Shown piece by piece: positions 1 through 51,167 of a stretch of 51,167 nt of DNA. Position numbers and translations under genes: made by a program. Location of the stretch: the NCBI GenBank assembly GCA_943704425.1, contig CALSCP010001696.1:21504-72670 (forward strand). The letters run 5' to 3'. The DNA is from Ministeria vibrans ATCC 50519 (lineage: Eukaryota > Protista > Filasterea). Each line of letters begins with the position of its first letter. The first letter of the stretch is position 1. The notes beneath the pieces were generated by a model that was not told where the DNA came from, searched no databases, and worked only from the letters and a program-made list of their open reading frames with translations.

Positions 1-348
1 GCATTAGAATCAAAAGCGCCGCTGAATCAACGGATCAGGAGGAGCGCTCGGTTGCGCTCCTGTTGGTGGCGAAGCGCCATTTGTAACTGCAAAATTAATA
101 AGAATAAGAAAAATATAATTAATAGAGAATCGAGAGTTGTACTCAATAAGACTTTTTACAAAACAAAAGCACGTTACAATAATTATAATGAAAAAGTAAA
201 TAAAATACCCACTAATAGTTTATAGTTTATAGTAGGAGTAATCATTTATTCGTATTATTGTGTATTATTATTTTACATCATTCCATTATGGGAGACATAG
301 CGTGCGTACAGAAATAATCAGAGAGAAAAAACAAACGAAAAATGTACA

Positions 349-1796
349 TCAGAAGAGGGTTTCGACAAGACGGTGGGTGGGGGGCCCGAGAGCAAGGGCG
401 AGATCGGCGCGGATGCAGTCGAGCACAAGAGACTCCCCGGCCTGCAGGCGCTGTGTGAGAGTGAAGGGCAGGCGTACGACGGGCTCGTCGTCAACAGCAA
501 TGACCTCCATGCCCGCGCGTATGCCCACCCTCCCGGCCGGGCCCTCCTTGTCCAGCTGTACCACTACATATCCCTCCAGCACTATCCCCGCCCACCCGTC
601 AGCGTTGGCCGTCACCCGGTGTGTCGAGTGCAGTGGTTCGCGGCGCAGTAGGTGCAAATTCAGCAGTCGCTCTCGTGCGTCCGTCTTCTCCGCCAGAAAC
701 CGCCACAGTGTCTCAAGTCGGTGTGTTGCCAATCGATTGTCCGACGCGCGCAGGTCCGCTCCGTCTTGTATGCAAAAGACTCGGTCTCCTCGTCGGACGC
801 CTGCAACATCCGCTGGCGAGTCAGGCTCCACGTGACGCACGTACAGTCCTTCAAGCTGATGTAATATAGTAATATATAAAAATGACATGATTGAGTTGCA
901 AAACAACACAAATCAATAAATAAAAAGAATACCGGTGAGTCTATGTCCTTTTGTTTGGCCTGAAAGCGAATGCCGCGCATGAGCAAGCCGATTGATTCGC
1001 CGGCAGGGGGCACCGCAATGCGCGTGATCAAAGGCAGCTCTATGACGCCCTGCTCGACTTTGTCTTTGAGGTCCGCCACAAGGCCCGTTAGTTTCCTGGG
1101 CGGCGTCGGATGGCTTTCGGGCAGCAGAGTATCGACGCTTGCCATGCTGGTGTGCGACCGGACCGACGACACCTCCAGGCGCTGTCTCGTCTGCGATTCC
1201 AACGACTCAAGAAGGTCGCAGAAGTTTCCTCCTTGTGACGCAGACGACATTAGCGACAGGTCGCTGTCCCGGCGCTGTACCGGCAGGTCGTCCTCCACAG
1301 CGGATCGGCCCGCCTCGAGAATCGACAGCGACAAGGCTACGTGCGCCAGAGGGTCACGTCAGTCGTCAGTGCGCATCGGGACAACACATTCCCCAATGCG
1401 GTGCCGCCGAAAAGTGCAACGCAAACACACAACAGCCGCGGAAAACGCAGATCGGGGGTAATACACAGTGGTGTGGGGCGCTCGTGAGGACCCACGAAGC
1501 CATGTTACAAAAAACGCAAAAGCAACCCAAAAAAAAAAAAAAAAAAAAAAAAAGAAGAGAGGAGAGAAATCGCCGATGGACAGAATTGCCTTACCACGCT
1601 CTAAGGATAGGTTTGGCGCCTGGTGGTGTGCTTGATCGGGGGTGTTCTGGCAGGGGTGCGTGTCCGTGCCGTCTGCTGTGCGCTCCGTCGTCCGCGATGG
1701 AGTCAAGGCCAGTGCTGTTGACGTCTCACTTTGGGTCGGGCGAATCGCCCGGCGCATCAGCCGTCTCATGCTGCTCTCTTTCTTCTTGCTCGACAT
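349..1796 (-). CDS. Tandem-PDZ domain protein (syntenin-like PDZ pair), about 3 exons (~1796-1595, 1336-933, 855-349)
   Basis: The spliced reading gives IGLLMRG...LEGLYVRHVEPDSPADVAGVRRGDRVF and GIVLEGYVVVQLDKEGPAGRVGIRAGMEVIAVD, both PDZ-type signatures. GT/AG sites lie at 932/856 and ~1594/1337. The 5' exon is less certain. Confidence 0.7.
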
Positions 1797-1956
1797 GTAA
1801 TGTCCACCCCTCCTCGTCTAAGCCCTCCACAAAGGCAGCGCAGGTTGAAAATTTAGTGCTCAATAGTCAATAGTCAAATTGAATGAATAGTTCCAATTTA
1901 CCTTTTCTTAAATATTTCACTTTCTTTTTTATACCTTTATCTTTTGTTTGTCACCA

Positions 1957-2525
1957 ATGAACGTTCGATCCGTCACTTCAGAGCCTGTTCCTTACCCTCT
2001 CGTTGGAAAGTGCGTGTGTGGCGCAGTGTCTGTGGAAGTTTTAGACAATCCAATGGGAACATACTTCTGTCACTGTACCAACTGCCAGGTATGCGCGATG
2101 CCTTCGTCCGCGTCCATGTTGTGAACCCCGCGCGCGTGCCGTGTCTCCTGTAGAAAGTGATGGCAGGACCTTTTGAGATGGGCGCAATTTTCACTGCAAA
2201 CAATGTCAAAGTGGTTGAGGGAGCAGACGCGATTACGCGCTTCAAAACGTCGCCTGGCTTTGAGCGATGCTTCTGCAAGGTGTGCGGGACGACCATTATG
2301 GGACAGGGTCTGGACGAGAAGATGCCGGTGACGGTGGTTTCAACCGCCTGCTTCGTTGACGCCGACACGCACACTGTCCCCTCCCAGCTGGCCCCCACAT
2401 CCCACCTCTACTACAACTCGCGCATCCTCGACGTGCACGACGACTTCCCCAAGTTCCGCGCCCTCGTCGTCGACGATGCTGGCGCGCTCCTCCAGCCAAT
2501 GACTCCTTCAGAAATCGAAAAGTAA
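1957..2525 (+). CDS. GFA/CENP-V (Mss4-like) zinc protein, 2 exons (1957-2088, 2154-2525)
   Basis: Exon 1 reads MNVRS...GKCVCGAV...YFCHCTNCQ. Exon 2 contains RCFCKVCGT and PTSHLYY. This is the CxC...CHCxxC...RxFCxxCG GFA pattern. The intron 2089-2153 (GT..AG) is phase 0. Confidence 0.85.
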
Positions 2526-2910
2526 ACAATGCGTTCTTTGTGTCTTAATCACCATCTACAGCAACACGACAATCGAAACGAACACATACTTGTGTGTGTA
2601 GAGCTGGCGTTGCTTCTATGCAGACAGAGCCAATGTTTCGCGCACACATACTTTTACTTTCTTTTATTCTTTCTCTTTCTCCATCGCTCTTTTTTCATCA
2701 CGCATACTCTCATTCTCACTCGCAAATACCAAAGTCAAATCTAATCAATTCCAAAACATCAAAAACACAACGGAACACGTCACACACAATGTTACATGAT
2801 AACAAAAAAACCCCCCAACCAAACACAAATCTCTCAAGTCATCCAAAAACACCCAAAAAAAAAGAAGAAAAAAAACTTTGACACACATGAAAAGAAGAAA
2901 AAGGGAGGAG

Positions 2911-5900
2911 TTAGTCGTCCTTAGGCGGAGCAGAGGAGCGAGGGCGATCAGCCTTGGCAGTCGAAGAGGGGCGGTTCGAGCGGCGGTGGGAACCGGAGCG
3001 GGCTCGGCCAGATGGGGCGTCGTCCTTAGTCGAGCCCGCCTCGCTGATGGAGCTGCTGCTGCGCTGGCGCCCCTCCGACACCGAGTTGCTGCGCGACCGC
3101 ACCACCACCTCACGTGTCTTCATCTTCTGCACTTCAATCCCAATCACTCCCTAGATAAAAATAGATCAGTCCAGTCCACTTGCAGTCGCGTTCCTCTTTT
3201 CTCCCCATCACTTGTTCTCTCTCTATCACGTATTATCGCTGTGTTCTTTTTCACACACACACACACACAGACACACATTTTCTCCCCATCACTTGTTCCC
3301 TTTCTATCACGTATCATCGCTGTGTTCTTTTTCACACACACACACACACACACACAGACACACACATAATTTCTCTCCATCACTTTGTTCTTTTTTCCCT
3401 TCGTTCTCTCGAAAACATATTGTGCACCCTCACTCCCCCTCTCATTGGCTCGATTTCCTTCTCTCTTACTGTCGGGATGAGGTCGTTGGCAGTCTTGGTC
3501 ATCTTGATTAGACCCTCCACCTGCGGTGCCATTGCCAGCGGCCGCTTGTCCTTGCGGTAGAACAGATACGCCCAAAACTTCTCAATTCCATACGTCTCCC
3601 CTAGAATTAAAACATCACAACAAAAAAAGAATGAATAAAGATAAAATGACAAGGTTTCGCCTCATTTGAGGGAAGGTACCAAAAGAAATGTCGAAAATGA
3701 CGTCGTCGTGAAACTGCGTGTAGATTTCCTCACGAAATTTCTTCTCAAGGCCATACGAGTAGAAGCGGAAGAGACACTCCAGTCCATACCTAAACGCAAA
3801 TCAAAGCAAAAAAATATATATTATTTAGCATAGTCCGCTTCTCTCTTCCTGTATGTGTAGTGGCGTATACCGATAGCCCCCAGCGGCATCATCCTTGGCC
3901 ACCGTGCGGAATTCCTTGAACATGTTGCGGTTGAAATTGTCGCGCAGGAAGAAGGACCAGAAGCGGAAGAGAGTGTTCATCTCTTGGGACTGGCCAACGC
4001 CCAGACGCTCACGCTCGCGCAGACACTTGACACGGTACTTGGTGTACTTGTGCTGCATGAAGCATTCCGACTTGAGCAACTCGTGGCTGGGGTGCTGGAA
4101 CTTGGACAGCGAATGGTTCGAGTCGAGCGATGCACTGGCGGCCTCCTGGCGCATTTTGAGCGAAAGGGGCGACGGATCCGACGGCGACGGCGACACACCC
4201 AGCTCGGCCGGATCGGTGTGCGGCGACAGGTTTTGCGACTCGTTGCTCATCACCCAGCCGACAGGCTGCTCCTTGACCGGGTTCTTGCCGTACTTAGTCT
4301 TCTTCTTTTTGCCGCCTGACATGGCCGCAGCTGCAGCCATGTTGGCGCCGGCGCCCGCCGGCACCGAGGTCGACAGCGACGACGCCGCTGACGTGTTCGC
4401 CCCACTATCCGACGCATTGGCGCCCGCCTTGGAAGGCAACGGGAAGAAACGCGGCGAGTCCTTGTTGGTGGTGCCACTCTTGGCCGCTCGCGCGGGCGAG
4501 CCACGCCCAATGGACATGCTTTTGCTCTGGTTCTTTTCGCCACGCAGTGCGCGAAATTCCGACTCGTTCACGGTAGCAACCTTGCGGAAGTCCTTCGAGT
4601 CAGACGGGTTCCAGTCCTCGACGTTGCGGCCGTAGTCGTCGTCGTCGGCATCGCGCGCGAGCAAGTCCTGCTCGTAAAAGTACAGACCGTCGTTGATCAT
4701 GCTGGCCCAATCGTCGCTGCGAGCGGAGCGTGACGTGTGTCCGCTCGTTCGGTCACGTCCTTCGTGTTTTGGCGCACGCGGTGGCGTCTGTGTGACGATA
4801 AGCAGCTTGGCGAGTGCCTCGTCGTCAATTTCACCGTCCGACTCGGACTCGTAGTCATCGTAGCGCAGATTGCGCTTGCTGCCCGCCGTATCAAAGTCGC
4901 CATTCGACCCGTCCTCAAACTGGAAGGCAAGGTCTTCGACATCGTCCGCGTCGACGTCGGCGTGACGGATGCCTTGTGGGGTCATGGTGGCACCCGACAT
5001 GGGCGACATGGCGGCCGCCTCAGCGGCATCCTGCGCACTAAACGACCGTGAGTTGGTGGTACGTCTGCGACGGCCCGACACGACCGGTGTCCAGTCGTCC
5101 TGGTGAAGTGGCTGGACGTCCGCAACCGGCGTATCTGGCTCAACCACAATTGAGGGCGCCTTGACGCTAGTGTTGGCGTTGACCGGAGGCGTGGGTGTCG
5201 CTGACTCGGCATCGTCTGCGCCGGTAACCGTGGGTGTCGTTGGAGTAGCGGGCACGGTGTTGTCGCCGGTAGCGAACACAATGGGCGCCGAGAGCTGACC
5301 TGACGCGGCGGCCACGAGACTGGGCACGACCGTGGGCGCACTCTGTGGGTTGAACTCAAAGGATGGCGCCGCAATGTTGAGTTTGCTCGACTGGAGAATG
5401 TCAGTGGTGACAGCCGTGTCGGGCGACGGCGCTGTGGGCGACGAGGCGCTCGGTGTCGCTGCTGAAGGAAGATATGACTTCCAGTTGACGCGCTTGCGCA
5501 CACGGTCACCAGTGACCTCAACGACAAGCGAGCCCTTGAGAGCGTCCGTAATGGAAATGGCGCCGCCATGAGACAAGGAGCGCACTCGGTTGAACTTGCT
5601 GATCACGGCAATGGGCAGGTAGCCCTGATCGTCCATCTGATTGCGCAAGTAGAGGTCGCGCTCGAGGTTCTCAATGCTAAAGTAGTACTCAATTTGGCGT
5701 CGAAGCGCCGCAAGCACCATAGCCTCCTCCTCGGCGGGCGACTGTGCGTAGTAAGCACCGGCGACCGCCATTTGCTGCTGTACATGCATTTGCTGTTGCA
5801 TGTGCTGGTACTGCTGTTGCAATGTCATGGGCGGCACGCCTGCGAGCAGGGGCCCGCCACGGAAGCCCGGCATCATCTCGAGCGGGAAACCCATTTGTTG

Positions 5901-6905
5901 CATGGGCTGCTGCTGTTGCTGCTGCTGCTGCTGTTGCATGTGCTGCTGCATCAGTGGAAGTGCGTGTCCATCGCCAGACTGGGACGTCGCGTCCGCACCC
6001 GAAGCATTGCCACCGCCACCACTGCCGCCACTGCGACCACCGTCGCCGCGACCCTCGCCGCGACCCTCCCGTCGCCCACCACCACCACTGTTGCCACGTC
6101 CACCGCCCGAGCGGCCACTGCCCGAACCTGCGCCCGAGCCTGAGCCGGAGCCCGAAGATGCACCACGGCCGCTGCGAGTGTTTCCAGAAGAGCCCGAGCG
6201 ACCACCACCACCACCACCACCACCAGCGGAGCCGCCACCGGACGAGCCAAAACGAGTGCTGCTGCCGGAGGTACCGCTGCGACCTCCTTCACCGCGCCAG
6301 TTGCTGCTTTTGGAGCCGCCACCGCCGCCCTCTCTCGAACTGTCCCCGTGACGGCGCTCTCGCCCACCAGCGCCACTTCGCCCGGACGAACCGCTCGTGG
6401 CGCTGTGCGAATTGCTGCCGGCACGGTCGCCCTCGTCATCGCCCGTGCCAAGAACCACCGATGGATCCAGCGGCTTGTACTTTCGCTTGCCGCCTTTGCG
6501 CGCACGCAAATCGGTGGATGCTGCACTTGACGAGGCGGGCGCGGCCGCTGACGCAGCGGGTGCGCTCGTGCTTGGCGACGCTTCGGCGGAATCTGTCAAT
6601 GGCGTTCCTGTTTCGCCTGGTGTCGCGGCCGACAGGCCTTGGGTCGGGGCAGACGCCAAGGTGGGCCACTGCGACGGGTCGACTGTACCGGACGGGCGGC
6701 TTGTCGAGGGAGCAGCGGCCGGGGGACGGGAATCCGCGTGTGGCGAAGAAGAATGAGTCTTTTTCCAGGGATTCTCGCGGGGCGGCTCAGACGCAACGGA
6801 AGGCGCCTCCGTTGAGTCGGCCCCACTCGATGGAGCGACGCTTGCCGCGGGGGGCGCACGAGGGTCGTCGGCGTGCCCGTCTTTCACGGCCACTGCGCTG
6901 TCCAT
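2911..6905 (-). CDS. LARP1: La-related protein 1 (La motif, PAM2-like motif, DM15 cap/TOP-binding domain), 4 exons (6905-3871, 3789-3680, 3600-3470, 3150-2911)
   Basis: La motif [21 protein letters not shown]...FNRV. PAM2-like [13 protein letters not shown]. The DM15 repeats HPSHELLK...[33 protein letters not shown] and [10 protein letters not shown] are joined in frame across GT-AG introns. Confidence 0.95.
3197..3390. repeat. Intronic tandem duplication (~81-bp unit x2 plus a partial copy) with (CA)n tracts
   Basis: TTTTCTCCCCATCACTTGTTC...ATCGCTGTGTTCTTTTTCACACAC occurs at 3197 and 3278, with a partial third copy near 3370. Confidence 0.85.
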
Positions 6906-7473
6906 CCTTTTTTTGATGTTTTTTTTTTCTTGCTCTTTTTTGGCTCTGCTTCTTTCTGATTCTTCGGCTTCTCCTCACAGGCGCGGCTATCAGGTATATC
7001 AATAGACAACAGACGAGTGGGGAGGGAAGAGAAACAGAAAAGAAATTCTTTTTTTTTTGGATTGATATTAATTATTTCATTTTCATTTCGGTGTCAATTC
7101 GCACGACGTACGTAAGAACACGCACCAGCAGTACCGGCGTGTGCCTAATCGGATGTCTGCGACACTAGATCGCTGCTTGGCGTGTGGCTGCGTGACTGTT
7201 TTTGTGCTTTTAACGAGGATGTCACCACGGCAAGGTAACTCGCGTAACGGTAACGCGACGTCCGACAGCCCCTGATCAGGTACCTTCCCACCCCCTACTT
7301 CTCAAAAAACCACTCCTGAGGCCCTCTAATGCCCCTAGTTCAGTGCCCTAGTCGTCGGTGGTCGGGTTTCTGGCCTGTAGAGGACAAAAACTTTTGTTGT
7401 TTAAAAAAAAAAAGCGACTTCGCTTCGCCACTAAATTATTTTCTTTTCATTACTCTTTTTAATTATTATTAAT

Positions 7474-7536
7474 TAATTAGGCGGTCTGGCTGTGTCTTCG
7501 TGTGGTGACTGTATCATTAATAAATGGGTTGTATTC
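7474..7536 (+). mobile_element. 5'-truncated non-LTR/SINE-like insertion (63 bp) nested in the transposon, with 14-bp TSD
   Basis: It is flanked by TAATTATTATTAAT at 7460-7473 and 7537-7550. The body AGGCGGTCTGGCTGTGTCTTCGYGTGGTGACTGTATCATTAATAAATGGGTTGTATTC matches 37803-37860 with one mismatch. Confidence 0.8.
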
Positions 7537-7584
7537 TAATTATTATTAATAATAATGTGATGATTATAATACTATTACAATTAT

Positions 7585-10500
7585 TTACAAATCAAGCAGC
7601 TGTTTTGGTTTGCGGGAACGCCCGGAATCTGTTGTGACGCAGCCTAACTGCTGAGCTGCAATCATTCGTGTGCGGTCGGCAGCAGCCGCACGGCTTTGTT
7701 CATGTCGCTGCCGCTGAGCTGCACGCTCAGACTGAAGCAGTTTACACACGGCCTCACGCGCGTCACCCAGCACCCTCTGCTGCTCGCGTGGTGGCATGCG
7801 CAACGCGACTGACGTGCGCTCAAATTGCACTGGACCAACTAGCATTGACAGCTCTATGACACTCTCGCATTCACCAACCTTCATATCCAGCAAAGCAGTG
7901 TCCTTCATTGCAATTGCCTCCTCGCCACGTTTCACGGCAATCGACCATGGCGCCACGTCGTCTTGTGCTTCGCCATCATGATCAGCGTCTTGCAAAAGCG
8001 CGTCCACATCCTCCTTGTCAAGATCTAGGCGGTACTCAAGCTTGAACGGAGCAAAGTTCAGCACAATCTTGTCCCGAATAGCACTTCCAGCGCCTTTAAA
8101 GCTGACGGAGGTAATGCGCTTCCGCAGCGTTCCACCATTCTTGCGGCTGAGAACGAGAAACATGTCGTGCACCCGGCCAAGTTGCACCATAAACACATAT
8201 CGCTCAGGAGCACGGGTATTGTCCATCGCCAACACAGCAACAGTGGACGAGCATAGGATGCGGTCGGGAGCCTCCTGCGTGGCACAGAGGCAAACTCTAG
8301 TCAGGCGATCACCGCTGCTAGTGCGCTCCTCTACGATCCGCTCCAGATGCCGTTTGCTGAAGCGAGCCACGAGGGTAGCTTTGGATTTCGTCCTCGTCCC
8401 ACTCGCGTCGTGGACAAACGGACTGTCGCCAACACTGCGCATGCGGCTAGAACCGGCACCAAAATCATCATCTTGTCCGGCAGCGTTATTTTTGACGAGC
8501 TTGTCAGAGTTGGAGGCGAGGATATTTTGTAAGAATGCGTGTCGTTCAAGCAGCTCATACGCTTCGGTGCTCAGTCCATCGACCGGATTGTCCACAGACT
8601 TCGTATCGGAAGTAAAATCTTTCGGCGCGTCTCCGCTCTCAACCTCGGCCTCGCACTCAATTTCAAGCTGCTGGTCGTATCCGAGTTCCTCCACTGGATC
8701 GAGCTCAGTGTGAGCAGGAATGTGGCTGGAGCGACCGAGTACAGTGGCGTCTGGCAACTCAGAGTCATCCAGCAACCCGTCAGTGTGAGGAGCGCTGGTT
8801 TTTGGTGGCCGTACAGTATCGGCCGGAGTTGAACGACTCTGAGCATCTGTCATCCCCGCCTCAATCTCGACGCCAAACCTCGACTTGTCAATCAGCACTT
8901 CCAGCAGTAGTTCGCGCACATGTTGCTGCTCCCCACGCACCGCGTCATCACACGCCATGATCCGTCTACACAGTTCGCTCGCCGTTCTCTCACCGACACG
9001 CCACGCTGCGCTAACCGTCGCAACGAAAGTGTCCACAGACAACTTGTTGTCGGTACGCTCGCGCTCCCACGCTGCGAGTCCTCCTTCGCAGCCAAAGACG
9101 CTCAGCTGTGCGTACAGCTTCTCCCAGAGCCCAGATTCGCCATGGTACACGTGACGCCGCTGGTGCGTAGAAGCTGTGGTTGGTGCGCTTGGCAGCGCCC
9201 GTGCCATGGCCTGACGGTTGTAAAGGCTGCCGAGAGCCATGGCTTCGCTCGCAGTGAGCGTGACACGACCACGCAAGCCTCCTCTGACGATGCCAAACAG
9301 CGCTTCCACGAGATCATCGCTGCACAAGCGGCTCATGTCAAGGTGTTGGAGAAGAAGTTCGGAGTTGCGGCATCGTACGAGGACACACAGGCGAAGAATG
9401 ATAGCAAGAGAGACTGCCTGGCGCATCTCTTCGAACGTTTGTGCGGTCAAAAAGTTGGCTGATCCCTTGAACAAGTCACCATTGCGCCACGTGTAGAGTA
9501 CCATGGCCACGAAACCGCAGCGGAAAGCGATAGCACGGTCGTTCATTCCACGTCGCATGAAAATGTCAATGAAGGCAGAGCACATCACGCCGTACATCGT
9601 GTAGCCAATAACATTGAAAGACGAAATGTCGTCCACGGGAGGCATACTAAGCAACACATACAAAAGAGGAGGAGAAAAGCTCCGCCACGACTGCGGGACA
9701 CTTTGTGCGTCACCCGAGCCAGGTAGCATGTCGCGCGTAACAACATGCATTGGGAGTTTGCGTACTGCTGAGAAGAGCTGGGAGAGCCCGCCACTCGCGA
9801 TCGAGCTAGCGACAATGTGCTCATCATGCACGCGGGCGACGTCGGTGTGATGGTCTGCCTTGGCTTGCGCCAGGTAGGCAAAATCACCCAGTCCACGCTC
9901 AAAGGAATAGAGCAAGCTGAGAAGACTAACGTCGACCTGGAAGTTGCTGCCAAAGCACAGAGGGTGTGACCGCCTCATCAAATTGCGCAGTCGTTTCACA
10001 ACGTGCTTGTGATCGGGAGCTTGAATCAGCCCGAGGCAGTCCTCAGCGTGCACAAGAACATCAACACCGCCCTCACGCAGGACACCCATCAGCTGGCGCA
10101 TCAGCGTTTGAGTGAGTTTCCCCATGCTGTCATCGCCACTGGAAGATAGTTGTGCTGGTGGTGGCCGGAGTAATTGCGGCTCAAACGCCATCGACGATGT
10201 CACTGCAGCTGGTGGCACACGCTGCGCCTGCAGCACTTTGTATAATTGAGATGCGCCATCGCCTGCCCACGAAATGATCGTCGCCACCCGAGCAAACTTT
10301 TCATTCCGCGTCAGCTGCGCCATCACCTTGTTCTTCACCTCCAGGTAGGTGTGAGAGGTCCACCTACCACACGTGAACAGCATGTGCAGTACCACGCCGC
10401 TCTGGTTGAAGATATCCTTGGAGTCGCGGCCGCCGCGCTGCCTCATCAACCCACCTCCCACAACCACCGGTACGTGCTGGTGAATAAGTGGCATGAGCAC

Positions 10501-12750
10501 GACTGGGACCATGCGCGTCACCAGCTTGTGATGATCAAGCCCAGCAAGAAGCGCGTCCAGGTCGTCTTCGTTGTCCGGCAGCTGTCGACAGCCGTCAAGA
10601 AGCTCAACGCCCAAGTCGCACCGTGCACCCTCTATATGTCCACATAGCCCAAGAAGAGAGAGGCGCCCTCCTGCATGGTGCTCGGCGCCACGAGGAGCAC
10701 GGTCTGACGCGTATACACTTGCGCGAGCAACAAGCATCCCTTCGTCAACACCAATGCTATATGGCAGAGTGGTTGACGACGGCAAGCTGAGCACATTCCG
10801 CATCTGCTCGACCTGAGCGACAATGATGTCAACTGCCCGGTCCACATTCAAATCGGAGGCTCCAACATCAAGACGGATGAGCCCGCGCCGAAACTGTATG
10901 ATAGTTGTGAGGTCTGTCATGCTGAAGAGCGTAGTTGCAAGGTGTTGCGCAACAGCACGGCCGCCAAAGTCCCACGCATCCGAGAGCAGCTCCTTCGCCT
11001 CCTCGATGTAGCGCACGCCGTTCGGTTTGCGTGTCGCATTCGCTTCTGCCATCATCTTGAACCGGTTGAACATGCGGGCTTTGCTCATCAGTGTGTCATG
11101 ATGCGTCGATGGCGTGGCAAACGAGCCCAGCAGCTCATCCTGGGCCTGCCTGGCGCGATAAGCTCGTTGACGCTCTTTGTTCAGCTTGCGCGCGTGCTCC
11201 TTCTTTGCCGACTCCTGCTTTTCATGCAAGGCTTTCAGCAGGTGCTGACTAGTCTCGTTCCCGCGCACGGTCGTTGCGTCAGAAGAAGAGCTCGCCGTCG
11301 AGGTCACCAGGGGTACCGCAGACGGCTGCTTGAAGAGGACGTTGATGCCGCGGGCAAGTGCACGAGAGTCAGCACACCGGTCGGCACGGTTGAGTAGTTG
11401 GCGGCAAGCGGAGCAAGACGTTGGTTGCTTCGCAAAGCGAGCGGGGAGAGTGCGCAAACAAGTCGCGGAAAAGACTTGAAACTGCACGAGCACTGGGTCC
11501 TCGCGCCACCATTCGACGACGGTCGCTCCATGAGGCAAGTGCGACACCACAGTGAACATCTTGCGCCCTTTTCCTGTCACGTAGTCGCTAGTCGTGCGGA
11601 ACGCGACGGCGATAGCATCGCGAGCGAGCCCCGGTGAATACGGTTTTGTCGCGGAGATGATGGCGTCGACGTCATAGAGGCCATTACATGTAACCACCCC
11701 TTTCGGTTTTTGCATGATAGCCAGTGGCGGAGCCGGAGCAGCTGGTGCATGAGCAGGAGGCCGTGGGGAAGCGGACGGCGTTGACGATTTCGTGAAGAAC
11801 GACTTGATCGACTTCATGTGCATTTTGGTGCTGCCACTGTCAGGGCGTAGCGCTGCCGTTGACGCGGCAGCACAGGCGTCGATGTGTCGGAAAAGATTGA
11901 CGACGTTGTTGATGGGGAGGAAGGCTTTCTTGCACATCTGACAAACAACATGGGTTGGGTCGTCGATGGCAACTTGAACCGGGAGCGGATCACAGAGGAG
12001 GCTCTGTTCAACCAACACTGTTGACGTCGAGGCGCGCGGCTGTGCATCTTGCCACACACGTACATTGCGACGGGATTCTTCAGTCAAAATGGCGGGTACG
12101 AGGACGTCGTCGATGGAGACGTCAAAGAGAGCGCGCACACGTTTGATCGCGGCCTCCCGTGCGGCAACGTCGGTTGGCGCTGGCACGGTGGCTGAACTTG
12201 TTGCAGACGTAGAGCTTGTCGCACCGGTGTCGGATGTCGACGTGGAAGCATAGTCGACACGGCGCCGCGTTCTTCGGTGAGCGCTTGGATGGAACTCCGC
12301 ACCATCGTCAAACCCATCGCTGTCGTCGTCGCCGCTGTCATCGTCATCGTCATCACGGTATCGCTTCTGTGTCGCGCCTGCAAGGGTCGCTTTTACGCGA
12401 ACCTCCAGTGTGCGCTCTAGCTTGACTGCGACCCTCACGTTGAAGTTCACAACGTCAGGAGAGCCTTGCTCCACTCCGTTGACGAAGAACGTCGTGCCCA
12501 CGACAACACTTGGTTCGAGCTTACGTTTAACACGCTCCAGCAGTTGCGAATGTGCGTCTTCATCGCTAACAAGTTCCTGAACGGTTGAAACATCGGTAGA
12601 GAGCCCGCGCTGGTCCACACTCTGTATGGTTAGGTTGATGAGCGCTACAAACGAGACACATGACAAAACGTAAATAAAAACACGCATAAACGCATACCCA
12701 GAAAAGGTTTCATCGTGCTGACCGACGTGACGGTACTGAGTTTGGTTCAC
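7585..12750 (-). CDS. Large P-element-like DDE transposase (~1,700 aa; true start uncertain, 5' end may be spliced)
   Basis: P-type motifs occur in the expected order: SIGVDEG (D at 10744-10746), SWAGDGAS (D at 10258-10260), PDHKHVVKRLRN (D-x2-H..K..RN), QSV..SWRSFS (Q.V..A...FS-like) and RLCSDDLVEALFGIVRG (E at 9304-9306). There is an N-terminal CxxC...HxxxC zinc finger. The ORF is uninterrupted. Confidence 0.88.
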   Translation of the reverse strand: MNQTQYRHVGQHDETFSGYAFMRVFIYVLSCVSFVALINLTIQSVDQRGLSTDVSTVQELVSDEDAHSQLLERVKRKLEPSVVVGTTFFVNGVEQGSPDVVNFNVRVAVKLERTLEVRVKATLAGATQKRYRDDDDDDSGDDDSDGFDDGAEFHPSAHRRTRRRVDYASTSTSDTGATSSTSATSSATVPAPTDVAAREAAIKRVRALFDVSIDDVLVPAILTEESRRNVRVWQDAQPRASTSTVLVEQSLLCDPLPVQVAIDDPTHVVCQMCKKAFLPINNVVNLFRHIDACAAASTAALRPDSGSTKMHMKSIKSFFTKSSTPSASPRPPAHAPAAPAPPLAIMQKPKGVVTCNGLYDVDAIISATKPYSPGLARDAIAVAFRTTSDYVTGKGRKMFTVVSHLPHGATVVEWWREDPVLVQFQVFSATCLRTLPARFAKQPTSCSACRQLLNRADRCADSRALARGINVLFKQPSAVPLVTSTASSSSDATTVRGNETSQHLLKALHEKQESAKKEHARKLNKERQRAYRARQAQDELLGSFATPSTHHDTLMSKARMFNRFKMMAEANATRKPNGVRYIEEAKELLSDAWDFGGRAVAQHLATTLFSMTDLTTIIQFRRGLIRLDVGASDLNVDRAVDIIVAQVEQMRNVLSLPSSTTLPYSIGVDEGMLVARASVYASDRAPRGAEHHAGGRLSLLGLCGHIEGARCDLGVELLDGCRQLPDNEDDLDALLAGLDHHKLVTRMVPVVLMPLIHQHVPVVVGGGLMRQRGGRDSKDIFNQSGVVLHMLFTCGRWTSHTYLEVKNKVMAQLTRNEKFARVATIISWAGDGASQLYKVLQAQRVPPAAVTSSMAFEPQLLRPPPAQLSSSGDDSMGKLTQTLMRQLMGVLREGGVDVLVHAEDCLGLIQAPDHKHVVKRLRNLMRRSHPLCFGSNFQVDVSLLSLLYSFERGLGDFAYLAQAKADHHTDVARVHDEHIVASSIASGGLSQLFSAVRKLPMHVVTRDMLPGSGDAQSVPQSWRSFSPPLLYVLLSMPPVDDISSFNVIGYTMYGVMCSAFIDIFMRRGMNDRAIAFRCGFVAMVLYTWRNGDLFKGSANFLTAQTFEEMRQAVSLAIILRLCVLVRCRNSELLLQHLDMSRLCSDDLVEALFGIVRGGLRGRVTLTASEAMALGSLYNRQAMARALPSAPTTASTHQRRHVYHGESGLWEKLYAQLSVFGCEGGLAAWERERTDNKLSVDTFVATVSAAWRVGERTASELCRRIMACDDAVRGEQQHVRELLLEVLIDKSRFGVEIEAGMTDAQSRSTPADTVRPPKTSAPHTDGLLDDSELPDATVLGRSSHIPAHTELDPVEELGYDQQLEIECEAEVESGDAPKDFTSDTKSVDNPVDGLSTEAYELLERHAFLQNILASNSDKLVKNNAAGQDDDFGAGSSRMRSVGDSPFVHDASGTRTKSKATLVARFSKRHLERIVEERTSSGDRLTRVCLCATQEAPDRILCSSTVAVLAMDNTRAPERYVFMVQLGRVHDMFLVLSRKNGGTLRKRITSVSFKGAGSAIRDKIVLNFAPFKLEYRLDLDKEDVDALLQDADHDGEAQDDVAPWSIAVKRGEEAIAMKDTALLDMKVGECESVIELSMLVGPVQFERTSVALRMPPREQQRVLGDAREAVCKLLQSERAAQRQRHEQSRAAAADRTRMIAAQQLGCVTTDSGRSRKPKQLLDL

Positions 12751-13155
12751 TGGCCTACCAGAGTCAATGCGTTAGAGAAAAAACAATTTTGAAGAAAGAA
12801 CTGGAAAGAAGTGGAGAAGGAAAAAAAAAATCGATAATGACTCAACAAAGACTGTGACTATATGATGTCGTTCGACCTAGTACACCTACTGGACCATAGA
12901 TCAGGGCGAATCAGGGCCAAAAACGTCCAAAAGAGAGAGTTTATTTTCCACTTTACTTAGTCGCGTAACGCTCCTCCGACAGCCTCCAGACACCCACCTC
13001 ACCCTATTAGTAGCTGTCACGCGTCGGAGGGCCGTTACGCGATTAATTATAGAGTTACCTTGCCGTGGATGTCACTTGATCATTAGATCGCCTCAGTTAA
13101 TCAGTTACACTAAAGAGTATTCACTAATACACTTTACTTATTTGCTTGCTTCACA

Positions 13156-13691
13156 ATGCCTTTTACACTTCCTGACGTTCCATCAAGCGAGGACGGTTGG
13201 GGACCGGGAGAGGTATGAGATGAGCGAAAATTGAAATTTTCCTTTTTTCTTGTGTGGGAAATGTCAAGCGTCTTCTTGGCGTCCCCTACTGCTTTGGAGT
13301 GTGGCATTGGCCATAGTGCCACCCTCGGGGCTTGAAAGCTTTCGCCATGCGACTGGAGAAAAAAAAAAAGGATGAAACATGCTGAAGAGTAAAGGGAGCA
13401 TTGGGGAGGGAACGAGGGTGCGGTGGGGGTGCGCTTGGAGCGGATGAAGCGGGTGGGGGCGGCAGCGGGTGCGTGGCACTGGTGTGGACGGGGCTGGGTG
13501 AGGATGCTTCTCATTGATCATTCACACGGACGCTCTTGCAGGTGCCCGAGTCCCTGTGCCGCGTGCCGTACCAGCCATACTCCAAGGCCGACCAGCTGGG
13601 CAAGGTGTCCGATTGGATGGCTTCATCAGACAGAAAATACCCCAGTAAGAGAGCAAAAACCCCTTTCCGTCTGCTTCTGCTGCGCAAGCAG

Positions 13692-13746
<55 letters not shown>

Positions 13747-13992
13747 AGAAGAGAGACTGATTGTGTTGTCGTCTCTTTCGCAGACCGATACCAGCAGCAG
13801 TTTGGCAGCGGCACAGCATTCAGCTACTTCCATGCGGAGGACGAGACGTCGTTCCAGCTCGTCGACACAACCAAGGTTCATCTTCCACTCTCTATCTCTG
13901 ATGTGTCTGGCACTTGGTCACTGTGTTTCTCCCTTCTCGCTCTCTCTCTCTCTGTCACTTTGTTTCTTTCTCTCTCTATTACTTTGTTTCTT

Positions 13993-14035
<43 letters not shown>

Positions 14036-15962
14036 ACTTTGTTTCTTTCTCTCTATTACTTTGTTTCTTTCTCCTCTCTCTCTCTATCACTTTGTTTCTT
14101 TTTCTCTCCATTCCTTTGTTTCTTTCTTCGCTCTCTTTCTCATTTTTTCCTCTCTCACTCATTGTCTCCTCTCTTCCTCTATCCATTCATTACGTTTTTT
14201 GTTTGTATTGCAGGCAATGCCGCGTCGCATGGCATCACGACGAACACAGCGAACAACGACGGGACAGTCGTCGGCACGTCGTTGGGACTTGCAGCGTCGT
14301 GACGACAGCATGCGCGGCGTCAACACGCAGCACAACCATCAGCAGCCACAGCGGTCTAACTACGCGCGCTACCGCAACATGATGTTTAGCAGCGGCAACC
14401 GATGGGGTCGTCACGAGCGCCAACAGGTATTTGAATGGGAATGTTTTTGTTTTTCCCTCTCTTTTCTTCCTTAAATAATTAATGCCGTTTTTCGTTTTCT
14501 TTTTTTCTTTTGACCTAGTTGGAGGCCTCTGTGATGGTCCAGTCCAACTGGACTCTGGTGAAGCAGATTCCATTGCAAACGCTGAGCAAGCCAACTCCGG
14601 TGCTGCCGGAGGACGGTGGAAGTACGCTGCTAGAGTGTGGTGCGGTGTGTCAGTACAACAAGGCGTACGACCGCATTACGGCCAAGACGCCCAAGCCGCT
14701 CAAGCAAGGGGATGCATGTTTTCCATCGCCCACTACGAGCGACGACGTGCACCTCATGGCGTTTGCTGAGGCCAACGAGGGCAATGTGTTTGCGACGGAG
14801 AACATCCTGGCGGCCATCATGGCCTCGCCGCGGTCTATCCGCTCCTTCGACATTCTCGTCACGCGCAAGGGCGATCAGGTTTTCCTCGACAAGCGCAATG
14901 TCTTTTTTGACGGCCTTACCGTCAACGAGACTGCCACCGACCCTCCCAGCGAAGATGCTGCTGACAATGCAAACTCGCCGTCTCGTCTGGGCCTTGAGGC
15001 TACAGGCATTAACCTCAACTACCGCCAACAGGTCACAACTTGGTGTCTCGTCTATGTCTCTGTCTGACCCAATATGTTGTTGTTTGCTGTTGTTGTTGAT
15101 GTAGGTTCTTGCGGTGGACGCCAAAATGCATTCGTTTGCGGAGCCGAGTCCGTTTACGCTGGAGGACGACATGACGTGTGCAGACACGGGATTCCGATAC
15201 CGCAAGTTTGATCTCGGAGAAGGCATTACGGTTGTCGCACGCACAGAAGTTGACGCCTATGCTACCAAGGTACAACGCACTTCCTCCATAGCACTCATCG
15301 CCTTGTCGTGTGAATTGCATAGCATCCAATAGTACTCAATTCATATGCTCTTCATCCATGGGTTTGCAGACGGATGGCAGCACTGAGTTGATGATGGTGC
15401 GTGCGCTCAATGAGTTCGACTCAAAGCTGTACAGCAACGGCATCAACTGGAGGCAGAAGATCGACTCGCAGAAGGGTGCAGTGCTGGCGACAGAGCTGAA
15501 GAACAACAGCTTCAAGGTCGCCAAGTGGGTCATCAGCGCCCATCTGGCCGGCGCCGATGTCATCAAGGTATGTGGATATAATCTGTCTTGTGTTGTGGAT
15601 GCACTCACCTCCGTTCATCACTGTGTTTGTGCGTTAGTTGGGCTATGTGTCGCGCGTCAAGAGCAACGACCCGCTCAAGCACGTTGTGCTCGGCCAGCAG
15701 CGCCTCAAGGTCGCTGACCTGGCTACCCAGGTCAGTCTCAGCATGGCGTCTGGATTTGGTGCCATCCGTCACATGGCCAAGCTCTTCCTTGACCAGCCCG
15801 AGGGCAAGTATCTTTTGCTGCGCTCCCCCGATGCGGTACGATCAATCAAGAAAAAGAAAACATCTCAAACTCATTTTTTCTTTTGTCCTTTTACAGAATC
15901 AGTTTCAGTTGTACAAGGTTCCCGACAATGCGTTTGCCAACGAGTCTACCAATGATGATTAA
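13156..15962 (+). CDS. EIF3D: Eukaryotic translation initiation factor 3 subunit D (multi-exon)
   Basis: Motifs: MPFTLP..DGWGP|..[111 protein letters not shown] introns. Stop TAA at 15960-15962. Confidence 0.96.
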
Positions 15963-16200
15963 ATTTGATTGCCATTTTCTTCTACGATTTGAACGCGAGG
16001 ATTAAGAAATTTGAACAATGGATTGATTTTATCGAAAAAAAAGACCTATTATTATTATTATTATAATAATAATAGTAAAAAAATCACCTTTTCTCGGATT
16101 GAATAATTTTTCTAATTATTTTCTTTATTCTCACTCACACTAGCGCCGACTTATTTAATCATCACTTGTGGTTTCATCTTTTGTTTGGCTACTTCTCATC

Positions 16201-17107
16201 ATGTCGTCTGACGCCGTCGACCTGGCCCCCCACGCAGAGCAGGGCGCAGGGGCAATGGACGTCGTCGAGTCGAATGAGCGCGTCGATGGCACGCCGAGTG
16301 CCGCCACGGCCACGGGTGCGCCTGCAAGTGCGGACGCGACTCCGGCAGGGCCCGCGCCGCCCCTGACGACGGTCAGCGTGATGAATCTGTCGCCGCTGTC
16401 GTCCGAATTGTCGGTGCGTTCGTTGCTCAAGCCGCTCGGGACCATCCTGCGGGTGCGGATGCTTCCGCCGCGTGCGTCGATGGGCGGCGCTGCGTCGGCG
16501 CTGGTTGCCTTTGAAGAGCAGGCGTCGGCGTCGCTGGCGCTGCTCCTCACCAACACCAACTTCATCGATCGCGCGCTCATCGTCAAAGCCGCCGACAAGC
16601 AGCTTGTCGAGGACACCCCGGCCATCCTCGCCAACAGCGGGCCCGCCGGCCTTGTCACTGACATGTTGCCTTCCACCTTGCCCAGTGAAGGTGTTCTTAA
16701 ATGACGCTCTCTTTGCTTTTTCTCTCCTCATTTTTTTTTCTTTTTTTTTTTCTTTTTGTGCGTCTGGCTTGTGCAGCAACGACGATCCACGAAGCAGCGA
16801 CGCTCATTACCACAGTGCCGTTTTCACCCGGGAGCGGTGTTCAGCATGTGGTGCCCCCTGTGCCACCGCGCGTGGACATGCGCACAGCAGAAGTGCCTCC
16901 AACGCCACCAAACATTGACCCGAATCGCGCAGAGGAGGTTCGTCGCACCGCGTACATTGGCAACCTGAGCAATTTTATTACGGCAGAAGGTAGGCAAGCA
17001 CTTTGCAAACGCACACGTTTGAATCCTTTCTCTCTACCACTTTGTTCTTTCTCTCTCTCTCTCTCTCTCTATCACTTTGTTCCTTCTCCTCTCTAAAACT
17101 CACTGTT

Positions 17108-17151
<44 letters not shown>

Positions 17152-17249
17152 AGAGCTTGTCAAGTACTTTTCCGGCTGTGGCAAAGTGGCGTTTTGCCGA
17201 CTATCGGGCGATATGACTCAGTCGACGCGGTTTGCCTTTGTGGAGTTTG
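16201..17249 (+). CDS. SREK1/SRSF11-like RRM splicing regulator (5' part; runs into assembly gap)
   Basis: RRM1 VSVMNLSP...LLLTNTNFIDRALIV. RRM2 EEVRRTAYIGNL...YFSGCGKVAFCRL...TRFAFVEF. Both are typical of the SREK1/SRSF11 family. Confidence 0.85.
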
Positions 17250-17951
17250 NNNNNNNNNNNNNNNNNNNNNNNNNNNNNNNNNNNNNNNNNNNNNNNNNNN
17301 NNNNNNNNNNNNNNNNNNNNNNNNNNNNNNNNNNNNNNNNNNNNNNNNNNNNNNNNNNNNNNNNNNNNNNNNNNNNNNNNNNNNNNNNNNNNNNNNNNNN
17401 NNNNNNNNNNNNNNNNNNNNNNNNNNNNNNNNNNNNNNNNNNNNNNNNNNNNNNNNNNNNNNNNNNNNNNNNNNNNNNNNNNNNNNNNNNNNNNNNNNNN
17501 NNNNNNNNNNNNNNNNNNNNNNNNNNNNNNNNNNNNNNNNNNNNNNNNNNNNNNNNNNNNNNNNNNNNNNNNNNNNNNNNNNNNNNNNNNNNNNNNNNNN
17601 NNNNNNNNNNNNNNNNNNNNNNNNNNNNNNNNNNNNNNNNNNNNNNNNNNNNNNNNNNNNNNNNNNNNNNNNNNNNNNNNNNNNNNNNNNNNNNNNNNNN
17701 NNNNNNNNNNNNNNNNNNNNNNNNNNNNNNNNNNNNNNNNNNNNNNNNNNNNNNNNNNNNNNNNNNNNNNNNNNNNNNNNNNNNNNNNNNNNNNNNNNNN
17801 NNNNNNNNNNNNNNNNNNNNNNNNNNNNNNNNNNNNNNNNNNNNNNNNNNNNNNNNNNNNNNNNNNNNNNNNNNNNNNNNNNNNNNNNNNNNNNNNNNNN
17901 NNNNNNNNNNNNNNNNNNNNNNNNNNNNNNNNNNNNNNNNNNNNNNNNNNN
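17250..17951. other. Assembly gap (N run)
   Basis: 702 consecutive Ns. The gap hides the 3' ends of two convergent genes. Confidence 1.
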
Positions 17952-18014
17952 ATTGATGAATGATCAATTATGAAATGATGAGTTGAGGTGTGTGTTTTGT
18001 TGTGGTTGGGTGTA

Positions 18015-19298
18015 CCGTGCATTGCACACATCGCACGAAACCTGTCCACATCCGCAACAGCGGAAGCACGTACGCCGGCCATTCCCTGCGCACGAATAGC
18101 ACGACTGTCGTTCCTGTCGCGTCTGGCCGTTCTACAAAGAGAAGAAAGTGGAATGCGAAGACGAAAGCAAAGAGAGAGAGAGAGAGAGAGAACGGGAGGT
18201 AAAAGCAATGAGTCGTCTGGTTGACTCAATCTCGTGGGTGCCTCTGCCTCTCGGCTTGACTTACTTGCGTGACGGAGCGCGTGACACGGCCTGAGCCGGA
18301 GCAGGTGCCGCAGCGGACGCGACCACGCCCATGGCATGTCCAGCAGCGAATGTAGCATCGCCCGTAGCAATTGTGGCAGGTTTTGACGACTGCCGTGTGC
18401 GGCACCTCCACTGCCTTGGACTCATTGCGAAACATCGCCGACGGTTCCACCACAATGTCCCATGGACCAGGCGCATAGCCGTTCTCGGGCCCGTCAATCG
18501 GTTGCATATGGTAGGGCTCGTACTTCCAGGCAGTGGAACGCGCCTCGGAAAATGTCACAAGCTCATAGTGGTAGGCAGTTGACGGATCAATCGAATTGAT
18601 CACCATGGTTTCCGCGGCCTTGGTGCCCCAGCAGCACTTGGCCTTGGCTGTAAATGCGAGTGTGGGTTGAGAGAACAAGTCAAGAGCGTGAGTAAGAGAA
18701 GGCTTGTAAGCAGTCGCATTTTGTGCACATACCATGAGCAATGATTGCTGTACGCACTTCTTCTTCGGTAAACATGCGAGGAGGAGCAAGCTGGTCGGTG
18801 CGCGGCGGCGGCTGCATGGATTCCTCGTACGACGGGGGTGGCACGTCGCTGCCGTCGAACCCCGCCTGCTCATACCCCTTCACCACGCCCTGAAACTCCC
18901 CCATCGAAGGCGCAGCGGCCGACGGTGCTTGCGCATTCGAGTTCTCCAGCACATCGTCAGAGGGCATCTCTCCCTCGTAGCGAGGGACCTGCACACAACG
19001 ATCCATTGAAATGAGGGGGGAATTTTTCCGGTTGAGTACACACGGGAAGAGCAGCGTACCGCCGATTGGCCCGGCGGCGGCGCCTGTGGCGGGTAACCCT
19101 GCTGCTGTTGCTGCTGCGGCGGGTATCCTTGCTGTTGCTGCGGTGCATAGCCCGCTTGAGGAGCATACGATTGTTGGTAACTTTGCTGCTCGAAATAAAA
19201 ACGAAACAGCGTATGAAAATGAGTTAGCAAAGGACAGGTGTTGCGGGAGATGCCGGGTGTTTGGTCTATATGTGGAGATTAAGCACCTTTTCAGACAT
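18015..19298 (-). CDS. SSUH2: SSUH2 homolog (DnaJ-like CxxCxGxG repeats; 3' end lost in gap)
   Basis: CCWGTKAA...YHYELVTFSEARSTAWKYEPY...DGPENGYAPGPWDI...VPHTAVVKTCHNCYGRC...CWTCHGRG...CGTCSGSG, plus a further exon with CYSCAGNG..CFRCCGCG. The N-terminus is Q/P/Y-rich. Confidence 0.85.
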
Positions 19299-19388
19299 GA
19301 CGACTCAAAATTCTTAATTCTGAAATGAATAAAATTAAAAAAAAAAAAAAATTATCACCATAATATTTTCATTCATCTTCATTGCCAA

Positions 19389-20499
19389 ATGAATCCCGAC
19401 GAGCACCGCCTCGTACCTTTGGTACATGGACTAAAGAGCAGATACTTTGAGATTGGACGGAAGATTGCAACGCCAATCAAAGAGGATGGCGGTGATCATG
19501 ATAGGTTGTCTGAACTTGTCGGTCGCGTCGCACAGGACATGGCCGGTCAGTACGACTCGATATTCTCCAGCGAACTCGAGTCTGATGCTTTGGTACGACC
19601 AATGGTTCCCTTGCACTCAAAATGAAACATCAGACGTGCTGTTCTTCGTCAAACAGGACGTTTGACGTGCCCTGATGTTGTTTTTAACACCTGCCAATTA
19701 CACTCACTGCGCCCCTTCAATTGTGAATCATTTCTTTTCAGATGGTAACTATGGCACAGACACTGCGAGTGCAAGGAGATCATTTATCAGAAGGTGCGAA
19801 AAAAAATCGAGTTTGACAGTGACTGATGTTGATTATGTTTATCTCGGCAGTGCGACGCTTGTGCGACGAACTATGTACACGGATGCTACAGACGGTGGCA
19901 ACACGAGTGGAAGGGATTGCGCATGGGTTTGACAATGCGTTGGGGGCGGCGACGGGGGTGCGACCGCTGGTGGCACATGAGCGCGAGCTTGTGCGCCGGC
20001 GGAAGGACGTGCGCGAAGACGCCGACGCCGACGACCGCATGGCCCTGCTTAGACACTGGTTCTATGATAACTTTGAGGTAAGTGTGGAAAATGACAGGCG
20101 AAGACGACGAGAGGGTGTGTCCGCTGATGGTGGTACACATTAATATGTATTATTATGTGTGTGTGTGCGTAGTTTCCGTACCCGACGCGAACGCAGAAGC
20201 AGCACTTGGCGAAGATGGCCGGACTGACTGAGACGCAAGTATGCACGTGGTTTACAAATGCACGACGACGCATTTGGGTGACGGTGAAGCGGGGGAAAAG
20301 TGAAAGGGAGGGTGACGAAGAAGAAGAAGAAGAAGAAGAAGAAGAGGAAGAGGGAGAGGAAGAGGGAGAGGGAGAGGAAGAAGAAAGAGAAGAAAGAGAA
20401 GAGGGAGAAGAGAGCGAGACAGGTGAGAGCAAGGAGGAAGGCGACGATGCGGCAGTGGTGCCGGTGCGCAAGCGTCGACGGGTTGCTCCCGGAGAGTAG
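19389..20499 (+). CDS. TALE-class homeobox transcription factor with MEIS/PREP(HM)-like N-terminal domain, 4 exons (19389-19592, 19742-19793, 19851-20077, 20173-20499)
   Basis: Homeodomain LRHWFYDNFE|FPYPTRTQKQHLAKMAGLTETQVCTWFTNARRR has the TALE PYP loop. The spliced N-terminal region HRLVPLV...ELESDALMVTMAQTLRVQGDHLSEVRRLCDELCTRM resembles the MEIS A/B boxes. Acidic C-terminal tail. Confidence 0.85.
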
Positions 20500-20541
20500 T
20501 ATAGTAATGAAGTGGCAATGAAGCTCACTCAGTCGTTGGAT

Positions 20542-21196
20542 TCAAGTCGAGTTGAACACCGCGCGCACCCGGCAGTAGAAGCCTACGAATGAGTCAGACG
20601 GCGGAGGGGATGTACATGATGGGGGCGGCTGAACACACCTGCGACCAAGCAGGACGGCCGGCTCGACCATGAGTGGCGGGGGAGTGAGCAGTGCAGCGCC
20701 GTCGCGATTGTTCGTGGTCGTTGCGGGTTTGGGAAACGACAGCGGCAGAGAGAAGTCCTTAACCAAGACGGAGCGGTCCTCGGAGCCACCAACCAATGAC
20801 GATCCCGAGGTAGCGCTGCGGTGAGAAGGGCGTTGAGGGGACAATCACACTCAAAGTGCGTCGAGTGCACCTTTCGGGCATTGGCTCGGAATGGGCCACT
20901 CCTAGCGCTGTTTCCAGTCGCACCCCCTGTCTCAGTTGCGTTTCAAGTTCCGCCCAGGTTGTTGAAGTGTTTGTCATCAACTTGAAATTAGAAAAAAAAT
21001 GAAAATTGTAAACGATTTCATTATTGATCTCATATACTGTTCCATTGAGCACAATTCACAACCGACATGCACACATGCTCCTCGCGGCCTCTTTCCATCA
21101 GTTGTTACATTGAGCATTGACTATTACGTACAGTTCTAAACGCTCGATCACTATCGGCGCAAAAGTGACAGGTCGTTCAACTCCCCTGCGAGTCAT
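20542..21196 (-). CDS. Possible small multi-exon hypothetical gene
   Basis: ATG near 21196, GC-rich exon-like blocks bounded by GT/AG, and a final open frame ending ...FVGFYCRVRAVFNST*. No recognisable domain. Confidence 0.35.
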
Positions 21197-21232
21197 AGCT
21201 GCTCCTTCCTCCAACTCGGCCATGAGTGTCGT

Positions 21233-21909
21233 TCAACTCCGCCCGATTCCTTCTGGCGACGACGCCTGGCTCAGTAACCGCCGGGCCTGCGCCAAGACCT
21301 GGTCGGGCGTGCAGCCGTCGGTGGCAATCCAATGAGAGTGCGCCACCACCATGCGATCCGTTTCATCCGCCTGAGGCAACACCACGGATGAGTAGTAGCC
21401 GGGCGGGTCGGGCTCACCGCCGTCGTTGTCCTTGGCACGCCGTCGAGCGAGGAGAGTCTCTAGACGGTGTGGGCGTCGAAGGCGGATGAGCAGCTCCATC
21501 TTGTCCAGCAGCTGTGGAAAGTGCGGCAAGAGGTGTCCTAATGGGTGAAGGAGCGTCAACAGCACGGCAACACACTGCGCGAGGGCTACCTTCGACGATG
21601 ACGAGCGCGGCGCCATCCTCAGACGCGCGTGCCAGGGCCACGAGCACCGCGTCGACGGCGATGGCGTCGGGATGGTCCCAGCGCACATCGCCCGTCGCCG
21701 CCACCGGCACCGCTGCAAGGTCCGTCTGCAGACGAGAGACAAGTCACACTGCCGTCGCACGCCTGCGCCGGCTTCCGCACCTTGTAGTAGTCATCTTGGT
21801 GCACAATGTGGACTTGTCCGTCAAAGCATTGGCTCAAATTTCGAGCCAATGTTGATTTTCCCGTGCACGACGCTCCTGCTATGCCTACGACGCGAACACG
21901 AGCTGACAT
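21233..21909 (-). CDS. Nicotinamide riboside kinase/uridine kinase-like P-loop kinase (about 3 exons)
   Basis: VVGIAGASCTGKSTLA (Walker A), IVHQDDYYK, WDHPDAI, VIVEG, ARRRA and DPPGYYSSVV. These match NRK-family motifs. Confidence 0.8.
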
Positions 21910-22068
21910 TGTTGCTGCATAGACTGGCCCTCAAATTTCAAAAGTTGATTAATAGATTAGAAGATTAAGTATAAAGACTAAAGTGTGAAAGTGCCCATGT
22001 TAAAATAATAACTATTATAAGAATAATAATAATAATGATAATAATAATAATAATAAATTGATTGTTAG

Positions 22069-22325
22069 TTAATCACCCTCTTTTAGTACAAGAGCGACAT
22101 AGGCACAGAGGCGGAAAAAGGCAACAAACCAGGCGGTCATGAGCCAGCAGTTGGAGAGGTCGGTGGGCGCATACGAGTAGAGGGTCTCCATGGTGGCCGA
22201 GCTGGCGTCGTACGGCCCAATGGAGATCAGATAGTACAGTTCTTGAGTCCAGCGAAACAGCGATACGTACGGCGGATACTGTGCAAAAAGTAGAAAAAGA
22301 GAGGACAAAAAATCAGGTGAGGGTG

Positions 22326-22394
<69 letters not shown>

Positions 22395-24834
22395 AGAAAG
22401 AAACAATAGAGTGTGAGAGAGGAGAAAGAAACAATAGGGTGTGAGAGAGGAGAAAGAAACAATACAGTGAGAGAGAGGAGGGAGAAAGAGACAAAGTGAT
22501 GGAGAGAGAAAAAAAAAGATCTGACCTGGAGAACGGGAAGCAATTGGTTGTGCTTGAGCTGCTGAAGAGTGGGTTGTGCGCCCGAGAACATCATAAAGAC
22601 AAGGATGGAAAGAACGCCGACGAGCTGCGCAAGGTCCTTGGGAACGACGATAGAGACGAGGTAGGCAAGACCGGCACAAGCGGCGTAGACGAGCACGTAG
22701 AGGGCGTAGAGCAGCCAGAAAGAGCACGACGGGAGCACAAACGCATAAAAGCACAGCAGAAAGCACAGTGGCGCAAAAAGCACGGTCGGCAGGTGAGCCA
22801 GAGACTTGCCCAGGTACACGGCTTCCGTGCTGACTCCCGAACTGGCGTCGCGACGGAAGACAGTTTTCTCATTGCCAAAGAGACGCATTGAAGAGGCGAC
22901 GGCGGACAGGGCCAACGCTAGCACAGAGAGGGACGCCTCAGCCGGAAAGGGGTCGTTCTTGGGCAGGTCTAGGAAGATGCAAATCTCCGGAGGGAAGTAG
23001 GATGGGCACTGCTGGCCGGGCATGAATCGGATCAGCGCAGGCTCGTAATAATTCTACAGTCGCGAGAGTCAGAAAGAAAGAAGATAGAACGAAACAAAGT
23101 GAGAGGAACAAAGTGATAGAGAAAAATGATAGAGCAAGAGAGAGGAGTGACAAATAAATAGAAATATGAAAAAGGAAGATACGTCGAAGAAGATGATGCC
23201 CAGAAAAACACCGGCAAGAATGGGAAGGGTGAGGTCAAAAAGAACGCCAAACCAGCTGCGTGTCTGCTGCACAAGCGACCGCTTGAATACCACCCACGTC
23301 TGCACCAGCAGAGGTGCAGTCTCTCGGTCAAACGTCGGTAAGTTTTGGTATCGATGCTACACCAAGAAAAAAAAAAGAGTCAGAGGGAGGGATAGGGTGA
23401 TTGGAAAGGGTGTGATGTAGAACAATACACATGGAGTAATTGAAAATAAAATGTCTGTGACATGTGACATAGAGTGAGTGAGAGGAAAGACGTGTGCTGT
23501 GACGTACAAGACAGACAATCATCATGGCAATGCCAGAGAGGGGCAGAAGTGCCTCGTAGAAGTAGACACCGACGTCGTGCACAGACGCGTCGGTAAGGAA
23601 GAGGAAGCAGCCAAGAAGAAGGGTCATAAGACCCAGGCCCAGCACCGAGGCGTACCGGTCGCGCGCAATGACGCCCCGCCGGCGCCAGATGACGGCAATG
23701 AAGAGCGGCCCAAACGCAGACGAGCCAATGAGGTGCCCGATAAACATAAAGTCGCGCTGGGCACGGTAGTAGACGATGGTGCAGCAGAGCATGGCAAAGT
23801 AGAAGGCGGAGAAGAGCCAGTTGATGACGGAGAGGAGAATAAGGCTGCCGTGCGGCGCGTCGAGTGCCGACGACGGGTCGTTGATCGAGTGTGTGATGAG
23901 TCCGGCGGCGACGGTAAACAGAATGGTCAGCGAGAGGGTTGTGCCTATGACTCCCCCGGCAACATAGCGGTACGAATGCTGGCGACGGTCAAGCACGACA
24001 GGAATGAGCAAGGGAAGCAGCAGACAGGACGCAAAGGTGACAAAAAAGTCGCGCCAGGGGCCCTTGCGGTCTGTATTGAAGGCATGATGCGCACCCTCGG
24101 GCACAATGATCTCCTCGTACGCCGTGTTGATCCCTACAGCGGGCGGTGCCGTGTCCGTCTGTTGGATCCGCCCTCCGCTGCCCGCCTTTGACTCCGCCTC
24201 GGCCTCCGCCTCGCTGGCCTTGCGACGCTCCTCGTGCAGCAAAGCTGCTTGACCGTCGCTCGCCCACAGGTCAAACAGCTCGCTGGGCGTAAAGTCGGGT
24301 CGCGATGGACAGGCCACATCGCCTCCAATCACATCCATAAGAAAGTCAGGCGGGTTGGTGTGTGCGGGACACTCAAAGCCAATGCCCTCAAAGTACGGAA
24401 GGGCACTGGTGGAAGGACCCAGGAAGACGGTCTGTCCGCCCTTGCCGAGCAAAAGCACGTCCGACAACAGCTGGAAAATCTCAAAGCGCGGCTGATGGAT
24501 TACCGCCACAATAGTGAGACCACACGAGGCAAGTCGCTGAAGACACTGGCACAGCTCCATGCTCGATGTCGAGTCCAGTCCCGACGTGGGCTACACACAA
24601 TACAATTACCATTGTAAATAAAAGAGAATTATAAACACACTACACAATTAATATAGACACACAAACACCCGTCGCTTTCTCTCTCTCTCGCCTTGTTTCT
24701 CTCCCTTTGTTTCTCTCTCTTTCTCTCTCTCTCTATCACTTTGTCTCTTTCTTCCGCTATCACTTTGTCTCTTTGTCCCGCTATCACTTTGTCTCTTTGT
24801 CACTGTGTTTCTTTGTCACTTTGTTTCTTTCTCC

Positions 24835-24933
<99 letters not shown>

Positions 24934-25349
24934 TTCTAAAACTCTCTCACACACATACACAACACTTTCTTTCTTTCTCCCTCCTCTTTCTCTCTCTCGT
25001 ACTTCGTCAAGAAAGAGCACAGATGGATCGGCAACAATCTCCATGCCAAGATTGACACGCTTGCGCTGACCGCCACTAATGCCGCGCACATCCTCGTCGC
25101 CAATGATGCTGTGCTGCAGCTCAATCAGACCGAGCACGTCGAGCGCCTCGTCGACAATGTTGATCTTGTCGTCGTAGCTCATGCGTGCGGGAAGTCGCGT
25201 GAGCGCACTAAATGTCAGTACCTCACGCACGGTCATCATCCGCAACATGATATCTTCTTGTGGTACAAACCCAACGAGCTTGCGATAGCTCTGCAGAGAG
25301 TCCACTTTGCTATAAAATAATGCAAAAGTTGCATATTATTCACTTTCAC

Positions 25350-25394
<45 letters not shown>

Positions 25395-26116
25395 TACATA
25401 CACGTCATATTCTCTGTCTTTCTATCTCTCGGTCTTTCCGTCTTTCTGCCTCTCTCACAGGCTCACTCTCGTTGTGTTACTCTCCCTCCTCTCTCTCCCT
25501 CTCTCGCTCACCGATTGATTCGAATAACCCCAGTAGGATTGCCATAGGTGGCACGGCCTGCCAGAGTCGTCAGAAAGGTCGTCTTCCCGCTCCCGCTGGG
25601 CCCCAGAATGCCCGTGAGCCGTCCGGAGCGCACGACGCCCGTCACGCCTTGCAGCACCTTGCGCCCGTTCGTCTTGAGCTCAAGCCCCAATTCCTCAAAG
25701 GCAATGTCGAAGGTCATGGCACGCGGCCCGGTGAGCGACGACGCTGGCCGTGCGGCGTTCTTCTGGTCGAGCGGCGTCGACGGGACGAGCGGCATCAGCA
25801 GTGGGGAACTTTCCACGGCGGACACGCTGTTGGGAGTCAACAGGCGCATGGAGACGTCTGCCGTCGGCATCGCCGGGACATCCCCAGGCCCAACTGGCCC
25901 CTGGCACGAGGTGAGTGTGTCCGAGCGGGCTGTCTTGGACATGGACTGCGAGCGACTCTGAGCAGCGCGCCAGTGCGCCAATGCGTCGGCTCGTGTGCGA
26001 TCACGCCGACGCACATAGGCGCGCCATGCAAAGGAAAACGCAATGAAGAAGACGAACAGCCCAATGGGGCCCGCGAGCCACGGCGTCACCAGGTGACTGG
26101 GGCCGTCGTCGTTCAT
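22069..26116 (-). CDS. ABCG (White-type) half-transporter with N-terminal TM helix and an extra internal multi-TM insert
   Basis: Walker A GPSGSGKTT, Q-loop GFVPQED, signature ISGGQRKRV, Walker B LFLDE|PTSGLD, H-loop VIHQPR, and C-terminal TMD (FGNEKTVFRRD, MMFSG). Confidence 0.92.
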
Positions 26117-26260
26117 GAAAAATTTGAAAAATGTCAGAAATGTCACTATTCATCATAATCAAACAACAAAAAAAATTCTTCAATTTTCAGTTCTTTCACC
26201 ACAGTCATTTTTATATCGTGTTCGCTGTGCACTAGGAATCAAGCGGTTAAAGAATAACCA

Positions 26261-29200
26261 ATGGAAGCAGAGCGAGGGAGCGAGCGTGCACATACAATTG
26301 ACGTGCGCGGTCGAAAAGAGGGACACTTTCGTTTGGGTGCCTCAATCAGTGTCATAGTCAACTCTCGCTTCAAGTCGTCGGCGCAGGGGCGGTCACGGGT
26401 GCCCTTTGAGTCCGTCAGTTTCGACCGGTTGGTAAAGACGCTGCTATGAGAGAGAATAAGCAAGTGTTATTTTTTCCTTGACAACGTACGTTCCGTCGTA
26501 CACGTCCTGCCCGTTGCTTGCAGGGGCGTCGCTTTGTCGCTGTGGACCAACAAGGAAATGCCTTCTGCTTTGACTTGCGCGCACAACGGTACTTATATAT
26601 ATCACGATACAAACGTCGTCAACGTGAACGTTGTTACGTATTTTCATATGATAGGTTCTGCTTGAGCTTGCGCACTGGGCGTGCCAGCACGGCCGTCTGC
26701 TTCACGCATCGCCGTCGCTCTGAGGTGTGCATTGCACACAACGATAGCACAGTGCGCCTTTACGACCTTGACGGCGGCTACGAGACGGGGGTGCTGCGAG
26801 GTCACCATCGAGGTGTCGTGACACACTTGCGTGTCGACAGGTCCACTCACTACCTTCTCACGACCTCCGCCGACACGTCGGTGTTGTGGGACATTGATCG
26901 ACTTGAGCGAGTGCGCGTGCTTAGCGGTGCCTCGCAGGTCGGGGTGGTAGATGCCTTGTTTGTGCCGACAACTCAGGAGAGCACGTCGGTGATTGTGACG
27001 GCGTTCGGTGACGACTCAGTGATGGCGTGGGAGCCAGGCTCTCTGCAATTCCGCTACCACATGCCCCTTCCCGATGAAGCATCCCCGGCTCACTTGTGTG
27101 CGTACGCCGTCAACGAAACAGGCACGTGCGTTGTGGGCGGTACGGAGCAGGCGACGCTTTTTGTCTGGAACACGCATAGTCGGACGCTCGAGCGTATCAT
27201 CGATTTACCGGACGCCGTTGAGTCGGGACCCATTGTACAACTGGAATGTGTGGGACGTAGAGGAGACGGCGTAGATGTGCACGTGGCCGTGCTCACACGC
27301 GACGGACGACTGCGAATTGTCTCATTGGACACTTCGCTCATTCATGCGACTATTCTGCCTGCGGATCCGCACGACGCTCCCTCCCACTTTGCATTTGACT
27401 CGCATGGCGCACGGTGCATCATCACTTTGTCGCGCCTTGGTGCACTCACTCTCCAACGTTGCGACTGGCAACGCGTGAACGCTGTACCTGTACCCGTACA
27501 ACTGCCGCATCACGTGCAAGAGCTCGGCAGAACTATAGCCAGCGATGGTTGCGGTCCACTGCGGGTCCAGAATGCGCGCGAGCTTGATGTCGAAAGCGAC
27601 ATCGATATCGACAGTAATGATTCGGTTACGTCCTCAACAAATGCGAGCTCGAGTCATCATGATCATACTCATGAGACGCAAGCCTTGCAACACACGGCCA
27701 TTGCACTTGAAGCTCAAGCGCAATCTCCTCCCTGTGTTGTGCATACTATATCACGTGAGAAAGCTCCAGCAGACCAAAGCGCGAGTCGAGCAACGATGTT
27801 AACAAAATCTTGCAGTCGCAAACGATTGCAACGAGAGCTGCGCGTTCAGCAGCACTCGAGCTTGCAATCGCGATCGAACGAGAAGGTTATTGGACGACAT
27901 GCAGTAGTACAGTTGCGCAGTGAGCCGTCGGCCACTCCCGGTGCGACCTTGTCGCTTCCTCGCTTGCGCCACCTCTTGTCCACATACGGGCAGTACCCCG
28001 CGGCGCACCGTCGGTCCATATGGCGCTTCCTGCTGCGCCTCCCCGCCAATCACGATGCCTACCACGCACTGACGTCCAAGGGTGCACACCCTTCCACGGC
28101 GGCTCTCCTGCGCCCCTACCCGCTGCGTTCGCTCCACCGCCAGCGTCTCATGGAACGCATTTTGGGCGCTCTCGCATACTGGACACCTCTCTTTGCCGAA
28201 CTCTCTTACCTGCCGCAGTTCATTTTTCCGTTTATCGAGGTCTTCGCGCACGACGCTCTTGCGGCCTTTGAGGCGGTCGCCACGGTGCTCTCGGCGTACA
28301 CGCGCCACTGGCACACGCTTTTCCCTCACCCACCTGCGCCTGTCCTCGCTCTCATTGAGGCCCTTGTGTCTCACCACGACGCCCCACTGGTTCGGCACTT
28401 CACACAACGCGGCTGGACCGCCGCCGATTACGCCTGGCCCCTGCTCACGTCCGCCTTTACCGACGTTTTCACGCGCGACGAATGGCTGCGACTGTGGGAT
28501 CATGTGCTCACGCGCATCGACGACCGTCCTTCGTGGCTCTACTGCGTCACGGCCGCCTTCCTCCTCCACTCGCGCACTGTTCTTCTGCGCTGCCGCACGC
28601 ACGCCCATCTTGTGGCTGTGCTCCACCACACGGGCGTTGCCAATGTCGACCGAGTTCTTCAGCGTGCCTACCGTCTCGACGCGTCTACTCCGGCCGACAT
28701 CCATCCGCACGCACGCTTAAGCTTTGCGCATCATGAACATGCAGATTTGATGGATGACCGCGACATTAATGATGACAATATTGCGCGTTTACACGAGCCC
28801 CTACCATCGTCGGGTCCTCTACCAGTACCCTTCCACTACCCCGAGTTTGTCGTCAACTTTCGTCAGCGCGAACGCATGCGCATTGCACGCGAGCACCGTG
28901 AAGAGGAACGCGAACGGGAGACACTACGCGAGCTCAAACAGCAATTGCAACGACGCGTCGACCATGATGCGGCTCTTTTGCGCCACGATCGACTTACGGA
29001 CAACCTCAAACGTGACCACATGCGTCTTGCCGACGAGGAGCACCACCGTCTCGAGCGACAGCGACTGCGCAACATGCTTGAGCGCCACCTGTATACCATG
29101 CGCGAGCAACAGCATGCCGAGGCAAACACGGCTGCGCGCGAGCATCAGCAGCGCGAAGCGCGTGCACAGGACATAGACAACGCCGAGCATGCCCTCGAGC

Positions 29201-29382
29201 GCTCCCTCCAAACGGTCGATGTGCAAGACGTCATTCAGTCGCTAGGCAACGCCGACGACAACGATGATCCCACACACAGCGTGGAGATGGTAGAAGCCTC
29301 AGTGGATGCTCTCGAAGGACTCTTGCGTCGCGAGGCACGTGAGTTGGCCATCTTTGAACGAGAGATAAAGGCCAAGACATAA
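26261..29382 (+). CDS. TBC1D31: TBC1 domain family member 31 (WD40 + Rab-GAP TBC + coiled coil)
   Basis: N-terminal DQQGNAFCFDL, WD40 repeats (LRGH..VTHL..LLTTSADTSVLWD), TBC-like YGQYPAAHRRSIWRFLLRLPAN...LSYLPQFIFPF...WLRLWDHV, then a charged coiled coil. Confidence 0.9.
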
Positions 29383-29882
29383 AATTACAGAATATATAAA
29401 TCGAATTATTTTTCTTCTTATAATAAATCAATTAGGGAATGATGTGTTCCTCTTACTTTCGATAATAGTAATAAAAGTTTATAATAATATTATTATCTTT
29501 ATTAATAATAATAATAATTATTATTATAATAATAGTAATTAATACTGTTATTATATTTTTGTAATGTTTTATTATTATCATTATGATTATAATTATTTTA
29601 ATAATTTATTTTTCATGCTCGCTTTTGTGTCATATTTTGCGACAAAGTAAAAAAGCAAGAAAGGGCAAACATATCTTTTTTGAAATAAGACGAGAAACTG
29701 AATTATATTTTGTTTTTTTTATTATTTTTATCAAAGGCGTATTGTTAGAATAATAAGAATACTAATAAACGAATGATTATACTACTAAAATAACTTGTTG
29801 GTTCAAAAAATATTACACATCATCTCTCTCCCTCCTCTACTCCGATTCTTCTTCTTCTTCTTCTTCCCCTTCTCTCTTTCTT

Positions 29883-30192
29883 TCAGGCACTCCCCACACC
29901 CGCCGGCATGTTGAGCATATGACGCGACAGGAACCGACACGCCGCAATCCATTCGTACATCTCATGCTCCGTCTCGGCACACAGATAGCGCGTCTCCACC
30001 GTGTTCGTCGCAGCCGTGAAGTGCCTCACCGCAAAGCAATACGGCGTCGGCTGTGTCTTCTTGTAGCCCGCTCCAACCGTGTACATCGTCATGCCCCGCA
30101 TGGAAAAATTTCCACATTCCTTCTTGTCCTATGTGCGTAGCGATGGAAACACCACGTCAGCCATAATCCCCCCGACACAACGTCCTCACTCA

Positions 30193-30244
<52 letters not shown>

Positions 30245-31422
30245 NNNNNNNNNTATATATATATATATATATATATACTGTCTGTCCCTCTCTATCACTT
30301 TGTTTCTTTCTCTCCTCTCAGTCCCTTACGTCTTGCTTCGTAAAGTATGTCAGCCGACTGTTGCCTGTCACAAAGAACCGCGACCGCCACGCCTTCACCT
30401 TGCCTCCCTCCTTGTACAACACTCCCCGTTTGCTGAACCCAATGTCGTTCCGATCCTCCTAAAGAAATACACAGTCAAACGTCTCTAACTCTCCGATTGG
30501 GCCATACCAAATGTCGGTAGGACTTCCAGGACTTGTCCTTCTGAATCAGAAATGAGTTGAGTCCGCCGCCAACACTCCACGCACTCGTCACCCTCAAAAT
30601 ATTCTCATCGTCATTCATTACTCGTTCTACATAAAAAACCATAATTTAATCGTTAATCTCATTTTTTTTGTGTTGTTCTTTTTTTTCTCTTCATCATTAC
30701 CAAATTCTCCTCCATTCAAACTCTCAAATAGCCCCCAATCTTCGACGGTATCGCGATTTCCACACACCATGGGGTGCTCGACGAGCGCAGCATCAATGGC
30801 CGCCTCAGCCAGTTGCTTGGCGGTCGTCGAAGACGTAATCGAAACGCTCACAGTCGCGACGCCCGCAACCCCCACCTCCATCTGCAGTGTCGCCACTCGT
30901 CCCGCACCGCCTCCCGCCATACCACCTCCAGGTCCTCCGGCTCCTCCTCCAGTCAGTGCCCCAATTGCATCCGACATGGACTTGCCACTGCCCATTCCAT
31001 GCATCATAGCAGCACCACCCGCACTGGGGGTCGCTCCAGGGCCACTGGGGGTCGCCTGAGACTGTCGGTGCTCGCGTGCCGCCTGCTCCATCTTGCGCAT
31101 AGCCTCAGCAACACGCGCCGCAGTGTCTGCGTCCATTCCTTCCGTAATCGCAGCCACCTCCTTCAAATCGGGCTCGTCCTCGTCCACTTGGAACATCCAG
31201 TTGTAGTACGTCAGCAGGTGCTCAACCACACGATACTGCTCGCTCATGTCCCCTAGCGACGTCTGCTCCCCTTGCTCCACCGTCATCAGCGTCGGCCCAA
31301 ATACAATTGCAAGGTTCTGCTCCGTCATCTTATTCACACTGCCCATTTGCGCGACCTACATAGAAAAGAGGACAAAAAACAAAAAAAATTAAAAACAATG
31401 AAAATTTAAAAACAATGAAATT

Positions 31423-31479
<57 letters not shown>

Positions 31480-34363
31480 GTAATAATAATAATAATAGTA
31501 ATAATAGGTAATGATATAAAAATAATTATTATTATATTATTGAACTTATTCTTCTTACCAGAGTTAAATGATAAATAAGCCGCTTCAACGTTTCGTAGTT
31601 GACAGGCGGTAACGACGAAATAGTGTGTTGCAAGGCAGTCAATCGACTGTCATGATCTGGCAGTCGACTTGCCTACAGAAAGAGAGAGAAATCCATATTT
31701 TTATGAATAAAATTAATTTATTCCTATTATTATTATTCTTGAATTGTACACGAAGAAATAAAACAATTTTGGTCTTGCTTTTTTTTTTTGGTCTGTTTTT
31801 CTCACCTGAATAAAATGTGGATACAACTTCCTTGTGAGCAACGGGTCGGGAAGCGACCGGAAGAACAGCTTCAGCAGTCCTGCCACATCGTGCACCCGAT
31901 CAGCATATTCTGCCTCAAACGACACCTGATAGGGAGGGGAAGAAGAAAAAAAAAAACATTCGTGAGGTGGATTTCGGTCTCCGCTTTTTCCGTACCTGCG
32001 TCTCGTCCTGGTTGATCTTGATACGCAGTCCATTGATCTTGGCTGTGTTTCCTGGCACCCGGTAAATGCCCTCCTTATCCAGGCCCACCTTCTCCAGAAA
32101 ATCCACACAGCTCGTCACCACCGCGGGCACAGGTAGTCCTCGTGCAGCTGTCTCCAATGCAATCCCAAACACCTTTAAGAAAGAAAAAAAAAAAGATAAA
32201 GAATATAATTAGTAATAATTATTACGTCTTATTTTTTAATTTAATGAGTTTTCGTTCTTCCTACCTGAGTGTTCTTCAAGGCATCGATCCACTCATGACT
32301 GTCCTCCTCTGACTCGGCGTGCAAGTAGTAGGTGCGCGTTGGAGTCACAATGTGAAAGGCAAACTGGGTTTCCACGGCGGTGGTGGACGTCATACCGGTG
32401 CCCGTCGACAGCCCTCCTCGACCCGACGATGCATTCTTGCCGCGTCCCCCTTCACCAATGGCAATTACGGTTACCTTCTTTAGCGAAATCACTCCCAACA
32501 CCTCCATGTCATCCTTGCTCCGAAAGTAGTACAGGTCTTTGCCGCGCAACACGAAGTAGCGACGTTTCCACGCCGTAAACGATCCGCCACGCTTGTACAA
32601 CACGCCGCGCTTGTCCGCCGTCTCCAGCATGTCCAGCAGATTGCTGCCTTTCTTGGGCTGCAACGTACTGTCCGGCACCACGGAACGCAATGCATCCATC
32701 CAGCCGGTCGCATCCTCCTCGCTCTCGGCACACAGCAGGTAGTCGCGCGGCGAACAAGTGTACAGCTCGAAGCAGTTGCGAAAGCGCGGGTCCTTGCCAT
32801 TCTCCTCGTCGGCCGTTGCCACACCAGTAATGTCGCGTGTATACAGACTGCCTGCAGGCTCGCGGTCCGACTCGGATCGATAATAGCGCAACGACGAACC
32901 TTCAAAGACAAACCAGCGTCGTCGCCAGCCTTTGTTGTTGTTGGCTCCGCCCTGCTTCCACAGGTAGCCGCGACGTGCCTGCGCCGTGACACGTGGTTGC
33001 TCCACCGTCGAATCCTGGGTGACCTGGCGCGTAATCGTCCGCTCCAGTACCTCGCATACCTCCAGGTGCTCGTTAATGTCCGCATAGTGCAAAGGGGGAC
33101 AGCCATTCTCGTCGGCGAGCGTAGGGAATGCGCCATTCAGCAGCAACACTTGCACCTGCAGTTCTTTGCCCTCGCTTGCGGCAACGTGCAGCGGTGTATG
33201 TGACCACGGATGGCGCTCCGTGCAACCACCCATGTAGTTGACGTCCGCTCCGAGCGCCAGCAACTCCACCGTGTGCATGAGGTCGTCGGTGGCGGCGGCC
33301 TCGAGCAGAGCTGCGCCCATGGTGTCCGGATCGGCAAGACGCGCTCGCGAGCAAAACTCCCCTCGTTCGTACTTGGCACGAATGTACTCTTCGCGAACCG
33401 TCCGACGCGAGTCCCCCATCGGCTTGGAGTAGCCCTCGCCGCAGTTGCCCTCCCAAAACTCGTTCGAGTTGGACGTCCCCATCGCCACCATGAGACGCAC
33501 CAACGACGGCGTCCACTTATCCAGCTTGATCGAGCGCACCTTGCTCCGGTGCACTCCGAGCGCCCGATGGATTCCACTGCACTCGATGCACAGCGGAATG
33601 CCCAGATTGATTGAGGCCCAGTCGGGGTCGAGTGCGTTACAGTCGGCACAGTAGTGATTGGCGCGGTTCTGTCGAATTGCCTCCCACGCCTCCGAGCCCA
33701 GCATCATCTTAGTCTCGGCGGCGTCGTTACCGTCAAACGACTCGCGCGTGCCAGTGGCCGCCGTGAGCGACGCATTGCGGGAGTGCTTCTTCAGAGGCAG
33801 CTGTATCGAGGCGGCGACACTGCCAGAGGCTGTCGTGGATGCGGCAGTGGCTGATGAGACAGCGTCGGCGGCCGCGTTGGCGGCTTCACTCGCGTCGCTC
33901 TCAAAGCTACTGCCGCCACCATCGCCGGTCTCTGACGTGACTGTATTGGTCAGCGACGACGATGGACTGGCCGAGAAGCTCAAAGCGAGGCCGGGTGTCG
34001 AGCCAATCACTGCCGAAGAGACGACACGCACAGCCCGTGTTGAAGCACCACCACCACCACCACTACCACCAGTACCACTGGCGCCACCACCAGCCGACGC
34101 CATGGTCACCTTGTTGGAGGTACCCTCTGGCTGGGAGCCTGTCTCGTTGTACTCGTTAAATGCCAGTTGAATGGACGCCTGAATAGCGCGCACCCATGCC
34201 TCTGCGTCTTGCACACTGTCCGTCTTGAACACGTAGCGCCACTTGTTTGTGTCGATCACCACGCGATTCTTATCCGACTTGGCCGATGCCATCATCGCGC
34301 TGATGGTAGCCAACGGCGACACCGCTTCATAGTCGTCTTTGGATCGATAGTAGCAGATCTTCA

Positions 34364-34394
<31 letters not shown>

Positions 34395-36708
34395 TGAATA
34401 CATGTGCAACTGTAAAGGACAAGAATAAGCACATACCTGAGATCCTTTCACGACAACGTAGCGACGAGGCCAGGACCCAATGAGACGGCTCTTCTTTTCG
34501 GTGACAAGCATGGCGCCGCCAAAGGCCATGGAGCCCTCCTTGTCGGGTTCAGCCATGGCGCCACCCCGGACAAACTCCTTCTTGTGCGCACGACAGAAAG
34601 CCATGGCCTGCTGCAACGTGTTCATCCAGTCCTTCATGGCCACCTCGCTGTCCGTTGCAAACATGTACACTCGCTTGCGAGCCGTAAATAGCTCAAAGCT
34701 GAAGGGGTAGCGGGGATCGATGCTGCGCGAGCGTTGCACTTCAATCATGATATGCTGGGAAATGATGCCGGCCGGCTCGGCGTCGGTCGACGAGCGGAAG
34801 TAGCGCAAATTACCGTCGCTGTAGGTACACCAGCGTCGCTTCCAGCCCTTGTTGTTGTTGGGACCGCCCTGTTTGGTCAAGAAACCACACAACTCCTTTG
34901 GGGGTTCGATGGCTGCGTTGGGTGCCTCCTCGTCGTCGAGTGCCTTGCTGCGGCGCTCCATCATGCTCGCCACGACGGGTGCCTGCTGGCCAGTGGGGCC
35001 CTTGAGTGCCGCTGCCATTTGGCGCGAAGGGAGTGTCGTGTGACGCTTCAACCGCGGTGGTGCAACAGGACCGGTCGCAATGCTCACGGGCCGACCCGAC
35101 GTTGGCGTGGTAGTCTTCGCTACGGGTGAGGCGGCGACTGTAGTGGTGCTGTGTGCAGTTGATGGTGTTCCGGTGCTTTCGGAAGTGGGTTTCGGAGCGG
35201 CGCTGCCACCGGGAGTCGCCTTGCGCTCGGGCACAAGGGGCTTTTTGGAGGATTTCGGTGGGAGCTCGGGTGGAGACGAATCTTTGTCGTCGTCCTCCTC
35301 CTCCACCTCGTCGCCTCTGTGAAGGTCGTTGAGAACGGCGGCAGCAATGGACGCTGGGTCATTGGCGTCGAGAGTATCAGCAGCACCCATGCTCACGCGC
35401 ATGCTCGGTGACGGAGTGTATCGGTCTAAGTCGGGTTCGCTGTCGGACCGAGGCGGACAGGAGTGACGACGTGAGCCGGTAGAGATGGACGAGAGGGAGC
35501 GTGGTTTGGGCCGAGCGGCGCCGGTGGAGTCGTTTCCGGCGCGTGTCATGTGAGTGTATTTGTGCGCCACCGAGTCCATCACGACCATGCCATCGTCGTC
35601 GTCGTCATTGTCGTCCGATTCGGACGACGACGAGTCAATCCCAACATCGTCTGCACCAATTTTGGCAGGGTTTGACAGGAGCGCTGCGAGAGGTGCCTCG
35701 GACTCGGTGTGTCGCGCACGATCACACAACGAACGTGCGCCCACCAGCAACTGCCGTCGTACATCCAAGAGGGTAATCTCCATTGAGTCAAGATCCTCCT
35801 GCAAAACACAAGCAACGCCATGAGTGTCTTCTTGGTTCGAACACATTGTACTCACCTCTGTCAACTCAGCACACACTTCAAGCTCGTCATAGCCAAACTC
35901 GATAAAATGATTGGTCCATCTAGAGAAAGAGGAAGAGAGAGAGGATAAAGAAACAGAGTGTGCATGTGAGTGAGAGAGGGAGAGAGAAGAGACAGAAAGA
36001 ATGAAACAGTGAAAGATCGAGACATCCCACAACAAAAACCAAAACCGAAAAATCAAGACACAAAAAACGCCAACAAGGTCCCCGCCACTGCGCTAAGCGG
36101 TGTCCTGCAACTGGAATTGTGGGTAGAAGAGAGGTTCCCGGTTGCCGATTGAGCGCAAAAGAGAAAAAAAAAAAAGAAAAAAAAACGCCACTGAGGCTCC
36201 TTTGACTGGCGAGCTCTCCTTCTGCGTCTGTCACACCGCCCAACCGGCACAGTCGCCAGCCACCGACAAGGGTGCTCAGACGCACCATGAACTCGGTGAG
36301 AAGACCGACCAAACTTGCAAACCCCTCAGAGGGCCCTGCACGTCGCCAATACCCTCAACTTGAGTCCAATAAGATGTGCAACGACGCTTCTTCCACCCTC
36401 GCTCCGCCAGATATTCCATCATTTTTTTTTTTTTTTTTTTCAAAACGAAGATTTCGCAAAAAAGTAAAAGGCTGAAGAATGCGAAAAACAAGAGATAGGG
36501 ATCCAAAAAGAGCAGAGGAAGAGAGAGGGAGAGATAGATGCAAGAGATGTATAGCAAAAGGGGCGGAGAGAAGAGAAGAGCAAAGCGGAGCGGTGTTTGA
36601 GTTGGTGAACGGTGGAAGTGTGAACGAAACAAACGAGTAAGAGACATACTCTGCAAGGCCGATGCTCGATAGCCAAGTAGCAACGGCTGAACCGTCTAAA
36701 CTGGCCAT
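29883..36708 (-). CDS. ARAP: ARAP-like protein: SAM-PH-PH-ArfGAP-ANK-PH-PH-RhoGAP-RA-PH (multi-exon)
   Basis: SAM VATWLSSIGLAE|WTNHFIEFGYD. PH domains (GFLTKQGG..WKRRW). ArfGAP CADC..[21 protein letters not shown]. Ankyrin TPLHVAA. RhoGAP EGIYRVPG, LLKLFFRSLPDPL, NKMTEQNLAIVFGPTL. RA-like segment. Terminal PH ..EMYEWIAA. Confidence 0.92.
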
Positions 36709-37084
36709 CGAGGGAGCAAAAGACAAAACTAAGAGACAAAACTCAAAAATTAAATGAATAAATAAACAAAGTAATTTTCAATCAGACAGCCCTCAAACAT
36801 AAACAGCACTCTTGCAGTGCTCACTTCAGCCACGCCACTGACATCAGGAATTCAGGATGTTGCAGTGTTGCCACTTGCCAGTGAGTGCTGAGTAGTAGTG
36901 ACACCGCTCACGCGTTGCAGACTCACAACCTTTTAGCAGACGAAGACCGAAGTCTAATAAAATAATATAAAAAAGTGAAGAAAAAAAAAAAAAAAAAAAA
37001 AAGTTCTCTCACACACGACATGACACACGCACAGCGCACTCAATATTAATAATAATGAATGGACAAAAAAAAAACAAAAAAAAA

Positions 37085-37165
37085 CGCGTAGGACAGGATT
37101 TGAACCTGCGCCTCCGAAGAGAAAGCATTTCTAGTGCTCCGCCTTAACCGCTCGGCCACCCACGC
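37085..37165 (-). tRNA. tRNA-Ser (anticodon AGA)
   Basis: The minus strand reads GCGTGGG TGGCCGAGCGGTTAAGGC G GAGCA-CTAGAAA-TGCTT, then a long variable arm TCTC-TTCG-GAGG, then GCAGG-TTCAAAT-CCTGT CCTACGC G. It has a G discriminator and is followed by an oligo-T Pol III terminator. Confidence 0.96.
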
Positions 37166-37369
37166 TGTTACAGATATATTTTAAAAAGTCCTCCAAATGT
37201 GCTATATGACTCTATTTTAAATTCGTTACATTCGCCACATCACAGATGCACTAGTAATCAATTTATAAAGGTCTATTATGTCTAGGACTTTTGTTTTGAA
37301 CGATAAATTCAATCAGAGAACGCAGTTTAGAATACAAATTAATGTTTCAACTCGCGAATAAATATAATA

Positions 37370-37869
37370 GTATCATTAATAAATGGGTTGTATTCTTCTT
37401 CTAATCCTAACCCGTTTTTCCCCCCCCTACCCAACCATATCTCTATCCTCATAATCTAACACACAGTCACGACAACAAGCACACCAGCCGCCCTACAGCC
37501 GACCCGCCCCGCCTGTGTACCACGGGAGCGCCCCGCAGCCACCTGGACTTGCCGCCGCCGACCACCGATCCGATTGCCTCAACCACGACTTCGACTTTAC
37601 ACTCCTTGCCGACAGACACCTTCATGGTGTCAGAGCCCTAAGCCTCCTCTGGGGGTATGGCGTACCATTGCGATTGCCTCACTGGATAGCGTCGACACAG
37701 CACTATGACCTGCCACTGTTCTCCCATGTTACCTCTAGAGTTTCGGTNNNNNNNCTGCCACTGTTCTCCCATGTTACCTCTAGAGTTTCGGTCGAGTTTG
37801 CAAGGCGGTCTGGCTGTGTCTTCGCGTGGTGACTGTATCATTAATAAATGGGTTGTATTCTTCTTCTTC
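37370..37869 (+). mobile_element. ~500-bp non-autonomous retroelement-like repeat with AATAAA and a (TTC)n tail, with its 3' end duplicated at its 5' side
   Basis: GTATCATTAATAAATGGGTTGTATTC(TTC)nTAAT occurs at 37370-37405 and 37835-37873. The 3' 58 bp also appear at 7479-7536. TAATAGT occurs at both flanks (37365-37371, 37870-37876). Confidence 0.65.
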
Positions 37870-37943
37870 TAATAGTTATTATTTTTTTTTTTTCTTTTGA
37901 CTTTTCTGGCTCGCGCGGTAGCGTCCCCCCATCGTTTCTCGCG

Positions 37944-40900
37944 ATGGAGATCTCACTAGACGAGGCTCTCAAAGAGTTTGGCGCGACGCACGACACGCCA
38001 ATAGGCGCCATCACAGCAATCTACAAGGTTCGCTTCTTTCTCCCCCACGACGACCCGCCACTGCACCCCGCGCACACGCACCCCGCACACATCGACACGC
38101 ACCCCAAGCCCGCTCCGCCTTTTTCTCTCTCCCACACACACACACTCTCTCTCTCGTATTCGCACTTTACGCTCTCTTTCTCACTTTCTTGACCTGTCAT
38201 TTATGTCAAACCTTCAATGCTTTTCTTCCTTCCAGGCCAAAGCGCTCGGGGTACATCCCGACAGGAACCCGGATCGGCTCGAGTGGGCTACCGCCGAATT
38301 CCAGCGCATCACACGGGCGTATCAGTGCATTCGGAAATGGGAGGCGGAGGGCCGTCAGCAGCAGACAACGCATGTTTATATCACCGACGTGTTCGATCCG
38401 ATGCGGGACTTACGGGGCCGCGACAATGGCGATGACAATGGCATCCACCACGATGACGACGAGCCCTATGAAGATTACTACGGCGATGACGACTTCGACG
38501 GCGAATACGACGATCACGACGAGGAGAACTTCGACGGCGAATACGACGATCACGACGAGGAGAACTTCGACAGAGAATACTTTGAGAACGAAGATGGGGA
38601 CGATTATGTCGCTCTCGCTCCAGGCGACCCTTACGACCACATGCCTCGTGAATTTCGTACCTTGGCTGATTTTCGCGCATTTGTCCTTGACAGCTGCTTG
38701 TACATCCCCGGGGGCAAGCATCTCTTCGTCGATGGTTTCGGCAACTCGTACACTGGCGTGGAATACACCTCCTACAGGTGCGGCGCATGCTCCCAACCTC
38801 ATTATGACTTAGAGCTTCTCTACGATCTTGTCAGAGAGATGGTCGCGCAGGGCTACGTCGAGCAACGCAACAGGGTCACCGCCCTCTGTCGTCGTTGCAA
38901 GCGTGGCGTCGACGACGGATGTGTCGTCTTTCGCTGCAAGGCCTGCTGCTTCCTGGACGACTGTGTCGTTCACAGCACCGAGACTGGTTCTCGACGTCAA
39001 ACTTCGAACGGTTCCTCCACTTGTGGCACCTGCTTGCGCAACGCTTCCAGCGCCGACTGTGAGATGCGCCGCTGTCGGGCCTGCTGTAATAGCGCTGTGT
39101 GTACAGGCCACAAGAATAAGCGCAAGCCAACGGCACAGGCATCCTCTACCTTCCCAGAAACAAAGCCAGTGAGGCCCATTCGCTCCGTCTGCTCCTGCAA
39201 CATGGCGCTGCTTGATGAGGAAAAGCAAGAGTGCGCCACATGCCAGTGTCGCAACTGCTGCTCCCACTCAGACTGCCCCATCCACCGCCGCTCCAAGGTT
39301 AAGTGTGTCTGCGGCCGTCCCCTCTCGATACTTGTCTCGCAAGCCTGCAAGAACAAACTGTGCAACCGTTGCTGCGACGACTTTGACTGCCGCGCGCACT
39401 TCAAGGATCCCGAGGAACGCCGTCGTCTCGAGCAGCAGCGCCGCGGTCAGGAGCAGGCCGAGCTTGAGCATCGTGAACAAGCGGAGCGCGAGGCGCGCGA
39501 GGCAGTCAAACAAAAGGAACGTGACCGTGAGGTGCTGGCGCGTCGAAAGGAGGAGAAGCGCGAGCGCGAACTTAAAAAGAAGCGCGAGGCGGCCAAAGCC
39601 GAAAAGGAGCGTCTGCAAAAGCTGCGAGAGCAGCAAGAACGGCGCTGCAGCGTCTGCGGCACAGCTCAGCGCTCCGGCAAGTGTACTCAGCGACGCTGCA
39701 CCAAGTGCTGCGACGACACCAAGTGCGCCATTCACGAGCGTGCCAAAAAGGAGGCACAGCGCCGTCTGCAGTCGCAGCGCGACAAGCAGCGCGCCGCAGA
39801 CGAACGCAAGGAGAAGCAGATGGTGGTGCAGGCCGAGGCGTTCCTCAAGAAGAAGCAACAGCAGGAGCAAGAGCAGGCAGAGGAACAACAGAAGGCACAA
39901 CGCTCTTCCTGCGATCAGCGCCAGGAGGCTGCCAAGGCGGCACACCTCAGCGAAGTCGAACAGCTCATGGCCTCCCTTCGCACCGACGATGACCGCAACC
40001 TCTTCCAGAGCCTGCATGATCTCGGTTTTAATGCACGCGCCGTCGCCATTGCCGTAAGGCGCAGTCCAGGTGACTACGATGGCGCTCTTGCCGACCTGCT
40101 CGACGTCAAGAGCATTATCGACGAGGCAAACACCAATACCACCGATAGCAGCTCAGTAGAGCCACTATCAACAGTGCCCGAGGTGAACCCGTCTCCTGCA
40201 CCCTCCTCAACGACTTCCACTGCCGAACCTACAGCGCCACTCTCTCCACCCGTCACGATCGTACCCACTCCAACTTTGCAGGATAGTGCCGATCGTGAGT
40301 CACAACAGGTCGCCATTGACTCGCTTGTGTCCATGGGCTTCCCGCACGCCGACGTCGTTGCTGCTCTGCGGCAGTGCCTCACCTTCCAAGACTCTCTTGA
40401 TTATCTTACCAACCGTGCCGCCGAGCAGCAGTTCCCGCCTCATCCACCACAACATCCGCACGCGGTCACTGCTGTTGCCACTGTTGCGCCGACTCCTCCC
40501 GATACTCTTACCACTGCTGCTGCTGATGCTTACCCGCCAACACAAACACCAACAACGGCAGCCGCTTTGTCTGCGCCCACTCGCGAGGCGAATAGCATGA
40601 CGCGCAAACAGGAGAAGAAAATGCGTCAGAAATTGGCGTTGGAACAGGAGCAATTGACTCGTGTGCGTACCGCTCGTCTTGATGCTGAACGCAAGAAGCG
40701 GGAGGTGACCAAGGCAAATTCACCTACTACCGTTACTGCAGCCGCTAACAAAGTTGCTGAGGCAGCCACAAGCAGTGCCCCTGTCTTCTCACCCGACGCA
40801 GCTCCCTTCGCTCCTTCCTCGTCGTTTACTCCCACTCCTTATTTTGCACCCGCCCCCTCCATGCCCAGCCTGCACCCCTCCCTCATGTCTGCATTTGCCC

Positions 40901-41711
40901 CTCCACCCCGCGCCGCAACGGTCTCCCCTACTCCTGCTTCCTACACCCCCTTTGGTGCCGCGAGTCCTTTTGGACCTCTCTCCTTCCAACAACAGACTCC
41001 CACCTCCGCCCCCTATCAAAGTTCGCCATTATTCACGTCTACGCCAGCCCCAGACAAGTCTCCGCCGCCGCCAGGTCCGCCTCCCCCCGACATTCAGAAG
41101 CATTCAAAGCCAACGAGGACTAACGGCACTTCGACAACGTCCGATATCCTTTCGAAAAAAAAATTCAAGGCGGTACCATCGGGTGGCCGCACTGCCTTTG
41201 TTGGAGACGGTCGTGGTGTGGTAAGCACTCGAAAACTGTGGAGTGCTGACGGCTCTCCAGCGGATGTGGTGGTGCTTTCGCGTGCTTCCCAATCTTCTGC
41301 AGCGACCACCACAACAGCTCCTCTTCCTTCTGTTGCTGCTGCTGTTGCTGCCGTTCCGAATGCGATTTCCCCTGCCCAAAAGAAGAAGAAGAAAAAGCCC
41401 AAGTACCAAAAGGTCGATCCCAAGGCATACCTATCGTTGGACGGGAGCCCACACGCCGTCACGTCGCAGGACCAGTGGCAGAAGCCTACGACAATAGTGC
41501 GACCACCGACCGAGACTGTGCCCACCGCTGCCACCGCCGCCGCCGAGCCCTTTGACGACGTGCAGATGCAGCAGGTGATTTCCCGCAGCCTCAGCGAAGC
41601 TCACGCGATGCAAAGGCCGCATCTTCAGCACAAGCAGCAACCACAGCAGCCGCAACAGCAGCCGCAACAGCAGCCGCAACAGCAGCCGCAACAGCAGCCG
41701 CAACAGCAGCC

Positions 41712-41753
<42 letters not shown>

Positions 41754-41892
41754 TCAACGAACGAATCGCGATATCGAGACGGACGCACTCCTCGCACAAC
41801 TCATCTCAATGGGATTTGATCCTGAACGCGCTCTTGCCGCTCTCAAGTCTGCCAGAAACGATGTCCAGCAGGCCATTGCGATGCTTGTCTAA
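37944..41892 (+). CDS. J-domain protein with five Cys-rich zinc-finger repeats, coiled coil, three UBA-like domains, UIM-like and PAM2-like motifs (2 exons: 37944-38027, 38236-41892)
   Basis: Spliced AIYK|AKALGVHPDRN..EFQRITRAY (HPD motif). Five copies of C..C-x-C-x4-CxxCC-x4-CxxH. UBA-like LHDLGF, LVSMGF and LISMGFDPERALAALKSARNDVQQAIAML. PolyQ/P tract. Confidence 0.85.
38492..38571 (+). repeat. In-frame 36-bp tandem repeat (FDGEYDDHDEEN x2 plus partial)
   Basis: ACTTCGACGGCGAATACGACGATCACGACGAGGAGA is repeated exactly twice, followed by ACTTCGAC. Confidence 0.9.
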
Positions 41893-42002
41893 GTGTGTTT
41901 TGTGTGTCTCTACTTCCTATGTGTGTGTATGAACTCGTTGTGTAATAAGAAGGATAAAAAGAAGCGTAGAGTACAAATCGGAAGATACAAATCAGCACAT
42001 GC

Positions 42003-43110
42003 TCAACCAGTGGAGTGAGTGACAATAGGAGCATACTCAAAGAGATAGAGTTTGAATGAGACAGCGACCGCCACATGAAAAGCAGCGACAGTCGCACAGA
42101 GGACAAGGGAAAGACGCGCATGGGCCGCATCGGACGCCAGAATGGAGTAAGTCGTCCGCACGAGAACACTCCCTGACACACAGAACGAGAGAGGGGAAAC
42201 AAGAGTGGATGTCCAGGAAAATGTGAAGAGATTGTGTGAGAAAGGAACAACAGGAAATTTAGTCATGATGGATTAAATAAATTACCGGAGAGAGCACAGG
42301 CTATAAAAATGACACTCCAACGAAGACCCTCACTGTTGATTATGCACAAGAGCTACAGTCAGAGGTAGGCAGAACAAATTGAAGTGAGGGAGAACCGTCC
42401 ACGACTGAAGACTTACGGAAACGGGAGCATAGGCAGCCATGGCATACCCATAGAGGCACACAAGTTCAAGAAAGGAGGGACGAGCAAGACCCGCCACCCA
42501 CCGCACCACAGCAAAGAGTCCAAAAGGGATGATGGTGATGTACGCGTAAATGACCGTCGCGGCCACAGTGACTTTGGTGAAATCGTAGCGCCAGTGGTCG
42601 TGAGACGCCAGATAGCTCGACAGATTGCCCGCCATCGCCATCAAGAAGATGAGGGTCGTGGCTACCCAGAAAGGGCCGTAGAGATCGGCACTCTGGTTGG
42701 GGAGGTGCACCAGGAAGGTCTTTTGCAAGGGATTCGACGCGCCGATCAGTCGCGTGAACACCATCCGGGTGTCCACGTTGAAAAACGCCTTGTAGTAGTC
42801 CAGGCTGTACACCGGTGGACCATACGCAGGCTCCGCAGTCCCTGTAGCAGACACGCCCGAGGCGGACGTCGTGCCAGCAAGCGGTGCTGGAATGGGAGCG
42901 ACGCGAGTGAGAAACAGCGCAGCAGCGCAAGAGACACGTACCGTTGTCGTCGCCATCTTCCACGATTTCAAGTTCTGCACGAGCAAGCGGGAGGGAGGGG
43001 GGACAAGCAGGGATCAGATGAGGGACCGTTTCAGACAGAGACAGAGAGGGAAAGAGAGAGAGAGAGTATACCTTGAAAATCGGTGAATGGATTGCTTTTC
43101 GGAGGATCCT
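42003..43110 (-). CDS. YIPF1/YIPF2-like Yip1-domain Golgi membrane protein (start uncertain)
   Basis: YYKAFFNVDT..VFTRL, ADLYGPFWVATTLIF..GNLSSYL, YDFTKV, FLELVCLYGY and C-terminal FKLYLF. Confidence 0.88.
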
Positions 43111-43394
43111 AAAGAAATTCGTGTCAGAACCCATTGGTTGTATACACATGAATGCACGCGTACTGGAAACAGAGAAGACATAGGAATAAATTGAGTGAAC
43201 TAATATTCTTTATTTTCAGTTCACACACAGTCTGACACAGAGAAACTCCCCGTGCGTACCGCACCGCTGCACGAGCCAGCCTCCAGCCTCCAATGCACAG
43301 GTAGGGTAATAATGGTGAACAAATTAACAAGATGAGTGGACAATTTTCGAAGGTTTGTTTTTTTCAATACAATAGATATGTACAAGGGATTTGG

Positions 43395-45288
43395 TCACTT
43401 GCCCAACTCAAGGGCAGTTGTTTCCCGAAAGACACTGGTCACAAGGTTGGAAATGCTCGCAAAGAGACCTTCGGGCAGATCAGGAGGCAAAATAAACTGG
43501 ACAGTGCGTTCGTCGGTATTACCCCACGAGTGCGTCTCCATCATGAAGCCTGCAGGCACACAGACGGAACGTGGTGAGCGCACATACACACATATATTGA
43601 GACAAACATTCAGACAGACGGACAGACAAGACAAGACAAACACATTCACATGCATGTCCATACACAAACATGCATGCATACAAATACACATACACATACA
43701 CATACCTTTGACACACTTGAGTACGAGCTCGGCACGTCGGAGGCACCAAGCGGGCGATGCTGAGTCTGGGAGGATATGGACCAGCAGCAGGGGCAGCGTA
43801 ATGTTGCGACAGTCGCACTGGAACGCCGAGAAGAGTACGTTGCGCAGGCCCGCAACGACGGCCGAGCGGCTGGACAGTGACGCTTTGGTCACTTCGTGGT
43901 CGACGGCCAGGTGGAAGGCGACGTGAAAGGACGCCAGGTTGCTGTGCCGCGTCACATAGACATCCCCCGTCTCCTGCATCACGTTTCCCTCTGCCCCTTG
44001 CCCCTCCCCCGCTTCCCCCCTCTGCAACTCCCCAAAGTCCCGCTCAATCCCCACCATCTGCTGATCGAGGTCCGCAAAGTGAAAGTCGGTGCTCTGCTCA
44101 CACAGGGTCGCAAAGTCCCGCCGTGTGCCTGGCCCGTAACTGAACCCTTTCTCGACGCACAGCACAAGCGCCGACAACGACCGCGAGTACAGTGTCATGG
44201 CTGTCTGCGCACGCTGCGCACTGACATCGCCCTGCTGCTGCGTGCCCCAGCGACACAGGTCCAGCATCGCCCCACTCACCAGTCGGATGTTCTGCGTCAT
44301 CTTCAACTGCGTCCCCAGATGGATCGTAAACGACTCCTCAATCTGTACGGGGTTCTCGCGCGGCGCGTGTCCTTCCAACGACGCCTGGGGGCCGAGCGCA
44401 AGAGAAGAAGTAGTAGCGGAGGCGGAGGTCACACTGTCGTGTCGCAACGCACCCGTTCCCGATGTGGCAATTCCCCCACCACTCGGCCGCGCATAGTACT
44501 CCATGACCGCTTGCTGCTGCTTCTGCGACACAATAGCCGACTGTTCGCGCAGTGCGTCCTGCTGCGAGATCACAAACTGGCGGTAGTCGCGTCGCTGCGT
44601 CGCCTTGAGCGCCGACAACTCGCTTGCCCACTGCACCTGGAGCATCTCCATCTCTTCGAGGTGGCGCCCCGTCAGCTGGTTCACCGCGTCGCGCGTCGTC
44701 GCTTGCGACTGTGACTCAAGCATTCGCTCCAGCTCGCGCTGCTGGCGCGCCCCCAGCACGGCCACTGCGCGATCGCGTCCTTGCAGCACTTCGCTCACGG
44801 CAAACGCGTACTTTTCTTCGAGCTGCAACAGCGTCAGGCAGCTCGGCGAGTGGATCAGGGAGTGGTACAGCTCGGAGAACTCGTCGGGAATGCGAGCGTC
44901 CGCGTACCGCTCGTGCTCGTCGTGAAAACGCCGCACAAGTCGGTCGATGACCACTGCGGGTTGTGCGCGATACGCTTCAAGAGCCGCACGCGACTTCTCG
45001 TCCTCGCGGCGCGTTCGCTCCAACGACATCAGTGTGGACAACGTCGACTGTAGCGACGACAGCAGGTGGAAGGGCACGCGCTGGTCGCGAACGAGTCGTT
45101 CCGCGACAATCAAAGCGTCTTGACAATCGAGATCATAATGTAATTATTTACTTTGGAGTCTCTTGTTAGAGATTACCTTCATCGAGAGCGACGCCAAAAC
45201 TGATCGCATACTGGGTGCCCGAGTACGATATGTACGCAGTCGAGGTAAACGGGGTGGCTGGAGGTGCTTCGTCCGACTCGATGTCCAT
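43395..45288 (-). CDS. C12orf4: FERRY complex subunit 3 (C12orf4) homolog
   Basis: YHSLIHSP, QRRDYRQFV, EESFTIHLGTQLKMTQNIRL, STDFHF, GDVYVTRHSNL..HVAFHL, ITLPLLL, WCLRRAELVLKCVK|GFMME..RTVQF. Confidence 0.9.
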
Positions 45289-45402
45289 TTTGAAGTGATC
45301 TTGAATAAAAAAATTAATTCNNNNNNTTATTATTATTATTATTTTGTATAGAATAGATCAATTCTTGCGCTTTCGCTTTCTTTCTTTCCTCACGACTACC
45401 CA

Positions 45403-46158
45403 ATGATCATAAGAGACGCCACTGCAGCAGACATGCCTGCTGTGTGCGAGATATATTCGCATGCCATTGTTGACTCAGTCATCTCGTTTGAAATGACTGT
45501 TCCAAGTGTAGCAAGGACCAACGCACACGATCAACATTGTCTCACCCACACTGCGCTTCGCATAGACTGAGGAGATGACGCAACGCTTTGAGAGGGTCGC
45601 CAAGGCCTTTCCGTACCTCGTGAGCGAATGCGACTCGGGCGAAGTTGCCGGTTACGCGTATGCATCGCGATTTCGCGATCGAGAAGCGTGTAAGACAAGC
45701 AACACACACCAATAATTTCAATTTATCTCTTTGTTGCTTTCTTTGTTACTTTTTCTTTTGTGTCTCTTTCTCTTGCATGTACAATAGATGACTGGACGTG
45801 TGAAGTCACCTTGTACGTGTCGCCGCGCCACCAGCGCAAGGGCCACGGTGCTCGTCTGTACCGCACGCTGCACGCACTTCTCATCCGCCAAGGCTTCACC
45901 ACCGCCATTGCTGGGATTGCTCTGCCCAACGAAGCGTCAGTCGCCGTCCATCGTCACTGTGGCTATTTTGACGCTGCTCTTTTTCCTCAATGCGGCTACA
46001 AGCTCGGCAAGAGCATCCCGGTCGCCTTCATGCAGTGTAACCTCATCCCCCATCCGGAATCAGCACCAAGCGCTAAACCCCTCGCTCCCTCGGCGATCCC
46101 GCGCGAAGAATGGCAGCGCATTCTTGAAAGCGAAACAATCTCCAGCAAGACACCATGA
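45403..46158 (+). CDS. Phosphinothricin/methionine-sulfoximine N-acetyltransferase-like GNAT (Pat/YncA type), 3 exons
   Basis: MIIRDATAADMPAVCEIY..ISFE..P|..FPYLV..VAGYAYASRFRDREA|YDWTCEVTLYV..QRKGHGARLY..AIAGIALPNEASVAVH..GYKLG. Confidence 0.88.
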
Positions 46159-46298
46159 TTGTAGGTGCAACTGAAGAGTGACACCGACAGAAATCGCAAT
46201 GTACAAGTGACCCTGAAGAAAACTGAAACCTGTTCTACATTAATTATTAACATTCTTACATTCATCATAATAATTAGTCACGATCATCATTATCCTTC

Positions 46299-48019
46299 TT
46301 ATTTTGCCTTAAAATTGCGCAGACGGGACGCCAAAATGGACCACTGAGCGGCGCCGGAGCGGACGGCATCGGCGGCATAAGTGCGCTTAACCATGACGTG
46401 GTAGCGCACGAGATCCCAGCGACGCAGCGACGACGCACGCACCACCGAGTCACGCTGCTCGTCCGTCAGAGGCACAACACAGTCAATGCGCGACACATCC
46501 ACCACCGCCACGTCGTCCGGCGTCGACGCGGGATCCACAAGCATGTCTTCAAAGGCCCAGTCGACGAGCACATCATCCATGGCGTAAGACGCACGCGCAA
46601 ATACTTCCTGTCCACTCACATTCTCAAGCGCTGTCACGGTGAACCCCAGTGTCGCTTGTGACCGAAGCAGCTCGGCCCGCGACAAACCATGCAAAGGGGA
46701 CGATGGCGTAATGTCATGCGAGACAGAGAGCATGTACTGGAGACAAAGAGAGAGTGATAGAGAAGGATTAGAGCGAGTGGTCAGTCAAACAAGGAGCGCA
46801 CGACAAAAGGCACAACAGCATGCAGAGTGCATCATCGTGATGAACAAAAGGAAAACGGAAACAGTCAAAGAAACTCGGGAAAACAAAGTCACACACAAAA
46901 CAAAACCATTAATACGTAATAATATGATGAATAAAGAGTTCCTATTAAGTAAGTATACCTTGACGATGGCAAGCGAAGAACGGCTCAGTTCCAAAATGCT
47001 GTTCTGACGAAAAAACGAGCCGTTGGGAAGAGTTACGTTACGCCCGAGTGTAAGAGTGAGACGTGCATCAACGAGCTGTGGCGGACTGTTGGTGAGGGCG
47101 ATACGCAGTTGAAGTGACGGATAGCCATTGCGATACGACTGTACCATCTACATACAACATCGAGAGAGAATCCATCATGTGACATACGAGAAGCACGATA
47201 GTAACAATAAAATTAATACTAATAAAAATATAACAACAATAAAAATAATAATATTAATGATAATACAATAAAAATTACAACAATCACAACGACATTACAC
47301 TTGTATAATAAAAGTAATAGTTATAACATACCTTCTTGCTAATTAAGATTGGGTTGCGCGGACGAGACAGACGAGCAAACACAACACCGGTGATGAACAC
47401 CAGCATCATCTGCATGACGAGCTGCTGCACGTTGGCGAGCAGCGTCGCATACGTCGACTCCACCTGGAAGGAGGTTGCTCCAAAGCCCGTCGTCAGCGAC
47501 AGAGAGAACAGAAAGAGACGCAGGCTGCTCCCATTGATGCCGACTATGCCGCCCGCTTCAACATACGCGTACAAGAGCGCAAAGGCGATCGCGATAGCGC
47601 AAAAGACGAACAGAATGAGAACGGCCAGCGTCGATGCTGCCAAAGAACGGAAGTCAGATCACTATGGCGCGTGTCGATGTCAGTCATCGACGACCACAGG
47701 GCCACGCAATCGACATACCGGGCACTTTGAGGCAGAAAGTGTAGATGTCGTGGAAGGGCGACTGCTTGTTGTTGACGACACGAAAGTTGTTGTCGCGCTC
47801 GTGTGGGAGAAGTATCCATCTGAGCCTTTTCAACCACTGCTTCCCACTCAACCCGATACGATCCATTCCAATTTCCAAGTACCCAATGGGGACCTAGTTG
47901 AAAAAATATAGTCGTTCATTTTGTCGTTTGTAGATCAGTGTTCGATCAGTGTCCATTGCCCCCGAGGGTGGCTCACCCTCGCGTTGCCCCCCATTGTCCA
48001 ATAGCGCTAAGCGCAGCAT
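46299..48019 (-). CDS. Inward-rectifier K+ channel-like protein (KirBac-like), multi-exon
   Basis: Slide helix DIYTFCLK, TM1, pore LFLFSLSLTTGFG, TM2 ..TGVVFARLSRP, cytoplasmic PSLQLRI, and HDITPSSPLHG..ARASY..DD...FEDML. Confidence 0.85.
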
Positions 48020-49330
48020 GAATTTTTCAGAGTCTCTCGTTTGCACTCGAGTGCGACTCGACTGAGTCGACTCCAGAAATGAATATGTAAGAAACCAACA
48101 GTATTGAGTGAGTAAATCCCACAACTTTTGATTTTTTCTATTTAACGTCTCCGTTCCCATTTGTTTAAAGCATATTTAGCATCCCTAGTTCCCTACATCT
48201 ACGAATCTACGTAACCGGTAACCATCGAAAAAATATTCTCCAATCTCTTTACTCTAAGAAAGACGCCAACAACGGCAAAGCGGCTCAAGAACAGCTCAAG
48301 ATAAATCATAAAAATAATAATGTAATAAATTGGGAGCGATTGGCTGATGACCAGACGAGTAGAGACACCAGATACCTCATACCATAATGTGATGTTCCAG
48401 CAAAACTATTCTTCTCCTACATATTATTATTCTTATCAGTTTAAGAGATAAAGACAAGGACGATGTCTTAGTAAACTTTTCCTTCCTTATCTCAATTACG
48501 TCAAGCAACTGTGCGACTCTCGCGCGACTCTCTCACAGTCTCACTCGCTCACTTTCATCTTTTTTTCTCTTCGTCTAGCTCAAGAACAACGGTACACCCC
48601 TCCCCCTTCTCCTCAAACAACTCCCTTTCAGCCTATTGCATTCCTTTCAACGTGACATCAAATCACATTTTGCGCTCTGCTGGAATACCGCATTACCGTC
48701 ACCGGCAAACTCTCTGCCTCGTCGCAGCTCCTCCCCATNNNNNNNACAAAAAAAAAAAAAAAAAAGCTCCATTCCAAGCCCCATGGTCGCTTATAGCTCT
48801 CTCATTGCACCCAGCATCCCCTACGCGTTGCTTCTTTGCACGCATTCGCCCCTTCCCCCGTCGACAATTGGGTTAGGTTTGGGTCCGACGCAAATCCGAC
48901 GCGGCCCATCACCCAAAGTTAAACAGTCTCCTTTGCTCGCGCTCCCACTCCCTACCTGCTAGTAAGACTGTTAGGAGTACAGATATCGCCGGCATTTTCC
49001 CGCTTGACCTCAACTTTTTCACTTCGTGTATTTTTTGATGTGCACCGCGATGTTGATATATTTGCAAAAAGGACGCTATGGCGATTACGCTTAAATGATC
49101 GTGTCTTCGCGTCGCTTCATTACGCATTGCCAAAGAACACTGTGACACTGACCACTTCGCAGCGTGCGCTCACACCAAAGCTGCTCTGCAGATAATCTTA
49201 AATCTTGAAAAAAAAAAAAAAAAGGTCACTGCATCTTCACTGCAGGACGCTAACCGCAAGGGTGGAGGTTCAACCGGTCTTGTGCTCATGTGCCCACTGT
49301 ACCCTTCCTTGTGTTTTCTAGATCACCACC

Positions 49331-49615
49331 ATGCGATTCGTGCTTGTCGTGCTGGCTGCCCTTCTCTCTGCGGTTGCGGCGGCTCACGCGCCCGAAACTC
49401 ATTCAGCATCGTCTTCTTCTCTTCGCAACGAAAATTCCGAAGAACTCTCGTCAGACGCTCGCCTTGAAAAGCGTGGCGCTGACGTGACTGTCATTCAAAA
49501 CGAAGTCTCCAAAGATCCCCTCGATCAGCTCGAAATACTGTCCAGTCTGCAGGCGTCTCTTGATGAGGCCGCTCTTTCTGGCACAGGCACCGAAGAGGTT
49601 GTCAAGCGCTGGGGC

Positions 49616-49656
<41 letters not shown>

Positions 49657-49738
49657 TCGTCGTCGTCGTCGTCGTCGTCTCATTGTCTGCCCTCCCGGAC
49701 GCGTAAGACAAACAAAGCACAAATTTTTTGTATTCTTC

Positions 49739-49789
<51 letters not shown>

Positions 49790-51167
49790 TAATTCTTATT
49801 CTTCATTCTTACTCATTCTTATTCTTATATTAATTTTTTTGTTGTCGCTTTTCGTTTGTGATTGATAATAAATTGCAAATGTCTTCTTCTTGTTCTATTA
49901 TTTTCATTATTAATATAACTATTATTTTTTAATATTATTTTTATTATTAATAATTATTATTAATTTTATTATTATTCTTATTATTCTTTGTTCTTATTCT
50001 TTTTTCGGTAGTGGCGCAACGGTGACCCGGGCTACTGTGTCACCTGTGGCTCTGGTCGCTACCAGCCCTACTATAACCAGGCCGGCTCCGGTGCGTGCCG
50101 TTGCTGCCCCGCCGGCCAATACCAAGGGTCGTCCGGTCAATCTTCCTGCCGCGGCTGCGGAAACGGTATCATAATAATAATAATAATAATAATAGCAATA
50201 ATAATAATAATATAATAATCATTGTTTTTTATAGGTTACTACCAGGGCTCAACGTGCCAGGCGTCCTGTCGAGGCTGCCCTGCAGGAAGATACGCTCCTA
50301 CTTCTCGAACAGTGTGTACCACGTGCAATCCCATCACGTACACCCCCGGTGCGGGTTACTCAAGCTGCATCGCGTGCTCGACCGGTCGCTACTACAGCAA
50401 CGCGCCCTACACCTTCGGTCGCACGTCCAACTGTCCCCATACGTGCCCCATCGGCAAGTACTCGCCGAACAACGCTTGGGTGAACAATGCCTTCTCCGTC
50501 CGCACCCTTGCCTACGCCAAAACCTATTGGGGATACACGTACTCCTACTACTACTATCGCACGCTGTACGCCTACGGTGGCCTCAAGGCGTGCCGCTCAT
50601 GCACCAAGCCTCAGACGACGCTCAGCTCCGGCTCTGGCTCGTGCACCTACTGCCCCGGCGGCAGGTACTTCAACTACGGCAACGCGCCCACGTCCGGTTG
50701 CCGAACCTGCGGCGGCGGATACTACATGCCGTCGAGCTCGTACTACCAGCGTCAAGCCCGTTACAGCTGCATCGCATGCCCTCGAGGCCAGTACCAGGGA
50801 AGCTCGCAACAGGTGTCTTGCATCAGCTGCCCAGCAGGTCGCGCTCAAAACTACTACGCTCAGAAAGCCTGCAGCGCCTGTGGTCCAGGATATTACTCGC
50901 CCGGCAACGGCTACGGAACATGTCCTACTTGTCCTGGTGGCCGCGTCTCGCAAAAGTCGTACTACTCGACCTCTTGCTGGACCTGCCCCTCGGGTCGCTA
51001 CAAGGCTACAACTGCCACCTACCAGTGTACCTACTGCGGCTATGGCACATACAACCCCTACACCAGTCGCACTTCGTGCCTCACCTGCCCCCAGGGCAAG
51101 TATTCAGGCCAGCTGGGCCGTACCTCGTGCATCAACTGCCCTGCAGGCCAGTACACGGGCCTTTGGG
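49331..51167 (+). CDS. Secreted pre-pro-protein with poly-Arg tract and GCC2/GCC3-like (ephrin-receptor-like) CxxCPxGxY repeats; continues beyond the window (exons 49331-49702, 50012-50165, 50235->51167)
   Basis: Hydrophobic signal MRFVLVVLAALLSAVAAA, acidic spacer with KR sites, then WG(R)21. The spliced frame continues through many CxxC-x-x-G-x-Y repeats with no stop. Confidence 0.85.

Follow-up and report, generated by a model that had tools for sequence, protein, structure and literature searches.

A structurally complete DNA transposon, probably of a deep-branching P superfamily lineage, in a small eukaryotic genome

The stretch of DNA analysed here (51,167 nt; hereafter the window) carries a real, structurally complete cut-and-paste DNA transposon of 5842 bp (positions 7226–13067), located in the ~30-Mb (29.7 Mb) genome of an intron-bearing eukaryote, plausibly a protist. 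With a probability of roughly 0.6, we consider it an autonomous class II transposon of a deep-branching P superfamily lineage, because of the predicted fold of its transposase, a transitive profile and Pfam link to P-family proteins, and its 8-bp target site duplication (TSD). The insertion site is the short divergent promoter region of a LARP1-like gene and an eIF3d-like gene. The non-coding features of the element, including its terminal inverted repeats (TIRs), are as follows.

7218–7225, no strand: left copy of the TSD, 8 bp, GATGTCAC
7226–7241, plus strand: left TIR, 16 nt, CACGGCAAGGTAACTC, on the 3' side of the transposase gene
7242–7269, plus strand: left subterminal motifs GCGTAACG and TCCGACAGC, candidate transposase-binding sites that abut the left TIR (0 nt spacing)
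7474–7536, plus strand: nested 63-bp piece of a dispersed retroposon-like repeat (core about 7479–7537), with AATAAA
12951–13052, no strand: right subterminal region, a 30-nt imperfect inverted repeat with GCGTAACG (12963, 13033) and TCCGACAGC (12975)
13052–13067, minus strand: right TIR, 16 nt, on the 5' side of the transposase gene
13068–13075, no strand: right copy of the TSD, 8 bp, GATGTCAC

The right TIR (13052–13067) is the exact reverse complement of CACGGCAAGGTAACTC at 7226–7241. An earlier note on this DNA had described perfect 16-bp TIRs flanked by an identical 8-bp TSD, and both were confirmed at the ends that it gave. The same note had allowed for a 17-bp TIR with a 6-bp TSD, which is indeed readable at the element ends, where including the flanking C/G makes the TIR 17 nt long. 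Two independent solo ends at other places in the genome, however, have T or G instead of C immediately outside their CACGG/TACGG terminus, which favours the 16-nt TIR with an 8-bp TSD, a TSD length that for this family rests on a single insertion. That an ordinary host gene should have come by the surrounding inverted repeat and flanking direct repeat by chance is scarcely credible. The single-copy status of the element fits such an origin and nothing else does, whereas related termini are present at three other loci and the protein has a predicted transposase fold. Moreover, among the matches listed in a scan of the window, this is the only inverted repeat of at least 14 nt that is flanked by direct repeats exceeding 4 bp (the remaining ones of at least 14 nt are microsatellites), and 30 shufflings of the window yielded 0–6 inverted 14-mer pairs each, none of them comparable to it and flanked by a TSD.

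Of the four GCGTAACG sites that the 51-kb window contains, three are no farther than about 105 nt from an end of the element, and the spacing of the GCGTAACG and TCCGACAGC motifs to the TIR is 10 nt at the right end versus 0 nt at the left. These subterminal motifs are putative binding sites of the transposase. The nested retroposon fragment, which sits in the 3' non-coding part of the element, is bracketed by a 14-nt AT-rich direct repeat (7460–7473 and 7537–7550). The repeat from which it derives has dozens of copies in the genome (80–97 per cent identity), each followed by an ATT/TTC microsatellite tail.

Between its subterminal regions the element carries one long gene, with the features listed below.

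7585–12750, minus strand: open frame of 1721 codons plus stop
11872–11943, minus strand: candidate C2HC zinc finger (C270, C273, H289, C293)
10885–11013, minus strand: candidate helix-turn-helix (HTH) region, residues about 580–622, from the alignment and modelled helices
9181–10773, minus strand: RNase H-like catalytic core, residues about 660–1190, split by a ~230-aa all-helical insertion domain
10744–10746, 10258–10260, 10003–10014, and 9304–9306, minus strand: codons of D669, D831, D913/H916, and E1149, respectively
8293–8433, minus strand: conserved C-terminal motif SPF..K.K..L....S.DRLTRV, residues about 1440–1486

The first in-frame ATG is codon 22 (12685–12687), giving a transposase of about 1700 aa. 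The main open reading frame (ORF) is essentially intronless, with a possible 5' intron (a candidate of 53 nt at 12645–12697). Consistent with the claim of an uninterrupted ORF with D, D, D-x2-H, and E motifs in P-element order, the protein contains D669 (SIGVDEG), D831 (WAGDGAS), D913-x2-H916..K919-R920..N923, and E1149..F1152..R1156. In an alignment of eighty sequences, the corresponding columns are conserved as D in 71/71, D in 76/78, D in 77/78, H in 78/78, and E in 77/77 sequences, and the window protein has the conserved residue in every one of them. With its ORF open, its D/D/E columns occupied, and its TIRs and TSD perfect, the proposed reading of the element as intact is supported.

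Upstream of the core, the candidate finger has the spacing C-x2-C-x15-H-x3-C, and one paralogous element has a CxxC..H..H counterpart in its N-terminal ORF. The candidate finger lies in the place that the THAP domain takes in P and THAP9; no Pfam match to a THAP or BED domain was found in the window protein. The HTH pattern RY..E.K...GG...L...T is common to the window protein, the insect protein P0006, and P0007, a protein encoded on a metagenomic contig. Residues 580–622 are helical in the model, insect relatives pass the Pfam model PF12017 at the equivalent place, and the structural alignment described below begins at chain residue 136 of the P transposase. The C-terminal motif is also present in the insect family headed by P0006 and in the three genome paralogues that keep that region.

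Direct sequence searches did not connect the window protein to any described family. No Pfam family matched the whole protein at E <= 1 and none matched its N- or C-terminal part searched separately; specifically, the P-family models PF12017, PF21787, PF21788, PF21789, and PF12596 gave no direct match, and genome scans with PF21787 and PF21789 found nothing at or near the element. The genome paralogues likewise had no Pfam match. A sequence search of the PDB gave no match with the single protein or with profiles A1 and A5, word-index searches with the window protein returned only the protein itself, and the Atlas contained no usable match for the C-terminal 340 aa. Among 1.84 billion (1.84e9) representative proteins, there were only eight matches. 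That the family is divergent, as the earlier note had held, is thus strongly supported.

The link to the P superfamily emerges through relatives. A profile of the family (A2) reaches P0006 in the library of 1.84e9 proteins (hmmsearch E 3.5e-5), and an alignment of A2 with the P0006 family has a probability of 95.3 per cent (hhalign; E 2.1e-8, 202 columns), stretching to the second Asp under looser settings. Within the P0006 family, three of the twenty-eight scanned members exceed the curated Pfam threshold for a P-element domain (HTH or RNase H-N): P0047 (28.4 bits) and P0053 (26.8 bits) for PF12017 (cut-off 23), and P0057 (28.9 bits) for PF21787 (cut-off 24.6). Membership of the window protein in the P family by Pfam is transitive only, running via the insect relatives. 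Additionally, language-model features of the window protein suggest an affinity with P/THAP9-like clusters (0.93–0.96).

The comparison of a predicted structure with the Drosophila P transposase, which the earlier note had suggested, was carried out. An AlphaFold model of residues 560–1290 has a pLDDT of 69 (80–93 in the core) and a pTM of 0.72. Its best Foldseek matches are 6p5a_A and 6pe2_A, both Drosophila P transposase (E 7e-7, probability 1.0), and the next match has an E of 1e-2 or worse. VIA-align superimposed the model on 6p5a_A with Z 20.1 and an rmsd of 3.8 Å over 411/442 residues (chain 136–569; 12 per cent identity), compared with Z 10.2 for Transib, 9.6 for RAG1, and 8.3 for Hermes; since seventy-two of the eighty rows in the alignment behind the model come from the insect family, this fold result is not independent of the insect link. 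When only the 11 closest sequences were aligned, the resulting model reached a pLDDT of 41 and was set aside. On the predicted model, the core (residues about 580–1190) is of P-transposase architecture, with a candidate HTH, an RNase H fold, and a large helical insertion. The proposed assignment to the P superfamily is therefore supported by fold (Z 20.1 versus at most 10.2), by the transitive profile and Pfam link, and by the 8-bp TSD. Against it stand the lack of a direct Pfam, PDB-sequence, or word-search match for the window protein, the low pLDDT of the 11-sequence model, the missing THAP domain, the availability of just one TSD, and a distance between the first two catalytic Asp residues of 162 aa, with low-confidence loops between them, versus 73 in P (D230 and D303; PMC7776569).

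We regard it as improbable that the element belongs outside P proper, whether in another C/DxxH superfamily (hAT being the leading candidate, and Kolobok, MuDR, and Dada the others) or in an unnamed sister lineage. The case for hAT is that its elements have 8-bp TSDs, as here, and frequently BED-type fingers, which the N-terminal C2HC finger of the window protein resembles more than it does THAP; Hermes also has short TIRs and a helical insertion within its RNase H fold. Hermes is, however, a far weaker fold match to the window model (Z 8.3 or less, rmsd above 7 Å) than the P transposase is, and no match to the hAT dimerisation domain (PF05699) was found in the window protein. To our knowledge, neither Kolobok nor Dada has a solved structure, and the fold comparison cannot address either of them. 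The absence of a direct Pfam P-family match would suit any non-P placement, but relatives of the protein score above cut-off in Pfam P-family models. The C/DxxH motif itself is common to five superfamilies, among them Kolobok, which is widely distributed among protists; Kolobok elements have TTAA-specific 4-bp TSDs and RR/YY termini (PMC9587614), whereas the window element has the 8-bp TSD GATGTCAC and the terminus CACGG.

Assignment to the P superfamily agrees with several features of the Drosophila melanogaster P element (PDB 6P5A and 6PE2), which also has an 8-bp TSD, termini starting with CA, and unequal spacing of subterminal motifs between its ends. In its transposase, as in the window model, a large helical insertion interrupts the RNase H fold, D, D, and E occupy the expected positions, and a D-x2-H..K..RN block is present; the HTH of P transposase has a predicted counterpart in the window protein. 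The differences are nevertheless substantial: there is no sequence-level match, the window protein has about 1700 aa versus 751, a C2HC finger replaces THAP, the TIR is 16 rather than 31 nt, the main ORF is essentially free of introns, unlike that of P, and the window protein has a ~430-aa C-terminal region with a conserved motif of its own. THAP domains are restricted to animals (PMC7776569), and the THAP domain therefore probably defines only the animal branch. Human THAP9, a domesticated P-like transposase, has the same superfamily architecture (PMC7776569, PMC8230255), and THAP9-like clusters are among the language-model neighbours of the window protein; THAP9 has a THAP domain and neither TIRs nor a TSD, whereas both are perfect in the window element. 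Closest by sequence is the uncharacterised insect family headed by P0006 (from beetles, thrips, and aphids; e.g. Photinus pyralis LOC116175142), which shares with the window protein the HTH pattern, the D/D/DxxH/E blocks, and the C-terminal K.K..L...SSDRL.RV. The insect proteins are only 13–19 per cent identical to it and, at 500–870 aa, are without its long N-terminal region.

In the genome, the family is represented by one full copy, three degenerate solo right ends (67–93 per cent identity), and four distant paralogues, two of which lie inside their own ~5.8-kb elements. One paralogue consists of three ORFs, whose pieces were searched one by one. The earlier note had proposed a genome search for further copies or MITEs with the same TIR, and searches with the TIR (one mismatch) and with a TIR-plus-subterminal pattern recovered nothing beyond the window copy and the solo ends; no second left end was found in the 29.7 Mb. 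The paralogous elements have no direct repeat of at least 6 bp within 20 nt of their inverted repeats and thus speak neither for nor against the 8-bp rule. The metagenomic contig carrying P0007 showed no TIRs. The assembly contains no empty site, both flanks being unique and contiguous only with the element, and exact-protein look-ups of the flanking ORFs in public assemblies gave no match. A second dataset contains a copy that is 99.93 per cent identical and whose ORF is intact; the Logan contig that carries it stops precisely at the outermost base of the right TIR. The two copies differ at four nucleotides, two synonymous and two non-synonymous, a split that shows no sign of selection.

The degenerate solo right ends demonstrate past mobility of the family, and the end of the Logan contig at the TIR tip suggests more than one junction in that sample. 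The window element looks competent to move, because its frame is open and its TIRs and TSD are perfect, and we infer that it may have been active recently or may be so at present. The proposal of a young, possibly active element, drawn from undecayed TIRs, TSD, and ORF, thus stays an inference, given the single full copy, the lack of an empty site in the assembly, and the nested retroposon fragment. These observations also bear on a reading that we find somewhat unlikely, namely that the element is of P type by descent but no longer mobile, either as a single-copy relic with an open frame or as a gene nearing host co-option like THAP9, which is co-opted in vertebrates. One full copy without a second left end, other traces reduced to degenerate solo ends, some residence time implied by the retroposon fragment, and the same insertion-like sequence in another dataset at 99.93 per cent identity speak for this reading. 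Co-opted transposase genes, however, normally lose their TIRs and TSD, and here neither the 16-nt TIRs nor the 8-bp TSD has a single mismatch, the subterminal motifs are kept at both ends, and the Logan contig stops at the TIR tip.

If the element is indeed a mobile P-type transposon, its one gene would produce a transposase of about 1700 aa, whose N-terminal zinc finger(s) and predicted HTH may bind the GCGTAACG and TCCGACAGC subterminal motifs and the 16-nt TIRs. The two ends would then be brought together in a pair, and the DDE site would excise the element and link its 3' ends to the target strands at points 8 bp apart; repair of the gaps would yield the GATGTCAC duplication. P transposase uses a GTP cofactor and makes a 17-nt staggered donor cleavage (PMC7776569); by analogy, the insertion domain of the window protein may bind a nucleotide cofactor.

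Beyond the single element, we propose tentatively, as a possible but not the favoured reading, that it forms an unrecognised deep P-like clade with the four genome paralogues, two metagenomic proteins, and the unannotated insect family. This clade would be largely missed by Pfam and marked by a non-THAP zinc-finger N-terminus and a conserved C-terminal K.K..L...S.DRL.RV module, with the window copy still transposing within a small eukaryotic genome of unicellular type.

The P-type transposons of Drosophila are well understood; outside animals, the records are patchy, and those that PMC5751038 cites for fungi come only from Allomyces and the rust fungi. We describe here what is probably a new and deep-branching addition to a known superfamily of transposons; it overturns nothing known about transposition. 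Its lineage, invisible to Pfam and ordinary sequence searches, appears from the structural model to keep the P-transposase fold, with more than twice the protein mass of P, a different predicted DNA-binding module, and an extra conserved C-terminal motif that also occurs in the insect family. The element thereby widens the known range and domain plasticity of the P superfamily and provides an entry point to the annotation of a large number of insect proteins now labelled 'uncharacterised'. If active, it would also be a candidate low-copy transposon tool for its host.

The ends of the element are as the earlier note had described them, perfect inverted repeats inside an identical duplication, and they enclose a single uninterrupted ORF, also claimed there, which lies on the minus strand:

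7218-7225: left copy of the 8-bp target-site duplication (TSD), GATGTCAC, outside the left repeat
7226-7241: left terminal inverted repeat (TIR), 16 nt, CACGGCAAGGTAACTC
7585-12750, minus strand: transposase frame, open over 1721 codons; first in-frame ATG at codon 22 (12685-12687)
13052-13067: right TIR, 16 nt, exact reverse complement of CACGGCAAGGTAACTC
13068-13075: right copy of the TSD, GATGTCAC, outside the right repeat

A repeat finder reports 17 complementary bases at these ends because the TSD starts with G and ends with C. Two solo-end termini elsewhere in the genome are bordered on the outside by G or T, never by C, which favours a 16-nt TIR with an 8-bp TSD over the 17-bp TIR and 6-bp TSD that had been offered as an alternative. 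Among the matches listed in a window-wide search for perfect inverted repeats of at least 14 nt, the element's alone is flanked by a direct repeat of more than 4 bp, and the remaining ones are microsatellites; 30 shuffles of the window gave 0–6 inverted 14-mer pairs each. The 51 kb of the window contain four GCGTAACG sites, and three of them fall within about 105 nt of the element ends. Subterminal motifs are kept at both ends at unequal distances from the TIRs, a likeness to the P element, whose binding sites are asymmetric (PMC7776569).

A candidate 53-nt GT..AG intron (12645-12697) lies just inside the long frame at its 5' end. If it were spliced out, an ATG further upstream (12711-12713) would be placed in frame; otherwise translation would simply begin at codon 22.

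In direct searches, neither the full-length window protein nor its parts matched any Pfam family at E <= 1, PDB sequences gave no match, and a word-index search returned only the protein itself, once, in a Logan assembly. These results agree with the divergence proposed earlier, and since they left the protein unplaced, an exhaustive profile search was warranted. A profile of five family cores, run against 1.84 billion representatives, found 8 proteins in all: the family itself, two metagenomic proteins (P0007, 1166 aa, and P0008, a 198-aa fragment) and P0006 (E 3.5e-5), the head of a family of over 120 insect proteins, most of them unannotated. In profile-profile comparison, the window and insect families matched with a probability of 95.3 per cent (E 2.1e-8, 202 columns); the aligned stretch lies between the D-x2-H block and the catalytic Glu, both included, and relaxing the settings extended it to the second Asp. 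Two of 28 scanned insect members score above the curated threshold of PF12017 (P-element HTH), and one above that of PF21787 (TNP-like RNase H, N-terminal part). A pattern in the HTH region is likewise common to both families. A further motif, C-terminal and of the approximate form S-P-[YF]..K.K..L....S.DRL.RV (window 8293-8433, residues about 1440-1486), occurs in the window protein, in three of its paralogues in this genome and in the P-like proteins of insects; neither Pfam nor the Atlas gave a match for it. Language-model features agreed with the P link, with P/THAP9-like clusters at 0.93 and unannotated basidiomycete clusters best at 0.95–0.96.

In an alignment of 80 sequences, 72 of them from the insect family, the window protein has the consensus residue at near-invariant columns, so that the D/D/DxxH/E motifs read from the sequence are all occupied:

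Window-protein residues and frequency of the consensus residue in each column
D669: 71 of 71
D831: 76 of 78
D913: 77 of 78
H916: 78 of 78
E1149: 77 of 77
F1152: 74 of 77
R1156: 76 of 77

A model of residues 560-1290 built on this alignment reached pLDDT 69 (80–93 in the core) and pTM 0.72; one from an 11-sequence alignment was unusable (pLDDT 41). In the 80-sequence model, the predicted secondary elements agree with an RNase H fold, with D669 after the first core strand, D831 after the strand at model residues 264-271 and E1149 in the helix that follows a ~230-aa helical insertion. Among the solved transposases compared, Drosophila P transposase matched best:

Structural comparison of the model
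Drosophila P transposase (6p5a_A, 6pe2_A): Foldseek E 7e-7 and 1.2e-6, probability 1.0, target TM 0.63; VIA-align Z 20.1, rmsd 3.8 A, 411 of 442 residues, chain 136-569
Transib: Foldseek E about 6e-2 or worse; VIA-align Z 10.2
RAG1: Foldseek E about 1e-2 or worse; VIA-align Z 9.6
Hermes (hAT): Foldseek E about 4e-2; VIA-align Z 8.3

Since the alignment consists mostly of insect-family rows (72 of 80), this fold evidence is not independent of the sequence link.

The host genome (29.7 Mb, 2860 contigs) has introns and carries genes for LARP1, an eIF3d-like protein, an ArfGAP-PH-ankyrin protein and FERRY subunit 3. A search for further copies of the element found one full copy and three degenerate fragments of the right end, which is the one on the 5' side of the gene:

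G000:C713:55231-55307: 84% identity, 76 nt
G000:C2859:3499-3724: 67% identity, about 230 nt
G000:C1787:5062-5148: 93% identity, 87 nt

In two of the three the terminus is preserved (TACGG.. and CACGG..), as is the subterminal CGCGTAACGG..TCCGAC motif; the roughly 8–16 kb searched around each of the three fragments contain no partner TIR and no coding sequence. At the protein level the genome holds exactly five family members, the window copy and four paralogues with 25–32 per cent identity to its transposase. Two paralogues lie in single-copy elements, each with an upstream same-strand ORF, and a Logan contig carries the C2215-type transposase in three pieces:

L041 (G000:C2215:1-9000), 102-5930: C2215 element, ~5.83 kb, 25-nt TIRs of 88% identity
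L042 (G000:C1468:3000-12904), 3966-9797: C1468 element, 5832 bp, 19-nt perfect TIRs
L064 (Logan SRR23274242 contig, 5073 nt), 3-1550, 1641-2321 and 2472-4997: consecutive same-strand C2215-type transposase ORFs of 515, 226 and 841 aa

The termini of the C2215 and C1468 elements share a CGAAGTG core, and no TSD was found for either. The gaps of 90 and 150 nt between the L064 ORFs are probably two short introns; the genome's C2215-type copy has one TAA within the profile match. An N-terminal ORF of a paralogous element has a C-x2-C..H..H counterpart of the window protein's finger and shares its [ST]C[ST]AC..LL motif.

We favour a P-type element that is still competent, with a probability of about 0.6. 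That it is instead a P-type relic or a co-opted gene is a less likely account, which would suit the single full copy, the old fragments that make up the other traces of the family and the lack of an empty allele of the insertion site in the assembly. It would also suit a 63-bp insert (7474-7536) between the stop codon and the left TIR, flanked by a 14-nt direct repeat, TAATTATTATTAAT (7460-7473 and 7537-7550). The core of this insert (about 59 nt from 7479, with AATAAA) has dozens of genome copies at 80–97 per cent identity, each followed by an ATT or TTC microsatellite tail, and some copies have additional shared sequence ahead of them. The insert resembles the 3' terminus of a SINE or non-LTR retroposon, and its AT-rich 'TSD' could be a portion of the tail. 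Against a relic stand the perfect TIRs and TSD, the open frame, the filled catalytic columns, the subterminal motifs at both ends and a second, nearly identical sequence: Logan contig L045 (SRR23272332, 5560 nt) matches window 7508-13067 at 99.93 per cent identity with the ORF intact. Its four differences (11047, 11295, 11296 and 12090) amount to two synonymous changes plus the substitutions I221F and A486S. L045 begins 30 nt within the dispersed repeat, as would be expected where an assembly graph, presumably of k=31, enters shared sequence. It stops exactly where the right TIR does, at 13067, which is suggestive of a terminus joined to more than one flank in SRR23272332 and may also be a coverage break.

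The element lies within a divergent promoter region, 320 bp upstream of the start codon of the LARP1-like gene. P elements prefer promoters as insertion sites, and this single site fits that preference. Elsewhere in the window, long CT/GA microsatellites lie on both strands over ~11 kb (13940-14032, 17049-17143, 18171-18192, 22329-22392 and 24837-24930), and the 1-kb bin 17001-18000 has a G+C content of 13 per cent.

The window element is a TIR-bounded unit with an 8-bp duplication that encodes a P-fold DDE enzyme. Putative finger and HTH domains would bind the subterminal motifs and TIRs, the ends would pair, the DDE site would excise the element, and strand transfer would follow with an 8-bp stagger; by analogy with P, the insertion domain may bind a nucleotide cofactor.

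The protein departs from P transposase in several ways. It is more than twice the size, has an extra C-terminal region of about 430 aa, and separates the first two catalytic Asp residues by 162 aa (73 in P); the TIRs are 16 nt long (31 in P). P transposase has a THAP domain, a domain confined to animals (PMC7776569), whereas the window protein lacks one and has a C-x2-C-x15-H-x3-C finger (C270-C293) in its N-terminal region. Membership in another or a sister superfamily is nevertheless improbable: Kolobok elements make TTAA duplications (PMC9587614), unlike the 8-bp TSD here, and Hermes matches the model's fold poorly, so fold and TSD length are the discriminating features. With these two and the profile link through the insect family, the earlier interpretation is essentially right and the finding real: the element is a very divergent, new member of the P superfamily.
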